Source: a virus
Lineage: Duplodnaviria > Caudoviricetes
Reading direction: 5' to 3' (one strand)
Virus record (IMG/VR): IMGVR_UViG_3300025889_000126
Location: 1-60,181 of that record
Length of the DNA stretch: 60,181 nt
Part shown: positions 1 to 60,181 of the stretch, one piece after another
Layout of the letters: every line of letters starts with the position of its first letter
How positions within the stretch are numbered: position 1 is the stretch's first letter
Notes under the pieces: model-generated
Told to the model about the DNA's origin: nothing
The model's input: the letters and a program-made list of their open reading frames with translations, nothing else
Databases searched by the model: none
Translations under genes and position numbers: made by a program

Positions 1-334
1 CACAGCCTGTATTCTGACCACCTGCCATTGGGCTTGATTGGTAAATAACATAGGTATTAGCAGCTAAAAATATGTCAGCATTAAGCTTTACTCTATCTGT
101 TGCACCTGTAACTGCTGCTTCTGTAACCGTAGCAGCTAATCCTGTTTGTGTATTATAAACAATATCGCCAGGATAAACATTTAATGCTTGAAAATCCTTA
201 GTCGCATCAACTAGATAGTTTGCGACAACAGCACCTGAAGTACCACTTGTGTTTACTGCCGGATATGGTATGTCAGCATCATCTGATTTTACAATTGCTA
301 ATGCTCTACTTGGTTGTATTCTTACGTTTGCCAT
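1..334 (-). CDS. virion structural protein, N-terminal part (continues across the junction into 59887-60181)
   Basis: ATG at 334 gives MANVRIQPSRALAIVKSDDADIPYP...IYQSSPMAGGQ, reading in frame into the end-of-contig ORF. Confidence 0.75.
   Translation of the reverse strand, partial: MANVRIQPSRALAIVKSDDADIPYPAVNTSGTSGAVVANYLVDATKDFQALNVYPGDIVYNTQTGLAATVTEAAVTGATDRVKLNADIFLAANTYVIYQSSPMAGGQNTGC
6..131. repeat. terminal overlap (circular assembly), copy 1
   Basis: 126 bp identical to 60056-60181; only the first 5 nt of the contig differ from the corresponding end sequence. Confidence 0.95.
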
Positions 335-507
335 TATTTGTTATTATTATATGGAAATAATCTATTTAATGAGTCTCTTCTTTTATCGCATCCACAGTCT
401 TGCCCTGTAGCTTTTGATACTGTCTCAACAATTTTTTTAATTCCTGTGGCTTTGGTGATTTTCTCGATGGTATCTCCTATGCCTCTACTTTTTGTCATTA
501 TGCTCAT
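334..507 (-). CDS. small basic hypothetical protein (57 aa, DCGC motif)
   Basis: Manually translated MSIMTKSRGIGDTIEKITKATGIKKIV...DCGCDKRRDSLNRLFPY; TAATG coupling to the next gene; missing from the ORF track. Confidence 0.75.
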   Translation of the reverse strand: MSIMTKSRGIGDTIEKITKATGIKKIVETVSKATGQDCGCDKRRDSLNRLFPYNNNK

Positions 508-509
508 AG

Positions 510-845
510 TTATACTTTTTTTACTCTGTTCCCCATACCAACAATTGATTTCTCTCTTTTCTTACTCTCTAGCTTTGCAGGACTAATCTCGCTCTTTGTC
601 TTTGGAGTCTGTGCAGATACTCTCTTTGTCGGTCTGCAATACTCATTTTTCCCTCCTGCCCCACAAGGCTTATTTGTTTTTGTATCAACCCATTTCTCTT
701 TCTCCCATCTTTTTAGGCTTGTACCCTTCTCGGACTTCACGACATTCCCTGACTCCTTGCGACACTTGGCTATAGCCTGTGATGCTCTTGCCGATGGGAA
801 CACATCGTACTGTGCTTTTACTTTTTTATAGCAACTATCCTTCAT
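510..845 (-). CDS. basic hypothetical protein (DUF5872-like, recalled)
   Basis: LKRWEKEKWVD...CG...YCRPTKRVS..TPKT motif. Confidence 0.6.
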   Translation of the reverse strand: MKDSCYKKVKAQYDVFPSARASQAIAKCRKESGNVVKSEKGTSLKRWEKEKWVDTKTNKPCGAGGKNEYCRPTKRVSAQTPKTKSEISPAKLESKKREKSIVGMGNRVKKV

Positions 846-1135
846 TAGTACTTTCCTTGTCTGCCTTTAGGGTTACTTGTTGTATGTTTGCCTGGCCCCC
901 CCCACAAATGCTTGCAAGCCCAGTATCTTGGTGTTAGCTTGTCGTCTGCTGAGTCGCATTTATGCCTTGCTTTAAAGCTTTTTCTAGCTGCCGCTGAGTA
1001 GTTGTTACCATAACCCTTGGCACCAAAATGCAAAAGTTTCTCTTGCCCACCAGAGCAAGCCTTAACCATCATCTTTTTTCCTGGTCGGTCAGATGATCTA
1101 GGGCTATTGCATTTCATTGTCGCTTTATTTGCCAT
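845..1135 (-). CDS. basic hypothetical protein
   Basis: HFGAKGY...RKSFKARHKC...YWACKHLW motif; translationally coupled. Confidence 0.7.
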   Translation of the reverse strand: MANKATMKCNSPRSSDRPGKKMMVKACSGGQEKLLHFGAKGYGNNYSAAARKSFKARHKCDSADDKLTPRYWACKHLWGGPGKHTTSNPKGRQGKY

Positions 1136-1292
1136 ATTTGCTTCTATAGTCTCTTGATTGTAGTCCTACTTTGTGAGGATGTACCTCTTCTTGCTTGGTC
1201 TCTTCTACCTTTTCCTCTTGTACCTCTTCAGATACCACAGGTTGCTCAATTACCTCTTCCTCTATGACCTCTTTTTTCTTTGACTTAGCCAT
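1125..1292 (-). CDS. small Glu-rich hypothetical protein (55 aa)
   Basis: Manually translated MAKSKKKEVIEEEVIEQPVVSEEVQEE...; fills the gap in the operon. Confidence 0.65.
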   Translation of the reverse strand: MAKSKKKEVIEEEVIEQPVVSEEVQEEKVEETKQEEVHPHKVGLQSRDYRSKYGK

Positions 1293-1296
1293 GATT

Positions 1297-1566
1297 TTAC
1301 TTTTTTAAGGTTGCTCTATTTGTAAATGGATTGTATTTGTAGTCTGACTTTGGTTTTCCTGACGCTTTTGCTGCTCTATCTATCGCTCTTTCGCTTGCAG
1401 TCATCTCATTTCGCTGTATCCCTTTTGCTGTGAGTGTCTTACCGTCAGGTTTCATGTCACCACGCTTAATTAAGATTGCTTTTGCTCGGTCTATGGAACC
1501 AACCTGCGCTGCAAGCCGGTACACAAGTTGGTTTTTGCCCATAAACTTTTGAGTCTCTAGTTTCAT
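1297..1566 (-). CDS. basic hypothetical protein
   Basis: 89-aa ORF in a tightly packed minus-strand operon. Confidence 0.7.
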   Translation of the reverse strand: MKLETQKFMGKNQLVYRLAAQVGSIDRAKAILIKRGDMKPDGKTLTAKGIQRNEMTASERAIDRAAKASGKPKSDYKYNPFTNRATLKK

Positions 1567-1567
1567 A

Positions 1568-1738
1568 CTAGTAGCCTTTCTTCGCAGGCATTGCTTTTTT
1601 AGAACCTCCTTTTGTCATCTTGTTGGTAGCTGCTGTTTTGCCAGCCTTTTTAGCCATTGGAGCCATCTTGTCACCACCAGCAGCCATCTGCATACGAGAA
1701 GACATTGGAAGATTTGGAGTTGATGTTGTCTTTTTCAT
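1568..1738 (-). CDS. small K/A/M-rich basic protein (56 aa)
   Basis: Manually translated MKKTTSTPNLPMSSRMQMAAGGDKMAPMAKKAGK...PAKKGY. Confidence 0.65.
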   Translation of the reverse strand: MKKTTSTPNLPMSSRMQMAAGGDKMAPMAKKAGKTAATNKMTKGGSKKAMPAKKGY

Positions 1739-1750
1739 GAAAAATCGGTT

Positions 1751-1978
1751 TTATCTATTTTTAAATTGATTACCCAATGTTGCTAATCCTGATATTTTTG
1801 GAATAGATGCTTGATTACTTCTCTTTCTTCCCATCATAGCCTTTATTCTAGCATTTTCATTCTGCATATCAGTAATCATTTTTACCTGTTTATTGCTAAA
1901 TGTAATATCATTCAGCTTTTTAGCTAAGTCTATGCTCCCAGAAACAGGTTCTTTCTTGGTTTTTTTATCGTCTGGCAT
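1751..1978 (-). CDS. hypothetical protein
   Basis: 75-aa ORF just downstream of a TAnnTTTG promoter. Confidence 0.65.
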   Translation of the reverse strand: MPDDKKTKKEPVSGSIDLAKKLNDITFSNKQVKMITDMQNENARIKAMMGRKRSNQASIPKISGLATLGNQFKNR

Positions 1979-2000
1979 ATGAATATTTTTTTATTTCGGT

Positions 2001-2031
2001 CAAATATAATAAGTTTTCTTCATTATATTTG
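2001..2031. promoter_or_regulatory. back-to-back Bacteroidota-type promoters (-7 boxes)
   Basis: TATATTTG on the minus strand at 2001-2008 and on the plus strand at 2024-2031, between divergent genes. Confidence 0.7.
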
Positions 2032-2058
2032 TATAAAATTCAATAAAATTTAATAAAA

Positions 2059-2505
2059 ATGGCTACACCACCCAGAGATTATCTGAAATATTACAAGGTA
2101 ATACGTCAGTACTTTAAGGCAAAACATAAAATATCACAGGCAGAATTGGATGTTTTGATATTTATGTATTCCGAAGGATACTTTACCAGAGAAAGATTCG
2201 ATGAATTTGATCGAATATTAACTTGGAATAAGGAAAGGTTTCAAAAATTGCTTGATGATGGATGGTTTGAAATCTTTCGAAAGAAAGGGCGAGGAACGGC
2301 AGTTATATACAAAATGAGTGACAAAGGGAGGCTTCTCATTGCTGACTTATACAGAAAGCTAAATGGAGAAGACATCCCTGTGCAGAAATGCAATAACCCT
2401 ATTTTTCTAAAAAGAAAAGCTAAGTATAGCGAGAAGGTTTACAAAGATATGATTATTGAAATGAATAACTTTAACAAACAACAACGACGTCGGTCTCCCG
2501 AATAA
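2059..2505 (+). CDS. MarR-like winged-helix DNA-binding protein
   Basis: ISQAELDVLIFMY...QKLLDDGWF...VIYKMSDKGRLLI pattern; the only plus-strand gene in this block. Confidence 0.6.
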   Translation: MATPPRDYLKYYKVIRQYFKAKHKISQAELDVLIFMYSEGYFTRERFDEFDRILTWNKERFQKLLDDGWFEIFRKKGRGTAVIYKMSDKGRLLIADLYRKLNGEDIPVQKCNNPIFLKRKAKYSEKVYKDMIIEMNNFNKQQRRRSPE

Positions 2506-2728
2506 TTGTATGTTGCTCATTATTGATGATCATTGTGAATGAGAAGCCTTTGTCGTAGTAAACAACGTCCCCCTCTTTTATCACAGATACATCGGTACCA
2601 GGTTTTACTACCTTTCCCTTTTTATATCTGAACTGGCTAGCATCGTCACCTGAAAGGATGATGCCTGAATCTGTTTTAATCTCTTCGTCAATTGACGATA
2701 CGACTATGTATTTTCCTATTGGTTGCAT
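2471..2728 (-). CDS. groES: co-chaperonin GroES (Cpn10)
   Basis: MQPIGKYIVV...KTDSGIIL...GKVVKPG...IKEGDVVYY...IIRETDV. Confidence 0.9.
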   Translation of the reverse strand: MQPIGKYIVVSSIDEEIKTDSGIILSGDDASQFRYKKGKVVKPGTDVSVIKEGDVVYYDKGFSFTMIINNEQHTIIRETDVVVVC

Positions 2729-2738
2729 TAGATTAAAT

Positions 2739-3287
2739 TTATGGTAAAAGAAAAAACGTTACTTCTCCGACTTTTTTGTAGAACTTCAGAGTCCTAAACC
2801 ATCTCCTATTCTTCTCGGAGATGATGCTCATATTGCAGAAGGCATAGATTCTTGGATCACTTTCTCTGAGACCATTCTCTACTAAGTCCCTCGCAATTGC
2901 TTTGTGTATACTAGTTGGCTCAGCTTTCCACCAGACATAGCTATCTAGATTCACACCGCTGTATGCTCTTGGGTATGTTATTGCTTTTATGACACTAGCT
3001 TTCATCATCTCTGCTCTGACCATTGCAGATATAGCCATGTATCTTAGACCCTCTACGTCAGTTGAGTCAGGTGTCTCTGACATTAGCATCTTCGCCATCC
3101 AGTCTACCTCGGTCCACTCAGCCTTTGGCTTTTTATTGATAGAGTAGTCTAATACCACCTCCTCTTCTTCTTCCTCAACAACCTCTTGTACCGGCTCCTC
3201 CCGATATTGTATCTCTTTCTTTTTTTGTATTGGATTAGAAAGGGAAAATGCCGCAATAGACAAGAATAAAAAAATTGCATATTTCAT
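2739..3287 (-). CDS. cell wall hydrolase, SleB/Hydrolase_2-like, with signal peptide
   Basis: N-terminal hydrophobic segment; MAKMLMSE (catalytic Glu position)...VR...ITYPRAYS...C-terminal KVGEVTFF. Confidence 0.65.
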   Translation of the reverse strand: MKYAIFLFLSIAAFSLSNPIQKKKEIQYREEPVQEVVEEEEEEVVLDYSINKKPKAEWTEVDWMAKMLMSETPDSTDVEGLRYMAISAMVRAEMMKASVIKAITYPRAYSGVNLDSYVWWKAEPTSIHKAIARDLVENGLRESDPRIYAFCNMSIISEKNRRWFRTLKFYKKVGEVTFFLLP

Positions 3288-3309
3288 ATTAGATTAAATT
3301 TAATTAGAC

Positions 3310-3336
3310 AAAAAGGGGCTGAGTCTCCTCAACCCC
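3310..3336 (-). terminator. intrinsic terminator
   Basis: GGGGTTGAG-GAGA-CTCAGCCCC-TTTTT on the minus strand after the aaRS-like gene. Confidence 0.75.
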
Positions 3337-3357
3337 AATAACACTTAAAAAACCAAA

Positions 3358-4206
3358 TCAAATCAATTTATTTATCTCCATAGCTCTAATAAGGCGAGTA
3401 ATACCAATACCCCCACCTACTCTTGGGATAAATTTATTTTGCAAGAACTCCTCAAGCTCATCTATCACTCTACTGTAACTGAATAGGTCAAATAGCTTCT
3501 CAGCATATTTGCCATCCTCAATAGAGTAGAACGTCTCCTTCATCTTTTTCGCATCGCAGCTGCGCTCTGCCGATCCTATTGTCTCCTGACCGCAGAGGAT
3601 TACGTCAATCTTTTTAGCAAGACCTGTGTCCTCATTTCTAGCCATATTCCAGAATGGATTGGTACGCTCTGGGAAGTTCATTAACAATACCGCATCAGAA
3701 TGGTTTCTATATAAAGCATTCTCTATGTCATTGTCAATGATACTAACGCCATACTCATTGCATACGTCCTCATACTGCATCTCTTTAAGATCATTAAAGC
3801 CTAAGAATTTTACAAGCTTTTTCTCCATGTCTATAAGCTCGTCCATACCTCCATGAAACTCAAACTCAAACATTGGGAAGATCATGCAGTGGCGACCCTC
3901 GATTGGATACTCCTCATTGCGATAGCTCGTTGACAAGCAGTAGAACCCCTTCTCCTCTGGCTGAGTCAATAGCTCATGCTCTAACCACATCTGCCCAGTC
4001 TGCGGTAGAGGATAGATATTGTGGTTGTAGGTAAAACTAGCAATGCTATGCGGATTCTCGCAGGCTGCCAATATGCTAAGCCTATTTTGAGTGTGTACCT
4101 CAAGCATATCAAATTCATCAAAGAACTGTCTTAATTTTTTTACTACAGCAGTAAATTTTTTTGCGTCAATGTGTGGGTAAAACGATGAATGCAAAGAATG
4201 TTTCAT
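3358..4206 (-). CDS. class II aminoacyl-tRNA synthetase paralog (Asp/Asn-RS catalytic domain only; AsnA/EpmA-like architecture)
   Basis: Motif 1 LRQFF..MLEVHT, motif 2 SYRNE..IEGRH..F.MFEFE, motif 3 GGGIGITRL; no N-terminal OB anticodon domain; likely start MKHS at 4206. Confidence 0.85.
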   Translation of the reverse strand: MKHSLHSSFYPHIDAKKFTAVVKKLRQFFDEFDMLEVHTQNRLSILAACENPHSIASFTYNHNIYPLPQTGQMWLEHELLTQPEEKGFYCLSTSYRNEEYPIEGRHCMIFPMFEFEFHGGMDELIDMEKKLVKFLGFNDLKEMQYEDVCNEYGVSIIDNDIENALYRNHSDAVLLMNFPERTNPFWNMARNEDTGLAKKIDVILCGQETIGSAERSCDAKKMKETFYSIEDGKYAEKLFDLFSYSRVIDELEEFLQNKFIPRVGGGIGITRLIRAMEINKLI

Positions 4207-4231
4207 TTTTGAAATTTGTTTTAAATATGAA

Positions 4232-4591
4232 CTAATATTTCTTCCCATGCTTATATGGCCTTGATGAATTGTACATAAGTTTTGATGTCACATGGAAGTC
4301 TATGTCAATCCTAAAGCCACCACACATATCAAGCAGTCGGATGACAGCGTCAGCTATCTCATCCTCAAAACTGTCCTTGACATGATGCTTAAATGCCTGT
4401 ACAGTGTCGTCAGACTCAATATAAGCAACTTTGTCACTATGGGTGCATAGTTTACCTGCCCGATGCGCCTCAAGTGCCTCAGACAGCTCTGTAACGACAA
4501 GCATGAGCGTCTCGCCAACATTGCGCTCATTGTCCCAGAATCCTCTGGCTTTATTCCCCTCAAAAATATTTTTAGCTAATGTATTAAGCAT
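4232..4591 (-). CDS. MazG-like nucleotide pyrophosphohydrolase
   Basis: LMLVVTELSEALEAHR...EDEIADAVIRLLD...KLMYN..RPYKHGK. Confidence 0.85.
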   Translation of the reverse strand: MLNTLAKNIFEGNKARGFWDNERNVGETLMLVVTELSEALEAHRAGKLCTHSDKVAYIESDDTVQAFKHHVKDSFEDEIADAVIRLLDMCGGFRIDIDFHVTSKLMYNSSRPYKHGKKY

Positions 4592-4596
4592 TGGTC

Positions 4597-6240
4597 TTAT
4601 TGTTTAGCGTTAGAGATCTCAAAGCTCCTACCCATTGTGATGATGGCATTGGTGCTAAGAATTGTTGATGCCACGCTTACTGCATTTTGCAGAGCGCTCC
4701 TTGTGACCTTGAGTGGGTCAACGATACCCATCTTGATTAGGTCCCCGAACTCACCGGTCTTGACATTATACCCATGCCCATCAGGCACCTTGTCGTATCC
4801 CTCAGGAGTAAAGAACTCATACACCTCCTCAAAGTTAAGCCCAACATTTTTTAGTATCTGTTTGATTGGAGCCTCAAGTGCTGCGTCCATGATATGCCAC
4901 GCTACGTTCAGCTCATGGTTGTCATACTCACCCAATAGCTTACTATGGTCAATCTCAAAGAGCGCTTTGCCGGCACCTGGAAGGATACCCTCCTCTAATG
5001 CAGACCTTACTGCGCATACTGCATCGTCAACTCGATCATACAGCTCCTTTTGCTCCAGGTCAGTATTACCCCCGACATATATCACACCGATACCACCAGT
5101 AAGCGAAGCGATGCGCTCAAGTATGAAGTCCTTGTCAGCCTTGCGCTTTGCAATAGCATGAGCTGCCCATAGCTGCTTGACCCTCTCGTCAACCTGCTCA
5201 GGTTTAGCTCTCGCATCAGACTTGAGGAGAATGGTCTTGTCAGATGAGACAATAACTTTTGCCGCATGGCCCAAGTCAGCGTAGTTGATGAGCGACAAGT
5301 CGTCACCTGTTTTCTCGCTGAAGTAGTTAGCCCCAACACTTATTGCGATGTCCTGCATCAGCTCGTGCTGTTTATACCCAAAGTTAGGCGGAGCAATAGC
5401 GCAGACCTTTACGTTCCCTTTGACAACATTTGCCGCAAGGGTATTAACCACATTGGTACTGCATGGTGAGATAATGAGCAGCTTTTTGCCCTCAGTAATG
5501 ATTGGCTTTAGTATGTTCTCAATCTGCAAGATATTACTTATCTCAATGTCGCACACCAATACCATCACGTCCTCAAATACACACTCGTCCTTTTTTTGGT
5601 CGTTGATGAACATATTTGACAGATAACCCCTGTCAATCTTTAGACCCTTAGTGGTCTCCGCATACGTCTCATGGGTCTGACTCTTCTCCACCGTAACAAT
5701 ACCATCTCTTCCGATGTCCTTATACACCTCAGCGATTATTCGCCCTATCTCCTTGTCATTGTTAGCTGATATTGTTGCCACGTCAACAATCATCTTATTC
5801 GTCACTTTCTTGGCCTTTGCTGACAACTGACTGACCACCTCATTACACATACTATGCAAATGTCTTAGCACCGCAGTGCGGTTAATGTCAGGCGTAAGTC
5901 TCTTAGTCCCCTCAATGACCATCGCTTCCGTTAGGATTATTGAGGTGGTCGTCCCATCCCCTGCACTGGTAGCGGTACGCTCAGCTGCCTCCTTCATCAT
6001 CCTAACCGCAAGGTTCTCCACAGGATCAAATAGGTCAACAGCCTTGGCAACTGTAACCCCATCCTTCGTAACCGTAATTCCATGTGTGTGATGCGGTGAC
6101 TCAATTAACACCGTATTTCCCCCTGGGCCAAGGGTACTCTTTACTGCATCCGCAATCTTAGTGATGCCATCAATCAACTTGTTGCGCCCCTTCTCTCCAA
6201 AGACCAAGTCCTTGGGTGAATAGCCTGTACTGTCAAACAT
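4597..6240 (-). CDS. groEL: chaperonin GroEL (Cpn60)
   Basis: TLGPGG, VTKDGVTVAK, AGDGTTT, GIVDPLKVTRSALQNAVS; no C-terminal GGM tail. Confidence 0.97.
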   Translation of the reverse strand: MFDSTGYSPKDLVFGEKGRNKLIDGITKIADAVKSTLGPGGNTVLIESPHHTHGITVTKDGVTVAKAVDLFDPVENLAVRMMKEAAERTATSAGDGTTTSIILTEAMVIEGTKRLTPDINRTAVLRHLHSMCNEVVSQLSAKAKKVTNKMIVDVATISANNDKEIGRIIAEVYKDIGRDGIVTVEKSQTHETYAETTKGLKIDRGYLSNMFINDQKKDECVFEDVMVLVCDIEISNILQIENILKPIITEGKKLLIISPCSTNVVNTLAANVVKGNVKVCAIAPPNFGYKQHELMQDIAISVGANYFSEKTGDDLSLINYADLGHAAKVIVSSDKTILLKSDARAKPEQVDERVKQLWAAHAIAKRKADKDFILERIASLTGGIGVIYVGGNTDLEQKELYDRVDDAVCAVRSALEEGILPGAGKALFEIDHSKLLGEYDNHELNVAWHIMDAALEAPIKQILKNVGLNFEEVYEFFTPEGYDKVPDGHGYNVKTGEFGDLIKMGIVDPLKVTRSALQNAVSVASTILSTNAIITMGRSFEISNAKQ

Positions 6241-6258
6241 AATAGATTTGATTTAATT

Positions 6259-6510
6259 TTATAAAATGTTAATCAGATATACCAATAGCGCACCTAACGC
6301 ATACCCCACTCCAGAGACTAATGCCAATTTAATCCTGTCAGACCAACCCTTTGCCTCAATCTGATAAGCAATAAATGGCAACCCAAGAAAGGGACCAACG
6401 AATGCCCAAAAGATCATCGCAACACTTCTGTCAGCTACAGTCGCTATGTACATAGTCGAAGCCACCTCAATGGTGAATGCCGCAAGCGCAACTATTAAAT
6501 ATTTCTTCAT
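6259..6510 (-). CDS. small membrane protein
   Basis: About three hydrophobic segments in 83 aa; follows a promoter. Confidence 0.7.
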   Translation of the reverse strand: MKKYLIVALAAFTIEVASTMYIATVADRSVAMIFWAFVGPFLGLPFIAYQIEAKGWSDRIKLALVSGVGYALGALLVYLINIL

Positions 6511-6514
6511 GCCA

Positions 6515-6522
6515 CAAAGATA
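6515..6522 (-). promoter_or_regulatory. Bacteroidota -7 promoter box (TATCTTTG) for the chaperonin operon
   Basis: Matches TAnnTTTG a few nt upstream of the ATG at 6510. Confidence 0.6.
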
Positions 6523-6634
6523 ATACTACTTTTGAAATAACCAAAACCGATTTTACTATTTTCATTTCCTATATTCTATATATATTTTATTATAATACGC
6601 GAATTTATTTTTAAATATCATTTTGGTTTTATTT

Positions 6635-6724
6635 TCGACATTTTCGACATTTCTCTTAATAATCAATTATTTATATCAATATAATTGACATTTTATTGAC
6701 ATTTTTTATGTCAGAAATCGACAT
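6635..6724. repeat. iteron-like GACATT element, copy A
   Basis: TCGACATTTTCGACATTT...TAATAATCAAT...ATTGACATTTTATTGACATT, shared with 16584-16662; AT-rich flanks. Confidence 0.8.
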
Positions 6725-6860
6725 AATATTAAATAATAATAAGAAATATATAGAAATAGTACACGACATCCACTACGTTTTATGTATTATTCTTGAAAAC
6801 CTGTATTAAATATGTATCAAAAAATGAAATTGTTGATGTGGTCTATAACCCCAATATTCC

Positions 6861-6890
6861 AAAAAAAAATGGCACCCCGAAGGATGCCAA
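6861..6890 (-). terminator. intrinsic terminator with cUUCGg loop
   Basis: TGGCATCC-TTCG-GGGTGCCA followed by a T-run on the minus strand. Confidence 0.85.
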
Positions 6891-6919
6891 ACCAAAACTA
6901 ATTATGAAACACTGACTAA

Positions 6920-7081
6920 CTACTTCTTATCTATAACAGACCATATTCCACCGACCATCGTCATAATTCCACCAATAATCTCAGCAGCAATACCATCATC
7001 CAACAATCCCTTCGCTACCAACACACCACCAATAAATGTTAAACCATGGCGTACAATCCCTAACATAATCTCCTTCTTCAT
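6920..7081 (-). CDS. small two-TM holin-like protein (53 aa)
   Basis: Manually translated MKKEIMLGIVRHGLTFIGGVLVAKGLLDDGIAAEIIGGIMTMVGGIWSVIDKK; RH.LT..GG motif of putative phage holins. Confidence 0.65.
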   Translation of the reverse strand: MKKEIMLGIVRHGLTFIGGVLVAKGLLDDGIAAEIIGGIMTMVGGIWSVIDKK

Positions 7082-7326
7082 AACTTAATTTTATACGATG
7101 ACATAATCATTTCCTTAGCCTCACTCATCATCTCTCCCCTCGAATATCCCTCCGCTATCATACTCACCTTCTCCTCACGCTTCGCCATCTTCCTAGCCCT
7201 TGCCATCTCAGCAATGCCAGTCTCCCCACATGGCCTATTGTTAATCAACCTGCCATTCTTCATGGTCAAGCCATCTCCTCCAGCATAATTGCCGTAAATA
7301 CTGTTCGAAATTCCTTTTACTCTCAT
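7078..7326 (-). CDS. hypothetical protein
   Basis: 82-aa ORF after a promoter; ATGA overlap with the next gene. Confidence 0.7.
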   Translation of the reverse strand: MRVKGISNSIYGNYAGGDGLTMKNGRLINNRPCGETGIAEMARARKMAKREEKVSMIAEGYSRGEMMSEAKEMIMSSYKIKL

Positions 7327-7358
7327 AGCTATAAAGTTTAAATTGTTAACGTTGAATG

Positions 7359-7366
7359 CAAAGGTA
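7359..7366 (-). promoter_or_regulatory. Bacteroidota -7 promoter box (TACCTTTG)
   Basis: TAnnTTTG upstream of the 7326 start. Confidence 0.6.
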
Positions 7367-7669
7367 ATGAAAATTTTTGAATAAACAAATAGAGGTTTTG
7401 GGTACTATAGCGGTTTGGCGCAGCCGGCCGCTATCGGAAAGTGGGATTTTTTTCGATGGGGGGGGGTGCTGTTTTGCCTTGGCTTGTCGGATTTTTTGGC
7501 ATTTTTGTAGACGTCGGTTACGTCGTTGCTGTCGTATATCTATGTGCTACTGCTGTGCTGCTGTCTGTCTATCGTTTGCCGTATACGTCGCACACTTCGT
7601 ATGTCTCTCGCTGCTGCTGTCGCTTTGCTTACAATCTAAACAAACCTTAGTGTTAAACTTACACTAACC

Positions 7670-7722
7670 TTATTGTACTTTTTACAATAACTGATCTTAT
7701 GTTATTGTACTTTTTACAATAA
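7670..7722. repeat. tandem identical palindromic operator-like sites
   Basis: TTATTGTA-CTTTT-TACAATAA at 7670-7690 and 7702-7722. Confidence 0.8.
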
Positions 7723-8084
7723 GTAACTATTTGCACAAACATAGTTTATAAGCCAATGATTTTTTGTAAACTATTTTGTTATTTATAGTTTACTTTTTAC
7801 TTTCAGACATCGCCCAGGGAACACATAAAAACGTCGTATATATATCTCTTTTCTGCGAGATCCTTTGTCGTATATTGCTATTTATTTCTGCAACGTTGTT
7901 GCATTTAGGTACTTTGCTTACAATCTAAACTAAGGTATAACCCCCCTCTTTTTTTCCTCAATCCTAAATTTTTTTTTGCTATCCTCAAAAACTAAGAATG
8001 TAGGTTTTATCGGGCTTTCAGCGTTTTGCTAGTTTTTCGAGTCAAGAAATTTTTAAAAAAAATGAAAATATTTTTCAAAAAAGT

Positions 8085-8114
8085 TTTGAAATAACAAAAC
8101 TAGTCTTAACTTTG
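8085..8114 (+). promoter_or_regulatory. consensus Bacteroidota promoter (-33 TTTG / -7 TAACTTTG), probable major early promoter
   Basis: TTTG at 8085-8088, 18-nt spacer, TAACTTTG at 8107-8114. Confidence 0.75.
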
Positions 8115-8119
8115 TGACA

Positions 8120-8577
8120 TCCTTAATACATCGGTGACACATTAAGCGGTAGTGTTAAGATACAAAAAAGTGAAGTATTGAAACGGTGTACTATATGTTA
8201 AGTTCATGTCTAACGACAGCGGTTAAAATTCTTAATATATACTAGTGTAACAGTTCTTTTATTTTGTGGGAAATTGGGATGCGCGGCGTAGTCAACTAAA
8301 ATGAGAAAAACGAGCGCGATATATGTACCCGTGTGCATATTATTGGATAAATCGAATGAACAGCGAATTATCGTATCTGTGGGGAACGAGGAGAAACAGA
8401 TATAGAAAACCCAATTTAAAATTTTTTGAGTCTTAATTGGCTTTAGGTTATTGCAATGGATTGCAATGTAAAAAATGATAATCAGCATTTTTTGTCCTAT
8501 ACATTTTGTTTTGGCGAATTGCCTATATAGGTTTTAAGATATATATCTTATTTGGTTTCGATATCAAAATAGGCACA
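8120..8577 (+). ncRNA. candidate large structured non-coding RNA / structured leader
   Basis: No plus-strand ORF in the track; more than 12 nested helices forming multiway junctions (see findings); starts right after a consensus promoter. Confidence 0.6.
8520..8577 (+). ncRNA. tRNA-like (D-armless) element
   Basis: 7-bp TGCCTAT/ATAGGCA stem, TAAGAT-ATAT-ATCTTA arm, TTTGGT-TTCGAT-ATCAAA T-arm-like hairpin. Confidence 0.45.
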
Positions 8578-8608
8578 AATTTTTTAACACTATTAAAACT
8601 TTACTAAA

Positions 8609-8707
8609 ATGGAATTCTTACTTTTTATTTGTGCTGTTACATTATTATTTTTAATGTCGGCAAATGGTATTATAAGCGAATATAATAACCAAAAAGATAA
8701 ATTTTAA
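8609..8707 (+). CDS. small hydrophobic peptide (32 aa)
   Basis: MEFLLFICAVTLLFLMSANGIISEYNNQKDKF with an AT-rich leader like other early genes. Confidence 0.5.
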   Translation: MEFLLFICAVTLLFLMSANGIISEYNNQKDKF

Positions 8708-8733
8708 TTAACTAACTTTTAAACAATACTAAA

Positions 8734-9441
8734 ATGAGAGCTATTTTTAGAACTGAAAACACTATTCAAATTTTCAGATTTGGTACAACGTCAAATGATA
8801 AAATTGAGGCAAACAAAAAACGCAAAATTGTGCAAAGTTACACATTTAGTCGGTCACAATTTGAGTTAATATTGCAAGGCTTAAACGATGGCATGAAAAC
8901 ATTTTTTAACAGTGCCGACAGTAACTGTCTAGACTGTCCTTTTAACTCATTTGGGTTATGTTATACACACAAATTCAATCAATACGTCGGATTTATTTCA
9001 ATGCTTAAATCTGTAATTAAAGACTACAAAGATTTTTATGACATACCAACGTATAACAGCGACATAAGGGAACAAATATTAAATATGTCTAAAAATACAT
9101 ATGTTAGATTTGGTACATATGGTGAACCGTCCTTACATCCTACTGACTTAATAAGCGACATTGTGAACGTTTGCGATAATTGGACGGGTTACACACACCA
9201 ATGGCAAAAAAGAGACGATTTGAGCGGTTACTTTATGGCGTCGACTCACACAATTTTTGAAGAATTAATAGCTAGAAACGAGGGCTACCGATCATTCATA
9301 GCGACTGATGAAAAAATTGACGGCATTGTTAACTGTCCCGCATCAAAAGAAGCGGGTTATAAGTCAACTTGCAGTAAGTGTGGACTATGTTCGGGTACAT
9401 TTGGAAAAGGCAAAAAATCGGTATACATTCTAGTACACTAA
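8734..9441 (+). CDS. Cys-rich Fe-S / radical-SAM-like phage protein (Gp88-like family)
   Basis: CLDC...LCY, RFGTYGEP, WTGYTHQW, C-terminal CPA...CSKCGLC. Confidence 0.6.
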   Translation: MRAIFRTENTIQIFRFGTTSNDKIEANKKRKIVQSYTFSRSQFELILQGLNDGMKTFFNSADSNCLDCPFNSFGLCYTHKFNQYVGFISMLKSVIKDYKDFYDIPTYNSDIREQILNMSKNTYVRFGTYGEPSLHPTDLISDIVNVCDNWTGYTHQWQKRDDLSGYFMASTHTIFEELIARNEGYRSFIATDEKIDGIVNCPASKEAGYKSTCSKCGLCSGTFGKGKKSVYILVH

Positions 9442-9448
9442 AGTACAA

Positions 9449-9475
9449 AGGTTTTCGGTCAGCCTAAAAAACCGA
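9449..9475 (+). other. intergenic H-type pseudoknot
   Basis: AGGTT/AGCCT stem 1 and TCGGT/ACCGA stem 2. Confidence 0.45.
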
Positions 9476-9505
9476 CATTTTTAAACTATTAAAACTTATC
9501 TAATT

Positions 9506-9733
9506 ATGCAAACTTTCACAGCAACAGCGGTACAAAATTTAATTGACCAATATATGAACAAAGGCGGTCACATTGAAGAAATAGAAGAGGGTGTTTTGGG
9601 TTATGGAACTATAATTTTATCAGCCAATGGCTACAAATACGCAATAATTAAAGAGGTCTATTTGAATAGTTGGTCTTCGGGTCACACAATAAAATTCTAT
9701 AATAAACTACCTAAAAAATATAGTTACCTTTAA
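9506..9733 (+). CDS. early hypothetical protein
   Basis: ORF with AT-rich leader. Confidence 0.75.
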   Translation: MQTFTATAVQNLIDQYMNKGGHIEEIEEGVLGYGTIILSANGYKYAIIKEVYLNSWSSGHTIKFYNKLPKKYSYL

Positions 9734-9779
9734 ACTGATGAGACAAACCATATTATAAACACTATAAACTATCTAACTT

Positions 9780-10037
9780 ATGACTCAGTATTATATTAAA
9801 ACTAGCTTAGGGTACATTAAATTGTACCTTCGTGACTCTGAGGTGACTATTGGCAAAAATGGTCAAAAATACAACAATGGTAACCGATTGTATAATGATT
9901 GGCATAGACTCACAATTGACCAAAAAATAAGCGTTAAACAGCATTTTATAAACAAGTACGGCAAACGTACAAGCTACAGCAAGCCCGATGCATTTAAAGT
10001 ACTAACTGAGACTCAATTATATTACATCCTATCTTAA
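9780..10037 (+). CDS. early hypothetical protein
   Basis: ORF with AT-rich leader. Confidence 0.7.
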   Translation: MTQYYIKTSLGYIKLYLRDSEVTIGKNGQKYNNGNRLYNDWHRLTIDQKISVKQHFINKYGKRTSYSKPDAFKVLTETQLYYILS

Positions 10038-10050
10038 AACAATAACAGAT

Positions 10051-10365
10051 ATGAACTCTAAATTTAATACGTTCTATTGGAACACACACAAACAATTTGT
10101 ACTTGATGTACTTAGGTATGAATTCGAGGGCGAATTTGAGACAACAGATAATACCTGGTATAATGATGAAAGCCCGTCCTTACTACTCAAATTTGAGACG
10201 TATACAATGCAATTATACATACCTTCAAATTACAAGGGCGAATTTTCAGATTATTGTCTAATGGTGTACAATACTTACAGCGACTTTGAGAATGACAAAT
10301 TAGAAGCAACTTATTTTTTAACAAGTCTCAATGATGTAATTAATCAACTTAAAACCTATCTATAG
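10051..10365 (+). CDS. early hypothetical protein
   Basis: DNTWYNDESPS motif; in operon. Confidence 0.75.
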   Translation: MNSKFNTFYWNTHKQFVLDVLRYEFEGEFETTDNTWYNDESPSLLLKFETYTMQLYIPSNYKGEFSDYCLMVYNTYSDFENDKLEATYFLTSLNDVINQLKTYL

Positions 10366-10367
10366 CC

Positions 10368-10574
10368 ATGGAAAAAGTAATAATCAATGCAATTGTAGAG
10401 ACAAAAAGTAACTACAACAACATGAACGGAAAGTCGGTACAAATTATTCAGTTCATCGGATCTCACGCCTATTGTAGATATGTGACTGATGACGGACAGA
10501 TAAGACAGTCTGACTTTCACATCTCAGAGTTAAAAGACATTAGAAGTAACAACATTTTCAACACTACAATCTAA
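10368..10574 (+). CDS. early hypothetical protein
   Basis: In operon. Confidence 0.7.
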   Translation: MEKVIINAIVETKSNYNNMNGKSVQIIQFIGSHAYCRYVTDDGQIRQSDFHISELKDIRSNNIFNTTI

Positions 10575-10580
10575 TCAGCT

Positions 10581-10811
10581 ATGAACAAAATTAAAGAACT
10601 GCTAAAGCAGTATGAGACAGCTAGACAGAACTTATTTGAGTACACGGATGCATTCTATGATTCGATTGGTTATGACATAGACGGATATTGGGAAGACCTA
10701 GAAGAATTGACCGACAAAGATGTCAAAGATTTGAAACAGAAAGTTAAAAACTTTGAGACACTCACAGAATGCTACGCAAAGATTTGGAAAGTTAACTTTA
10801 AATATTCTTAA
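10581..10811 (+). CDS. early hypothetical protein
   Basis: In operon. Confidence 0.7.
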   Translation: MNKIKELLKQYETARQNLFEYTDAFYDSIGYDIDGYWEDLEELTDKDVKDLKQKVKNFETLTECYAKIWKVNFKYS

Positions 10812-10848
10812 TGACATCGGGGTGCAGCATCCGACCAACTGCGATATT
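10809..10848 (+). repeat. 40-nt intergenic repeat / pseudoknot, copy 1
   Basis: TAATGACATCGGGGTGCAGCATCCGACCAACTGCGATATT; 38/40 identical to 12536-12575. Confidence 0.85.
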
Positions 10849-10876
10849 TCATTAACACTATTAAACATTAACAGCT

Positions 10877-11140
10877 ATGGACAAAGTATTTGAAATTCTA
10901 AAAGATGTAGACAATGACAGATATGTATTTCTACACATTGATAAAAGCGGCATATGCGGTCTTAATTTTCATCAAGGTGTAACAGAGATTGTATGGGCAT
11001 ATGCAGAACCCGATGTACATCTCACAGAGATTTGGAGAAGGTTAGCACTGAACTACCCTCATACAGAAAGGTCATTCTTAATAGAGAAAGCTATTGATTT
11101 ATATATAGATGCATTCATTACACAACTATTAAAACTATAA
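10877..11140 (+). CDS. early hypothetical protein
   Basis: In operon. Confidence 0.7.
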   Translation: MDKVFEILKDVDNDRYVFLHIDKSGICGLNFHQGVTEIVWAYAEPDVHLTEIWRRLALNYPHTERSFLIEKAIDLYIDAFITQLLKL

Positions 11141-11146
11141 ACAGCT

Positions 11147-11350
11147 ATGGAACAAATATTAAATTTAGAGATTGGTCACTCAATTGATTGGAAATTTGGA
11201 CTAATAACCCGAAATATTTACAGAATGTCTGAGAATGAATTTGACATCACAGAAACCTGCGATGGATGGGTAAATGCGATTGTCAGTAAAGAGACAATGC
11301 GAGGTATATTAGAGGGAAAAATTTCACTACTTGAATTGGATTGGTTCTAA
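11147..11350 (+). CDS. early hypothetical protein
   Basis: In operon. Confidence 0.7.
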   Translation: MEQILNLEIGHSIDWKFGLITRNIYRMSENEFDITETCDGWVNAIVSKETMRGILEGKISLLELDWF

Positions 11351-11380
11351 TATTAAATAACACTTTAAACTATTAACACT

Positions 11381-11866
11381 ATGCCAAATTGGTGCAGCAA
11401 TTACACTACATTCAAAGGTAGTAAAGAGAACATTGAAGCTTTGAACAATGCAATAAACAAAGCAATTGAGCGAGAGACAGCTGACAAGCAAGCTCAGACA
11501 ATACACAGCTCAGAGGTAAAAGACGGTTACTTCTTCGACTTGTACAACAATGGTATTGAACATGGAGAGTTGACAATGTTTTACGAGACTAGATGGTGTC
11601 CAAACCTTGACGACTTAGCACTACTCTGTAAAGAATACGGAGTGGATGCAGAGACTGAATTCAATGAGCCTGGATGCCAAGTGTACGGTACTGCAAATGT
11701 ATACTCAGATGGTACATATGTAGATGAGTATGTGGAGCAGGAATTTTTAGACTCTATAGAATGGGATGAAGACACTTGCCTCTACACCTACGATGGAGAA
11801 CAATACGAGTCAATGGGAGATATAATTGCTTATCATTTTAAAACTTGGAAAGAAAAAAACCTATGA
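11381..11866 (+). CDS. DUF1281/YubB ferredoxin-like domain protein
   Basis: N-terminal MPNWCSN, FYETRWCP, FNEPGC..YG motifs. Confidence 0.7.
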   Translation: MPNWCSNYTTFKGSKENIEALNNAINKAIERETADKQAQTIHSSEVKDGYFFDLYNNGIEHGELTMFYETRWCPNLDDLALLCKEYGVDAETEFNEPGCQVYGTANVYSDGTYVDEYVEQEFLDSIEWDEDTCLYTYDGEQYESMGDIIAYHFKTWKEKNL

Positions 11867-12030
11867 CGTACAAATTTATGGATAGGGTTAAGGTATCTTA
11901 CAATGGAGAGGTAGTTGAGTGCCTCTTCATTGGATACTACAGAATGTATTCACTGCATCAAAGATGTTTGTTGCACTGCCCTTCAAAACGAGAAACATTT
12001 TTTTACTCACTTAAAAACATAATCGAATGA
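11863..12030 (+). CDS. hypothetical protein
   Basis: ATGA-coupled start MTYKFMDRV. Confidence 0.55.
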   Translation: MTYKFMDRVKVSYNGEVVECLFIGYYRMYSLHQRCLLHCPSKRETFFYSLKNIIE

Positions 12031-12203
12031 TGTTCTACTTATTATTATTGGTTGGCATAGTCAGACCACAAGATCCAGGATTGTATGCATTCTTCACTCC
12101 CGATGGAAAGGTATTTGAGTATGCATACAGAGAAGAAATAATGGATGCTATCCGTACCGGAGAATTCAAATACAATGAGGACTTACATTTTTCTAACAAT
12201 TAA
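12027..12203 (+). CDS. hypothetical protein (58 aa)
   Basis: Manually translated MMFYLLLLVGIVRPQDPGLYAFFTPDGKVFEYAYREEI...; ATGA overlap. Confidence 0.6.
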   Translation: MMFYLLLLVGIVRPQDPGLYAFFTPDGKVFEYAYREEIMDAIRTGEFKYNEDLHFSNN

Positions 12204-12214
12204 AATCTATAAAA

Positions 12215-12538
12215 ATGAGAACTACAGAGCAAAATTCAGTATTGCCAATTGACAAGGCTATACAGCTTATTAAAAAATACAATGGCATCGAAGGTGCTGA
12301 CAGATTTTTAAGTGATTTACTTTTTATCTTGGTTTTCGACACTCAAAGTGTATCTTCAGTTAATGACTTGATTGACTACTACACATTGGTACAGCAAGAG
12401 ATTCGAAAGATTCAATATTGGAATGGTATCTTGAACATGGAAGATGACAGCCTCGGACAAGAGCCAATAGAGTATACTGAGGAGCAAAAGCTTGAGATGT
12501 TGTACGATGAGCAAAAAAGACAGCAACAGCTAGACTAA
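12215..12538 (+). CDS. hypothetical protein
   Basis: In operon. Confidence 0.7.
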   Translation: MRTTEQNSVLPIDKAIQLIKKYNGIEGADRFLSDLLFILVFDTQSVSSVNDLIDYYTLVQQEIRKIQYWNGILNMEDDSLGQEPIEYTEEQKLEMLYDEQKRQQQLD

Positions 12539-12575
12539 TGACATCGGGGTGCAGCATCCGTACAACTGCGATATT
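12536..12575 (+). repeat. 40-nt intergenic repeat / pseudoknot, copy 2
   Basis: TAATGACATCGGGGTGCAGCATCCGTACAACTGCGATATT. Confidence 0.85.
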
Positions 12576-12600
12576 ATTAACAATTAAATACTATAGCATT

Positions 12601-12765
12601 ATGAAAACTATTATTTTAAGTTCAGAAGAAGATGTAAATAAGGTATATGATTTGATTTGGGAGATTGCAAATAACTTATCATACAATGATAAGGACGATG
12701 CAGAAAGCATAGATGATTGTCTTGAATTTATTAAAACAATAAGTCTGAGCCATGAAAAAATATAA
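12601..12765 (+). CDS. hypothetical protein
   Basis: Probable start MKTIILSS at 12601; the upstream in-frame ATG lies within the repeat. Confidence 0.6.
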   Translation: MKTIILSSEEDVNKVYDLIWEIANNLSYNDKDDAESIDDCLEFIKTISLSHEKI

Positions 12766-12994
12766 GAGAGCAATAAAACTTAGAGAATTTCTCACTATCT
12801 ACGAGAGCAGAGAAAGCGATGTGGTCAAAGTAAATATGCCTCTGATGGAATTAAAAAACCACGAACACCATCAGAGGTTTTTGAACCTCGTTAAAAAGTT
12901 CAGACATGGCGAGATTTTTAAAGCCTACTATACTAGGCATGGGAATATTAAATACATTTTAATTAACAAACAAAATCAAGTAAGAATCGTATGA
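12752..12994 (+). CDS. hypothetical protein
   Basis: In operon. Confidence 0.65.
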   Translation: MKKYKRAIKLREFLTIYESRESDVVKVNMPLMELKNHEHHQRFLNLVKKFRHGEIFKAYYTRHGNIKYILINKQNQVRIV

Positions 12995-13260
12995 GAGTAG
13001 AATTAAATGGAAAGAAATTAGACATCGATGGGTGGTACTATGCCGGATTTATATCTAGAGACAGACTAGAACCCGATGAGTCAGAAGAGTTTATCATTGA
13101 CCATATCACGCTGCTTGAGGCATTCGATGGTGTTGATGATGACATCTATCAAGAGATGGACTATGACCAACAGCTTGAGTTCCTGGGCGTGACTGATGAG
13201 GAGCTAAGTAACTATGTATTGAATTGGCATCTTGGTATGCTAGAGGACTATAATTTTTAA
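12991..13260 (+). CDS. acidic hypothetical protein
   Basis: Very D/E-rich 89 aa; ATGA overlap. Confidence 0.7.
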   Translation: MRVELNGKKLDIDGWYYAGFISRDRLEPDESEEFIIDHITLLEAFDGVDDDIYQEMDYDQQLEFLGVTDEELSNYVLNWHLGMLEDYNF

Positions 13261-13278
13261 TCTTTAAAACAAATCATT

Positions 13279-13428
13279 ATGAAATCAGCAGTTGAATTTT
13301 TGTTCAGAAAGTACATGGACAACAAACACAAATTAACCTTGGCTGACTTTGTCAAGGCTACAGAGATGGAAGAAAAAATTATTGACAAGCTAATTAAAAA
13401 AATCAAGAGCAATGAGAAACAAGACTGA
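13279..13428 (+). CDS. hypothetical protein (49 aa)
   Basis: Manually translated MKSAVEFLFRKY...KATEMEEK. Confidence 0.6.
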   Translation: MKSAVEFLFRKYMDNKHKLTLADFVKATEMEEKIIDKLIKKIKSNEKQD

Positions 13429-13505
13429 TATCATCTTTGCAGTGTTCCTGCTGCTACTCGCTATCTATTACATTATGGTATTCTTTAACAATTAAATATT
13501 TTATT

Positions 13506-13661
13506 ATGAAAACTTATAAAGCATGGGCTAGAACAGCAAATTCAAATGACAAATTTTGCACACATGAGGTTAAAGCAAGATCCTTAAAGGATGCTAAACA
13601 AATTCTTTTTGAAAGTGGCAAAGAAATTGAAAAAGGTACAAAAATTTATAAACATTCTTAA
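13506..13661 (+). CDS. hypothetical protein
   Basis: Probable start MKTYKAWART at 13506. Confidence 0.6.
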   Translation: MKTYKAWARTANSNDKFCTHEVKARSLKDAKQILFESGKEIEKGTKIYKHS

Positions 13662-13671
13662 ACATAACATA

Positions 13672-13878
13672 ATGAGACATCTAATAAATTTCACTTGCAT
13701 TGCAATGTATGCTGTCGTAACATTTTTTACAGCTAATTTTATAATCAATTCATTCTCAAATGCTGACTCATTAGTCAGCATTATTGAGACAATACTCACT
13801 ACAATAATAATACTATTAGTGACATTATTAGCAGGATATTTTTGTGTTAAAATAATTACAGAAACAGATACAATGTAA
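13672..13878 (+). CDS. small two-TM membrane protein
   Basis: Probable start MRHLINF; two hydrophobic helices. Confidence 0.55.
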   Translation: MRHLINFTCIAMYAVVTFFTANFIINSFSNADSLVSIIETILTTIIILLVTLLAGYFCVKIITETDTM

Positions 13879-13889
13879 TAAAATTTTGC

Positions 13890-13897
13890 TACCTTTG
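13890..13897 (+). promoter_or_regulatory. Bacteroidota -7 promoter box (TACCTTTG) for the replication/recombination operon
   Basis: TAnnTTTG 30 nt before the ATG at 13927. Confidence 0.6.
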
Positions 13898-13926
13898 TGG
13901 CACATCATTTAATAAAATATAATACA

Positions 13927-14232
13927 ATGAAAAAGAAAATTTTTTTAGACTACCTTGATGCTGTGTGCAGCGTCTATGGTGTAGCAAAGGAGGACGTGCT
14001 GTCCAACAACAAAAAGAAGGAGTTTACTGAGGCTAGACAATGCTTGTACTACCTATGCCGAATGAGACCTATGAGAATTACTGACATCCAAAAGTATATC
14101 GGGGAGGTTAGCGAATATGTACCAAACCATGTTCCAATCATTCGTGGTGTAAATAGAATCAAACAGCTCCTTGAGGAGGACAGAGACGTAGCTGTTATCC
14201 TGGATAGAATTAAGAACAAAGTATTTATCTAA
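13927..14232 (+). CDS. DnaA C-terminal (domain IV)-like HTH protein
   Basis: AVCSVYGVAKEDVLS..KKKEFTEARQCLYYLCR...NHVPIIRGV pattern. Confidence 0.7.
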   Translation: MKKKIFLDYLDAVCSVYGVAKEDVLSNNKKKEFTEARQCLYYLCRMRPMRITDIQKYIGEVSEYVPNHVPIIRGVNRIKQLLEEDRDVAVILDRIKNKVFI

Positions 14233-14253
14233 TCAAATCAAATCAAATCAATT

Positions 14254-14919
14254 ATGACAAAGCAAGCCAACAGCGTTTTCGCTACGCTATCAGCGATCAA
14301 TCTCAATGACAAGGTTGAGAAGAAATCTAACCTGACCTACCTCTCATGGACCTATGCATGGTCTGAGGTAAAGAAACACTACCCTGATGCCAACTATGAG
14401 GTGGTCTTCTTCGATGGCTATCCATATGTCTATGACCCGACCACTGGGTACATGGTGTTTACCAAGGTGACAATTGAGGGACAGACCCACATGATGTGGC
14501 TACCTGTCATGGATGGTGCAAATAAAGCTATGAAGATAACCGACTACACCTATTCGACTAGGTATGGTGATAAGACGGTTGAGGCAGCGACAATGTTTGA
14601 CATCAACAAAACCATTATGCGCTGCTTGGTTAAGAACCTAGCTATGTTTGGTCTTGGCATCTACATCTATGCCGGTGAGGATTTGCCTGAGGGTGAGACT
14701 GCTGCTCCTATTACATCTAAGCCTAAGGCTGAGACAAAGACTACTGACACGAGTCTACTGCCATTAGAGAAGGGAGATGGTAATTGGGCGAAGGTATCAG
14801 CCTATGTGAGCGACAACAAAGCCTCAGGCATTGAGGCTATTCTTCAACAACTAGGTCGTAAGTACAGCGTATCTGCTGCTACTAAGAAGGAGCTAGTAAA
14901 AATCATCAACAATGGATAA
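14254..14919 (+). CDS. Sak/DUF1071-like single-strand annealing protein
   Basis: VEKKSNLTYLSWTYAW, MWLPVMD, INKTIMRCLVKNLAMFGLGIYIYAGEDLP. Confidence 0.9.
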   Translation: MTKQANSVFATLSAINLNDKVEKKSNLTYLSWTYAWSEVKKHYPDANYEVVFFDGYPYVYDPTTGYMVFTKVTIEGQTHMMWLPVMDGANKAMKITDYTYSTRYGDKTVEAATMFDINKTIMRCLVKNLAMFGLGIYIYAGEDLPEGETAAPITSKPKAETKTTDTSLLPLEKGDGNWAKVSAYVSDNKASGIEAILQQLGRKYSVSAATKKELVKIINNG

Positions 14920-15646
14920 GATACTAGAGCTACTGCAAAACGATAAGGAGTACTATAGTGGGGTTGGACGGAACTATCTGTCCAACTCCGACATAGGAGC
15001 TTTGTTGGGAAACCCACAAGAGTTTGGTAAACCTAGACCTGACAACAAGTCATTTGCTGAGGGTAGGTATTTCCATCAACTGATATTAGAGCCTGAGAAG
15101 GCAGCAGAGACATTGTTTGTTGACGTGTCGACACGTACTACCAAGGAGTATAAGAACTTCTGCGAGACAGCCAATGTGGAGTATGCTATATTATGGAAGG
15201 AAATGAAAGAGATACAGAACCTAGTGGCTACAATGAAAAAGAATATCACGTTTTACGACATGATTTATGCCGAGGGTAATCAGTTTGAGGTGGCTGCATT
15301 TGCTGAGATCCAGGGTGAGATGTGGAAAGGGAAGGCTGATATCGTAGGCAATGATAGTTTGATAGACCTAAAGACCACGAGCGACATCAACAAGTTCAAA
15401 TGGTCTGCAAAGTCTTACAACTATGACAGCCAGTGTTATATCTACCAAGAGCTTTTTGGTAAGCCATTGGTATTCCTCGTGATCGACAAGGTCACATCAC
15501 AGCTAGGCATCTTCAGACCATCCTATGACTTTGTCAAGGGTGGTGAGGCTAAGGTAGCTAAGGCTATCGAGGTGTACCGCAAATATTTCGGGGAGAACCC
15601 ACAAGACGATATTGTTAATTATTTTATAAATGAGACACTACTATGA
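14912..15646 (+). CDS. RecE/DUF3799-like PD-(D/E)XK exonuclease
   Basis: LSNSDI, GRYFHQLILEP, KGKADI...IDLKTT, YNYDSQCYIY. Confidence 0.85.
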   Translation: MDKILELLQNDKEYYSGVGRNYLSNSDIGALLGNPQEFGKPRPDNKSFAEGRYFHQLILEPEKAAETLFVDVSTRTTKEYKNFCETANVEYAILWKEMKEIQNLVATMKKNITFYDMIYAEGNQFEVAAFAEIQGEMWKGKADIVGNDSLIDLKTTSDINKFKWSAKSYNYDSQCYIYQELFGKPLVFLVIDKVTSQLGIFRPSYDFVKGGEAKVAKAIEVYRKYFGENPQDDIVNYFINETLL

Positions 15647-16116
15647 GAAATTTAATTTTTTTATTATTTTTGAGCCTCGGCTCATATGCTCAGGACTGCA
15701 ATTATGCCATCAACAAAAATGGCATATTGCAAACAAAGAGCGAGGCACTTGCATTCAATAAAGACCTATCAGGAATCATGGCGGTAGCCAATCGTGAGGG
15801 TGAGTTAAGATACCTTGAGCTGTCTATGTTTCTACCGAAAAAGTTCTCATTTGAAGAGGGAAATGAAATACAGATAGAGTTAAAAGATGGTCGCATTGCA
15901 GATGGTGTTTTCTTGGAAGGTGGCAATGCAATTTACTCTGATGCTGTAGGATATTTCTTTATAAAAATTAGAGTGGAATTCTCCTATGACTGTTTAAATA
16001 TGTTGGCTATGGTTCCAGTTAGCAAAGTAAAAATTCAAGCCAAGAAAAAGAACTTTGAGATGATGCCGGTCGGAGACTCAAGTAAGTTTATGGAGATAGT
16101 AAGATGTATTCTTTAA
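15643..16116 (+). CDS. secreted protein with signal peptide
   Basis: MRNLIFLLFLSLGSYA|QD, an SPI-type signal with Gln at +1. Confidence 0.7.
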   Translation: MRNLIFLLFLSLGSYAQDCNYAINKNGILQTKSEALAFNKDLSGIMAVANREGELRYLELSMFLPKKFSFEEGNEIQIELKDGRIADGVFLEGGNAIYSDAVGYFFIKIRVEFSYDCLNMLAMVPVSKVKIQAKKKNFEMMPVGDSSKFMEIVRCIL

Positions 16117-16134
16117 AAATTAAAATTTAATACA

Positions 16135-16443
16135 ATGGAAGAGAAAATTTTTGCAAATGGATTTAGCTTTAAGCGGAATGAGAACGCTCCTGACTTTGTT
16201 GTTGGTCGCTTATCATTGAAGATTGATGAGGCTATTGAGTTCATCAAACAGAACCAAAAAAATGGTTGGATTAACCTAGACGTAAAAAAAGCCCGTACAG
16301 GCAACTTTTATATCGAGTTGGATACATACTCCCCAAAGCAGGGAGAAAGTCCAACAGAAGCCAAAAGAATGACAAATAAGACCACATCTCCTAAATCCTC
16401 AAACTTAGAGATGACTGGTGACGATGACGATGTTCCATTTTAG
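16135..16443 (+). CDS. probable single-stranded DNA-binding protein
   Basis: Acidic C-terminal tail DDDDVPF; located beside SSAP/exonuclease. Confidence 0.65.
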   Translation: MEEKIFANGFSFKRNENAPDFVVGRLSLKIDEAIEFIKQNQKNGWINLDVKKARTGNFYIELDTYSPKQGESPTEAKRMTNKTTSPKSSNLEMTGDDDDVPF

Positions 16444-16466
16444 TTTTTGTGTTAATAGTGTTTCTC

Positions 16467-16493
16467 AGGGGAGTTAATAGCTCCCCTTTTTTT
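16467..16493 (+). terminator. intrinsic terminator
   Basis: AGGGGAG...CTCCCCT hairpin followed by a T-run. Confidence 0.8.
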
Positions 16494-16583
16494 ACCAACC
16501 GAAATAACGATTTTTAAATCTCTATATTCTCTCTATATAATTTTATTACTTTTTATTTTTTATTATATATACATATAGTAAAA

Positions 16584-16694
16584 TCGACATTTTCGACATT
16601 TAATAAATAATATAATAATAATCAATAAGTTATAAAATTAATATTGACATTTTATTGACATTAAACATACATAAAACTATAAAATTATGTCGAT
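16584..16694. repeat. iteron-like GACATT element, copy B (candidate origin/operator)
   Basis: Same three blocks as 6635-6703; an inverted ATCGACAT copy overlaps the primase start codon. Confidence 0.8.
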
Positions 16695-19089
16695 TATAAC
16701 TATTTTTCAAAATATAAAGGACACCGATACTCCATTCCACAGAGACGTAAAAGTAATTCTTGATAGGATAAGAGAGGGTGCGTCCAAAGAAATCGTCAAG
16801 CAAATAAGAGGCGAAAAGAACAAATCTGAGCGCAACGAGATCAAAAAATTACTGCCAGCCATATGCTTCTCCGGTACATTTAAGAAGCGAGCTGACAATG
16901 CACTACTTGAGCATAGTGGTCTCATATGCCTAGACTTTGATGGCTATGAGAAACAGAAGGAGCTACTGCATGACAAGGAGACCTTGAGTAAAAACAAATA
17001 CGTCTTCTCAGTATTTATATCACCATCAGGTAATGGTCTTAAAGTATTGGTAAAGATTCCTTCTGACCCTGACAATCATGCTCACTATTTCAACTCCTTA
17101 GAGAAGTATTTCAACTCAAAGTATTTTGATAAGACATCTAAGAACATCAGCCGAGTATGCTACGAGTCATACGACCCACTTATCTATGTCAATGACAAGT
17201 CATCAGTATGGGACATCATCGAGGAGCCAGAGTACAGCGAGGTGGTTAAGTATAAGGACAAGCCAACCATACCTATCACAGATGAGAACAAGATTGTTGA
17301 CATTCTAGTCAAATGGTGGACGAAAAAGTACCCAATGCTTGAGGGTCAGCGCAATCACAACACCTACATATTAGCGATGGCATTGAACGACTTTGGTGTT
17401 AATAAGAGCCTAGCCTCATACGTACTTAACCAATACGCTACCGCTGACTTCAGCATAAGGGAGATAGCCCAGGTGATTGACTCAGCATATAAGAACGTAG
17501 CCAACTTTGGCAGTAAGTACTACGAGGATGAGGAGCAGGTGAACACCATTAGAGCCAAGGTCAGGAGGGGTGTACCAAAAAAGGAGATACGCTATCAAAT
17601 GCTTCAAGACTCCAACATTGATGGCGATGTAATTGACGCTGTCCTTGACAAGATTGAGGAGGAGAACTCAAAGATATCTTTTTGGACTAAGAACGATAAG
17701 GGGTCAATAAAGATAGACCATCTATTATTTAAAAACTTCTTAGAGGATAGTGGCTTCTATAAATACTTTCCGGAGGGTAGTAAGAACTACATATTTATAA
17801 AGGTTACTAATAATCTGATTGACCACACCTCTGAGAAGGAGATAAAGGATTTTGTTCTGACATACCTACTAGATATGGATGACGTGTCAGTGTACAACTA
17901 TTTTGCTGACCAAACAAGATTCTTTAAGGAGGAGTTCCTATCCCTGCTCTCAACGATTGAGATATATTTCATTGAGGATACCAAGAGCAGCTCATATATC
18001 TATTACAAGAACTGCGCTGTAAAGATTACCAAGGATGAGATACGAACAATTGACTACTTGGATCTAGGTGGCTATGTATGGAAAGACCATGTCATTGACC
18101 GTAACTTTGTTATCTGTGGTGTAACTGAGCAGTGTGACTTTAGAACATTCATCCATAACATCAACTCCAAGGATAGATCACGCATCGCATCGATGGAGAG
18201 TACCATTGGATTTTTGATGCATGGCTATAAGAACTTATCGTTCTGCCCAGCTGTCATCTTTAATGACGAGGTGATAAGCGACAACCCTGAGGGTGGTACT
18301 GGTAAGGGTATTATCATCAACGCACTTGGTAAGATGAAAAAGGTAGTGACCATAGATGGGAAGCTGTTCGATTTTCAAAAGTCATTCGCCTATCAGTTGG
18401 TGTCTGCCGATACACAGATACTTGTATTTGATGACGTTAAGAAACACTTTGAGTTTGAGCGACTCTTCTCGATCATTACCGAGGGATTGACCCTAGAGAA
18501 GAAGAATAAGGACGCTATCAAGATACCACTTAGCAAGTCGCCAAAGATAGCCATCACTACCAACTATGCCATCAAGGGTGCAGGCAACTCATTCGAGAGA
18601 CGTAAGTGGGAGCTAGAGCTACACCAATACTACAGCAAGTCATTCACTCCACTCGATGAGTTTGGCAAGCTTATGTTCGGGGATTGGGACGATGTGGACT
18701 GGTGCGAGTTTGACAACTACATGATACGCTGTTTGCAGAACTACTTAGATACTGGTCTAGTTAAGACTACCCATGTCAATCTAAATGTACGCAAGCTCTC
18801 TGCTGAGACCTGCCATGAGTTTATTGAGTGGTGCGGACTGTTAAAAGACTCCGAGAACAATAACAATGTGGTTACTGGTAAGAGGTTATACAAAAACGAG
18901 CTGTACTATAGGTTCGTTGAGGAGTACCCCGACTATGGACCTAAGAGTAAGATGACAATAAGCAGGACAAAGTTCTACAAATGGCTTGTCGCTTATGCAC
19001 TCTTCAAGGAGGGTGTGGTGCCTGAGGAGGGACGTGACCAACTAGGCAGATGGATTATTTTAAAAACTAAAGACACAATTGATATCTAA
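16687..19089 (+). CDS. primase-helicase (BT4734/VirE-N primase-like domain + PriCT + P-loop helicase)
   Basis: KKLLPAICFSG, SGLICLDFD, FISPSGNGLK, EGQRN, Walker A GGTGKG, FDD, ITTNY, ERR. Confidence 0.85.
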   Translation: MSIITIFQNIKDTDTPFHRDVKVILDRIREGASKEIVKQIRGEKNKSERNEIKKLLPAICFSGTFKKRADNALLEHSGLICLDFDGYEKQKELLHDKETLSKNKYVFSVFISPSGNGLKVLVKIPSDPDNHAHYFNSLEKYFNSKYFDKTSKNISRVCYESYDPLIYVNDKSSVWDIIEEPEYSEVVKYKDKPTIPITDENKIVDILVKWWTKKYPMLEGQRNHNTYILAMALNDFGVNKSLASYVLNQYATADFSIREIAQVIDSAYKNVANFGSKYYEDEEQVNTIRAKVRRGVPKKEIRYQMLQDSNIDGDVIDAVLDKIEEENSKISFWTKNDKGSIKIDHLLFKNFLEDSGFYKYFPEGSKNYIFIKVTNNLIDHTSEKEIKDFVLTYLLDMDDVSVYNYFADQTRFFKEEFLSLLSTIEIYFIEDTKSSSYIYYKNCAVKITKDEIRTIDYLDLGGYVWKDHVIDRNFVICGVTEQCDFRTFIHNINSKDRSRIASMESTIGFLMHGYKNLSFCPAVIFNDEVISDNPEGGTGKGIIINALGKMKKVVTIDGKLFDFQKSFAYQLVSADTQILVFDDVKKHFEFERLFSIITEGLTLEKKNKDAIKIPLSKSPKIAITTNYAIKGAGNSFERRKWELELHQYYSKSFTPLDEFGKLMFGDWDDVDWCEFDNYMIRCLQNYLDTGLVKTTHVNLNVRKLSAETCHEFIEWCGLLKDSENNNNVVTGKRLYKNELYYRFVEEYPDYGPKSKMTISRTKFYKWLVAYALFKEGVVPEEGRDQLGRWIILKTKDTIDI

Positions 19090-19147
19090 TATGGCAAAAG
19101 TACTAATTAACAAGATATATTGATAACGAATTTAAAAACGATGAGAT

Positions 19148-20107
19148 ATGACAACAGTAGGCTCAGACTTCAGCGGTGTTGGTGCATTTAACCAAGCCTT
19201 AAAACGATTAGGTATTGAATATGATGAAATATTTGCTTGCGATATGGATAAATACGCCCGGCAAACTTTTATTCACAACTATGGCGAACCTAAATATTAC
19301 CCGACCAATGTTTACGAACGTGAAATACCAACAGAATCATTAGATATTTATATGACATCACCGCCTTGCCAAGCTTTCAGTTTAGCCGGGAAGCGATTAG
19401 GCAAAAATGACAAAAGAGGGATTTTATTTTTTAATAGTTTGGAATTTATAGAAAAAAATAAACCTCGTTTTTTTATTTTTGAAAATGTCAAAGGGCTGTT
19501 ATCTGATGATGGCGGTAAAACATTTAGCGAATGGGTTAATTTTTTAGGCGGCAAATCTGTCAACGGTTCACCTGTTTTGTTCCCTTATGCCGATTCAGTT
19601 TCTTATCATTTATATTGGAAAGTGTTAAACGCAAAGCATCACGGAGTTCCACAAAATCGTGAACGTGTTTTTTTGATTGGAATAAGAGATGACAAAGATA
19701 ATAATTTTAGTTTCCCAACTGAAGAACATTTGACAAAGCGGTTAAAAGATGTACTTGAAAGCGAGGTAGATGAAAAGTATTACATTGACAATTTATCTAA
19801 TATTAGAAGGCTTTCTGAGACATTAGAAAAATATGAATTACCTAATGATATTAGAATGATAGATAGTTATAATAAAAGCATTCATGAGGATTCTATATGT
19901 ATAAGTACGAGAGTAAATGCAAGTTCTTGTACTCATTTGTGGGATACTAAATTAATCCGCCGCCTTACTCCCCGTGAATGTTTTCGACTTATGGATTTTC
20001 CTGATACATTTACTTGGCTTGTTTCAGATTCACAAGCCTACAAACAAGCTGGTAATTCAATAGTAGTTAATGTACTTTATAAAATATTAAAAAACTTAAA
20101 TTTATGA
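19148..20107 (+). CDS. C5 cytosine DNA methyltransferase
   Basis: FSGVG (motif I), PPCQAFS (IV), ENVKG (VI), PQNRERVF (VIII), YKQAGNS (X). Confidence 0.95.
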   Translation: MTTVGSDFSGVGAFNQALKRLGIEYDEIFACDMDKYARQTFIHNYGEPKYYPTNVYEREIPTESLDIYMTSPPCQAFSLAGKRLGKNDKRGILFFNSLEFIEKNKPRFFIFENVKGLLSDDGGKTFSEWVNFLGGKSVNGSPVLFPYADSVSYHLYWKVLNAKHHGVPQNRERVFLIGIRDDKDNNFSFPTEEHLTKRLKDVLESEVDEKYYIDNLSNIRRLSETLEKYELPNDIRMIDSYNKSIHEDSICISTRVNASSCTHLWDTKLIRRLTPRECFRLMDFPDTFTWLVSDSQAYKQAGNSIVVNVLYKILKNLNL

Positions 20108-20307
20108 CAACAGATGCTGAAAAACTTCTCGAAGACTTAAAACAGGAAGCGATTAAAATGGATGCTTGGTTTAAAGATGATACTAAGCGCGATCAAAGTC
20201 AAAGACAAAGCAAGAAAGACAGACACTTCGTAGTAAAACATTTCCAGGAATGGCTAGAGCATTTGCTGAACAATGGGGTAATATTTTATAAAACTAAACA
20301 CAACTAA
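20104..20307 (+). CDS. hypothetical protein
   Basis: Coupled ORF. Confidence 0.6.
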   Translation: MTTDAEKLLEDLKQEAIKMDAWFKDDTKRDQSQRQSKKDRHFVVKHFQEWLEHLLNNGVIFYKTKHN

Positions 20308-20308
20308 T

Positions 20309-21763
20309 ATGGACATACTTGAAAAGCCTAGCTACGTCTCCAACAAGGAGATGCTTGAAAGATGCCTGCTACTTAAAAAGGTTCTCGATGCCAAGATTGA
20401 GAAGAAGATAAGTAGAGGCAGAACAATACAGACCATACAAGCAAATAAGTACGACATCAATACCCTGCACTACAAACGCATAGCAAATAGCTGCGAGTAC
20501 TACAAACAGAAAGTTGACATGGAGACATCATCAGGCGTAACATTCAGAGACTACCAGCTTGATATCATCGAGCGAGGCACATCAATACTACAAGCTAGTG
20601 GGTTCTTGTACCTAACTATGGAAGTACGTACCGGTAAGACCCTAACATCTCTTGGCATAGCCAGGAACATTGACGCTAAGAATGTCCTATTCATTACCAA
20701 GAAGAAAGCCATCAGCTCAATACAGAACGACTACAATATGCTGTCCTGCTCCTTCGATATTCAGATAATAAACTATGAGAGCCTGCACCTCGTAGCTGAC
20801 AATGAGCATTGGGATTTAATCATCTGCGATGAGGCTCATAGCATGGGCGCATTCCCGAAGCCATCCAACAGAGCTGTCGCTGTCAAAGACCTACTCAAGA
20901 AGTATAAGTCCAAAGTCATCCTGCTATCAGGCACACCGACCCCTGAGTCCTACTGCCAAATGTACCATCAGGTGTATGGCATCAAGGGTAATCCATTCTC
21001 TGAGTACAAAAACTTCTACCGATTCTGCGATGACTATGTCAATGTCAAAGAACGCAAGATAAATGGTCTATTCATTAAGGACTACTCAGATGGCAAGACC
21101 TCAATACTAGATGCAATGCGACCATACACCATCAACTATACTCAGGCGGAGGCAGGGTTCCTTAGTAAGGTAAATGAGACCATTTTAGAGGTAGAGTTAC
21201 AGCCAAAGACCTACGAGATAATGCTAAAGCTCAAAAGAGATTTGGTTGTGCAAGGTAAAGGCGAGACAATACTTGCAGATACGCCAGTAAAATTATTGTC
21301 AAAAATACACCAACTTTGCTCAGGAACCATTAAATTTGAGAGTGGAAATTCAATGGTACTTGATACAAGCAAGGCAGAGTTTATTAAAGAGCATTTCAAG
21401 GGCAAGAAGATTGGCATCTTCTACAAGTTCAAAGAGGAACTTAAAGCCCTGAAGAAAGTCTTTGATGATAGTTTGACTACAGAGTTGGACGTGTTCAACG
21501 CAACCGACAAACACATTGCGCTGCAAATTGTTTCTGGGCGTGAGGGGATTTCCCTAAAAGCTGCCGACTGCTTAGTTTTCTATAACATTGACTTCAGTGC
21601 AACGAGCTATTGGCAGTCTAAGGATCGGATGACTACCAAAGACCGACTTGTCAATGACGTGTACTGGATATTCGCAGTTGGGGGTATAGAGCATGACGTA
21701 TACAAAACAGTAACAGCAAAATTAGATTACACCGTTAACCACTTCAAAAAATTATTATTATGA
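20309..21763 (+). CDS. SF2 (SNF2-like) helicase
   Basis: FRDYQ, EVRTGKT, DEAH, SGTP, REGISL, QSKDR motifs. Confidence 0.9.
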   Translation: MDILEKPSYVSNKEMLERCLLLKKVLDAKIEKKISRGRTIQTIQANKYDINTLHYKRIANSCEYYKQKVDMETSSGVTFRDYQLDIIERGTSILQASGFLYLTMEVRTGKTLTSLGIARNIDAKNVLFITKKKAISSIQNDYNMLSCSFDIQIINYESLHLVADNEHWDLIICDEAHSMGAFPKPSNRAVAVKDLLKKYKSKVILLSGTPTPESYCQMYHQVYGIKGNPFSEYKNFYRFCDDYVNVKERKINGLFIKDYSDGKTSILDAMRPYTINYTQAEAGFLSKVNETILEVELQPKTYEIMLKLKRDLVVQGKGETILADTPVKLLSKIHQLCSGTIKFESGNSMVLDTSKAEFIKEHFKGKKIGIFYKFKEELKALKKVFDDSLTTELDVFNATDKHIALQIVSGREGISLKAADCLVFYNIDFSATSYWQSKDRMTTKDRLVNDVYWIFAVGGIEHDVYKTVTAKLDYTVNHFKKLLL

Positions 21764-22038
21764 GAAATAAATTAGCAGGTAAGCATCCCTCATATGACAA
21801 GCTTGGTATGTCAGAGGAACGTAAGAAAAAGAAGCTCGCTTATGACAAGGCATATCAGAAGTCAGAGGAGCGCAAAGACTATAGAGTTGAGCTTAACCGA
21901 AAGAATCGGGAAGCAGGAACCTATGGTAATGGTGATGGCAAAGACATGAGCCATACAAAGTCAGGTAAGCTTGTCTCTGAGTCGAAGTCAACGAACAGAG
22001 CAAGAAATGGTCACAATAAAAAATCAACAAAAAAATGA
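21760..22038 (+). CDS. basic protein, possibly a degenerate HNH-like domain
   Basis: GDGKDMSH...NRARN. Confidence 0.55.
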   Translation: MRNKLAGKHPSYDKLGMSEERKKKKLAYDKAYQKSEERKDYRVELNRKNREAGTYGNGDGKDMSHTKSGKLVSESKSTNRARNGHNKKSTKK

Positions 22039-22349
22039 TACCATGCATATGTATTGACGACAAGGCTCGTCCGGCAGATTTTCCTCTTAGCAAGTGGTTA
22101 GAAGAGGGGAAGGAATATAATATTGTAGCAGCAGCTGTGATCCTACCACAAGGTATACTCGGATTCCAAGTTAATGAGATACAGATGGATGCCGATTGCT
22201 ACCCATACAAATATTTCTCTTCACATAGATTTATTTTTGATAATAAATATAAAAAGGCTATTTTTGAGATGGTAATGGGCGATCGTGATTACTCTGAGGT
22301 AGACCCAGCGATTATGACCGATGTAAGCCTTGTTAGCTTCGTATCATGA
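22035..22349 (+). CDS. hypothetical protein
   Basis: CICIDD...LEEGKEY...RF pattern. Confidence 0.7.
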   Translation: MIPCICIDDKARPADFPLSKWLEEGKEYNIVAAAVILPQGILGFQVNEIQMDADCYPYKYFSSHRFIFDNKYKKAIFEMVMGDRDYSEVDPAIMTDVSLVSFVS

Positions 22350-22585
22350 AAGAGCAACAGATACAATCAAAGAAAATTAAAGAGCTAGAGACTCAGGGCT
22401 ACTACGTCATAAAGCTTATCAATACCAATAAGAATGGCATCCCTGACCTTATAGCCATACCTCCTAACTCAGATGTCTTATTCATTGAGGTCAAGCGACC
22501 TGATGGAAAGGTAACAAAGCTCCAGGAGTTCAGACACAAAGAGCTAGAGGAGAAAGGTATTAAAGTGGAAATATTTAGAGGATAA
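22346..22585 (+). CDS. VRR-NUC domain nuclease
   Basis: KEQQIQ...GIPDL...FIEVK..GK.T.LQ. Confidence 0.88.
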   Translation: MKEQQIQSKKIKELETQGYYVIKLINTNKNGIPDLIAIPPNSDVLFIEVKRPDGKVTKLQEFRHKELEEKGIKVEIFRG

Positions 22586-22607
22586 ATTTAATTAAATCAA
22601 ATCAATT

Positions 22608-22946
22608 ATGAATCAAGACAACAAAAGGTTAGCTGACCTATGGCTACTCATCAGCGCACTCAACACAGTACGCTACGCAATTGCTGAAATCAATCCTGAC
22701 ACCATGCAGTCGCATACCAAGATGCAATTCAAAAATCTCAGGAGCAATATTGAGAACTTCCTAGTATCAGCGCAGACTAAGATGCAGACCAAGGAGCGAC
22801 AAACGCTAGCATCTATGAACTTCGAAAATGTAGCCATCATGGCTGAAACGCTGTCACTACTAGCGCACGTTCCAATCAACAAACAAGAGGAATTTCTAAG
22901 CAAAGTAAATAACTTAGTCTTTGAAGTTATAAAAGATGGAGAATGA
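22608..22946 (+). CDS. hypothetical protein
   Basis: In operon. Confidence 0.7.
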   Translation: MNQDNKRLADLWLLISALNTVRYAIAEINPDTMQSHTKMQFKNLRSNIENFLVSAQTKMQTKERQTLASMNFENVAIMAETLSLLAHVPINKQEEFLSKVNNLVFEVIKDGE

Positions 22947-23310
22947 AGAACTAAGGCGTGAGAGAAGAGCCATTGACTGCTTCGTTAATATGTTCAGTGG
23001 CTCTTATCAAAAGCTCGATCCAAATGATATAGACTACAAGGTCTTCGACTCTGAGAATAAGCTTATTGCTTATGCAGAGGTAAGCTCTAGGATAAAGACC
23101 ATTAGAGATGCATACCCTCTGTCAGTATCAGCAAAAAAGTTACTAAAGCTCTCAGATAAGCGACTCAATCCGGTACTGATATGGTCCTGCGAGGATGGTA
23201 TCATTTATTCAAAGGTCAAGGGATTGTCAGGAGAGATAGTATGGGAGGATGAGGACTTTGTGGTTTATTTTGATAAGCAAAAGACAATGAAATATATTCG
23301 ATTCACCTAA
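22936..23310 (+). CDS. PD-(D/E)XK-like protein, possibly catalytically altered
   Basis: IDY...AYAEVSSR (expected EVK), DGI motif. Confidence 0.5.
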   Translation: MENEELRRERRAIDCFVNMFSGSYQKLDPNDIDYKVFDSENKLIAYAEVSSRIKTIRDAYPLSVSAKKLLKLSDKRLNPVLIWSCEDGIIYSKVKGLSGEIVWEDEDFVVYFDKQKTMKYIRFT

Positions 23311-23322
23311 ACCAATTTAATT

Positions 23323-23613
23323 ATGAAACGTAAAAAATTAACAGACGATGAGATACTAACTGAGATATACAGAAGGGTATACGCAGTTAGTGAGCCACCT
23401 GCCGACTTTGATCACCTGATGGCTACAGCAGAGATAAATGACCTCGGACAGAAGGTCATCAAGTTTTTGGAATATGAATGCGATGACGAGGTAATGAAGA
23501 AGATCTGCGAGGATACATTGGATGAGTTTAAAGTAAAGGGCTACAAGCGAAAGCAATTCTTCTATTCCTTTTGGCTCGGTTGTTCACCTAAATCAAAAAA
23601 ACAAACTCAATGA
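23323..23613 (+). CDS. hypothetical protein
   Basis: Last plus-strand gene; LGCSP motif. Confidence 0.7.
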   Translation: MKRKKLTDDEILTEIYRRVYAVSEPPADFDHLMATAEINDLGQKVIKFLEYECDDEVMKKICEDTLDEFKVKGYKRKQFFYSFWLGCSPKSKKQTQ

Positions 23614-23633
23614 ACAACTTAAAGACTAAATAC

Positions 23634-23661
23634 AAAGCCCCTCGTATAAGGGGCTTTTTTA
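23634..23661. terminator. probable bidirectional terminator between the convergent arms
   Basis: AAAGCCCCT-CGTATA-AGGGGCTTTTTT. Confidence 0.8.
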
Positions 23662-26600
23662 TTACCTTCCGTATCTCTCCTGTCTCTGTCTTATTTTCTC
23701 CTGCACCTCCCTTCTCTTTCTGAGCATCTCTCGCTTAGCTTCTTCCCTTTTCTCCATCGCTCTCTCTCTTCTCTTCTCAGGAGTATTCTGCTCTCTAAAG
23801 TATTTAGTGCCTGGGCCATAATTCTTTCTCCACTCTTTTGGATATAGCTCTTTGAATTTCTTTTCGCTCAATCCTCTGAATGGCTTGTCCTTATTCTTCT
23901 CCTCTTCTTCCAATCTCTCACTCTCTCTGTACTTATATAACTTACCTCCAGGTGCAGAGTACTCGTCAAACTTATAAGGTTCTTTTTCTTCAAACTCTTT
24001 CAAAGTCTCATACCCACCATAAGCTTCTTCCTTCATAGCTTTCCTCTCGGCTTTATATTTCTTTACCTCTGACTTATCTCTACCTGTTTCTTGGTACTCT
24101 TTGAGTTGAGGTCCAGTCATCGCATCTTTCTTAGCACTCTTTACTATGGTGTTCATAACATTATTAGTCTCAGGACTAAAAGGATTTATACCAAGGGTAG
24201 TGGTAATACCCAAAGCTATGTACAATGGATTAGATAGCAATTCTCTATCTTTCTCCATTATAGTCTTCTTATTGTTATAGTTATCAGTAAATTCACCAGT
24301 AATACCTAGTCTTATATTCTCGTAAAGTTTTGTTGCTTTGTCAGCAGCAATACCAAGTATCCCTAAGTCACTTATAAATGATTCAAATACAGTTTTGCCT
24401 TGATCTGTAAATATATTATATCTATCTTCTTCCTCTGTGCCAATAAATTCTTGTACTTTATCCAATACAGCACTAAATCCAGATCTCGCAACTATATCTG
24501 CAAATGGTGCAGGGGATAAAACGTCAGTAGTAACTGATGTAGCAGCGCCCTTCACCATATTGTCCCATTTCTTTTTCTTCTCTTCCTCATCGTCCTCTTC
24601 CCCTCGTATAAACTGAGCTATACTATAAAATACATAGTATCCAATATAGAGTTTAAGCATTCTAAAAGTAGCCATCTCAGCAGCAAAACCACCGAGAGAT
24701 CTAGCAGCTATTCTCTTATCCTCATTTGATGCAGTCTTACTCGACAATACTGCTAAGTCATTTGAGAAACGAGTTGTTTGGTTCATCCTAAAAGTAGAAA
24801 GAGGCATAGCAATTTTTGTTATAAACTGTTTTAGCGGATTGTCCGACTGGTACATCTTTCCGGCTAAGTCTTTGTCAGATATATTCTGCTGCCTATCAAC
24901 CATATCCTGTGCATATTGTGCAGCTTCTTTATTCATCTCATGATTACTATAATCAATGCCTTGTTTCGGATATTCTTTTTGTTTTTTAAGATACTGTTCA
25001 TAATACCCAATCCAAGAAGCTCTAGCTATCATTACGTCAAAATTTGATAAGTATATCTTTAGATATTTCCTATTAAGATTTTCGATATATCTAGCTACCT
25101 TCTCAGTTTTTGCAGTTGCTACTGCCTCAAGTTTTTGATTCAATGTCTCAAGTTCAGTTGTTGCTTCAACACCTCTATTAGCTATCGCCATTCCTGAATT
25201 GTTTATAAAATCATTAATAACTTTATTGTGTAAGTTACTAAGTTTTAAATTTCCTCCTGCATTGATAAGTGTATTTACAGCAACTGGAACAGTTTGTGAT
25301 ATCGCTTGAGTAGGACCAGCTAATACAAGTGCTGTACCAAGACCAGCTATCCTATCAAGCTTTCTTGTTACATCTCTAAATACTTTTTCAGTTACAATCC
25401 TCTTATTTCTTATATTTCTTATAAGTGTTGCTATGCGATCCTTTATCAAGCTTGCATCCTTGCCACTAGGTATTATGTTCTCAAACTCAGCAGATTTTGT
25501 AAATGCCTGTATCTGTCTAATGTCTGCCGCAGTTTTAATGTCAATAAGAGCCTCCAATAAAGCATTTGCATTGTTGGTATCAAAGGATAAGTTAACGTAC
25601 ATATTTGCTTTACCACTCGAATCAAATAAAGTTGTTGGTGGTGTTGACTTCATTAAGGAGCCAGCTTCTTTTTTGTAGAAGTTCTCAGTATTGCTATTAG
25701 AAAAGAATAACGACTCGGTTCCGTCAGTATCCTTCTTTACTTTGTCAGCTCTTTCCAAGAAACCAAATCTATCCGGTACATAGTTAACATTTTTGTCAAG
25801 TACCTTATTGTAAACGCTCAATGCAACGTCAGCAAATTGGTCGTATAGTTTTGCCCATTCGTCAACCCAAAACTGTACAGCATCCACATTGATAGGGTCA
25901 GCCTTTGCTTTTACTTCTGCAATATTATTTGCGTCTCTTGCTATTTTGTCATAGACCTCTTTTATAACTTTAGCTGCTTCTGTTTCTTTTTTAGTGCCGC
26001 CTTTATTTAATACCTCAATAGACTCCTCGATGAGTTTCTTTCTTCTATTAAATTCTGCTGCTACTTGCTTCTCATCACCAACAATTGTCTTTGCCAAGTC
26101 ACCTATAATACCTCTCTCTATGATATTGTACATATCTTGGAAAGATTTATTGTTTGGCTTCATCTTTGTGAATTGTAAGACATATTTATTTATAACTCTA
26201 TTCGTAGCATCTAAAGCCTCTGCCTTGTGGTTTATCAAAGAGTTTATGCCCATCTTCTCACGAACATACTGACCTGCTTTAAAACCTTTGAATAACCTTT
26301 CAAAGAATAACGGTACAGACGCAAACTGCTCAAAGAATAATCTACCAATTGCTGGGCTAAAATACATCTTTATTTCCTTTGACCTTACGCCCTTATTATC
26401 TACCTCTTTTACATTTTTAACACCATTATATGCCGCAAGCACATTACCCATTCCGGCAATTGACTTATTGACAATAAAGTTATTAAGTGCATCTGCTGCT
26501 CGTAGTGCTTCCTTTGCATCTAATAGACTTAGGTCCATAGCCATAAACTCCTCAACAATCTTCTTGTCTGACTCCTTGAACTCAACTGTCGTTGGATTGT

Positions 26601-29600
26601 CAGGGTCAGAGAATGGATCGATGCCTGTCTTAAACATATCATTGATGATTGTAGAGTAGGTGTTGAACATTTTGTCAATGAAGCCACGGATAATACCTTC
26701 CTTGTATTTGTCAACTTTTTCATCTTCAGATAGGTTTAACAGCTCCATCATTTGGTTGTATGTCAGATCAGACGCATCAACGCCCATAAGTTCTTGCAAC
26801 CTTTCTGCTGTATTTTTTCTAATGGTTTCTGCCTGAGCTTCCATCATTTTATTAACATACTCCATTGTCTTGCCTACGTCAACCATATCAGCAGGGATGA
26901 CATTCTCGCCAACTATCTTTGACCCTTGTACACCTTCTTTGACCTTTGATGCCATCTCAATATACTCATCAATATTCTCAACCATTGCCGGATCAATTTT
27001 AGCAAATTCAGCAGCGAATGGAGTGAGGTTGCCAAACTTTTTTGTATTTTTTGATAGCTTCTTTATATCTGACTGCAAGTCATTTGCTTTGTTTAGCTTA
27101 TCAGCATATTCAGCATCATTGAATACCTTCTCGGCATAGGTTAGTAATCTCTCAACCATGATAGGGTTGTCAAGATTGGTATTGTTTACTTTGTTAATTA
27201 GTACAGCAGCCTGACGTGTTGTTATCTTTCCTTTCTTAACCATGTCCTTGATAGCAGCAGCAAGTATCTTACGCTTGGTATTCAAGTCTGCTTTAGCTTC
27301 TCTTGCCGCTCTAGCCTCAAGTCTTATTTGGTCTTTGAGCGCAGTCATCTCATTGACTGTTACTTTCTTAGGCTTAGGCTTGCCTACAATCTTCTCCTTT
27401 GATATTGGTTTCTTCTCTGCCTTAGGTTTAATCTTTAGTAAAGCGTCTGCTTGGCTCTCAGTAAGACCTTGTTTCATTAAGTATATCTTAATGCCAGCAT
27501 CTGAGATTTTATCTCTCGGATCAATAGGATTTCTTGCCATTTCTATGGCACCTGAGTACATACGATTAAGAACTTTAGCTTCGTATCTTTCTTTGTTTAT
27601 GGCTTTATACTTTTCTTTTATCTCTGCGTATCCTTTTGCTAGAGCATCTCTTAATACTTTTGCTTGGTCTGCCAGTCCTTTACCTGCATCAATAGCTTTT
27701 GCTACCGTGTCCATTGCTGCGTTCCATATTGCAATAGGTACACCAAGGATATTACTCTGCAATCCACTAGGACCTTTTATCTTTAAGCTTCTGACAGCAT
27801 CTGATAGCTTTTTGGTTGGAGCTATTTGCTCTTGTGTAGCTCCTTCTGTTGTTTCTGTAACCACCTCAGTTACCGGAGCATTTATCTCATTTAAACTTAT
27901 TCCTGAGAAGTCAGCTTGAGGATTAGCCTTGAAAGTATTCTTATCTACAGATACCTCAACAACTTGAGTTAGCTTTTCTAGTAGTGCCTTCTGTATGTCT
28001 GCCTCATTGACATTGTCTGACTTATTTACAGTAACACTTACTTGAACACTTGCCCCTCTGTTAACAGCATCTGTCAATCTTTTAAACTCATTGTCAAAAG
28101 CAACTTCATTAGTGTTTGCATAGTAAGTTACTTTATCACCTTGGTCAACTGAGTAGTATCTACCTATTAGTCTTGTCTTATCAGTCGGATTAGTAAGCTC
28201 GCTTACTTCTTGTTTGCTCCTATTATCTTGAGCCTCATTGCCACCTTCCTCAACATTATAGTTTTGAGATTTCCAAACTCTAAACCCTCCTCTACCTATT
28301 CCACCTATCCCTGATATAACAAAGTTTAATACCTTAGCAGCTTTTGACTTTGCTTTTGGAGTGGTCTCAGTTACAGGAGCAATCTCAGTAACAGGAGCCA
28401 CCTCAGTAGGAGGAGCTTGTTCAGTTGGAGTCTCAGTTACCGGAGCTGTCTCAGTCACAGGAGCTGCCTCAACCTTTGGTGCCCCCATCTTAGCTAACAT
28501 CATTTGCTCTAGCTTGTCAGCCTCTTGCTCAGGTGTTAGTGCTTCAGTTACAGGTTCAGTTACAGTCTCAGTTACAGGTTGCTGTGATGATAGTTCTTTC
28601 TGATTAAGAGCGTCAAGTTCAGCCTTCACGTCAGCCTTTGGCATGACCGTTTCACCAACAGTTATGTTCTTGCGTCTCTTGTCAGCCTTAGCCAATGCGT
28701 CAGTCAGCTCCTGCTGTCTTGCTCTGTCCTGCTCAGTAAATGTCTCTACCGGCTCTACAGGTGCAGCTTCAGCGACAGGAGTTACCTCAGTCTCAGCTGC
28801 TACTTGTGAAATAATGCGCTGAACTTTTTCAATAATATCATTCTGATTAGGTGTACGTTGATCCTCAGGAGTAGCCATCGCATCGTCATATAATTTCGCT
28901 GCAATCTGCTCATTGTCGTTAACTACCACGTCATTGCCATTAGAATCGGTAATAATTACTCCTCCCTTGATATTAAGAGGAGCTGATGTGATGATATCTG
29001 TAGTAGTTTTTTGCGCAGTCTCTTGCCCTTCCTTGGCTGCTATCTCAATCTGAGCGCCTAAACCTTCAGGTGTAGCTTGCTCTTTTTGAAGTAATGCGTC
29101 AAGCTCAGCCTGAGCGCCTGCTTTATCCTCATAAGCATCATTAACTTTAATAAGAGGTGTTGGTTCACCCTCTGTAAAGCTTTCTAATTCTGAGGGGTTC
29201 TCGAATGCTGCTAAGAGTTCTTCTTTCCTTTGGCTTTCTTCGGGGCTGAGGACACCTTGTTGGGGAGCTGCTTCAGATCCTGCTTCGGGTTCTCCTTCGA
29301 CCATCTCTTGGCCAACTCTGGCTTCTGGCTGTACAGATACTTCACCTGTTGTTTGCTTTTGAATGGCATCTAATTTCTCGTTTAATGTCTGAGATACTTG
29401 ATTGTCATTCTTAACGCCAATGTTTAATTTTGCAAGTCTCTCAGGAGTGAATGAATCGATTTTGTCTAAAAACTGTTGTTTGGTATATCTTTTACCATTT
29501 ATCATGTACTCTCCTACCTCCTTAGTTTCAATACCTGAAATCTTAGTCAGGTCAACCTGGTTCTCTGTTGGTAAAATAGCTTTACTTTTACCCATAGCAG

Positions 29601-32600
29601 ATAACTCCTCATTGATAGCTTTAACATCATCACTATATACCTCTTGTTTCTCCTTTGATGATGTAAGCTCTTTTTTGGCTGCTAATAATTCCATAGTTCT
29701 AGCAGTAACATTACTATTTGCTGAGCCACCTCCTACTGACATTAAACCTTTAGCCTCTCTTCTAAGACCTACATTCTCTTGTATCTTCTGATTTACATCC
29801 TCGTCAATCTTTCCAAGGCGTTGCATATTATTTGCCCAATTTGAAATTCGCTCGTCAGATACTCTCTCTGATGCTATATTTTTATAGTCAGTTAAATTAT
29901 ATGCAAGATTAATGTCAGTGTTTTTCTTTATTGCAGAGTATGCATTTATTACATGGTTTGGAGTATTTGAACCCATACCGCCAAGCCCCTCAAGTGCTAC
30001 CTCATTAAAGTCAATTTCTTTTCTACCTGTGCCAAATAATATCTCATTGCCTTGCGCTACAAGCTCACCTGCCATCTCAGCACTTGGATCTATTATTCCA
30101 TGCTCAATAGTCCCACGAGCGATTTTAGATGTAGCAGATGCTAATTTACTTGCAGGCTTTATTATTTTACCTGCAAGTCCTGCTGTTATATAGTCAATCG
30201 TAGCAATTGGTATACCTCTAGCAGCGCCAACAGCAGCAGCTTCATTCCATACATTTTGATCCATCAATGCCTTCTCTAATGACTTAGGGTCAGTAGCTTT
30301 GTAACCTTTATTTTTTACAGCCTCCATTAGAGCATTTGTATATTCTGTTATATATCCGGTTATGGCCTGCCCTGATCTGAACCCCATCCCTGCACCTGTA
30401 GCTGCTCCACCAAGAACAGTAGCTGGTGCTAAAGGACCACCTACGAGCCCTGCTGCCGCTCCTGTCCCTGCTCCTGCTGCGGTTGTAACAGGAATTATCT
30501 TAGCTCCATAAGGGAGCATTTGTGATACTGATTGAGCAACAGCTACAGCCATAGCTTCAAATGGATCATCTAATACAACATCCCACCAATCTCTATATGT
30601 CTTTGCTTCAGACATTCTAGTCATAACCCTACTTTGGGTGCCACTCATGCTAGCTAATTTCTCAGAGATGTATTTTGCTGCATTCCTAGGGTCACTATAT
30701 CCTGAATATGATGTATATCCAGGAAGAGTCATTGCCAATAATTGGTCTCCAATCATACCATTTGTAAGACCATCATTCAAAGAATTCCATGTTGCTATAA
30801 TATTATCAGTAAGCTCGCTATTTATCTCTTTGTTTGTTTTAGCATCAAAATATGTTTTTGCCTCGTCAAATTTCATAACAGCAGTTTGAGCTAACTGATT
30901 TGCATCTACATATTTTTGAACTAGATTTTTATAAGCCTCTTTATCTGTTATCTTGCTTTCAGGGATTTTCATTAACTCCTCAATAGGCATATTAAATCTG
31001 CTTATTGCCTCAGCCTTTACAATATCAAGGTCTGACTTTGCTTCTCTAAATATTTTAGTTGCTTCAGCAGCTGTTTTATTCTCTATCTTAGCCAAGTGAG
31101 CATCAAAATCCATTCTTGTTTTCTCGTATGTTTTATCTTGAGTTGAGAATGTCATATCTTTTACTAGTGGCCTAAGTTGCTCACGTTCTTTTTTAAGTTC
31201 TGCTAATGTATTTTCTACATCAAGTCTTTTTTTGCCATTTATAAATACAGTTGGATTGCTATAAACTTTTTCTTTTTCAGCTGCTGATAATTTTCCGCCT
31301 TCAAAAAAGTTTATAATGTCATCTATTTCGTTGTATCTATTTATTCTTCTTTTGTCTGTTACATAATCTAATCCTTTTTGCTTATAAAAAAGGTCTCCTT
31401 CTAGATCTACTTTTGACATATCCTTCCAAGATCCTGCTGCAAAATCCTCAGCTTCTTTGTCAGTTTTAAATGTAAAAATCTCGCCTCTTTTTTGGGCTTC
31501 TTTCAATGCTTCTTCAAATGGCAATTCAACCCAATCATCTTTGAATGGAGTTACGAATAATGGATTTTTTGGGAATAAAGTTGGAATTACTTTATTGTCG
31601 AAAGATAAAAATTTAACAGTTGACATGGTTCCATCGTCATTTATCCTGGCACCATTCCTCATGTTTTTAGCTCGTAATGCTTTATTTAGGAAATCTTCTT
31701 CCTCAGACATCCTATTATTTTGACTGATAAAGTCTCTTAGCTTTTTAGCTTCTTGTACTTTGTCTGCATCTGAGTCTACTGACAAGTCTATATCTATAGA
31801 TGCCTGTCCATTCTCAGATCTTGCTATAAGTTTATTTCCAAAAATTCCAGCCTTCTCAATAACTATACCATATGGTTGGAACTCTTTCTTTAGATCATCT
31901 ATGTTGTTATAATCGTCAAATATTCTATTGTCAATAGAATTTAGCTTATTTATAAATTCAGGAGTTTTACTTCTAAATAATGCATCTGAGAGTTCTTTAT
32001 TCCTTTTCTCTTGCTCTTGTAGTTCAAAAGCTTTTGTTTCTTTTAATATTTGCAATCGTTCTTCAGTATCTCTCGCTTTGCTTTCTTCTATTATAGCTAC
32101 TGCTTCTTTACTTTCTTTAGTAGTCTTTGATGGAGTAGTTATATTTATGCCATAGTTTTTTGCTTCTGCAAGTTGCGTTGGTTCTGTGGCTCCCCAAGAA
32201 TATCCTTCAGCAATTCTTGCATCTTGTGGGGCAACAGGTTTAGTTTTAACTTGTTCTTCCTTTGGCTGTAGGCTAAGTAAATACTTTTGTGCTTCGTCAA
32301 AAGTACTAGTCCCTGTAGGCTCCGATTCCGATATACCAAGCCCCGATAACCAAGAAGATTCCATATCTTCTTTTTTTTTAACAGGCTGCTGCTCTTGAGC
32401 CATTGGCTGTTGAGTGGGCTGTTTAGTAGGGGTAGTAGGAGCGGATACCAATGACTTAAAATCTTCAAAAGCTCCTAATGTACTTTCTCCGAATGCATTG
32501 TAGAAATCCTTTTGATAAGAAGGGTCTGACTTTATAAGATCTTTAAAATCTTCAAAAGCTCCAAATTTACCTTCTCCTCCTAGTTGATTATATAAATCGA

Positions 32601-32619
32601 TTATATATTGTTCGTCCAT
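23662..32619 (-). CDS. giant internal virion (ejection) protein, 2985 aa
   Basis: Last gene of the structural arm; Gly/Ala hydrophobic segment, PVTE-repeat linker, helical body. Confidence 0.7.
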   Translation of the reverse strand: MDEQYIIDLYNQLGGEGKFGAFEDFKDLIKSDPSYQKDFYNAFGESTLGAFEDFKSLVSAPTTPTKQPTQQPMAQEQQPVKKKEDMESSWLSGLGISESEPTGTSTFDEAQKYLLSLQPKEEQVKTKPVAPQDARIAEGYSWGATEPTQLAEAKNYGINITTPSKTTKESKEAVAIIEESKARDTEERLQILKETKAFELQEQEKRNKELSDALFRSKTPEFINKLNSIDNRIFDDYNNIDDLKKEFQPYGIVIEKAGIFGNKLIARSENGQASIDIDLSVDSDADKVQEAKKLRDFISQNNRMSEEEDFLNKALRAKNMRNGARINDDGTMSTVKFLSFDNKVIPTLFPKNPLFVTPFKDDWVELPFEEALKEAQKRGEIFTFKTDKEAEDFAAGSWKDMSKVDLEGDLFYKQKGLDYVTDKRRINRYNEIDDIINFFEGGKLSAAEKEKVYSNPTVFINGKKRLDVENTLAELKKEREQLRPLVKDMTFSTQDKTYEKTRMDFDAHLAKIENKTAAEATKIFREAKSDLDIVKAEAISRFNMPIEELMKIPESKITDKEAYKNLVQKYVDANQLAQTAVMKFDEAKTYFDAKTNKEINSELTDNIIATWNSLNDGLTNGMIGDQLLAMTLPGYTSYSGYSDPRNAAKYISEKLASMSGTQSRVMTRMSEAKTYRDWWDVVLDDPFEAMAVAVAQSVSQMLPYGAKIIPVTTAAGAGTGAAAGLVGGPLAPATVLGGAATGAGMGFRSGQAITGYITEYTNALMEAVKNKGYKATDPKSLEKALMDQNVWNEAAAVGAARGIPIATIDYITAGLAGKIIKPASKLASATSKIARGTIEHGIIDPSAEMAGELVAQGNEILFGTGRKEIDFNEVALEGLGGMGSNTPNHVINAYSAIKKNTDINLAYNLTDYKNIASERVSDERISNWANNMQRLGKIDEDVNQKIQENVGLRREAKGLMSVGGGSANSNVTARTMELLAAKKELTSSKEKQEVYSDDVKAINEELSAMGKSKAILPTENQVDLTKISGIETKEVGEYMINGKRYTKQQFLDKIDSFTPERLAKLNIGVKNDNQVSQTLNEKLDAIQKQTTGEVSVQPEARVGQEMVEGEPEAGSEAAPQQGVLSPEESQRKEELLAAFENPSELESFTEGEPTPLIKVNDAYEDKAGAQAELDALLQKEQATPEGLGAQIEIAAKEGQETAQKTTTDIITSAPLNIKGGVIITDSNGNDVVVNDNEQIAAKLYDDAMATPEDQRTPNQNDIIEKVQRIISQVAAETEVTPVAEAAPVEPVETFTEQDRARQQELTDALAKADKRRKNITVGETVMPKADVKAELDALNQKELSSQQPVTETVTEPVTEALTPEQEADKLEQMMLAKMGAPKVEAAPVTETAPVTETPTEQAPPTEVAPVTEIAPVTETTPKAKSKAAKVLNFVISGIGGIGRGGFRVWKSQNYNVEEGGNEAQDNRSKQEVSELTNPTDKTRLIGRYYSVDQGDKVTYYANTNEVAFDNEFKRLTDAVNRGASVQVSVTVNKSDNVNEADIQKALLEKLTQVVEVSVDKNTFKANPQADFSGISLNEINAPVTEVVTETTEGATQEQIAPTKKLSDAVRSLKIKGPSGLQSNILGVPIAIWNAAMDTVAKAIDAGKGLADQAKVLRDALAKGYAEIKEKYKAINKERYEAKVLNRMYSGAIEMARNPIDPRDKISDAGIKIYLMKQGLTESQADALLKIKPKAEKKPISKEKIVGKPKPKKVTVNEMTALKDQIRLEARAAREAKADLNTKRKILAAAIKDMVKKGKITTRQAAVLINKVNNTNLDNPIMVERLLTYAEKVFNDAEYADKLNKANDLQSDIKKLSKNTKKFGNLTPFAAEFAKIDPAMVENIDEYIEMASKVKEGVQGSKIVGENVIPADMVDVGKTMEYVNKMMEAQAETIRKNTAERLQELMGVDASDLTYNQMMELLNLSEDEKVDKYKEGIIRGFIDKMFNTYSTIINDMFKTGIDPFSDPDNPTTVEFKESDKKIVEEFMAMDLSLLDAKEALRAADALNNFIVNKSIAGMGNVLAAYNGVKNVKEVDNKGVRSKEIKMYFSPAIGRLFFEQFASVPLFFERLFKGFKAGQYVREKMGINSLINHKAEALDATNRVINKYVLQFTKMKPNNKSFQDMYNIIERGIIGDLAKTIVGDEKQVAAEFNRRKKLIEESIEVLNKGGTKKETEAAKVIKEVYDKIARDANNIAEVKAKADPINVDAVQFWVDEWAKLYDQFADVALSVYNKVLDKNVNYVPDRFGFLERADKVKKDTDGTESLFFSNSNTENFYKKEAGSLMKSTPPTTLFDSSGKANMYVNLSFDTNNANALLEALIDIKTAADIRQIQAFTKSAEFENIIPSGKDASLIKDRIATLIRNIRNKRIVTEKVFRDVTRKLDRIAGLGTALVLAGPTQAISQTVPVAVNTLINAGGNLKLSNLHNKVINDFINNSGMAIANRGVEATTELETLNQKLEAVATAKTEKVARYIENLNRKYLKIYLSNFDVMIARASWIGYYEQYLKKQKEYPKQGIDYSNHEMNKEAAQYAQDMVDRQQNISDKDLAGKMYQSDNPLKQFITKIAMPLSTFRMNQTTRFSNDLAVLSSKTASNEDKRIAARSLGGFAAEMATFRMLKLYIGYYVFYSIAQFIRGEEDDEEEKKKKWDNMVKGAATSVTTDVLSPAPFADIVARSGFSAVLDKVQEFIGTEEEDRYNIFTDQGKTVFESFISDLGILGIAADKATKLYENIRLGITGEFTDNYNNKKTIMEKDRELLSNPLYIALGITTTLGINPFSPETNNVMNTIVKSAKKDAMTGPQLKEYQETGRDKSEVKKYKAERKAMKEEAYGGYETLKEFEEKEPYKFDEYSAPGGKLYKYRESERLEEEEKNKDKPFRGLSEKKFKELYPKEWRKNYGPGTKYFREQNTPEKRRERAMEKREEAKREMLRKRREVQEKIRQRQERYGR

Positions 32620-32634
32620 GTTATTATTTGTTTA

Positions 32635-34344
32635 TTATCCTCCTTGTTGTGGTTTTCTTTTTGTTGCATTAAGTCCTCCGCCTGCGCCTCCGCCTTGCCC
32701 TTGATTAAGTGCGTTTAATTCTTTTGTTAATGCACTTATTTCATTAGCTAATTCAATTCCTAAAAATGACATTCTATCAAAAGTACTCATATCATTAAAT
32801 TGTTTTTGTTTTTCCTCTAATGCAGCATTAATTTCAGCAATTCTTCCACTATTTAATGTTTCTGGTGAATAATTAGGATTATACTTACCTCCCATTAATG
32901 TGCCTTCAAAATCTTTCAAATATTTAGTTAATATATCATTTCCATATATCCATCCACCAAAAGTTCTACCGAAATTCAAAACATCAACAGGGTTCCCATT
33001 GTCATCAGTTAAAGGAATTGGATTTGAAACTTTATCGTTTTTATATATTGTGGCAGTTACTTTTTTACCAGATTGATTTATGACGATATCTTGCACTCCA
33101 CTTTGTGATATTAGTGCATTTCTAAGAGCTTCCTTGTCTGCACCCCCAGATTCCCAGAAATTGCGTATTATATTTCCAAATGATATTGCTGATTGTCTAT
33201 TAAGACCTGCTTCAATTTCTGCCCCAGATGGACGTGATATAGGCTGATCTTGGGCTACGTCCGTATAAGTCTTGATTCCTATTTTCTTATCTAGCTTTGC
33301 TCTTAATTGGCTTCTTAGAAAATTCTCAGCCTCTGTTTTTTGTTCTGGGCTAGGGACAGGATTATACACTCCATTCCCATCTTTAGTGAATAATAGTTTA
33401 CTTTGGTCTTTTTTTGCTTCCTCAGCGCTTTCAGTTATCTTCTTACCAATATCATTTGTTAATACAGAGGATAAGTTGTATTTATTTTCTAACCTAGAAT
33501 CTATAAATGCTTTCTCCGCTACTTTAAATGATTCGCTTGTTGCTACTAATCTGTCAACTTCTTCTTTAGATAACCCAAGCTCTTTTGCTCTTGCAATTAT
33601 TTCATCTTTTGTTATGTCAAATATTTCGGTAATTGAGCCAGCTTTCATCCTAGTTCCTAATTCTCTATATGAATTTAAGGATTCACCTAACCCCTCTACC
33701 CATTTTGTTAAATCTGGGTCATATTTATACCTGTCATACTTTGCATTAACAGCACCTTTTAGTTGGTTAACTGACATGATATTCTGAGAACCTGGTAATA
33801 CTTTTCTAATTCCGTCTTTATCAGGTTCTCCTTTTAGCCCAAATGTCAATGAACCATTTGCATTGTAAAATGCTTGAAGGTTATTTAGCTTTCCATATTT
33901 CTCAAGTTCTTCGCCTGCATAAAGCTCAATATCTTGACTATCCTCTGCTTTCATCCTATCCTGCCTCTCCTTAAAAGATTGTTGTATTGTCCCTACGGTT
34001 TCATAGAACCCTTTGACATTGTCATTTTGATTTTGGACATAAGCAGCAAAGTCTTTTACTTGAAGCTTGCCTGACTTTAGCAGGTTATATTGTATCTTTA
34101 AATTCTCAGCAGAGTTATAGGCGAGGTCCATTGTTAATCCTGTAACTTCCTCATTCTCGCCTGTTGGCTGGTCATTTATGAACTCAAGGCCATCTTTATA
34201 AGCTTTGTCAATAGCAGCTTTTTTCTCGGTGCGTACACGGTCAATCTCATCGACAGTATTTGTTATTGTCCTGCCGACATCAGCCCAGTTTACATAACTG
34301 TCAGCTTCCCTTTCAACGTAACCAAAATATGACTTAGGTGGCAT
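32635..34344 (-). CDS. internal virion protein
   Basis: 569 aa, helical, positioned among ejection-type proteins. Confidence 0.6.
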   Translation of the reverse strand: MPPKSYFGYVEREADSYVNWADVGRTITNTVDEIDRVRTEKKAAIDKAYKDGLEFINDQPTGENEEVTGLTMDLAYNSAENLKIQYNLLKSGKLQVKDFAAYVQNQNDNVKGFYETVGTIQQSFKERQDRMKAEDSQDIELYAGEELEKYGKLNNLQAFYNANGSLTFGLKGEPDKDGIRKVLPGSQNIMSVNQLKGAVNAKYDRYKYDPDLTKWVEGLGESLNSYRELGTRMKAGSITEIFDITKDEIIARAKELGLSKEEVDRLVATSESFKVAEKAFIDSRLENKYNLSSVLTNDIGKKITESAEEAKKDQSKLLFTKDGNGVYNPVPSPEQKTEAENFLRSQLRAKLDKKIGIKTYTDVAQDQPISRPSGAEIEAGLNRQSAISFGNIIRNFWESGGADKEALRNALISQSGVQDIVINQSGKKVTATIYKNDKVSNPIPLTDDNGNPVDVLNFGRTFGGWIYGNDILTKYLKDFEGTLMGGKYNPNYSPETLNSGRIAEINAALEEKQKQFNDMSTFDRMSFLGIELANEISALTKELNALNQGQGGGAGGGLNATKRKPQQGG

Positions 34345-34347
34345 ATG

Positions 34348-35766
34348 TTATCCTGTTTTTGTTTTGTTATCCTCTTTATCTGCAACTGCAATTTTATTCA
34401 TTAGTGTCTTGAAATTCTCTAATACAGGTAGTAGGTTCTCTATATAGTGAGTCTTACTTTTGTTTATTGGCTTAATTCTTAAACCTTCTTTCTTTATTTT
34501 TTGCTCCGAAGCTTCTTCTGTTTTAAGCCCTTTAATTGTATTTGACTCTTCCTGTAGTCTCTCATTAGGCATACCAGTAGATATCATTAAAAATTGCTGT
34601 ACATTATTTGGAAGTCTATCATAATTTTCTATTAGGAAATTAAAATGATTTTGATTTACATTTTTCCCTGGACCTAATTGTCCATTGTTAATTAAGAAAA
34701 GCTCAGTAGCTCTTTTTTTTGCAATAACTTCTGAATAATCTTTAAGGTATTTTTTATCTGTTTCGTCATAAGGTAGTTTATCAACTAAATTATTTTCGTC
34801 TATTATCTTTTGTGCATAAGGAGTAATGTTATAATATGACTGATTCTCCTTTTTGCTTTTTAAGTCTGTTATATGAGATGCGTGTTCAAGCTCTTCGGCA
34901 CTAGTATAATATCCTTCTCTTTCATTTTTTAATGCTTTTTTTGATATCTCTATTTCTGTTGCATTCGGATATAACATATTTCCCTTCGCTACATATGCCT
35001 TCATTTTTCCTCTTTCGTCAGTACTAATATCTTTTAGTTCAACAGGAGTTGTAGTTACTCGTCCTACTCTATTTAAAGTTATACCTGATGCTGTTTTACT
35101 TTCTTCACCAGGTCTATATTCTTTGGTCTTATCTCCTGAATAGTCGCCAGTTGTATTGTATCCAATTCTTTTACTTTGCTCTACCTCGTTCCTTAATTTA
35201 CTTTGATATCCTTCACTGCCATAGATGGCTAATAAGTCTTTTACTACATCTTGTTGATTTGCGTCAAATTTAGTAGATTTTTCTTTATTTGCTACTACTG
35301 AATTGTAATAAACATTGTTTGGAATTAAATTAAATGGATCTACCATCCTTTTTGTTTTCAACCAATCAGGTGCATTTTCAACAACTTTTACATCCTCAGT
35401 AATATATTCTCCTTGCAATTCTCCTGCGGCTGGTGCATTAGGTGGCAATGCTTCTCCGATACTACTTCTATATTTATTTTGAGGGTCAACGGATTTTGCT
35501 CTTAATAATCTAGCTATAAAATTTTTAGGTGGCTCTTGTGGAGGTGATACTTCTTTAACTACTGTTGTTTGTTCTTTAGGTGTTCTACCTACTAACAAGC
35601 CAAATACATTTATATCATTTCCGTATCCGCTGCTTTTTGCAGATTCATATAACTTATTAAACGCCTCATCATTTGTCTGAATAAGGGAGATAAAATTCTC
35701 CTTAGGGTTTTGATAACCTTGACCCTTAGCGTATTCATATAAATAATCTACAGCTTTCTGATTCAT
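34348..35766 (-). CDS. putative internal virion protein with a zincin-like motif
   Basis: EELEHASH...YL..YSEV.A pattern; N-terminus resembles that of the giant protein. Confidence 0.5.
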   Translation of the reverse strand: MNQKAVDYLYEYAKGQGYQNPKENFISLIQTNDEAFNKLYESAKSSGYGNDINVFGLLVGRTPKEQTTVVKEVSPPQEPPKNFIARLLRAKSVDPQNKYRSSIGEALPPNAPAAGELQGEYITEDVKVVENAPDWLKTKRMVDPFNLIPNNVYYNSVVANKEKSTKFDANQQDVVKDLLAIYGSEGYQSKLRNEVEQSKRIGYNTTGDYSGDKTKEYRPGEESKTASGITLNRVGRVTTTPVELKDISTDERGKMKAYVAKGNMLYPNATEIEISKKALKNEREGYYTSAEELEHASHITDLKSKKENQSYYNITPYAQKIIDENNLVDKLPYDETDKKYLKDYSEVIAKKRATELFLINNGQLGPGKNVNQNHFNFLIENYDRLPNNVQQFLMISTGMPNERLQEESNTIKGLKTEEASEQKIKKEGLRIKPINKSKTHYIENLLPVLENFKTLMNKIAVADKEDNKTKTG

Positions 35767-35774
35767 ATTGTTTA

Positions 35775-36569
35775 TTATTTACCAGGAACTATTTGTCCAA
35801 ACAAGTCATATTGATTGACAAACTTTTTACCCTTGCCTATCATATATGACTCAAAGTCAGGATTAGTCATACCACCAACACCTAAGCCATACTTCTTGTC
35901 AATAGCTTGTTGGTATGTCATTGGCTTGCCATCAATCATATACTCAGCACCTAACTGTCCTGCAGCAGCTCTCTTATTGTACTCAGCCTGCTGTGCCCCA
36001 AACTTTTTACTTGCCTGAGTCTGCATATACAATGGCACCATCTCAGCAGCATATCCTGCCATCCCTGCTATGCCCTGAAAGCCTTGAGCCATTGCAGCTG
36101 TTCTTGCCTCCTGAGCGTCAGCAGCAGCCATCTGCGCACCCATAGCCTCACCCATATCTAACTGCACGTCTACGTCTCTTAGTCTTGACTCCTCAGTAGC
36201 TGACAATCTCTCAAGGTCCATAAGCTCCTTGCCCATCTCTGTTCTAATGCCTGCCTGTGCCTGGTTCTGCATAGCTTGTAGTCTACCTGCCGTTGCAGCA
36301 GCACCTCTATCAGCCTCTCTCGCTCCCTCTAATGCCTGAGCGCCTGAGGATAGCATCGCCTCTCTCTGTAGCTCGTACGGCTCCTTCTTGATTGCAAGTT
36401 GGTCGTAGTAGTTTACCTCTAGTTTTTTACGAGCCTCCTGCATAGCTTGGTCTGCCTTAGCCTGAGCCTCCTTCATCAATTGGTTCTGCTTAGCTGCCTG
36501 AGCAAATGACATACCGGTAGTGACTGCCGTTGTCCCTAACCCTATGATTGCTCCTGTAATTGCTCCCAT
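35775..36569 (-). CDS. Ala/Gln-rich internal virion (pilot/ejection) protein
   Basis: Gly/Ala hydrophobic N-terminus plus coiled coil; typical position after the tail genes. Confidence 0.6.
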   Translation of the reverse strand: MGAITGAIIGLGTTAVTTGMSFAQAAKQNQLMKEAQAKADQAMQEARKKLEVNYYDQLAIKKEPYELQREAMLSSGAQALEGAREADRGAAATAGRLQAMQNQAQAGIRTEMGKELMDLERLSATEESRLRDVDVQLDMGEAMGAQMAAADAQEARTAAMAQGFQGIAGMAGYAAEMVPLYMQTQASKKFGAQQAEYNKRAAAGQLGAEYMIDGKPMTYQQAIDKKYGLGVGGMTNPDFESYMIGKGKKFVNQYDLFGQIVPGK

Positions 36570-36571
36570 AT

Positions 36572-36985
36572 TTATAGAATTTTTATCATCTCACCAACAT
36601 ACTCATCGCCTTTGACATAGCCGATCTCTTTGTATGTGTCAATAAGACTTTTGTTTTTAATCAGTGCGTAACAATACTCGTTTCCCAAGTTTTTACTTAT
36701 CTCTGTCAAAGTTGATACTAATAGCATAATCGCTTCCTTACGCATTGGCTTTTTGGTATACTTTCTACTTGAGATTATCCAATCTACCCATGACACCTTT
36801 GAGTTTGTCATGTACATAAACCCTGCGCAAATAGGCGTATTGCCATCGTAAACTATAACACCACCAGTACCATCATCAGGCAAGAAAGCCCTTGTTGGTG
36901 GGGTCCATTCCCACTCTTTCCACCACTCTACTAGTATGGTGTCGTAGTCATCCATTGTCAATGGTCTTATAGTTAACTCTTCCAT
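36572..36985 (-). CDS. GNAT-fold acetyltransferase-like protein
   Basis: IRPL...Y, PICAGFMY, WVDWIIS, LIDTYKEIGY; such genes commonly precede podovirus ejection genes. Confidence 0.55.
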   Translation of the reverse strand: MEELTIRPLTMDDYDTILVEWWKEWEWTPPTRAFLPDDGTGGVIVYDGNTPICAGFMYMTNSKVSWVDWIISSRKYTKKPMRKEAIMLLVSTLTEISKNLGNEYCYALIKNKSLIDTYKEIGYVKGDEYVGEMIKIL

Positions 36986-36995
36986 AAACACAAAA

Positions 36996-37844
36996 TTATG
37001 GAAAACTTTTCATAACTTCAGACTCTACAGCAAATAATTCTATCTTTGACACAGAAGAATTTTCAATCTCAAATACACAATAGTGTCCAAGCACCCCATG
37101 AGATTCAGCCACTGAGTCCTTAGTATAAAAGAAATAAGCGTCTTGTACTGGTATTGGCGTAGTCCCTGGTATCGTAATATCAATAACAATCTGATTGATG
37201 CCAAGTTTATAATTCTTGTTAATTTGTAATATTCTTCCTGCTAAAAATTGAGTTGTTGATGGCAGTATTGTAAAGTATAACACATCCCCAATGCTCATAA
37301 TATTGCCAAGGTCAACTAGTGGTGATATAGAGAAGTCGATAGTATCCCCTGCTACATTTACCTGATAGCTCTTACCAATGCCATTCGTACTACGGATCGC
37401 TAGCTCACCGCTGTCATTGTTCCGAACAAATGCAAAGTATGACTGCTCCTTCTTCTCAAACCAAGTGTCAAGGATATAGCCAGAGTCTTGTATGTCCGTG
37501 TAGAGTATCGCACTCCATGTTGCATCACCCTCAAGATTAAGCGTCTTAAATAGTTTATTCTCAAGAGGAACTGTATTAAATACACTCTTCATTCTTGTTG
37601 GCGTAAATGCTGCTGTGGCATCACCAAGTGTAAACCACCATTGTTCGTAGAACGTATTCTTTTTAGTATTGACATTATGCCTATAGAGATTGCCTCCCTT
37701 AAATGTGTAGAAGTATTGATTCATACCTATCATCCACTCAGGATTATATGAGTAGAATGACACCCATCCCGATACAGCATTGCTGAACGTAAGAGTATAA
37801 AAGTTCTCTATAGGTATAGACTTTACTGTCTCTTCTTTTCCCAT
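36996..37844 (-). CDS. tail stabilisation/muzzle-like protein, C-terminal module
   Basis: TLTFS..VSGWVSFYSY.PE...YTFKGGNLYRHN, K.FKTLNLEG, KKE..YFA, ELFAVESE. Confidence 0.6.
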   Translation of the reverse strand: MGKEETVKSIPIENFYTLTFSNAVSGWVSFYSYNPEWMIGMNQYFYTFKGGNLYRHNVNTKKNTFYEQWWFTLGDATAAFTPTRMKSVFNTVPLENKLFKTLNLEGDATWSAILYTDIQDSGYILDTWFEKKEQSYFAFVRNNDSGELAIRSTNGIGKSYQVNVAGDTIDFSISPLVDLGNIMSIGDVLYFTILPSTTQFLAGRILQINKNYKLGINQIVIDITIPGTTPIPVQDAYFFYTKDSVAESHGVLGHYCVFEIENSSVSKIELFAVESEVMKSFP

Positions 37845-37854
37845 TATTTATTTT

Positions 37855-38787
37855 TTAAGCTGCGCAATATGAATGAAATGCAATGATTATTCCGTCCTGT
37901 ACTTGGAACGTGTCGTATGGTGCCGGAACTGGCAATGCTCTATAGTAACCGTCAGGCAATACTGTCGCTCCGCTGCTATCCAAGAACACCCAATCGTATA
38001 GCCCTAACGTGATGCCATCGCCATTGACAGGTGCTACATAATAGGTATAATTGTATGGGAAATTACAGAAGAACTCAGGCGATACTGATGTTACTCCATA
38101 GGTCCCCAAAAATGATGGTAGCTCTAATGGACATGAGATACCGACAACAGCCTCAGAGTCAGGACATATTCCTACAATTGTAACGGTAATATACCTCTCA
38201 GATGCGTTTGTCTTTGGTATAACCATTACGCATAAGTCAGGATTGCCTGCTGTTAGTTGCACCTCACCAGCAGATACTGTAATGCTTGTGGTGCCAACAG
38301 GTGTATAGGCGGTCCCATCCCAATCGTACAAGTCAAGACTTACAGGAGTCCCAATACTAATGCAATCATTAGGTATATCACCTATGTATGTGAATGAGGT
38401 ACTTGGCATTCCTGCAAGCAGCCCAAATCCTTGAGAGCTTAATTGATTATACGTAACAGAGTCATAGTCAACCTTTATGCCATTGACTGTACTGTTAACA
38501 GCTACGGTTACAATAACCGCTCCTACTGACGTTGGAGTATCTCCTGCATCAAATGTAATGGTATATACACCCTGAAGTGATGGAGCCTCTACTGCATCCT
38601 TACACTCAGTGCCGCAGGTAGGACAAGCCTCCGCTGGTAGCAATACACCACCAACTTGCTGCCTTGCTGTGACACCATCAAAGTAGTATCCATCAGGTGC
38701 AGCTGTAGTAAGCCCTGGGTCTAAGAATACAGTAGTTGCTGCTGCTAATGTTGGGCAATTTAAGTAAAATGTTTGTTGTGTTGGCAT
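37855..38787 (-). CDS. structural (tail-associated) protein
   Basis: Two related modules (APDGYY / LPDGYY); beta-rich. Confidence 0.6.
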   Translation of the reverse strand: MPTQQTFYLNCPTLAAATTVFLDPGLTTAAPDGYYFDGVTARQQVGGVLLPAEACPTCGTECKDAVEAPSLQGVYTITFDAGDTPTSVGAVIVTVAVNSTVNGIKVDYDSVTYNQLSSQGFGLLAGMPSTSFTYIGDIPNDCISIGTPVSLDLYDWDGTAYTPVGTTSITVSAGEVQLTAGNPDLCVMVIPKTNASERYITVTIVGICPDSEAVVGISCPLELPSFLGTYGVTSVSPEFFCNFPYNYTYYVAPVNGDGITLGLYDWVFLDSSGATVLPDGYYRALPVPAPYDTFQVQDGIIIAFHSYCAA

Positions 38788-38796
38788 AATTTATTT

Positions 38797-41700
38797 TTAA
38801 GTTCCGCAAGAGCAACTCTCCATATAAATAACTGGATTGCCTTGAATTACAATATAGTTATCTTTGTCGTTTGGTATACACAAGCTTATTGACGAGTTAG
38901 GAGCTAATATTTCTGTGTGCGTTTCAGGTGATCCGCATAAGCCAAGAGGGAACTCTATAATTGCATCCTCAGTTGCAGTTTTTGGATTCAAGAATAAATA
39001 TGAGTTGCACTCAGATATACATGGCTCACAATTGCAACATACCTCATCAAGTGCCGTAGGGTGATAGCAAAGCTGCACACCAATAGATGAGCGTAGGTCC
39101 CATATAGCGTACAGATACTGCCCATCAACTGTTGGAGGAACTGTAAACGCAGCATTATAGATTCCAGTAGAAGGATTGACAATAGGTGTAGCTGTGCTTG
39201 AGAATGATAGCATTGTCTGCATATCAAAGTCATTATTACCATACAGTATATTTGACCTTAGATACCTAAACTTGTTCTGTCCTGGGTCAAAGTTATATGA
39301 CACATATGGTGGTGTCTCATTTATCTGTAATGTCATTAGCGCTCCCTCTGGTGGCAGGTTACCTTGTCCCTCAAAGCCATTCGTTGCAAGGTAGTATGAC
39401 ACCAATGGGTTATTTGTCCCTGATGCAAAGATAAAGAAGTTTGATTGTGTGGGTGATGTGTATGTACCATTGACATAACTAAATTGTTTTAGTGTCGTCA
39501 ATCCTGCATCGCAGTCATCTGTTAATACCACCTCTACAAGTGTCATTGGTATAGGCACTGGGCATCCAACAGTTATACTAAGCACAACATTGCCTGTGAC
39601 CTTAATATTAACATCTCCTGTAGATGGCGACTGCGTATTCTTAAAGAAGTCAAAATATCCTGATGTCGTTTGATTCCCTGATGTATAAGTAATGCCGTCA
39701 TACTTTACATCAATAACAAATGTTGTTCCTGGGTCAATACTTTGTACTATCCAATCTACATTTACTGGGCCTACTTTAGTGTCAAAGTTTACACAAAATT
39801 CAGACATAACCTCTAGTTTCCCTTGGGCAAAAGTAAATGTCCTAGTAATACCACATTTGATACATTCCTCTTCCATTGGTATCTCTCTGTCGTTCAGCGT
39901 TAGCACATACTCATTCATGTATGGGTCGAATGCTCCGAGCTTTTGGTTGTTGAACCTTGCAATGAACTCATCTCTAAACCATGTCCTCATATTCATATCA
40001 GAGATGACTGCGAGCTGCTCATTAGAGTATGAGTTGCCTCTGAGCTGTATTACTGCACCTCTTTTAGCATCAGTAAAGAACTTGTCATAGCCCCACTTAG
40101 AGTAGCTCTCAGGGTTGAAGCTTATGCCATAGTTCTCGACTCTCGCTATCTGTGTACCCAATACCTCAGGCACTGATGTGATAGCACCACCGGCAGCAGC
40201 ATCAGATAATAAGTTTTTGCCTGCAAGGACGTATGACACCTTATCCTCTTGTAGGACTAGCACGTCAGTTTCTCGACCATCAAGGATGTATATGGCTCCG
40301 AATGACAACTCAAGGTTCTTATAGTTGAGCAATGCTCCATTGAACTCATTGAGCTTATTGACGTTGGTCTCAGGGTTGTACACACCACTATAGGTGATGT
40401 CAGCAAAGCGTCTTGACTCTTTGTAGTCTTGAGCAGCTACTGTTGTCACCCTGTTGCCAAGGTTAAAGTCTCTGCCGATAATTGAGTCTCTTATCTTGTA
40501 GCTCTCGGCACCATTACCAAAAGCGAAGCAGTTGAAGAACCCTGTTTGGATTATTGCAGGGACGCCTAAGCTTATGTCTTGCGATTGGTCTCCTGCTGAT
40601 CCATTTGACAAGTGATTACCAGACTTATCAATCGGAAACGATAGATTGTTCTCGAAGAATACATCAGGTAGGGTATCTGTTGGTTGAGTCTCAAATATAA
40701 TTGACTCCGCTGTTCTAAAGACAGTAATGTTTGCAATTACTCTTGATTTTCTTTTTTGAGTTGAACCACAAGCCCAAGTTCCTGACATATATAATTCTAA
40801 AGCTCCAGTTATTGGATGCAGATAAAATCGCCAATAGTTATCACATAGTTGACCTGATGTGATTGTTCCATTAGTAGGAATAAAAATATTATTTACAGGA
40901 CAAGCGCCTCCTCCAACTTCTTGATCACCATCATTTAAAGTGCTTGCTATGTTATCACCTATAAACCAAGCTTCCATGTCTGCATAATTAGAAGATGATG
41001 TATAAGTCTTTTTTAATGTATATATCCTCTTCTCGCAAGCATTACCTCCAAACCCTGTTCTCTCAAATCTTATATCAAATACGATAACGGTCCCTGCATC
41101 AACAGAATATGGTATATAAAATCCTGGGTTTGATGGGTCTTCTAAACTCATTGGATATGCCAATATAGGTGACGTTCCAGAAGTTGAACTTACTGCCGTA
41201 AGTGTACCAAATTCTATCGTAGAATATGATAATGGATTTACAGAGAATCCATTAGCCTTTATTTTCATATAAACACCAGCCGGAGGAGTTGGTGTAATCA
41301 AAGGATCAAAACCAGATTGCTTCGCCTCCTTCTCTAATACAGTTGCATACACGCAAGTTTGCATTGCCCCCTCGCTATCTGCCTTTACAATTAACCTATC
41401 TCCCTCTTCTACTTTTCTTGGATTCTCCCCTTGTAGTAAAAAGTATGTTTCTTGAGTAGAGCTATTTGTAAAAAATATACTTGAGTAAATAGTCTCATAT
41501 CCTGCTTGATTCGCCTTGCATACAAATTTATATCTCTTAGCCCAATAAGGAGCAACTTGTGTTGTTGGTATTGTTACAGTAATTGAGTTTACAAGAGATG
41601 AATAACTACATGGAATATGAACAGTATTTAATGAACTTACATTTGTCAAAGTTGACCTGCCAAACTCATCCATGTAAACGATACCAATCTCATAATCTCT

Positions 41701-43470
41701 ATTACTGTGTAGGCTCTTTTGGCTTGATAAGTCTTGCAATTGAACACTAGCGTTCTTAATGGTTCCAAACAGTGCTACTAAGTCAAATGGTGGCGTTTGA
41801 GTATAGTCATAATACACAATAGCCAAAAACTGCAAAGAAAAGATATTGCTACTTGGAGACGCTGTTATTGCTATTGGCTCTCCATTTGCTGTGATTCCGC
41901 TCTCGTATTTAATCCCATTGTATCCAAAAAATGAAAAGAACTGGGGCCAAGCACAATTATATATATCAGTAAATGTTAGCCCATCGCAAGAATCGTCACC
42001 TCCAGGAATTGGATTATATATAGGTTTTATATTTGTCGCTGTTCCTATTGCTTGCTGAAACTCTATACTTGTTGCTAATTGATAAGGTGAACTATAACTT
42101 ATCGGTAGAGTAAACGTAAAGCTTACACTTACATCATAACCAAAAGTAGAGAAAGTATTAAAGGTTATATCAAATGATAATATTCTTCCTTGTAGTAATG
42201 GTATTCCTGTTAGGTCTATATCTAATTGAGTGTCAGGCCTAGTACAAGGAGGAGAGCAAGGATTAAAAGCAGTATTCGAAAGAGGTAAAGAGCTATCGCT
42301 AGTACTAGATGTTATATCATTAGTTCCTATAAATTCAGATACCAATTCAGTAGTATAATCAAATCTTACATCTTGGCCATTACTATCAACTATATCATAT
42401 CCATCAACATAGTTTCCATACATCAATCTATTGCCCATAATTGTCTGAGCCTTAGCGAGTCTTGGGACATTGTCATAAAGTCTTAATAGTTCTGACTCTG
42501 GAAGTATGGTAAAAATTTTATTATTTACAAATAGATATGTTTGAATAGTATTGTCTGTCCATCCAACATTCTGCTTATCAAATCTCTCTATTACTTTTAT
42601 AATATTGCCTGTAGCATCCTTATACAATAAGTCAATACCAACAACTAATGGACCACCTGTATTAAAGCTTACATTAACAGCATTATACTTATTTTCCATT
42701 CCCTGATTAAGGAAGCTGTTTGTGCTAAACTGAAAAGAACTTGGCTCAAACGCAACCTCTGACCATTGAGATGTAGCTGTATATTCTCCATCGATGTATT
42801 TATACCTATAAGCAAAGCATAAAAATCTGTCCTCTAAATAATTTTCTTGACCTGTCACCTCTACTAAGCTTATTGTTGGCGCTTCGGTAGGTGGCTTTTT
42901 AATGACAAGGATTGTCTCCCTTAACAGGTCAGGTTGTCCATTATAGTCAATCCCTGTCCCATCAGGATTAGCGTAGCCCCTATTGATATTGATAAACCTA
43001 GGCTGATTATAGTCGTCAGTCCAAAATAATAAGTCCTCAACAATATCAACCCCTGTAATCAAATAGTCAGGGTTAAAATTCAATGTAGTATTTATACCTG
43101 TCCCATCGTCCATACTAACAATATGATATGTCAATATCTGAGACACCATATTAAAAGAAACCACTAGGTCAATCTTACCAGTTGGAGAGGTGGCAAAGTT
43201 CGAGTCATGCACAAACCAATACAATGTCTCCCTTGCGCTGTCATTGATAGCCCCTATACATCTAGCATCAGTACTTAATGAATTGCCATCATAAGCTAAT
43301 GCAGTCAATGGCAAGTTACCATTCGTATTCTCAATGACTCCTGCCTCTGACTTCTCTGTCGATCCCATCCTGACATTCATAGCGTCAATGTACTCCCCAT
43401 CAGGGACCACTCGCTCATCGAATGTCTTATTCATTTTACCGGCAATAAAGTTCCTCGTAAAATTCGCCAT
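38797..43470 (-). CDS. tail stabilisation/muzzle-like protein
   Basis: GKMNK..DER.VPDGEY.DA.N; LLFWTDD.NQPR.IN; NRLMYGNY; GIVYMD.FGR; YGIS.NPES; FTD.KRG. Confidence 0.7.
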   Translation of the reverse strand: MANFTRNFIAGKMNKTFDERVVPDGEYIDAMNVRMGSTEKSEAGVIENTNGNLPLTALAYDGNSLSTDARCIGAINDSARETLYWFVHDSNFATSPTGKIDLVVSFNMVSQILTYHIVSMDDGTGINTTLNFNPDYLITGVDIVEDLLFWTDDYNQPRFININRGYANPDGTGIDYNGQPDLLRETILVIKKPPTEAPTISLVEVTGQENYLEDRFLCFAYRYKYIDGEYTATSQWSEVAFEPSSFQFSTNSFLNQGMENKYNAVNVSFNTGGPLVVGIDLLYKDATGNIIKVIERFDKQNVGWTDNTIQTYLFVNNKIFTILPESELLRLYDNVPRLAKAQTIMGNRLMYGNYVDGYDIVDSNGQDVRFDYTTELVSEFIGTNDITSSTSDSSLPLSNTAFNPCSPPCTRPDTQLDIDLTGIPLLQGRILSFDITFNTFSTFGYDVSVSFTFTLPISYSSPYQLATSIEFQQAIGTATNIKPIYNPIPGGDDSCDGLTFTDIYNCAWPQFFSFFGYNGIKYESGITANGEPIAITASPSSNIFSLQFLAIVYYDYTQTPPFDLVALFGTIKNASVQLQDLSSQKSLHSNRDYEIGIVYMDEFGRSTLTNVSSLNTVHIPCSYSSLVNSITVTIPTTQVAPYWAKRYKFVCKANQAGYETIYSSIFFTNSSTQETYFLLQGENPRKVEEGDRLIVKADSEGAMQTCVYATVLEKEAKQSGFDPLITPTPPAGVYMKIKANGFSVNPLSYSTIEFGTLTAVSSTSGTSPILAYPMSLEDPSNPGFYIPYSVDAGTVIVFDIRFERTGFGGNACEKRIYTLKKTYTSSSNYADMEAWFIGDNIASTLNDGDQEVGGGACPVNNIFIPTNGTITSGQLCDNYWRFYLHPITGALELYMSGTWACGSTQKRKSRVIANITVFRTAESIIFETQPTDTLPDVFFENNLSFPIDKSGNHLSNGSAGDQSQDISLGVPAIIQTGFFNCFAFGNGAESYKIRDSIIGRDFNLGNRVTTVAAQDYKESRRFADITYSGVYNPETNVNKLNEFNGALLNYKNLELSFGAIYILDGRETDVLVLQEDKVSYVLAGKNLLSDAAAGGAITSVPEVLGTQIARVENYGISFNPESYSKWGYDKFFTDAKRGAVIQLRGNSYSNEQLAVISDMNMRTWFRDEFIARFNNQKLGAFDPYMNEYVLTLNDREIPMEEECIKCGITRTFTFAQGKLEVMSEFCVNFDTKVGPVNVDWIVQSIDPGTTFVIDVKYDGITYTSGNQTTSGYFDFFKNTQSPSTGDVNIKVTGNVVLSITVGCPVPIPMTLVEVVLTDDCDAGLTTLKQFSYVNGTYTSPTQSNFFIFASGTNNPLVSYYLATNGFEGQGNLPPEGALMTLQINETPPYVSYNFDPGQNKFRYLRSNILYGNNDFDMQTMLSFSSTATPIVNPSTGIYNAAFTVPPTVDGQYLYAIWDLRSSIGVQLCYHPTALDEVCCNCEPCISECNSYLFLNPKTATEDAIIEFPLGLCGSPETHTEILAPNSSISLCIPNDKDNYIVIQGNPVIYMESCSCGT

Positions 43471-43472
43471 TG

Positions 43473-44447
43473 TTATTTGATTATCTTATCCATTCCTCTC
43501 ATATTCATTAAGAGCCTTCCTGGATGAATGTTGCTAATTCTTATTTTTGCATTTCTCAAAAGCGCCTGCTTCTCCTTTCTCGCTCTAGCCACAATATACT
43601 CTTGTACACCAAGCTTGCTATTCAGTATCTCATATCTGATATAAGCATACACGTACTGCTCAAACAATTTATTTACCGAGATAGCTGAGTTGTCACCATT
43701 CTCCATGCCATCGCTCACATACTCAAGAATAACTGTTGAAGAGAGATTGTGATGGTGGTTTGGGTTGTTATTATTATTGTAGTGGTTATAACCTAAAATT
43801 GCGCTGTCAAAGTTTATCACCCCTGCCTTCTTGTCAATATTAAACGTAGGATTGCGATTAGCTGTCTCAGTATTGAGACCAAATCTAGCACCTATGCTAT
43901 GCTCAAAATACCAATTACCATCACAACAATAGCCCTCATGTCCATCGAATTGATGACCATGATTGAGATAAATACTCTTCTTTGTTCCTTTAATTCGATC
44001 GTAGTCAATGTTGGAAAACTGTGGCTCTAAGATATTGCCATTTTGGTCAAATAGAATATTGCAGTCATTATCCTGCAAATATGCTTTTGATGATAGTGTT
44101 TGAATATTCTCAGAAAGAGGTAACAGAGTTCCATTAACATAAAGCGAGATACGCACCCAGTTGACAAAGTCATGAGGCAGCACATAGCGTAGTTGATCGC
44201 AGACGCTAAGCTCTAGGACTTTAATCTCCTTGAATGCATCATAGTTCAACTCTTGGATGGCTCTCTTTGCGTGGAACAATATCTTATACCGCTCCTCATT
44301 ATTAACCAATGAGTGATTGCCAGTGTACATCAACTGAAAGTTGTTGACGATGTCAAATAGGCTAACATACTGATACGACCCCCAATTGGCATCCGTTGGA
44401 TTATTGCCATTGTTGGTGTAGTATTGGAAATTTGATATATATGCCAT
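43473..44447 (-). CDS. structural (ring/adaptor) protein
   Basis: HAKRAIQELNYD, LPHDFVNWVRI, LEYVSDG; in the head-tail module. Confidence 0.6.
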   Translation of the reverse strand: MAYISNFQYYTNNGNNPTDANWGSYQYVSLFDIVNNFQLMYTGNHSLVNNEERYKILFHAKRAIQELNYDAFKEIKVLELSVCDQLRYVLPHDFVNWVRISLYVNGTLLPLSENIQTLSSKAYLQDNDCNILFDQNGNILEPQFSNIDYDRIKGTKKSIYLNHGHQFDGHEGYCCDGNWYFEHSIGARFGLNTETANRNPTFNIDKKAGVINFDSAILGYNHYNNNNNPNHHHNLSSTVILEYVSDGMENGDNSAISVNKLFEQYVYAYIRYEILNSKLGVQEYIVARARKEKQALLRNAKIRISNIHPGRLLMNMRGMDKIIK

Positions 44448-44450
44448 CTG

Positions 44451-45413
44451 TTATGAATTTGCTGATTGTTGTTGTTCTTGAGACATTGCAAATTGAGCCA
44501 CCTCAGTCTCTCTAATGCTAATACCACAATACTGTAATATTTTCATTGCAAGCTTGTACTCATCCTCAAGCGGTAACTCAAAGTCCTGATAGTCAGGCTG
44601 TGTTTGGTCAAATACAGGCTCACCACTAGTGAGTGATACGTATGTCCACTTTGGTGGCTTAGGGTATCTAAAGTAGACCGCCTGCACGGCACCGTAGCCT
44701 GATACACTAACTGGATATACAGTAAGTGTACCGCTATTTGCTAATGTATAAGCAGGATACTGAATAGATGGAGCAGTGAGTAAGGATTGGTTCAGCATAA
44801 GTATTTTACCCATTGTCACCTTCTCAGCCTCGCTGATAGCTGACGCCTTATATACCTTATAGTCTTCACCTATAGTCGTAAAGATATTGTCTGTTATGTC
44901 AAGGGCAGTAGCTGATACACCTGTAACAAATGCACCCTCATATAGAGTGGTATTGACAACTACGTCACCTACCGATACACCTGCTGTTACAAAGTTTGCA
45001 CCAGCATCAATGAGTTGGAACGCAGGCAGTGTACCTGTATTGGTTCCTGATGCCAACACAGTAGTGTAGCAGTTGACTCTATTGATTAGGTAGTAGTCTG
45101 ACCCTGTTGTTGTAACTGACGGAGCAAAGAAATTATTCCCGATATATCCTGATGCAGATGGGTTTGGCACAAGGAACTCAGTAGCAATAAAAGTCTCAAG
45201 CAGCTCTGCTATAGGCTGCTCTAAATCTGCATAGTCAGTACCTGCCATACGACCATTCTCCATATTTATAACCTTGTTGTACATAGCAAAGTACTCCTCA
45301 AATATCTCCATCTGAGCTTGCAATGCATACAGGTTGAAGTCAGCCGGTGAGATGTACCCATAGTTGTTCTTATTTAGAACAGACTGTACTGTATTTCTTA
45401 CTGAGTTGATCAT
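44451..45413 (-). CDS. structural (ring/head-tail connector) protein
   Basis: LNKNNYGYISP.DFN...YFRYPKPPKW...DFEL. Confidence 0.6.
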   Translation of the reverse strand: MINSVRNTVQSVLNKNNYGYISPADFNLYALQAQMEIFEEYFAMYNKVINMENGRMAGTDYADLEQPIAELLETFIATEFLVPNPSASGYIGNNFFAPSVTTTGSDYYLINRVNCYTTVLASGTNTGTLPAFQLIDAGANFVTAGVSVGDVVVNTTLYEGAFVTGVSATALDITDNIFTTIGEDYKVYKASAISEAEKVTMGKILMLNQSLLTAPSIQYPAYTLANSGTLTVYPVSVSGYGAVQAVYFRYPKPPKWTYVSLTSGEPVFDQTQPDYQDFELPLEDEYKLAMKILQYCGISIRETEVAQFAMSQEQQQSANS

Positions 45414-45428
45414 TCTCTATTTTTTTTA

Positions 45429-45468
45429 CAAATGTAAAAAAAAGAGGGCATATATTCACACCCTCTCT
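45429..45468 (-). terminator. intrinsic terminator abutting a TACATTTG promoter box
   Basis: GAGAGGGTG...TGCCCTCTTTTTTTT, then TACATTTG at 45429-45436. Confidence 0.65.
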
Positions 45469-45497
45469 TACTATAACTCTAAAATATTTTTACTTGA

Positions 45498-46250
45498 CTA
45501 TGTTAAATATGTCTCTAACATCTTTAACGCATCAAGACCTTCGTCACTTTGTAAGAACTGTGCGGCAAAATCATATGGGTCAGCACCGAATGGTATTGAA
45601 CACATTTTCTTTTTGTTGGATGGTGTGCTAAACCAAATCTCTCTGTCATTATTACGGAGAGCTAATAGTCTCTTTTCAAAGAATAGCATAATCTTGCCTT
45701 GATAGTTTAACTCAGGGTCATTTATGGTTTGCATAAACTCCCTTGGGTTCATCTTGGCAAAAATAAGCATATCTCTTTTTAGTTCTGCTGTTGATATGGC
45801 AGATGGGTCTTTACCAAATAACACCCTTGTCATAATTTCAAGCTGTTCAATACTTAAACCTCTAGCTGCAATCAATGCATCTACCTCAATATTTAAGTCC
45901 TCAACTTCTTCAAATGCCTCTTTTTCCTTATCTACTTCTTCAAAAATTCTACCATTTAATGGGTGATAATGTAAGAATGCTTGTAATGCAGGATTTGATT
46001 TAGGAACAGTTAACATTCCATCTTCAAAAATAACAGGCTCTAAAATAGCATTTCCATCCTGCTCATCCTCAAATGGAGACTTTTGATTAGATGCATATCT
46101 TAACGCTCTGTTTACATTATTCTTCTCATCATACCACATCAATGGGAATCTTGGATGATTTCTTGATGCTAATGTATATGATAACGGAGTTGTATTTCCT
46201 CTTAATCTATATACCTTATCTGAAGGTACTAATTTTTTTAACTCAGACAT
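45498..46250 (-). CDS. conserved phage protein downstream of the capsid gene
   Basis: Probable start MSELKK at 46250; RALRYASNQKSPFEDEQ, FLHYHP. Confidence 0.7.
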   Translation of the reverse strand: MSELKKLVPSDKVYRLRGNTTPLSYTLASRNHPRFPLMWYDEKNNVNRALRYASNQKSPFEDEQDGNAILEPVIFEDGMLTVPKSNPALQAFLHYHPLNGRIFEEVDKEKEAFEEVEDLNIEVDALIAARGLSIEQLEIMTRVLFGKDPSAISTAELKRDMLIFAKMNPREFMQTINDPELNYQGKIMLFFEKRLLALRNNDREIWFSTPSNKKKMCSIPFGADPYDFAAQFLQSDEGLDALKMLETYLT

Positions 46251-46271
46251 ATATTTAATTTGATTTAATTT

Positions 46272-46302
46272 AAAAAAAGGAGAGTGCCATAAGACACTCC
46301 CC
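46272..46302 (-). terminator. intrinsic terminator after the major capsid gene
   Basis: GGGGAGTGTC-TTAT-GGCACTCTCC-TTTTTTT. Confidence 0.85.
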
Positions 46303-46315
46303 AATATTCACCTTA

Positions 46316-47761
46316 TTAACCATATCTAAACAGAACGAAGTTGTTAGCACCAAGGGTACAAACACAACGCTCAGAAAGGAAGTTTACTTCCATTGCATCC
46401 AGGTCGCTAGTAATAGCACCACCGGCAGAACCTGTAATCCAAGTTTTGTATCTACGGTCTTCAGCCTCAGTTGCACGGTAGCGAACATGAAGGAATGGAC
46501 GCTTAGCGTTTTTGCCCATAATCTGGTCGTAAACAGAAGTTGAACCGGCAGGAACTAAAAGCCCTGTTACAGTGCCAGACGCTGTAGCAGCAACAGTAGA
46601 TAAGCCGCCACGCATAGTTGGGTCGTTCAAGTACTTCCAATCTGATTTGTAGAAGTCATAACCACGTCTGAAGCCTGAGAAACCAAGATTCAAAGCCATA
46701 GTTACGTCATTGTCAAATAGACCGTAAGAAGCACCGTAAGAAGGAGTAGTTGCAGCAGCAGAGCTAGCACCGTTAAGACCTGCAAGCATACCGTCAATGT
46801 CAAAGCTTAATTGACGATTACAGAATACAACATTCTCTTCGATAGCTCCTTGCTTGTCAAGACGCTGTACGATTGTGTCCCAATCAGCAAGAGATGTTGG
46901 CGTACCACCACCCCATACGTTGCCACGATCATTTACAACATAGAAGATACCCTCAGACCCTGAGTTTGCACCTAGAACTGCAGCGGCTCCAGAACCTGAA
47001 GCAGCAGGAACTGCTTCAATCATAGCTGTTTCAAGATAGTCCTCAAAGCGAAGACGAGTCTCATGCTCTGATTTTAGGTACCAAAGATAACCAGTCGCAC
47101 CGTTCTCAGTTGTTACTTCAACCCATCCAATCTGAGCCATGTCAGAACCATTTACAGCGTATTTATCCTTTAGAATGATTGGCTTGTTTGAGAAGATATC
47201 ATCTTCAGCCTCAAGAGAACCAATCATACCTGTAGTTCCTTTTTTAAATTCAGAACCATAGATAAATATAGTACAAACGTCACCATTTACGATAGATGTA
47301 CCAAGACCTGTATTTATTTGATAGAAAGCCACAGTTACAACTAAGCCTGTCACTGCTGTAACAATAGCCTTGTAGCTAAGACCTGCTGTAGCACCAGTGT
47401 TTACTTGGATAAATAATGTCTGTCCAACACGAATTGCAGCAGTCAATGCGCCTAAATCCGAAATCGTAAAAGTAGCTACAGTAGTAGATACAGCAGAAGC
47501 TGTACACGTTGTATATTTGATGTGCAAACGACCTTGCTCAGCCCATTTGATTTGGTCAGAGTTTGAAGGCATCTCAGCACCTACAAGGCGCAAGAATGAT
47601 GCAATTGTTCTGTTACCATAACGCTCAAATTCCTTCTCATAAGTATCAGGAAGATACTGATTCAAGAAATCAAAGTTGGTAATGTAATTTCCTTGTAGTG
47701 CTACCTGTTCAGCAGATGGCTGCAATGAATAGGTAGGATTGTTTAATAAAGCACTAGGCAT
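46316..47761 (-). CDS. major capsid protein
   Basis: 481 aa following the scaffold gene, ends at a strong terminator; WAEQGRLH, LNLGFSGFRRGYDFYK. Confidence 0.8.
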   Translation of the reverse strand: MPSALLNNPTYSLQPSAEQVALQGNYITNFDFLNQYLPDTYEKEFERYGNRTIASFLRLVGAEMPSNSDQIKWAEQGRLHIKYTTCTASAVSTTVATFTISDLGALTAAIRVGQTLFIQVNTGATAGLSYKAIVTAVTGLVVTVAFYQINTGLGTSIVNGDVCTIFIYGSEFKKGTTGMIGSLEAEDDIFSNKPIILKDKYAVNGSDMAQIGWVEVTTENGATGYLWYLKSEHETRLRFEDYLETAMIEAVPAASGSGAAAVLGANSGSEGIFYVVNDRGNVWGGGTPTSLADWDTIVQRLDKQGAIEENVVFCNRQLSFDIDGMLAGLNGASSAAATTPSYGASYGLFDNDVTMALNLGFSGFRRGYDFYKSDWKYLNDPTMRGGLSTVAATASGTVTGLLVPAGSTSVYDQIMGKNAKRPFLHVRYRATEAEDRRYKTWITGSAGGAITSDLDAMEVNFLSERCVCTLGANNFVLFRYG

Positions 47762-47781
47762 CTTTTTAGAATTTTAATTGT

Positions 47782-48858
47782 CTACAATTTTTTTATACTG
47801 CGGATTTTTAAACTTTTTCCATGGTCAGGATTAACCGCTTTAACCTGGAACCCATCATTCCCCTTCGTTGTCTCATTTGCCTTACGCTCAGACATATTTA
47901 TATTCTTAGTCTTACGCATAAAGTCATCTGCGGCATCAGTCATACCTTGCTCATAGAAGAACTTGGCAAACCTCTCAGGGTTCATTGCAACAGCCAAAGC
48001 CTTATGGTACCCACTCGCATCTTTAATCAAGCCACTCTCATCGATAAACTTACCGATAAAGCTTGATGGATTTGAGTGCAACTTTTTAAGCTCATTAGCA
48101 TCACCAGGATTAAAATTAAGCTTTTTGTTATTGACGTTAAATTCAAAACCTTTGAAATTACCATCAAATACCTCATTGGTTTTTTGTTCAAACCATTGAC
48201 GCTTACGATTGTTCTCCTCCTCGATCGTCTTAGCTTGTTGCATATATTGACGATAAGCATTGAACTCTTCTTTCTCTTCCTGAGACATCCCTGCCGTACT
48301 TGACTCAAGTGGCATCTTATACATCTCCTTCTGAGAGTTGAAAAACTTCTTTGCCTCATTAACAGCTTTTTTCCTTGATATCTTTGCCTTCTTAATATAA
48401 GACTCGTCATCAAGATCCTCGTCATACCTGTATTCGTCCAACATCATCTCAACGTCATCTTCGTCAAGACCCTCTTGTGTAGATAACAAGTAATCTTTGA
48501 GTAGCTGTTCTTCCGGAACAGAATCGAAATCTTTCTTCAACTTGAGAAAGTCTTCAAATCCTCTTCCTGTGTCTTTTCTGTATTTCATATAAGCAGCTAC
48601 ATCCTCTGGCAATTCCTCTGAGCTTTTACGCTCAGCCATCAATTCATCGAATGAGCTAATCTGCTTATTGTATCTTTTACCTATATATGAAAGAACGTCT
48701 TCTTCTCTTAGCTCAACCTCCTGCTGAGGTGCAACAAATTCTTCTTGCGGTATATCTTGCGATAATGACTGCTCGTGTTTCTCAAGAAGTTCTTGTTCTA
48801 CCTCTTGTACACTCTTTTGTTCTGTTGAGTCTAATACTCTTACTGCTTTAAATTCCAT
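47782..48858 (-). CDS. capsid scaffolding protein
   Basis: Acidic and helical; between portal and capsid. Confidence 0.65.
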   Translation of the reverse strand: MEFKAVRVLDSTEQKSVQEVEQELLEKHEQSLSQDIPQEEFVAPQQEVELREEDVLSYIGKRYNKQISSFDELMAERKSSEELPEDVAAYMKYRKDTGRGFEDFLKLKKDFDSVPEEQLLKDYLLSTQEGLDEDDVEMMLDEYRYDEDLDDESYIKKAKISRKKAVNEAKKFFNSQKEMYKMPLESSTAGMSQEEKEEFNAYRQYMQQAKTIEEENNRKRQWFEQKTNEVFDGNFKGFEFNVNNKKLNFNPGDANELKKLHSNPSSFIGKFIDESGLIKDASGYHKALAVAMNPERFAKFFYEQGMTDAADDFMRKTKNINMSERKANETTKGNDGFQVKAVNPDHGKSLKIRSIKKL

Positions 48859-48880
48859 TTGATTTTATTTTAATTATTTG

Positions 48881-48888
48881 CAAATTTA
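48881..48888 (-). promoter_or_regulatory. Bacteroidota -7 promoter box (TAAATTTG) for scaffold/capsid
   Basis: TAnnTTTG 22 nt upstream of the scaffold ATG. Confidence 0.55.
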
Positions 48889-48910
48889 TAAAAAAAATTA
48901 TTAAGTAGTA

Positions 48911-51346
48911 TTATCTAGGATTAAATTCTGCTAAATCAAATCCATCTAAACTATCTTCGTTGCTTTCAAAGTTCAGTGGAGGTAAGTTGTTTTTCCTCTG
49001 ATTGATGAGTTTTGACTGCTGAGTATTCTGAATACCTATGCGCTTATTCTTCTCCTCCTCTTTTTTATTCTCCCTGTTTGTCAGTAAACTTGACTGCATC
49101 TCATGTATCTTAACATTGTATTGGAACTCCTCTGCCATTAGCTTAGACTTGATGCCTGCCTCAAACTCCATCTTCTTCATCTGTCCCTCAATCTCTGCTT
49201 GGATAACCATTGTCTTTGACTGGGCCTCAAGCTGTATCTTTTGCACTGCCATCTCTGCTGCCATCTGCTGAGACTGCATCTGCTGCTGCGCCTGCATTGC
49301 CTGCTTTTGCATCATCATCTGCTCCATTCTCTCAGCGTTCTTAACTCGCTTGAGCTTCAGTAGCTGATTAGCTAGCTTGAGATTTTTAAGCTCTCTGATG
49401 TCAATAGCATCCTCAAGGTTTATGTCACCTTTAGACAATGCCACCTGTATATTGGCTTCGAGCTGTGCTTTCTGCTCTTCGTCAGGAGTAACCTCAATAA
49501 ATATACCAAAGTCATATAAGTATAAGTCCTTGATGTCATTTAGAATAGAGGTGTTGTATCTGCCAATTCTCATGGCAAAGTCCTCTTTGAAGTCTGCATA
49601 CTCCAAAACGTCAGACACCCTGTAGGTGATCGCCTCAGCTAATCTTCTATAGATAAATAGACCACTCTCAAGGATATGTCTTGTTGCTGTGTTTGAGTTG
49701 AGCGCTGCCATCTTCTGTAGACCAACCAAAGAGTTCGGGTCAGGCGTTGAGCCATCTCTCGCCTCATTAAGACCTGTTACGGTCCTAATCATGTCCATAT
49801 AGTGCTGGTAGTTAGCGATGAGCATTTGTGTCTTAGCTGCTCCTGAGTTTGACGTAAGCTGAGTGATTGGCACTCTAGCATTATTGAAGTCACCATCTTG
49901 AGTGAAGCTCCTACCGATAACACTACCTGTTTGAAAATAGAGCCTTAGTGCATCCTCAGGATTATATGCGGCACCTGTACCTAGGTCAACCTCATTAAGG
50001 CCGTCAGCGTCAATGAATACACCATCAGGGACTACTCTGTTAATTACCTGCTGTAGCTTTAGGTGAGTTATCTGAATCAAGTCAGCGAATGGTATCATCC
50101 TTCTAACCAATGACTCAATAACGCCCTTGTACATCCTTGGAGCGCAAGCCACATACATTGGCATTGCGTGTTGCGTTGACGACTTTGGCCTAACCATATT
50201 CTCAGCCATCTCCCATTTAATCAAGTAGTTGGTACCCATTACCATCACCCCTTCATACCATACGTCAATGGTCTTCTCGACCTTCTCGAAATTACCCTCT
50301 TCCATCATCTCTACCGGAGGATTAAACGTATCGTCCTTTGGTATCATCTTAACAGAACCATTCTCCGTTGTCTTTCTCTTATAGACTACCTTTTTGGTTG
50401 TCTTATAGTTAAAATATAACAGAGTGCAAGTGTCCCTACTAAACAAGCTATTCTCATAGAATCTTGCAACATTGTAGTAATCATACCATGATTGACTGTA
50501 TTGGGATATTTTTTGTAAATCATCTTTTGTTAGCTTTGGATTTATTTTGTATAGCTCTGTAAGAGGCACAGTTTTAATCTCGCCCCAATAGAAGCAGTCC
50601 TCAAAAAATGGGTCCTCAGTATAGCTATAGACTATATTAGCTGGGTCTACATATGAAATCCTTACACCTTCACCTAGCAAGAACTCATGCTTTGCCACTG
50701 CTATACCAAGCACAGTCATGTCATAGTCCAAACGCTTTCTTGTGTCGTAGTAGTGGTTCTCGTCAAATATTGTGTTTATTGCTACCTCCTCTGCTATCTC
50801 AATTGCAGGCTTGTAATTTATTTGCATATACAATGACAGCTCCTCGTCATTCTCAGGCAGCGTATTCGGGTCCGTAACAAATGGATTGGCACCTGTAAAC
50901 TTTTGGATCGTCTCAAATATTGGCTTACCAATCATCTGAGTCTCTATCATGTCCTGGTACTTATTACGCTTTGCCAATGACATAGCATCCTGTGCATATG
51001 CCTTTGGCTTGAATAATCTGTCAGCCATTCCATTCACTACGATGTCAACAAACTTTGGTATAACAGGAACAGGAGTCCAGTCTATATTCAAATAAGATAA
51101 ATCACCATCAATTGCCAGCTCATTTTTATATTTTGCTACTGACTGCTCACCCCTTGCGTAGAGTCTAAGCTTATGGAACTCTCTCCATCTGCTATAGTAT
51201 CTGCAAGATGTACCATCCTTTCTAAACCACTCATATTGAATTGCTTGTCCTACTTGTAGCCCATAGCTCTCTGATGCCTTCTCTGCGTCAGTTGCCCATT
51301 GGTTAGGGAAGTCCGAGTACTGTATGTCTATGATTATATCTTTCAT
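48911..51346 (-). CDS. portal protein
   Basis: 811 aa directly after the terminase; PVIPKFVDIVVNG, TGLNEARDG, Q/M-rich C-terminal coil. Confidence 0.85.
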   Translation of the reverse strand: MKDIIIDIQYSDFPNQWATDAEKASESYGLQVGQAIQYEWFRKDGTSCRYYSRWREFHKLRLYARGEQSVAKYKNELAIDGDLSYLNIDWTPVPVIPKFVDIVVNGMADRLFKPKAYAQDAMSLAKRNKYQDMIETQMIGKPIFETIQKFTGANPFVTDPNTLPENDEELSLYMQINYKPAIEIAEEVAINTIFDENHYYDTRKRLDYDMTVLGIAVAKHEFLLGEGVRISYVDPANIVYSYTEDPFFEDCFYWGEIKTVPLTELYKINPKLTKDDLQKISQYSQSWYDYYNVARFYENSLFSRDTCTLLYFNYKTTKKVVYKRKTTENGSVKMIPKDDTFNPPVEMMEEGNFEKVEKTIDVWYEGVMVMGTNYLIKWEMAENMVRPKSSTQHAMPMYVACAPRMYKGVIESLVRRMIPFADLIQITHLKLQQVINRVVPDGVFIDADGLNEVDLGTGAAYNPEDALRLYFQTGSVIGRSFTQDGDFNNARVPITQLTSNSGAAKTQMLIANYQHYMDMIRTVTGLNEARDGSTPDPNSLVGLQKMAALNSNTATRHILESGLFIYRRLAEAITYRVSDVLEYADFKEDFAMRIGRYNTSILNDIKDLYLYDFGIFIEVTPDEEQKAQLEANIQVALSKGDINLEDAIDIRELKNLKLANQLLKLKRVKNAERMEQMMMQKQAMQAQQQMQSQQMAAEMAVQKIQLEAQSKTMVIQAEIEGQMKKMEFEAGIKSKLMAEEFQYNVKIHEMQSSLLTNRENKKEEEKNKRIGIQNTQQSKLINQRKNNLPPLNFESNEDSLDGFDLAEFNPR

Positions 51347-53589
51347 TTCATTATTTGACTTGTTAACCCATCGTTTGTATATCTAGCAAAGTTAATAATT
51401 ATTTTTGATTCTTTCTTTTCTGGCATATAAAGGTGTTTCTGATTTGCCATAATTGCTAATCCTGAGCTTATTGCAGCGTCAAATTTAGTCCTGTCATTTA
51501 TATCAAACTTTGCCCAATCTTCAAGTGTTCTTGTAAATGGCATATTGCCAATTACGTCAGGTTCTCTATATGCACCTGTATAATCAAATCCTATAAACTT
51601 CTCAATGTATGACTCGATTGCAGAAGCGTGAGACTGCTTGACATCCTCAGATGAGTTAGGTATACCACCTAGCTCTCGCTCTGTCTTTGTCAACTTATTC
51701 AACGGCTTATCTGGTCTGTTCATACAAAATCCTCTGTATCCTCTATTTTTAAAATGGTACAATAACCTTGGTTTATTATTCTCTATAAGTATTGGCATTC
51801 CGTAGTAAACGCAAGCCATAAGTATTTCTTCAAAAAATATCTCTGCTGTTTGTGGTCTTGCTATATATTCCAAAAAGAACTCATTAACTGGAGCATCATC
51901 CATATGAAACTTTGTCATCCCATGCAGCGATCCACTTGACCCTCTTCCTCCAACAACTGCTGAGATGTCATATGGGTCACAACCAAATGACCCTAAATGC
52001 TCATTACCTGGATGCTTAATTCCATTCCTTGTATGCACATTGTTCGCATAATGCGCAGGAGGGAACCAGCTAATTAAAAATCTTCCATGTTTATTTGGAC
52101 TCCATACAACCTTTGTGTCTTTAATTCCGTCTTTCCAAGAGAATGAACCTCTTGTCAAATATTGCTCCTTAATCAATGAGTCATTGTAATCAATTTGCTG
52201 ATATATCTTAGTCAGGTTAAATATCGCCTGTTTACTTTCATCTCTAAATGCATGGGACTCTGACCTTGGAAACTGACGATAGAATTCGTTCAGTGCATCG
52301 GCATCATTCTTTAGTGACGCTGCCTCATTCTCCCAATAGTCAATCGCTCCATTTGATATCTTGCCACCATCTACCCCCTCTATTGGCTTCTCAGGCTTTC
52401 TAAATACAGGCATACCGTACTTGTCAATAAAGCCCTCCATATTCCACTCCATTGGGATGAATAAGGAGTATAGCCCACTCTTTGTTTGACCATTGGCATT
52501 TCTATTCTCTACGTTTGAGTCATAGTACAAGGACTTGAAGTTATCACCACCTTTATTCAAGGCATTTGAGGTAGATCCCATCATACACTTGCCTATAATC
52601 TTACTACCTAAACGCAAACAAGTTTTTGTTACACGCCAATTATTCAGAATATTATTTGGTTTGACCCACTTACCCGATTCGTCATGCGCTAGGAATAATA
52701 ACTTCTCACCGTCATAGGAGTTCTCCTCAGTATTCTTCCAGTCAATAGTAGTATCCAATCCGACTATGTCATTGTTATTGACCTCATGCATATTCTTCTT
52801 GGTAATCTTTGATGCCGGAACACGGAACGCCAACTCTACCTTTGGCTTATCCATACCATCCATTATTGGCTTAAAGAAGAACGGCAGCTTGTTGTTGATT
52901 GGGACCACCTTATCTGTAAACATCTTCTTAGCATCGGCACCTGTCTTTGACAAAATACCTAATCGAGAATCCTTTGCTAGCGTTGCAAGATTTACACACT
53001 CTGAGGATGACATGAACGAGAAACCAGAACGTCTTATCTTGAGGTATATCATCCCGAAGCATCTTGGGTCCGCCTTGCAGGCCTCCCAAAATAAAAAGAA
53101 AATTCTATTCGCTTCTCGGAAGTCAGGATACCCAACGTCTATGCTTGACCATTGCAGGTACATATAATGAGACCCTGTGATATAACAAGGTTTACCGTTA
53201 TTCATGAACCAAAAACCTTGCTCACGATAATCGAACTCATCCTCTATATAGTCAACCCATTTATTTTTAAACTCGTTTGGCTTTTCATTCCATTGGAAGA
53301 TTGAGTTTATCTTCTCAAGTTCTCTAGGTATCGGAACACGCTCCCAATGTTGCTCTGCTTTTGAGTCGCTCCTTTTGCGGCAGTTCTCTGGCGCAGGAGG
53401 AAGGGCTATGTTCACCCCTGAGATATTTATAATTTCGCCTATCTGACCGTTCTTTGATATGACGACAATGTCATACTGCTCATTGTAGCCGTATAGCCAA
53501 GAGCGTACTCTGTTTTTATTAGTAATCGCATTCGAAGGAATTAAATCCTTCACGACATAATAAAGTTTATTTTGATCGTCTTTCTGCAA
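51343..53589 (-). CDS. terminase large subunit
   Basis: LKIRRSGFS (Walker A variant), HDESGK (Walker B), MGST, GCDPYD nuclease motif, ENNK, KFDAAISSG. Confidence 0.9.
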   Translation of the reverse strand: MQKDDQNKLYYVVKDLIPSNAITNKNRVRSWLYGYNEQYDIVVISKNGQIGEIINISGVNIALPPAPENCRKRSDSKAEQHWERVPIPRELEKINSIFQWNEKPNEFKNKWVDYIEDEFDYREQGFWFMNNGKPCYITGSHYMYLQWSSIDVGYPDFREANRIFFLFWEACKADPRCFGMIYLKIRRSGFSFMSSSECVNLATLAKDSRLGILSKTGADAKKMFTDKVVPINNKLPFFFKPIMDGMDKPKVELAFRVPASKITKKNMHEVNNNDIVGLDTTIDWKNTEENSYDGEKLLFLAHDESGKWVKPNNILNNWRVTKTCLRLGSKIIGKCMMGSTSNALNKGGDNFKSLYYDSNVENRNANGQTKSGLYSLFIPMEWNMEGFIDKYGMPVFRKPEKPIEGVDGGKISNGAIDYWENEAASLKNDADALNEFYRQFPRSESHAFRDESKQAIFNLTKIYQQIDYNDSLIKEQYLTRGSFSWKDGIKDTKVVWSPNKHGRFLISWFPPAHYANNVHTRNGIKHPGNEHLGSFGCDPYDISAVVGGRGSSGSLHGMTKFHMDDAPVNEFFLEYIARPQTAEIFFEEILMACVYYGMPILIENNKPRLLYHFKNRGYRGFCMNRPDKPLNKLTKTERELGGIPNSSEDVKQSHASAIESYIEKFIGFDYTGAYREPDVIGNMPFTRTLEDWAKFDINDRTKFDAAISSGLAIMANQKHLYMPEKKESKIIINFARYTNDGLTSQIMK

Positions 53590-53845
53590 AGCCTTGTTTT
53601 GAGTCTACTTTACTAATACCTCTCTCTATATAATCAAGAGATTCTTTCTCGGATTCTATTCTACTAAGTATTTCAAATGCGTCAAATATTGCCAATTTCT
53701 TGGATGCTGCTGCATTCTTTAACTTATCTGCCGATATATCGCCTTCCTCATGGGTTACAATACTTTCCTCTGCAACCTTTATCAATTCCTCTATGGCTTT
53801 ATATCCAGAGTTTATTATTTTAAGCTTTAGCTCTCTGTTGCTCAT
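53567..53845 (-). CDS. probable terminase small subunit
   Basis: Helical 92 aa immediately upstream of TerL. Confidence 0.5.
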   Translation of the reverse strand: MSNRELKLKIINSGYKAIEELIKVAEESIVTHEEGDISADKLKNAAASKKLAIFDAFEILSRIESEKESLDYIERGISKVDSKQGFAERRSK

Positions 53846-54414
53846 ACCGGATTAAGTTTCATTGTCACAAAATGGTCATACATCCTATATAGCTTTTCAC
53901 CATCAATTTCAAATTCGTACTCACCGTTAGGGGCAAAGCACACGGTATCTCCTTCGTTGACACCTTTACTTCTTAGATATTCATTAGGGTACTTCATTAT
54001 ACCCATCAAAGGCTCTAATGTGAATGGCTTTACTATGTAGCTTTTCTCAGCAGGGACAGGCTTCACGAAACAATACCTATCATATGCATTCCACTTGCCA
54101 TCACTCTTATATAAAAAAAACTGCTCATCATCAATAAAGAACAGGTCTTCCTTAAAAAAGCTTTTACCACTTTTGCGTCTTCCCTTGATGTCATTGTAGA
54201 ACTTAAAGACATTGTGGTGGACGATTAAGGTGTCTCCTGGTCTTATTGGACCGCTGTAATCTATAGGTGTCTCTATAACCTCAGCATAACGATTTGAGAA
54301 CTTTGATTCCTCCTCAGAGGTATTAACAATGAACTCAACACCAGCTATACTTTTTGTGTTGTTATATCGACTCCCATTTACAGGCTTTACTATAAACTGA
54401 GTCGGTGATTTCAT
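53842..54414 (-). CDS. tandem GroES-like (Cpn10 x2) protein
   Basis: Two repeats: FIVKP...IRPGDTLIV and CFVKP...VNEGDTVCF...EIDGEKLYRM. Confidence 0.55.
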   Translation of the reverse strand: MKSPTQFIVKPVNGSRYNNTKSIAGVEFIVNTSEEESKFSNRYAEVIETPIDYSGPIRPGDTLIVHHNVFKFYNDIKGRRKSGKSFFKEDLFFIDDEQFFLYKSDGKWNAYDRYCFVKPVPAEKSYIVKPFTLEPLMGIMKYPNEYLRSKGVNEGDTVCFAPNGEYEFEIDGEKLYRMYDHFVTMKLNPV

Positions 54415-54635
54415 TAAAAATCTATATTAAATTCGATTGAAATTGGAATAGTATCATTAAACTCTTTCCACAGGACCACTTCCTGCTTCTTATTTACTAT
54501 GTAGATTCGAATAGATCCAGATTGGTCTCTTCTTATAAGATGAATCTCATTAGTGTCGCCTAAGACTTTCTGCCCGACAACATAATGCATTGCGTTCTTA
54601 TAATCAGCACCTATCGATATCTTCCTTACATCCAT
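54414..54635 (-). CDS. hypothetical protein
   Basis: RKISIG.DYK.AMHY.VGQ motif. Confidence 0.7.
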   Translation of the reverse strand: MDVRKISIGADYKNAMHYVVGQKVLGDTNEIHLIRRDQSGSIRIYIVNKKQEVVLWKEFNDTIPISIEFNIDF

Positions 54636-55768
54636 TATCCTACCTTGTTAACTGTCAATATTACTGATGGTATAGCAGGGATTCCAACTATAGGAGCTGC
54701 ATCATAATGCAATTCTCCATTCATATTATTTGCATACCATCCTATTTGACAAAAAGATGATATTGTTTGAATGTCTACAAAGAAATTCCATGCAGCGACA
54801 GATAAATCCCCATTATTTTGAAGGGTTACTGCTGTTGTTGAGTTCGGAATTTCAAGACCATCTTTTACAAAGTAAATCCAAAATAAAGTTGCTCCTGCTC
54901 CACCTGTTTTTCTCAATTGCGCTGAGAATTGGATATTATAAATACCTGGGCTATTAAACGTTATTATAGTAGGATCTCCTAATCCGTCATTTATAATTGA
55001 TACCCCAAAAGATAAATCAGTAGAGTTAAACTTCATTAGTTCTTTGGTAAGTCCAAGTGTAGTTTGCGTTGTTGTATCATAAAACGATCCATATTCAGAT
55101 ATTAAATATCCTGGACTTGTCCATGTTGCTGGGAGTCCTGCCCCTTGACTTACAAGAACATCACCTAAGCTTCCAACACCCCCATTTGTTTTAAGCGCTT
55201 GACTTAGTTCTATCTCTTGACTACCATCATCAATATATATATAAGTTCCGTTAAATGCTGTATTATAATCACCAATATAGTAACTACTACTTGCAAAATC
55301 AATCAATAATCCTGATGCTGTAAATCCATTGTTTCCTATTACGAAGAAGTCACCAGAGAAGCATTGAATGCCTTGCATTATAACATCGTCTGTAGTTACC
55401 TCTAAGCTTTTAGATGTAAGCTTGTGAGTTCCTAAATCCACATCACCTATAGCTCCAGTATAAGGTACATAGGTTGTGGCTGCTGTGGCTACAGGCAAGT
55501 AAGAAGTATTATCAACTGAACCGTCAGCCATAAGAAATTCAGTACCTAACCCACCTACTTTTATAAATGCTGCGGCTGTAATGTCATTAACTCCTAAATC
55601 AACATTATACAATGCTCCTGTGTATGGAACATATGCAGTTGATCCAGGGAGTGATAATAAACTTCCTATGGTGAAATTCTTAGTGCTGTTCATGTCATTG
55701 ACATCGGTGCCAATGAGCATATCACCAAGAGCCGGTGACGTAGTAGAGTATGTACTTATCTTTGCCAT
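54635..55768 (-). CDS. tail fibre / virion-associated protein
   Basis: Repeated YVPYTGA..VDLG, FLMADGS, C-terminal GIYNIQFSAQ...PSVILTV beta-sandwich. Confidence 0.65.
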   Translation of the reverse strand: MAKISTYSTTSPALGDMLIGTDVNDMNSTKNFTIGSLLSLPGSTAYVPYTGALYNVDLGVNDITAAAFIKVGGLGTEFLMADGSVDNTSYLPVATAATTYVPYTGAIGDVDLGTHKLTSKSLEVTTDDVIMQGIQCFSGDFFVIGNNGFTASGLLIDFASSSYYIGDYNTAFNGTYIYIDDGSQEIELSQALKTNGGVGSLGDVLVSQGAGLPATWTSPGYLISEYGSFYDTTTQTTLGLTKELMKFNSTDLSFGVSIINDGLGDPTIITFNSPGIYNIQFSAQLRKTGGAGATLFWIYFVKDGLEIPNSTTAVTLQNNGDLSVAAWNFFVDIQTISSFCQIGWYANNMNGELHYDAAPIVGIPAIPSVILTVNKVG

Positions 55769-55771
55769 TAT

Positions 55772-56005
55772 TTATGTTTTTTTAGTAACCTCCCCTGTTT
55801 GTAAATTTATAACAGAGTCTTGTCCATATTTTATAATTAACATTTTTTCATAATCAGAGAACTCTTGACGCATAGCATTTATTTGGCCTAGGATTCCTTG
55901 CTTATTTAATTCTAATTCTCCTAATGCCATCTTTGCTTTAGCAAATTCCGAATTCATTGCTTGAATTTTATCAAGCTCTTCTTGTAAAACGTAATTCTTT
56001 TCCAT
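55772..56005 (-). CDS. small coiled-coil protein
   Basis: KYG...INLQTGE C-terminal motif. Confidence 0.7.
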   Translation of the reverse strand: MEKNYVLQEELDKIQAMNSEFAKAKMALGELELNKQGILGQINAMRQEFSDYEKMLIIKYGQDSVINLQTGEVTKKT

Positions 56006-56010
56006 TTGAT

Positions 56011-56469
56011 TTAATTTGAATTTCTTTTAATTGAACTGCCAAAATAATAACCGAATATTGAAATTACAATACCCTCTGTGATCCCGATAAGATGAATCCA
56101 TACCTCTTTGTTATCATCTGGTATTGTAAGATAAACTATTGCATAAATCATAAAACAAAATGACGCTAACCCTACCACGCCTGTAAGATAGAATAAAATA
56201 TCAAATTTATGAATTTTTGCTATTTCTATCTCTCTATTTCTTGCTGATTCTCTATCTTTAACCATCAGCTCTTCCATTTGCAATAATTCTTTTGATAGCA
56301 TTTCTTTATCTTCTGGGCTTAAATCATCAGATAAATTTATGAGATTCTTTACAATCCCTAAAGTACCATTACTTGGAAGTACATCTCCTATAGTTTGAAG
56401 TATTTTTGGAGCTTTTTCTGCAAGAAATTTCCCTACTTTTGTATCTCTAAATTTTTTTCTTGGTTTCAT
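56011..56469 (-). CDS. holin-like membrane protein
   Basis: DRESARNRE followed by two TM helices and YYFGSS; start MKPRKK at 56469. Confidence 0.6.
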   Translation of the reverse strand: MKPRKKFRDTKVGKFLAEKAPKILQTIGDVLPSNGTLGIVKNLINLSDDLSPEDKEMLSKELLQMEELMVKDRESARNREIEIAKIHKFDILFYLTGVVGLASFCFMIYAIVYLTIPDDNKEVWIHLIGITEGIVISIFGYYFGSSIKRNSN

Positions 56470-56470
56470 T

Positions 56471-56782
56471 TTAGTGTGCTTTTTCCATTCTTTCAACAAG
56501 ATTGAGAAGTTTTTTCATCATTGAAGTGTTATTCTCAATTACATGGTTATTTGACGCTACTGTTTCTAAAAGTTTTGATCTATCTTCAGATAAGTATTCT
56601 TCAAGTTTTTTCTCAAGTTCTTGTATCCTGTTCTCATTTTTCTTATGCCATACAAAAAATTGTTTCCCCATAAAGTAAATCAAGGCAATCATTAGAATGG
56701 CAAAAATGCCAAGTACCCCATAATTTGCTAAAGTATTTAAGTATGATGGGATTGTTTCAGATTGAAGAAAAAGTACGTTCAT
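56471..56782 (-). CDS. holin-like (single TM + coiled coil) protein
   Basis: YGVLGIFAILM TM segment then coiled coil; near the endolysin. Confidence 0.55.
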   Translation of the reverse strand: MNVLFLQSETIPSYLNTLANYGVLGIFAILMIALIYFMGKQFFVWHKKNENRIQELEKKLEEYLSEDRSKLLETVASNNHVIENNTSMMKKLLNLVERMEKAH

Positions 56783-56787
56783 GGTTC

Positions 56788-56979
56788 TTATATTTTATAT
56801 TCAATAATGGGGAGATATTTTACCCACCAACAATCAATATTGGTATTCTCATATATCTGATGCAAAGGTAATACCCATTGTCCATTTGATTCTAATATTG
56901 GTGTAAATTTTTTATACTCATCATAACATTTATTTGATAGGTAGTTTTTTTCATCCTCATCAAGTACCCCAACAAGCAT
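56788..56979 (-). CDS. hypothetical protein, paralog of 57612-57830
   Basis: VG.L.E..K..L....YDE...F.PI......W....WVK.LP.IEY shared. Confidence 0.65.
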   Translation of the reverse strand: MLVGVLDEDEKNYLSNKCYDEYKKFTPILESNGQWVLPLHQIYENTNIDCWWVKYLPIIEYKI

Positions 56980-56980
56980 C

Positions 56981-57607
56981 TCATAGTTCTATTAGTGTAA
57001 AGTTTATTTTTTGATTTGGTTTAAATATTTTGATAGCTTCGAACCATCTTGAATCAGGAACAACCATACAACCTGCTGACCATTGGTCTACAATTGAACC
57101 TAAACCTCCCCTATGGAAGTTGATACCATACCAACCTTTGGTCTTAATTGTCTTATCAATAGTGGCGTTTTTATTCCCATCTCGGTATATTTCAACCGCT
57201 CCTGTTTGCATAAAGTAAGGCGCACCAAGCCAAAGAGATTTCCAATTTGCAGAAGTTGTAAAGGTATGAGATCCTATAACCTGCTGTTCAGCTGCAACCG
57301 CTGTGCCTGTAATACCTCCAACAGTAACAGGATTCTGAATCCAATAATTGCCAGCTTTAGTGCTGCAAGGCATAACCATGTCAGCTATTCTATCATTGAA
57401 TCGAATAACATAATCTGAATACTTATTATCAAATGTTTGCGACATTCTAATCCACACAAAGTCGTTAACAGGCTTCACCCACCCTCTGTCGTTACATTCA
57501 GCATCGATAAGCTGTTTAGTTGCTGCTAAACTAAGCGGACCAATTATGCCATCGATAGCACCTGAGTAATAGCCTTTGTCTTTGAGTATCTGTTGAAATG
57601 CTTTCAT
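56981..57607 (-). CDS. putative endolysin: peptidoglycan-binding domain + L,D-transpeptidase-like (YkuD) domain
   Basis: GYYSGAIDGIIGP (PG_binding_1-like); GINFHRG...WSAGCMV (His/Cys motif); start MKAFQQ at 57607. Confidence 0.7.
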   Translation of the reverse strand: MKAFQQILKDKGYYSGAIDGIIGPLSLAATKQLIDAECNDRGWVKPVNDFVWIRMSQTFDNKYSDYVIRFNDRIADMVMPCSTKAGNYWIQNPVTVGGITGTAVAAEQQVIGSHTFTTSANWKSLWLGAPYFMQTGAVEIYRDGNKNATIDKTIKTKGWYGINFHRGGLGSIVDQWSAGCMVVPDSRWFEAIKIFKPNQKINFTLIEL

Positions 57608-57611
57608 TCTT

Positions 57612-57830
57612 TTAGTAAGGTAATGGTGGCGCAGGTTTAGGTACATATTCTATCAAAGGTAAATCTTTTACCCACATAAATTCAGGATTCACACAAAAAT
57701 CCATTTCTTCTGTGCTGATTATCCAGTTTTCCTCCAAGTCTTGGATAGGGTTAAAATAGCTGTCTTCATCGTAAAGCTGACCTATTAAGCTATCTTTTTG
57801 CGATTCTGTTAAAAGTCCTACGTATGTCAT
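57612..57830 (-). CDS. hypothetical protein (possible adhesin chaperone)
   Basis: Follows the lectin-like gene; FNPIQD...WII motif. Confidence 0.65.
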   Translation of the reverse strand: MTYVGLLTESQKDSLIGQLYDEDSYFNPIQDLEENWIISTEEMDFCVNPEFMWVKDLPLIEYVPKPAPPLPY

Positions 57831-58627
57831 ACTTGTCTGCTTAAAGTTGTTTGAAAATTCTGTACGGCTGTGTAAAAATCTGCTGCTTCTGTATCTGTTA
57901 GACCGTCTCCGATTGTGGCGAAAGCAAATTGTTTGTTAGAATAAAGACCTGAATTAGGGCCTCCTGAATTTATAGTTGAAATATATGCATTTGCATTAGG
58001 TCTTACAGTTGCTGAATTAGTTGCACTTATAGCAATTGCATTATTTTTATATCCTTTATTACTTGTTCCAATTCTATTAGCAACATACATACCTAATGAA
58101 TTAGGGTCTGCATTTTGAATTGCAAAATTACTTGAATTTACGCCATAATATGTATTATTTGATTGGTCTAATCTTCTAATAGATAATATTAAATAATTAG
58201 AGCCTGATTGACATCCTAAATCAGCATCAACTTGACTTTGATTTAATCTTGAATAAACTGAAATATGTCCATTATCATTTACTGAATATCCTGTGTTTGG
58301 GTTAAACCTAGTATCAGCATAACCATTTGTGCCATTTCCTTGTATGCCATTTGCATCGTGTGTCCATCCACCAAAAAACACTAAACGATATGCTGCATCT
58401 GAATCTTGAGGGTCTTTCAAATTCCACTTATGAGTACTTGCAGTACCACCAACAAACGGGTAAACCGCTTTCATCTTAGTCCAAATACTTGCAGCTTTAA
58501 GGTTTATTACTAAGTTATTGATAGCACTTTGTTGAGTAGGGTCTGTTATGCCTGCTGCTGTAATGAATGCCTGCGCATCAGGGTCTAAAGCTGGGGCACT
58601 TGATTTTGCTTTAATATAGACTCCCAT
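57827..58627 (-). CDS. putative adhesin / lectin-like virion protein
   Basis: DPDAQAFITAAGITD...IWTKMKAVYPFVGG...GNGTNGYADT; start MGVYIKA at 58627. Confidence 0.6.
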   Translation of the reverse strand: MGVYIKAKSSAPALDPDAQAFITAAGITDPTQQSAINNLVINLKAASIWTKMKAVYPFVGGTASTHKWNLKDPQDSDAAYRLVFFGGWTHDANGIQGNGTNGYADTRFNPNTGYSVNDNGHISVYSRLNQSQVDADLGCQSGSNYLILSIRRLDQSNNTYYGVNSSNFAIQNADPNSLGMYVANRIGTSNKGYKNNAIAISATNSATVRPNANAYISTINSGGPNSGLYSNKQFAFATIGDGLTDTEAADFYTAVQNFQTTLSRQV

Positions 58628-58629
58628 TA

Positions 58630-58866
58630 TTAAACAGCATATTGAGCTAACCAAATATTTACCATATCTGGAATGTCGGCATCATCCCATGTGTCTACGT
58701 ATGGCATATCCTCAGCACGTACTCCAAAAGAAGCCGTATCAGTTGTTAAAAGTACATCAACTCCTAACAGCTTGTCAATAGCTTTGTCCGAAATGGTGTT
58801 TAGGTTAATTTCTACTATAGGGTCAGTAATTTCGACTTGAAATTGTGGAAACTTATAAGTTGGCAT
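58630..58866 (-). CDS. hypothetical protein
   Basis: In the adhesin cassette. Confidence 0.7.
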   Translation of the reverse strand: MPTYKFPQFQVEITDPIVEINLNTISDKAIDKLLGVDVLLTTDTASFGVRAEDMPYVDTWDDADIPDMVNIWLAQYAV

Positions 58867-58883
58867 TTTATTATTTTTTTATG

Positions 58884-59510
58884 TTATGAAAGTGTTGTGC
58901 CTGTTACTGTGAATGTGCGACAAGGCATCGCTCTGTATGATGTAGATGTATTTGTTTTTATTCTTGTGTTTGTATGTCCATTCCAAGCATTTCTAAAAAT
59001 AAGTGCGTTACTTGTTGTAGCAGGGTCTGTTGTTGCAGACCAAAAACTTACGCCACTTAAACTCTGATTTATTGGTGTATAATCATATGGCAAAATTGTA
59101 GAATAATTTATTATAGACATTAACTCTTGCATATTCGGTAATCTCCAACCACTTGTAAATGTTCCTATACTAAAAAGTAAAGAATTATCAATTGCATCAT
59201 TCCATGAAATATCGGTGTAAGTACCTCTTATTCTATACCAACCCAAAACCGTACTACCATTAAAAGTCGACCAATCAATAACTATATCATTTGCATAAAC
59301 TTGACCGCCTAATTCATCCGTAAATCTGTCAGTTGTGCCAAATACATTATTTTCAGCAAGTGTAAAAAAATCAACATTTCTACCCTCTTGTAAATCTCCA
59401 TCGTCACCCGTACGATAAGACGTTGTCTGTCCTGTTTTCATTAGTGTTGCAGTGCTTATGCTTGAGCCACCTCCACCTGATGCTGTTGCTTTTATATATG
59501 TAGTATTCAT
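58884..59510 (-). CDS. DUF1566 / C-type-lectin-like domain protein
   Basis: KTGQT.SY..GDDG.LQ.G, SWNDA, GWRLPNMQELMSI, FWSATT. Confidence 0.75.
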   Translation of the reverse strand: MNTTYIKATASGGGGSSISTATLMKTGQTTSYRTGDDGDLQEGRNVDFFTLAENNVFGTTDRFTDELGGQVYANDIVIDWSTFNGSTVLGWYRIRGTYTDISWNDAIDNSLLFSIGTFTSGWRLPNMQELMSIINYSTILPYDYTPINQSLSGVSFWSATTDPATTSNALIFRNAWNGHTNTRIKTNTSTSYRAMPCRTFTVTGTTLS

Positions 59511-59512
59511 AA

Positions 59513-59875
59513 CTATGCTTTTGTTATATTAAGATTTACAACCGCTGCTGTATCAACAGTAACAGTTATTTTGCTACCTACTAAAATTGTATTTGTCAAA
59601 GTATAAGGTACACCATCATCATCAATAGTTGTAACAGGTGTATTTAAAATATTAGTTACACTATTTATTTTCAAGTCGTACGGTGCATAAAAATCAACTG
59701 TCAATGCATCAACAAGCTCAACTGTATAAAGGAACTCAGTTGCTAACTCGTCAATAGCACTTTGAACATTTGTAGCTGTTAACCCTGAAACAGTATTATT
59801 ATAGGGTATCATTGAAGCTGATGGCGCTCCTCCTCCTGATATAGACATAGTTGTTGTTGTTAATGTTGTTGTCAT
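59513..59875 (-). CDS. virion-associated protein
   Basis: SGLTATNVQSAIDEL motif typical of tail-fibre proteins. Confidence 0.55.
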   Translation of the reverse strand: MTTTLTTTTMSISGGGAPSASMIPYNNTVSGLTATNVQSAIDELATEFLYTVELVDALTVDFYAPYDLKINSVTNILNTPVTTIDDDGVPYTLTNTILVGSKITVTVDTAAVVNLNITKA

Positions 59876-59886
59876 TTTGTTATATT

Positions 59887-60181
59887 TTACCAAAGAGCCA
59901 ATATATCAGTTGCTGATGTTGAATCCGCACCATAAGTGTCCCAAAGCTTTAATACTTGTATTGGCATAAATCCATAAGCATTTTTAAATGTAACGATATC
60001 ATTTCCTGCTGTTGTAACTACAATATCACCTGCCACACCAACATACAGAATAGCTCCTGTATTCTGACCACCTGCCATTGGGCTTGATTGGTAAATAACA
60101 TAGGTATTAGCAGCTAAAAATATGTCAGCATTAAGCTTTACTCTATCTGTTGCACCTGTAACTGCTGCTTCTGTAACCGTA
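59887..60181 (-). CDS. virion structural protein, C-terminal part (junction-spanning gene, ~165 aa in total)
   Basis: ...LYVGVAGDIVVTTAGNDIVTFKNAYGFMPIQVLKLW...DILALW, a C-terminal pattern common in phage structural proteins. Confidence 0.75.
   Translation of the reverse strand, partial: TVTEAAVTGATDRVKLNADIFLAANTYVIYQSSPMAGGQNTGAILYVGVAGDIVVTTAGNDIVTFKNAYGFMPIQVLKLWDTYGADSTSATDILALW
60056..60181. repeat. terminal overlap (circular assembly), copy 2
   Basis: Identical to 6-131. Confidence 0.95.

Follow-up and report, generated by a model that had tools for sequence, protein, structure and literature searches.

The window, by which we mean the whole 60,181-nucleotide stretch of phage DNA that was analysed, carries a gene for a small AsnRS-like protein that is transcribed together with genes for GroEL and a MazG-like NTP pyrophosphatase (Table 1). 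The MazG-like open reading frame either overlaps the longest form of the AsnRS-like ORF by 17 nt or ends 25 nt ahead of the internal start codon M15, depending on which start is taken. An earlier note on this DNA had described a MazG-like gene upstream on the same strand, and this ORF matches three PHROG families annotated as "pyrophosphatase" (best E 5.5e-32). Pfam returned no MazG match for the 119-aa protein and a PDB sequence search gave only a designed repeat protein (E 0.009), so the label "MazG-like" is taken from PHROGs alone. The terminator hairpin that follows the AsnRS-like gene is also found in close relatives. Beyond it lies a gene for a 182-aa protein, p182. Of 133 sources that were searched, 24 contain a p182 homologue, in each case within the viral clade of the window and downstream of the AsnRS-like gene; a Pfam search of p182 and two small ORFs at E <= 5 gave nothing usable. 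MW202828, a relative, has its GroES and GroEL genes side by side, which makes the MazG-like gene, the AsnRS-like gene and p182 an insert between the two chaperonin genes. Our own profiles for PyrD, PyrE and PyrF found no match in the window at E <= 10. Additionally, enrichment of TANNTTTG in the phage sequence hints at a Bacteroidota host.

Table 1. Features of the window that bear on the AsnRS-like gene
Feature	Position	Strand	Basis or remark
GroES (Cpn10)	2471..2728	(-)	Pfam
182-aa protein (p182), N-terminal hydrophobic segment	2739..3287	(-)	no family match
Intrinsic terminator: 9-bp GC-rich hairpin, tetraloop, T-run	3306..3336	(-)	closes the GroEL-MazG-AsnRS-like transcription unit
AsnRS-like class IIb catalytic-core protein	3358..4248 (longest ORF, 296 aa); 3358..4206 (282 aa)	(-)	ORF list, Pfam, PHROG 29758
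MazG-like all-alpha NTP pyrophosphatase, 119 aa	4232..4591	(-)	PHROGs 9236, 3301, 5658 ("pyrophosphatase")
GroEL (Cpn60)	4597..6240	(-)	Pfam; upstream, same transcription unit as the MazG-like and AsnRS-like genes
Structured RNA element, three-way junction	8518..8582	(+)	folding, covariation

A database copy of the AsnRS-like protein with 100% identity (P0001, encoded on a 60,191-base contig) begins at M15 and is 282 aa long, and M15 at position 4206 is likely the true start. The sole Pfam match of the longest ORF is to PF00152 (tRNA-synt_2; E 5.4e-16, 59 bits versus a cut-off of 25), with an alignment that spans residues 31-290 of the protein and positions 24-292 of the 308-position profile. 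The same search found no OB-fold anticodon-binding domain at the N-terminus, where the PF00152 match starts at residue 31, and the MazG-like gene directly upstream bounds the ORF so that there is no space for such a domain. An AlphaFold model of the protein has a pLDDT of 95.6, and its top Foldseek matches are the catalytic domains of AsnRS and AspRS (E about 1e-17); a second PDB search with the 282-aa form gained nothing further. The window protein keeps the motif-2 and motif-3 arginines together with the Asp and Glu that bind metal. Wherever at least 75% of family rows agree, residue 243 excepted, the protein has the family-majority residue, including Q69, Q72, L75, E76, R96, E98, R105, H106, D201, E208, R215 and R271, and it also holds the family-specific residues C49, N187, K199 and R262. 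The description in the earlier note of a class II core of about 282 aa with all motifs and without an anticodon-binding domain is thereby confirmed. These features are best explained if the gene product is an active, adenylate-forming, stand-alone catalytic core of the AsnRS type, a prediction that belongs to the wider reading developed below.

By its sequence the window protein is a member of a large and uncharacterised AsnRS-like family. It matches PHROG 29758 (E 1.7e-99; positions 5-266 of the 267-position profile), and the family comprises 618 cluster representatives at E <= 1e-3, 379 at E <= 1e-10 and 161 at E <= 1e-30. Its members occur in phages, Bacteroidota, Chlamydiota, CPR bacteria and DPANN archaea. 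Giant-virus bins also hold the family. When the family profile is compared with known structures the best match is AsnRS (E 4.7e-15), followed by AS-AR (2.3e-7) and EpmA (8e-6). A literature search at the level of abstracts found no paper on this family, and the portions of PMC7824862 and PMC6490308 that were available make no mention of it. A FastTree phylogeny places the window protein inside an all-viral clade of 24 rows that is separate from the cellular clades; since the protein sits apart from its cellular relatives, any function assigned to it is transferred at 50-59% identity.

Gene fusions and neighbouring genes link this family to de novo pyrimidine synthesis. For example, one protein (P0122) joins PyrD to an AsnRS-like part, and another (P0170) joins an AsnRS-like part to OMP decarboxylase (PyrF). 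Because blastp with the PyrD and PyrF halves of these fusions was too insensitive, our own HMMs were used in its place, and these located PyrD in 8 of the 50 genome loci that contain the AsnRS-like gene. Two Chlamydiota loci (L122, L124) have the order AsnRS-like gene, pyrD, pyrE and pyrF, all on one strand. At a further locus (L097) pyrD lies immediately downstream of the AsnRS-like gene with pyrE and pyrF matches alongside, and pyrD also adjoins the gene in genomes G001 and G002. Few families among 150 neighbour ORFs recur across unrelated lineages, and DHO_dh, with five members, is among them. Counting against a pyrimidine role are the 42 of 50 genome loci with no pyr gene near the AsnRS-like gene, the OTCace_N domain that is present in two neighbour ORFs and the lack of PyrD, PyrE and PyrF in the phage itself.

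The distribution of the family among genomes, compared here as metagenome bins of unstated completeness, is complementary to that of the early pyrimidine enzymes. Of 10 genomes with the AsnRS-like gene, only 1 has an ATCase score above cut-off, versus 14 of 14 controls. Among four holders of the Weeksellaceae type (G006-G009), CarB, PyrB and PyrC were found in none, the last with either DHOase model, while PyrD, PyrF and a canonical AsnRS were found in all four. A genome of the same bacterial family without the AsnRS-like gene (G091) contains CarB, PyrB and PyrC. In a 41-genome sample of that bacterial family the AsnRS-like gene is present in two genomes, neither of which has ATCase, as compared to 33 of the remaining 39; by our own arithmetic the probability of this split by chance is 28/820 = 0.034. 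A separate canonical AsnRS is present in 5 of 5 cellular holders that were scored, with asnS scores of 585-608 bits. There are also observations that count against the pattern. PyrD and PyrF were not found in one holder of the gene (G005) and PyrD was not found in another (G004), while G001 and G002 retain CarB and have DHOase-like and ATCase-like matches below threshold.

Taken as a whole, we lean towards a reading in which the phage enzyme would be an ATP-dependent supplier of dihydroorotate, or of a precursor thereof, that is used as a metabolic gene; the charging of tRNA or the synthesis of asparagine is probably not its role. The fold, the conserved catalytic residues, the family membership, the fusions, the gene strings with pyrD/E/F and the complementary distribution are observations, whereas we infer the substrate, the product and the benefit to the phage as follows. 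In cellular genomes the family would replace the first three de novo pyrimidine steps (CarAB, PyrB and PyrC), with its product passing to PyrD. The enzyme would most likely combine ATP, an amino acid of the Asn or Asp type and a one-carbon/nitrogen donor into dihydroorotate or its direct precursor by a route that would not use carbamoyl phosphate. One guess at the reaction, by analogy to dethiobiotin synthetase, is that Asn, CO2 or bicarbonate and ATP are the reactants and that the ureido ring is closed through an activated carbamate. Dethiobiotin synthetase itself carries out an ATP-driven ureido ring closure from an amine and CO2. Since the bacterial relatives occur where the first three pyrimidine steps are missing, the phage enzyme most likely boosts nucleotide supply while infection lasts. 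The phage gene, which shares its transcription unit with GroEL and the MazG-like NTP pyrophosphatase and has its own terminator, would then be an auxiliary metabolic gene that bypasses the feedback-controlled entry of the host into pyrimidine synthesis and provides more nucleotides for phage DNA. The co-transcription with a nucleotide pyrophosphatase, followed by a terminator, is counted in favor of this reading.

Analysis of alternative roles involves a second feature of the window, which is a structured RNA that had been noted earlier as a tRNA-like element at 8520-8577 and that does exist and fold as described. Closed by a stem of 6 bp, it contains an A-rich/GG linker, a variable hairpin and a second 6-bp stem that is capped by the T-loop-like sequence UUCGAU and followed by a T-run. 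An alignment of the element, which was fitted to the model, contains 16 pairs with 64 of 64 cells paired; 8 of the pairs show two-sided changes, and these come from one sequence (L013). Covariation preserves a closing stem of acceptor type that stacks on a hairpin resembling a T-arm, and the loop varies among UUCGAU, UUCGAGU, UUCAAUA and UUCGACU. The element is not recognized as a tRNA by ARAGORN or by Rfam (no tRNA match at E <= 5), and it is absent from the 12 matches at E <= 10 of a model built for a long-arm viral tRNA(GUU) described below. Its holders are the window and three close relatives only. A search of IMG/VR with an exact 18-mer of the element returned two known contigs and two records that match at the 18-mer alone; no RNA sequencing run was listed as holding the element, and contigs from four DNA runs give partial cover of 8421-8611. 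The possibility that the element is an attP-type tRNA fragment was rejected, as both stem strands co-vary. A link between this RNA and the AsnRS-like enzyme is hypothetical.

The alternative that fares best, although we regard it as unlikely, is that the protein is a mini-AsnRS that reads only the acceptor end and charges a private tRNA-like RNA, which in the window would be the element at 8518-8582 or host tRNA(Asn). In cyanophages P-SSM2 and P-SSM7 and in 20 of 80 IMG/VR loci an 82-100-nt tRNA indeed follows the gene at a distance of up to about 20 nt, with anticodon GUU, a U1-A72 pair, G73 and a long variable arm. The structure of this RNA is well supported (23 pairs, 383 of 383 cells paired, both sides changed in 17 pairs), the enzyme has the AsnRS-like pocket signature QxxQxxLE, and the element at 8518-8582 has stems backed by covariation and a T-loop-like cap. 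The window itself argues otherwise. ARAGORN found no tRNA in it, Rfam gave no match at gathering thresholds and six weak chance-level matches at E <= 5, none of them to a tRNA model, and a T-arm motif allowing up to 3 mismatches had no match, in agreement with the earlier remark that no canonical tRNA gene was seen in the genome. With filters off, the best match of the long-arm tRNA(GUU) model to the window is 14 bits (E 0.14), and the site of the tRNA in the T4-like clade is occupied in the window by the terminator. As a case without a captive tRNA, the window shows that a phage can keep the enzyme without any tRNA gene of its own. MW202828 presents the reverse situation in that it has an odd tRNA-like RNA (36 bits) without the AsnRS-like gene, while the window has the gene and, at the corresponding site, no more than a terminator of 48 nt; such RNAs in sister phages were therefore rejected as partners of the enzyme in this clade. 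The small element of the 8518-8582 type is restricted to four loci. Furthermore, cellular holders have no adjacent tRNA outside the tRNA-bearing clade and keep a canonical AsnRS (5 of 5), and an aminoacylase leaves the PyrD and PyrF fusions unexplained. Conversely, the tie between tRNA(GUU) and the gene in another viral clade is left unexplained by a purely metabolic reading.

A more novel reading, to which we give only an outside chance, is that the viral enzymes are RNA-assisted dihydroorotate synthases with a private tRNA-shaped RNA as a carrier or obligatory cofactor. In that case asparagine, CO2 and ATP would be turned into the pyrimidine ring by a class II synthetase core. The RNA partner would be the long-arm tRNA(GUU) in T4-like phages and, in the window, perhaps the 65-nt RNA at 8518-8582 or host tRNA(Asn). 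If true, this would be the first nucleotide-precursor pathway dependent on a tRNA-like molecule, as well as a single-enzyme bypass of CarAB, PyrB and PyrC.

Also quite improbable is a role in making free Asn for the infected cell, as a tRNA-independent asparagine synthetase similar to AsnA or to the archaeal AS-AR. The protein does have a size similar to theirs and is a class IIb paralogue reduced to the catalytic core; the family profile matches AS-AR (3P8T) at E 2.3e-7 and there is a weak NCBIfam match to asparagine synthetase A. However, the latter match scores 20.6 against a cut-off of 309 (NF005054), a Pfam AsnA match is absent, AsnRS and AspRS are far better matches than AS-AR, and the family forms a group of its own with only 618 cluster representatives at E <= 1e-3. 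Its partners in fusions and gene strings are also PyrD, PyrE and PyrF rather than amino-acid genes. The earlier suggestion of an asparagine synthetase role is thus disfavored by the same scores. Least probable is that the protein modifies other proteins as EpmA does, or joins amino acids to nucleotides as the partner of MazG. In favor of this are the co-transcription with the MazG-like gene in the clade of the window and the weak NCBIfam matches to EpmA, which cover only residues 31-168 in the N-terminal half. Against it are the scores of these matches (TIGR00462, 29.5 versus a cut-off of 286.9; NF006828, 29.4 versus 264) and the comparison of the family profile with EpmA structures, which reaches only E 8e-6. 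A protein- or nucleotide-aminoacylating enzyme that works with MazG was among the roles proposed in the earlier note.

The distribution of MazG bears on the same proposals. Of 132 loci that hold the gene, 14 have a MazG homologue in the flanks that were retrieved, all of them inside the phage clade of the window, and none was found in the other 97 loci. Even among close relatives there are three loci (L003, L012, L013) in which GroEL directly abuts the AsnRS-like gene and MazG is missing. The RNA at 8520-8577 is confined to the window and three close relatives, as opposed to hundreds of clusters for the enzyme family. The distribution of the family is therefore independent of both MazG and the small RNA, and by the standard that the earlier note had set, the roles of MazG partner and RNA ligase fail as general explanations. 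Consequently, the anatomy given in the earlier note stands, while none of the three roles that it proposed is the one best supported.

If a dihydroorotate-supplying role is correct, then the family would represent an undescribed entry into pyrimidine synthesis that does not require carbamoyl phosphate. Such a route would be used by free-living Flavobacteriales, Chlamydiota, CPR bacteria, DPANN archaea, giant-virus bins and many phages, and it would be an error of metabolic reconstructions to class such organisms as pyrimidine auxotrophs. In phages it would count as a new auxiliary metabolic gene, one that avoids the committed, feedback-controlled steps of the host. Few aaRS paralogues have turned into metabolic enzymes, and the family would add a new function to theirs.

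HisZ, a HisRS paralogue that functions in ATP phosphoribosyltransferase, is a precedent for recruitment of an aaRS paralogue to nucleotide-linked biosynthesis, although neither HisZ nor dethiobiotin synthetase is related in sequence to the AsnRS-like enzyme. EpmA (GenX/PoxA; 3A5Z, 3G1Z), which derives from LysRS, is likewise a shortened class IIb paralogue that serves outside translation. AS-AR (3P8T, 1NNH) and bacterial AsnA resemble it as class IIb cores that stand alone, measure about 290 aa and work without tRNA, but differ in that the genomic partners of the AsnRS-like family are pyrimidine genes. The "tRNA ligase" of cyanophages P-SSM2, P-SSM7 and P-SSM5 belongs to the same protein family as the window protein (52-57% identity), but falls in a separate clade of the FastTree phylogeny and has a captive tRNA(GUU) 9-10 nt behind its gene, where the window has a terminator and no tRNA. 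Finally, AsnRS (Brugia 2XTI, human 8H53/8TC8 and P. horikoshii 1X54) shares the fold, the motif 2 and 3 arginines, the QxxQxxLE signature and the D/E metal ligands. The AsnRS-like protein differs from it in having no anticodon-binding domain and no match to the asnS equivalog TIGR00457 at E <= 0.1, and in four residues of the family, where Ser, His, Met and Val of AsnRS are replaced by K199, R262, N187 and C49, respectively.

The putative synthetase gene corresponds to a 296-aa open frame, and its database copy, on a contig of 60,191 bases, starts at M15 and is 100% identical over 282 aa. Analysis with Pfam returned a single match, to the core of class II D/K/N synthetases (PF00152, E 5.4e-16, residues 31-290). 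An anticodon-binding domain is lacking, nor would the preceding gene leave space for one; a class II core in a 282-aa protein lacking that domain, as read from the sequence in the earlier note, is thus confirmed. AlphaFold models the protein with confidence (pLDDT 95.6), and the best structural matches of the model are the catalytic domains of AsnRS and of archaeal/eukaryotic AspRS. The protein matches PHROG 29758 at E 1.7e-99. All 8000 scored candidates from a set of 5.8 billion were significant. Cluster representatives number 618 at E <= 1e-3, 379 at 1e-10 and 161 at 1e-30, and 510 of 517 candidate stretches in IMG/VR encode a relative. The gene belongs to an AsnRS-like family that is large, distinct and uncharacterised, and no publication on it was found among the literature listings and abstracts covered.

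We infer that the most likely role of the family enzyme is to provide dihydroorotate, or its precursor, without carbamoyl phosphate, and that the phage would employ the gene as a metabolic gene. Two longer relatives are fusions, one with PyrD (P0122) and one with OMP decarboxylase (P0170). A scan of genome contigs gave 50 loci encoding a relative, and a custom PyrD profile found PyrD in eight of them. For example, two Chlamydiota loci carry the one-strand order aaRS-like, pyrD, pyrE, pyrF, and in a third locus (L097) pyrD lies immediately downstream of the gene with pyrE and pyrF matches alongside. Of 168 ORFs that flank the aaRS-like gene at a distance of at most two genes, 150 were tallied, omitting 18 from L125-L132. 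DHO_dh, with five members, is among the few families recurring in unrelated lineages, while PEPCK, GldB/C and Hef-like helicases are each restricted to single lineages. Against this reading, 42 of the 50 loci have no pyr neighbour and an OTCace_N domain occurs in two neighbouring ORFs. Custom profiles found no PyrD, PyrE or PyrF in the window. On a Chitinophagales chromosome, PyrD, the aaRS-like protein and a 567-aa Amidohydro_3 protein are encoded in this order on one strand; the amidohydrolase could be an additional step of the proposed route.

Presence and absence were scored across genomes that are all metagenome bins with no completeness figure. ATCase exceeded the cut-off in one of ten gene-holding genomes, as a contig-end fragment in G010, versus 14/14 controls, and PyrD was present in 8/10 holders. 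Four Weeksellaceae-type holders (G006-G009, 2.3-3.0 Mb) lack CarB, PyrB and, with either of two DHOase models, PyrC (0/4 each), and retain PyrD, PyrF and a normal AsnRS (4/4 each); CarB, PyrB and PyrC are all present in G091, which belongs to the same family but lacks the gene. In a 41-genome family sample the gene occurs in two genomes and ATCase is over the cut-off in 33, including neither holder; in an order sample the gene occurs in 1/81 genomes. Other holders argue against the pyrimidine reading, as PyrD and PyrF were not found in G005, PyrD was not found in G004, and G001 and G002 retain CarB with sub-threshold ATCase-like and DHOase-like matches.

This reading also leaves a captive tRNA in another viral clade unexplained. 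In cyanophages P-SSM2 and P-SSM7 an 85-86-nt tRNA-Asn follows a homologue annotated "tRNA ligase" by 9-10 nt, and a tRNA of the same type lies immediately behind the gene in 20 of 80 IMG/VR loci. Its anticodon is GUU and its variable arm is long; it also has U1-A72 and G73. Among its 23 pairs 383/383 cells are paired, with 17 pairs changed on both sides. In a FastTree tree built from 127 ORFs of 240-340 aa, reduced to 102 rows by merging those with the same last 250 residues, the tRNA-bearing loci group as one clade, separate from an all-viral clade of 24 rows (support 99) that contains the window protein. ARAGORN detected no tRNA in the window or its phage group, and an Rfam search of the window stayed empty at gathering thresholds and had no tRNA among its matches at E <= 5, in agreement with the reported absence of a canonical tRNA gene. 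Two other viral contigs with the aaRS-like gene carry permuted tmRNA genes called by ARAGORN, whose tag peptides end in AIAA (L069) and LAA (L082).

Features of the window and of related loci
Feature	Location	Strand	Remarks
GroEL-GroES region	window 2471-6240	-	split by MazG-like, aaRS-like and 182-aa genes
Terminator	window 3336-3315 plus T-run	-	between aaRS-like and 182-aa genes
aaRS-like gene	window 3358-4248	-	
MazG-like gene	window 4232-4591	-	three PHROG "pyrophosphatase" families, best E 5.5e-32; directly precedes aaRS-like gene
AT-rich divergent region	window 7330-8730		1.4 kb between leftward and rightward gene blocks; no convincing genes
Small structured RNA	window 8518-8582	+	
DNA methyltransferase, 319 aa	window 19148-20107	+	PHROG 116, E 1.1e-80; replication block
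Single 2985-aa ORF	window 23662-32619	-	
Odd tRNA-like	L030 8488-8645		
Odd tRNA-like	L028 5897-6053		
Odd tRNA-like	L032 1358-1437		
Odd tRNA-like	L026 5408-5497		
Odd tRNA-like	L024 1013-1150		
Odd tRNA-like	L024 1256-1329		
Odd tRNA-like	L020 3378-3481		
Odd tRNA-like	L139 1501-1616		
Odd tRNA-like	L146 523-630		
Mini tRNA-like, 49 nt	L023 6880-6928		identical in L025
Permuted tmRNA	L069 3346-3740	-	
Permuted tmRNA	L082 4623-4958	-	
PyrD, aaRS-like, Amidohydro_3	L092 6788-10718		

The minus-strand order in the window is an 83-aa membrane protein, GroEL, MazG-like, aaRS-like, the terminator, a 182-aa protein and GroES. In the annotated relative phage MW202828, whose GroEL is 62% identical, the GroES and GroEL genes adjoin and the record has no aaRS-like match; thus, the MazG-like, aaRS-like and 182-aa genes form an insert between the chaperonin genes. 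MW202828 also has a giant gene of ~3860 aa at the place corresponding to the 2985-aa ORF. Elsewhere, the phage has genes for a Sak-like annealing protein, an exonuclease, a primase/helicase, a DNA methyltransferase and a helicase. The motif TANNTTTG occurs 101 times in the window versus 69.6 +/- 7.5 in shuffles, frequently a short distance ahead of a gene start (as at 6515-6522, 7359-7366 and 2024-2031); it is consistent with Bacteroidota-type promoters, and its enrichment and placement suggest a Bacteroidota host.

The gene ahead of the aaRS-like gene on the same strand, MazG-like in the earlier note, is a putative MazG-type pyrophosphatase: it matches PHROG families of that name, but no Pfam MazG model and no meaningful PDB sequence matched. 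A role for the enzyme together with MazG does not hold as a general explanation, since a MazG homologue occurs in the fetched flanks of only 14/132 gene-holding loci, all in the window's clade and several of them near-identical strains. GroEL abuts the aaRS-like gene directly in three loci (L003, L012 and L013). Two further loci, L028 and L030, have their MazG homologue 1.8 kb downstream, immediately after an odd tRNA-like RNA. The pairing is a trait of one clade that does not define the enzyme, and it fits a common nucleotide-pool role.

The small RNA in the AT-rich region, which is followed by a conserved short hydrophobic ORF (~32 aa, start near 8601), is the anticodon-less tRNA-like element of the earlier note and is real and structured. 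A model derived from the sequences of the window, L005 and L010 additionally detected the element in L013 (34 bits), where both main stems show compensatory changes. All 64 cells pair and 8/16 pairs are changed on both sides, all in L013 alone and in a model-fitted alignment. The central hairpin is variable or carries a 37-nt insert, and in one further strain the loop is UUCGACU. The element occurs in four of eight close sources with enough flank and was not found in L003, L015, L016, L031 or MW202828. It is much more restricted in its distribution than the enzyme, which argues against a ligase for this RNA as a general explanation; a functional tie between them is possible but unsupported.

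A custom model and Rfam additionally revealed odd tRNA-like RNAs in the window's podophage group. Their acceptor stem is intact and conserved (A1-U72, discriminator A), the D loop contains GG and the T arm is canonical, but the anticodon arm is expanded or missing, with 30-80 nt of other structure instead. ARAGORN misses them, and three exceed the gathering score of the Rfam tRNA model. We rejected a tie to the enzyme: MW202828 has such an RNA (36 bits) adjoining its giant gene although no aaRS-like match is present, and the window has the enzyme, yet just a 48-nt terminator at the matching site. Separately, a mini tRNA-like of one distinct sequence lies directly past the aaRS-like stop codon in L023. 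Its closing stem is 6 bp long, and it also contains a 4-bp hairpin and a second 6-bp stem whose loop is UUCGAAU.

Three points are new here: a clade in which the aaRS-like gene lacks a captive tRNA, the finding that the odd tRNA-likes are not coupled to the gene, and four gene-holding Flavobacteriales genomes that have cleanly lost CarB, PyrB and PyrC. The suggested asparagine synthetase and EpmA roles are unlikely, as NCBIfam scores fall far under the cut-offs (20.6 versus 309 for asparagine synthetase A and 29.5 versus 286.9 for EpmA). A 66-member family profile matches AsnRS best (4.7e-15), followed by AS-AR (2.3e-7) and EpmA (8e-6). When aligned with Brugia AsnRS, the family keeps QxxQxxLE, which we take to be an AsnRS-type as opposed to AspRS-type signature, as well as the D and E metal ligands. 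Also preserved are SYRxE and RH of motif 2 and two arginines, that of the strand and that of motif 3. Four AsnRS residues are swapped for the family's own near-invariant C49, N187, K199 and R262.

What the first reader, a model, noticed from the sequence alone, without database searches (positions are those of the whole stretch)
8120..8577. Candidate ~460-nt multi-junction structured ncRNA as the first early transcript
Seen: directly after a consensus promoter (8085-8114), about 460 nt with no credible plus-strand ORF are almost fully tiled by nested helices. Junction 1 (3-way): TACATCG 8127-33/CGGTGTA 8184-90 encloses TGACAC/GTGTTA and GATAC/GTATT. An 11-bp stem follows (8192-8202/8231-8241). 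Junction 2 (5-way): AAATTGGG 8271-78/CCCAATTT 8410-17 encloses four hairpins, GCGC..GCGC, ATATGTAC/GTGCATAT, GATAAATCG/CGAATTATC and GTATCTGT/ACAGATAT. Junction 3 (3-way): TAGG 8444-47/CCTA 8496-99 encloses ATTGCAA/TTGCAAT and AAAAAATG/CATTTTTT. A tRNA-like domain ends the region. G-U pairs that work on the plus strand argue for RNA rather than DNA structure. Known: phages carry large ornate ncRNAs (e.g. GOLLD, ROOL), often next to tRNAs. Inference: this is a possibly undescribed phage ncRNA or regulatory leader expressed at the very start of infection.
Basis: partly seen in the sequence, partly recalled or inferred. Interest (0 to 1): 0.85.

Follow-up and report, generated by a model that had tools for sequence, protein, structure and literature searches.

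The report
Modular structured early leader RNA, phage
A freshwater phage begins its first early transcript with about 490 untranslated bases that fold into several RNA modules, one a new five-helix junction kept by compensating mutations in relatives; its function is still unknown.

Summary
A Bacteroidota-type promoter (TTTG..TAnnTTTG, 8085-8114) is present, and its -7 box is aligned in 5 of 5 relatives.

The 458 nt taken as one unit are not unusually stable: z = -1.16 on the + strand and -1.78 on the - strand. The evidence lies in individual modules.

- **Five-helix junction, 8271-8417.** It folds the same way on its own in 4 of 4 homologues, with z from -2.3 to -3.1. 95% of cells pair, and 18 of 45 pairs change on both sides (0 of 500 shuffles reach this).
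- **Two-hairpin module of junction 3, 8444-8499.** It occurs in 7 copies across 5 relatives and also covaries.
- **Strand.** G.U pairs outnumber A.C pairs 17 to 2, which favours + strand RNA.
- **Not conserved.** ARAGORN calls no tRNA. Rfam has no family for the region.

Modules are gained, lost or duplicated among close relatives, and 5 complete, more distant relatives lack the junction.

Best reading: a modular untranslated early leader RNA. The closest analogue is the abundant Pleft non-coding RNA of L5-type mycobacteriophages. Expression was not tested because no RNA run was listed. The scan's earlier notes hold no look-alike sequence on other DNA.

The parts
8085..8114 (+). Host-type (Bacteroidota) promoter: -33 TTTG at 8085-8088, -7 box TAACTTTG at 8107-8114
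   Evidence: Regex match. The -7 box is aligned in 5 of 5 relatives. The -7 consensus TAnnTTTG is described for Flavobacterium and Bacteroides in PMC7641319 (passages read).
8122..8159 (+). 5' hairpin A1: stem CTTAAnAC / GTGTTAAG with a large loop carrying CAC-rich motifs, near the predicted transcript start
Evidence: Single-sequence MFE folds place a 5' hairpin here in 5 of 5 homologues, with different stem letters in each.
8192..8241 (+).
   Evidence: A 10-13-bp A/U stem is present in 5 of 5 MFE folds. It changes G.U to A-U and U-A to U.G between window, L051 and L002. The sequence is low-complexity, so this is weak evidence.
8271..8417 (+). Five-helix junction (5WJ). Closing helix 8271-78 / 8410-17; hairpin 1 8281-8317, whose loop holds an AUG at 8301; hairpin 2 8318-8344; hairpin 3 8346-8372; hairpin 4 8373-8403, with a purine-rich 15-nt loop
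   Evidence: MFE z = -3.13. The same fold appears in 4 of 4 homologues. RNAalifold result. 95% of cells paired; 18 of 45 pairs changed on both sides, 0 of 500 shuffles reach this, slid controls give at most 4. The model found L051, which was not used to build it, at 174.9 bits.
8444..8499 (+). Junction 3: closing TAGG / CCTA around a two-hairpin module (hpA 8449-8468, hpB 8469-8494)
   Evidence: MFE fold. Six copies of the module were aligned: 96.7% of cells paired, 8 of 15 pairs changed on both sides. A seventh copy was found in L002 at 44.6 bits.
8520..8576 (+). Terminal domain: a 7-bp closing stem (TGCCTAT / ATAGGCA) with a hairpin of loop UUCGAU stacked on its 3' strand. Relatives carry the two-hairpin module inside it, giving a four-way cloverleaf shape
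   Evidence: z = -2.66. Folds of 4 homologues. The closing pair changes U-A to U.G, and one hairpin pair is G.U, G-C or A-U in different sequences. No tRNA call.
8577..8608 (+). A/U-rich unstructured tail with a T6 run and the TTAAAAC start-site motif of the first ORF
   Evidence: Conserved in 4 of 4. A TAAA(A/C) motif near -15 recurs at most gene starts of the phage.
8609..8707 (+). First ORF of the operon: a 32-aa hydrophobic peptide
   Evidence: ORF list. A near-identical peptide follows the L051 leader; the translation is my own reading. An ATGGAA start is aligned in L001 and L002. A similar 30-aa ORF sits at L033 888-980.

Best explanation
Window 8115-8608 is the roughly 490-nt untranslated 5' leader of the phage's first rightward (early) operon, made by the host RNA polymerase from the Bacteroidota-type promoter at 8085-8114.

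It acts as RNA on the + strand and is a chain of independently folding modules:
- a 5'-terminal hairpin;
- a long A/U stem;
- a 147-nt five-helix junction;
- a two-hairpin module;
- a terminal domain in which a 7-bp stem is stacked on a T-arm-like hairpin.

Close relatives gain, lose or duplicate these modules, probably by recombination between the repeated two-hairpin units.

Inferred mechanism, not shown: the stacked modules make the start of the early transcript long-lived. They are cut out, possibly at the acceptor/T-arm-like terminal domain, into stable small RNAs, as seen for the ~500-nt Pleft RNA of L5-type mycobacteriophages. The five-helix junction, with its two long conserved loops, would be an accessory platform that binds a host or phage factor early in infection.
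For: Shown:
- Promoter conserved in position in 5 of 5 relatives.
- No conserved ORF on either strand.
- No terminator-like site on the + strand between 8115 and 8734.
- Five-helix junction: the same MFE fold in 4 of 4 homologues, z from -2.26 to -3.13. 171 of 180 cells paired; 18 of 45 pairs changed on both sides against 7.8 +/- 1.9 in shuffles (0 of 500); slid controls give at most 4.
- Two-hairpin module: 87 of 90 cells paired and 8 of 15 pairs changed on both sides. Copies found: 1 in the window, 2 in L051, 2 in L001, 1 in L033, 1 in L002.
- Strand: 17 G.U cells against 2 A.C cells. Pairing drops from 95.0% to 89.4% and from 96.7% to 91.1% if read on the - strand.
- Modularity: L002 lacks the junction and junction 3, L033 lacks junction 3, and the window lacks 37 nt of the terminal domain.
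- More distant relatives also place an ORF-free, structured leader of about 450 nt behind their early promoter.

Analogy:
- In L5, D29 and StarStuff, about 500 nt of non-coding DNA between the early promoter Pleft and gene 89 give the most abundant, stable RNA. It appears as four species of about 100-500 nt and is toxic to the host (PMC5712189, passages read).
- The window's 235-aa gene has a 31%-identical homologue in the cluster A phage Pukovnik (E 6e-22). That homologue is the third gene after a 1,058-nt unannotated right end.
Against: - No transcript data exist: no RNA run was listed. The start site, the 3' end, stability and processing are all inferred.
- The leader as a whole has no energy excess: z = -1.16.
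- The family is tiny, with 4 carriers of the junction. All counts therefore rest on few, related sequences.
- The junction is dispensable in L002 and absent from 5 of 5 complete, more distant relatives. It cannot be essential to early expression.
- The terminal domain is not recognised as tRNA-like by ARAGORN or Rfam. Its T-arm-like hairpin has a 6-bp stem and a 6-nt loop rather than 5 bp and 7 nt.
- There is no sequence or model similarity to the mycobacteriophage right end: best E 1.7 and 1.3. That comparison is analogy only.
Confidence: 0.5

Rival explanations
1. The junction is a cis-regulatory sensor. It would be a riboswitch-like aptamer or an operator for a phage or host protein, setting how much of the early operon is transcribed or translated.
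For: - It lies in a 5' leader with covarying stems around strongly conserved unpaired stretches: an 18-nt loop in hairpin 1 and a 15-nt loop in hairpin 4.
- A T-run follows the closing helix in 3 of 4 carriers.
- The hairpin 1 loop repeats 12 nt of the start region of the 235-aa gene (family D10). An operator that mimics a start site would look like this.
Against: - No terminator-like hairpin or alternative pairing was found between 8115 and 8734.
- The junction ends 190 nt before the first start codon, and the start region itself is unstructured.
- L002 runs the same promoter and operon without it, as do 5 of 5 more distant relatives.
Confidence: 0.2
2. It is a processive antitermination RNA of the put type: a folded RNA just behind the early promoter that binds the transcribing polymerase and lets it read through terminators.
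For: The position, directly downstream of the early promoter, is the same as for putL and putR of HK022. That knowledge is recalled and was also named in scan note e1-521953; no paper was read here. A/U hairpins followed by T-runs lie downstream in the leader.
Against: - put RNAs are about 70 nt with two stems (recalled). The shape here is different.
- No canonical terminators are seen downstream.
- The junction is dispensable in L002.
Confidence: 0.08
3. The conserved AUG at 8301 starts a translated upstream ORF (leader peptide), and the folds only modulate its translation.
For: An ATG stands at the same loop position in 4 of 4 carriers and opens ORFs of 34, 30, 19 and 26 aa, all beginning MRK.
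Against: - The peptides share only about the first 6 residues across all four (about 14 in three of them). They then diverge in sequence, frame and length exactly where the stems covary.
- The start context scores 2.8, against a median of 12.6 for 61 gene starts. 25.5% of all 2,402 ATGs score as high.
Confidence: 0.05
4. The pairing acts in single-stranded DNA, for example at a replication origin or priming site next to the repeat array at 7620-7930, and not in RNA.
For: The region lies at the switch between leftward and rightward genes, beside direct and palindromic repeats and near the cumulative GC-skew minimum.
Against: 17 G.U cells against 2 A.C cells, including a G.U pair invariant in 4 of 4 sequences, fit RNA of the + strand. 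A conserved promoter points into it. The GC-skew switch is confounded by the change of coding strand.
Confidence: 0.05

Closest known systems
[quoted passage not shown]
   Same: - About 500 nt without a conserved ORF between the early promoter and the first gene.
- No evident canonical terminator.
- Thought to be processed into several smaller RNAs.
- Part of it is dispensable for lytic growth.
- A homologue of the window's 235-aa early gene lies just downstream in the cluster A phage Pukovnik (gp87).
   Different: - No sequence or covariance-model similarity.
- Host phylum and base composition differ.
- Abundance, stability and toxicity are measured there and unknown here.
- No secondary structure is described in the passages I read.
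put RNAs of phage HK022 (processive antitermination); recalled, and named in scan note e1-521953
   Same: A folded RNA encoded directly behind an early promoter and acting in cis.
   Different: put is about 70 nt with two stem-loops. Here there are five modules over about 460 nt, and the largest is optional among relatives. No function was tested.
Large ornate RNAs GOLLD and ROOL (Rfam families; abstract of bioRxiv 10.1101/2024.12.08.627333 seen in the listing)
   Same: Phage-associated non-coding RNAs with many helices.
   Different: No Rfam match at gathering scores or at E <= 10. This is not one large conserved unit but separable modules of 147, 56 and 57-93 nt.
tRNA and tRNA-like structures
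   Same: A 7-bp stem continuous with a hairpin whose loop reads UUCGAU. The relatives' version is a four-way cloverleaf of about 92 nt.
   Different: ARAGORN gives no call in the window or in 7 loci. No Rfam tRNA match. The hairpin has a 6-bp stem and 6-nt loop. There is a 12-13-nt linker after the 5' strand and no encoded CCA.
Candidate structured RNAs predicted in IMG/VR viruses (Fremin, Bhatt and Kyrpides 2023, PMC10690425; abstract and outline read)
   Same: The same data source (IMG/VR) and the same kind of evidence (covariation; cis-regulatory motifs upstream of genes).

Membership tests
tRNA / tRNA-like element | Recognised as a cloverleaf by a tRNA finder or by the tRNA covariance model | tested here: not met
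   ARAGORN finds 0 genes in the window and in L051, L001, L033, L002, L003, L005 and L022. No Rfam tRNA hit at E <= 10 in window 7600-8800 or L051 4200-4800.
tRNA / tRNA-like element | A 7-bp acceptor stem continuous with a T arm of 5 bp and a 7-nt T-loop | tested here: inconclusive
   The 7-bp stem TGCCTAT / ATAGGCA abuts a hairpin with loop UUCGAU, but that hairpin folds as 6 bp with a 6-nt loop.
tRNA / tRNA-like element | A 3' CCA end, or a discriminator base followed by CCA | tested here: not met
   The stem is followed by CAAAT or CTAA(T/C) in 4 of 4 sequences.
GOLLD, ROOL and other Rfam families | Match to the family covariance model at its gathering score | tested here: not met
   0 matches in the whole window. 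Only two hits, near E = 9-10 and far below their gathering scores, in 7600-8800.
Riboswitch | Aptamer with covarying stems and a conserved unpaired core | tested here: inconclusive
   Stems covary and two loops are nearly invariant. With only 4 sequences, conservation of the junction strands cannot be judged.
Riboswitch | Expression platform: a terminator/antiterminator pair or occlusion of the start site | tested here: not met
   No terminator-like site on the + strand between 8115 and 8734. The start region of the first ORF is unpaired in the MFE fold.
Early-promoter leader ncRNA of the L5 Pleft type (a functional kind, not a sequence family) | About 500 nt without a conserved ORF between the early promoter and the first gene | tested here: met
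   Promoter at 8085-8114, first ORF at 8609, and no conserved ORF between them.
Early-promoter leader ncRNA of the L5 Pleft type (a functional kind, not a sequence family) | Highly abundant, stable RNA processed into smaller species | not testable with these tools
   No RNA run holds the sequence.
put-type antitermination RNA | Makes RNA polymerase terminator-resistant in cis | not testable with these tools
   Needs transcription assays. Only the position behind the promoter is shared.

The most novel reading that the evidence does not exclude
The leader is a cassette rack for trans-acting early RNAs. Host tRNA-processing enzymes would cut at the acceptor/T-arm-like domain and release the five-helix junction and the cloverleaf-like modules as stable decoys. 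These would tie up or misdirect a host factor, such as a defence sensor, a nuclease or a tRNA-handling enzyme, in the first minutes of infection. The swapping of modules between near-identical phages would then be the trace of an arms race fought with RNA rather than with protein anti-defence genes.
Probability: 0.2. Interest if true: 0.8.

Novelty: new variant of a known kind. Interest (0 to 1): 0.5.

Why it matters
Long untranslated RNAs made first in infection are known from a few phages, for example the L5 Pleft RNA, but their structures and targets are unknown. This case offers a leader whose folds are defined base pair by base pair through natural compensating mutations. Natural variants lacking single modules are also at hand (L002, L033, the window itself). 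That gives a ready-made deletion series for asking what such early RNAs do in Bacteroidota phages, a group with almost no studied RNA biology. The five-helix junction is also a new, well-supported RNA motif absent from Rfam.

Tried and rejected
**Known families**
- Rfam gave nothing on the whole window at gathering scores. Searches by E-value on window 7600-8800, five related loci, L051 4200-4800 and L005 1680-2150 gave only noise.
- ARAGORN found no tRNA or tmRNA.

**Searches for relatives**
- blastn of 7700-8750 against the phage collection: no match.
- tblastn of the 235-aa protein there: only matches below 60% identity, mostly actinophages.
The contigs of the closer protein relatives P0003, P0004, P0006, P0007 and P0010 (75-85% identity) could therefore not be fetched. 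They probably hold further leaders.
- Pattern scan for the hairpin 1 loop: 21 stretches. Only 2 were real (the contig of L001, and L051); the other 19 matched the motif alone.
- Two stricter junction patterns found only the contig of L001. A looser hairpin 4 pattern found that contig and L051.
- Pattern scan for the terminal domain: 4 stretches, of which L054 and L055 were chance hits in G+C-rich coding DNA.
- Both scans of genome contigs found 0.
- Model R1 found nothing in 5 complete, more distant relatives. R1 and R2 found nothing in the Pukovnik right end.

**Expression**
- No RNA holder was listed.
- Laying contigs of 3 DNA runs added nothing on the leader. The one exception was a 151-nt contig in the probable source sample, in which 8115-8184 is replaced by 67 other letters.

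**Ideas dropped**
- The minus-strand 92-aa ORF is not conserved and has no Pfam hit.
- The upstream ORF as a gene.
- A pseudoknot between GUUCUUU (8253-8259) and the hairpin 4 loop. It is compatible in 4 of 4 sequences, but the only changes are purine transitions opposite U, which cannot test pairing. This is my own reading.
- Covariation in the A/U stem A2: the (TA)n sequence is self-complementary, so it is uninformative.

Full report
**Setting.** The window is a complete (99%) IMG/VR virus record of 60,181 bases. Leftward genes end at 7326; they include a GroEL-type chaperonin and a holin. Rightward genes begin at 8609. The finding lies in the 1.3-kb ORF-poor stretch between them. There is no cultured close relative. 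blastn of 7700-8750 finds nothing in 50,697 phage records. The neighbouring 235-aa protein matches that collection only below 60% identity, mostly in actinophages. In metagenomes the protein is common: 1,534 proteins at E <= 0.001.

**The observation.** The promoter is TTTG-N18-TAACTTTG at 8085-8114. TAnnTTTG is the -7 box described as conserved in Flavobacterium and Bacteroides (PMC7641319, passages read). The same box is aligned in all 5 relatives that share this region.

No + strand ORF exceeds 37 aa. The 92-aa minus-strand ORF has no Pfam hit and is broken in L001 and L033. The claim that the 460 nt are more structured than chance fails for the whole region: z = -1.16 on the + strand and -1.78 on the - strand. 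By segment:

| Segment | z-score |
|---|---|
| 8115-8245 | -0.61 |
| 8271-8417 | -3.13 |
| 8442-8502 | -1.50 |
| 8518-8578 | -2.66 |

**Relatives.** The adjacent 235-aa gene served as anchor. It gave 9 loci in IMG/VR and 22 in JGI metagenomes. Only four distinct contigs share nucleotide similarity with the leader:
- L001 (the same contig as L010 and L012);
- L002;
- L033;
- L051, which was found by a loop pattern.

**The five-helix junction (8271-8417).** The MAFFT alignment of window, L051, L001 and L033 was made without reference to structure. On it, 171 of 180 cells form standard pairs and 18 of 45 pairs carry changes on both sides. Shuffles give 7.8 +/- 1.9, and 0 of 500 reach 18. Sliding the partners by 1-3 columns gives at most 4. 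Each of the five helices has at least two such pairs.

Each homologue folded alone gives the same architecture, with z = -3.13, -2.54, -2.92 and -2.26. A covariance model built from three sequences found the fourth (L051) at 174.9 bits, and found nothing else in 347,539 bases.

Two loops are almost invariant: 18 nt in hairpin 1 and 15 purine-rich nt in hairpin 4.

The junction is missing in L002, which has a clean deletion together with junction 3. It is also absent from 5 of 5 complete relatives whose 235-aa protein is 67-69% identical, and two pattern scans of 185,579 prokaryote genomes found nothing.

**The upstream ORF.** The hairpin 1 loop holds an ATG (8301) in 4 of 4 carriers. It opens ORFs of 34, 30, 19 and 26 aa. 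The peptides agree only at the start, where hairpins 1 and 2 fix the RNA. After that they differ in sequence, frame and length. The start context scores 2.8, against a median of 12.6 for 61 gene starts of this phage, and a quarter of all ATGs score as well. I read the ATG as part of a conserved RNA loop, not as a gene start. Translation is not excluded.

**Junction 3 and the terminal domain.** Junction 3 is TAGG / CCTA around two hairpins. The same two-hairpin unit recurs inside the terminal domain of L051, L001 and L033. There it joins a 6-7-bp closing stem and a hairpin with loop UUCGAU to give a four-way cloverleaf shape of about 92 nt. The window has lost 37 nt there and keeps a single hairpin in their place.

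Across six copies of the unit, 87 of 90 cells pair and 8 of 15 pairs change on both sides; slid controls give at most 1. A model of the unit found a seventh copy, in L002, at 44.6 bits. Every one of the 5 relatives therefore has at least one copy. This unit, not the large junction, is the constant core.

The cloverleaf shape and the stem/T-arm-like stack recall tRNA, but ARAGORN and Rfam do not agree. The arm geometry is off and no CCA is encoded.

**The 5' segment.** In L051 and L002 only 4 of its 7 closing pairs remain contiguous. The latter is low-complexity, so I give it little weight.

**Strand and molecule.** In the two tested structures there are 17 G.U cells and 2 A.C cells. Read on the minus strand, pairing falls from 95.0% to 89.4% and from 96.7% to 91.1%. 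One G.U pair is invariant in 4 of 4 sequences. Together with the promoter direction, this favours + strand RNA over minus-strand RNA or single-stranded DNA.

**Wider pattern.** The more distant relatives (L003, L004, L005, L007, L016, L022, L023) have their own early promoter, TTGACA..TAnCTTTG. An unrelated ORF-free leader of about 445-450 nt follows it. RNAalifold on five of these leaders (L003, L005, L007, L022, L023) gives 79 pairs, 20 with changes on both sides. They include a canonical-looking T-arm hairpin (5 bp, loop TTCGATT) and a final 7-bp stem that covaries. A long structured early leader is thus a trait of the whole phage group, while its modules are replaceable.

**What it resembles.** A scan note (e1-5765528) pointed me to PMC5712189, of which I read passages. 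In L5, D29 and StarStuff, about 500 nt of non-coding DNA between the early promoter Pleft and gene 89 yield the most abundant RNA of the infection. That RNA is stable, appears as four species of about 100-500 nt, has no evident terminator, is toxic to the host and is partly dispensable.

The window's 235-aa protein has a homologue in the cluster A phage Pukovnik (gp87, 31% identity, E 6e-22). It is the third gene after 1,058 unannotated bases at the right end. The layout matches: early promoter, long non-coding RNA, one or two small genes, then the homologous gene. The RNAs themselves are unrelated.

**Mechanism.** Shown: promoter, folds, strand, modularity and the absence of a conserved ORF. 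Inferred: that the leader is a long-lived early RNA, that it is processed (perhaps at the stem/T-arm-like domain), and that the junction binds a factor.

Against a riboswitch or attenuator: no terminator-like element or start-site occlusion was found, and the junction is optional. Against put-type antitermination: the shape differs and the junction is optional. None of these rivals is excluded without experiments.

**Novelty and score.** The junction and the two-hairpin unit match no Rfam family. The scan's notes hold no look-alike outside this window. They do list other structured leaders behind phage early promoters, and a survey predicted 10,006 candidate structured RNAs in IMG/VR (PMC10690425; abstract and outline read). 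Its supplements are closed, so I cannot say whether this locus is listed there.

I class it as a new variant of a known kind. The structural support is solid for so few sequences, the distribution is narrow, and the function is unknown.

Noticed in passing
window 8609-8707: A 32-aa hydrophobic ORF directly follows the leader. A near-identical peptide follows the L051 leader, an ATGGAA start is aligned in L001 and L002, and a similar 30-aa ORF sits at L033 888-980. It is probably a real small membrane-protein gene.
   Followed up: partly
window 7380-7640; L051 5220-5300 (minus strand): An ORF-poor stretch of odd composition (G/T-rich, about 50% G+C in a roughly 30% G+C neighbourhood) lies just after the last leftward gene. 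L051 has a CACGCG-rich low-complexity stretch at the same place. Unexplained.
   Followed up: no
window 7623-7933: Two identical 21-bp palindromic units lie 32 bp apart (7670-7690, 7702-7722). A 22-nt direct repeat brackets the region (7623-7644, 7912-7933). All sit upstream of the early promoter and may be operator or origin sites (also scan note e1-6275922).
   Followed up: partly
window, gene starts genome-wide: Most gene starts carry a TAAA(A/C) motif about 12-16 nt upstream of the ATG and no Shine-Dalgarno-like sequence. This fits a Bacteroidota host.
   Followed up: partly
L003 1556-2016, L005 1681-2137, L007 1957-2412, L022 449-935, L023 657-1140: More distant relatives have an unrelated structured leader of about 450 nt behind their early promoter. 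It contains a canonical-looking T-arm hairpin (5 bp, loop TTCGATT, with a compensating change in L003) and a covarying terminal 7-bp stem. ARAGORN and Rfam give no tRNA call.
   Followed up: partly
L056 (Mycobacterium phage Pukovnik, right end): The homologue of the window's 235-aa early gene (gp87) is the third gene after 1,058 unannotated bases at the genome end. This is the region where L5-type phages make their abundant Pleft non-coding RNA. The same layout is shared across very distant phages.
   Followed up: partly
window 8114-8185 (run X1, a 151-nt contig): The probable source sample holds a contig in which the promoter and the A/U stem are joined by 67 other letters in place of 8115-8184. 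This looks like a co-occurring variant with a replaced 5' hairpin segment.
   Followed up: no
L051 3406-4110 (minus strand): In L051 the leader and small ORF are followed by a 234-aa protein whose printed sequence looks different from the window's 235-aa protein (no alignment was run). The promoter-leader-small ORF unit therefore seems to be kept while the next gene is exchanged.
   Followed up: no
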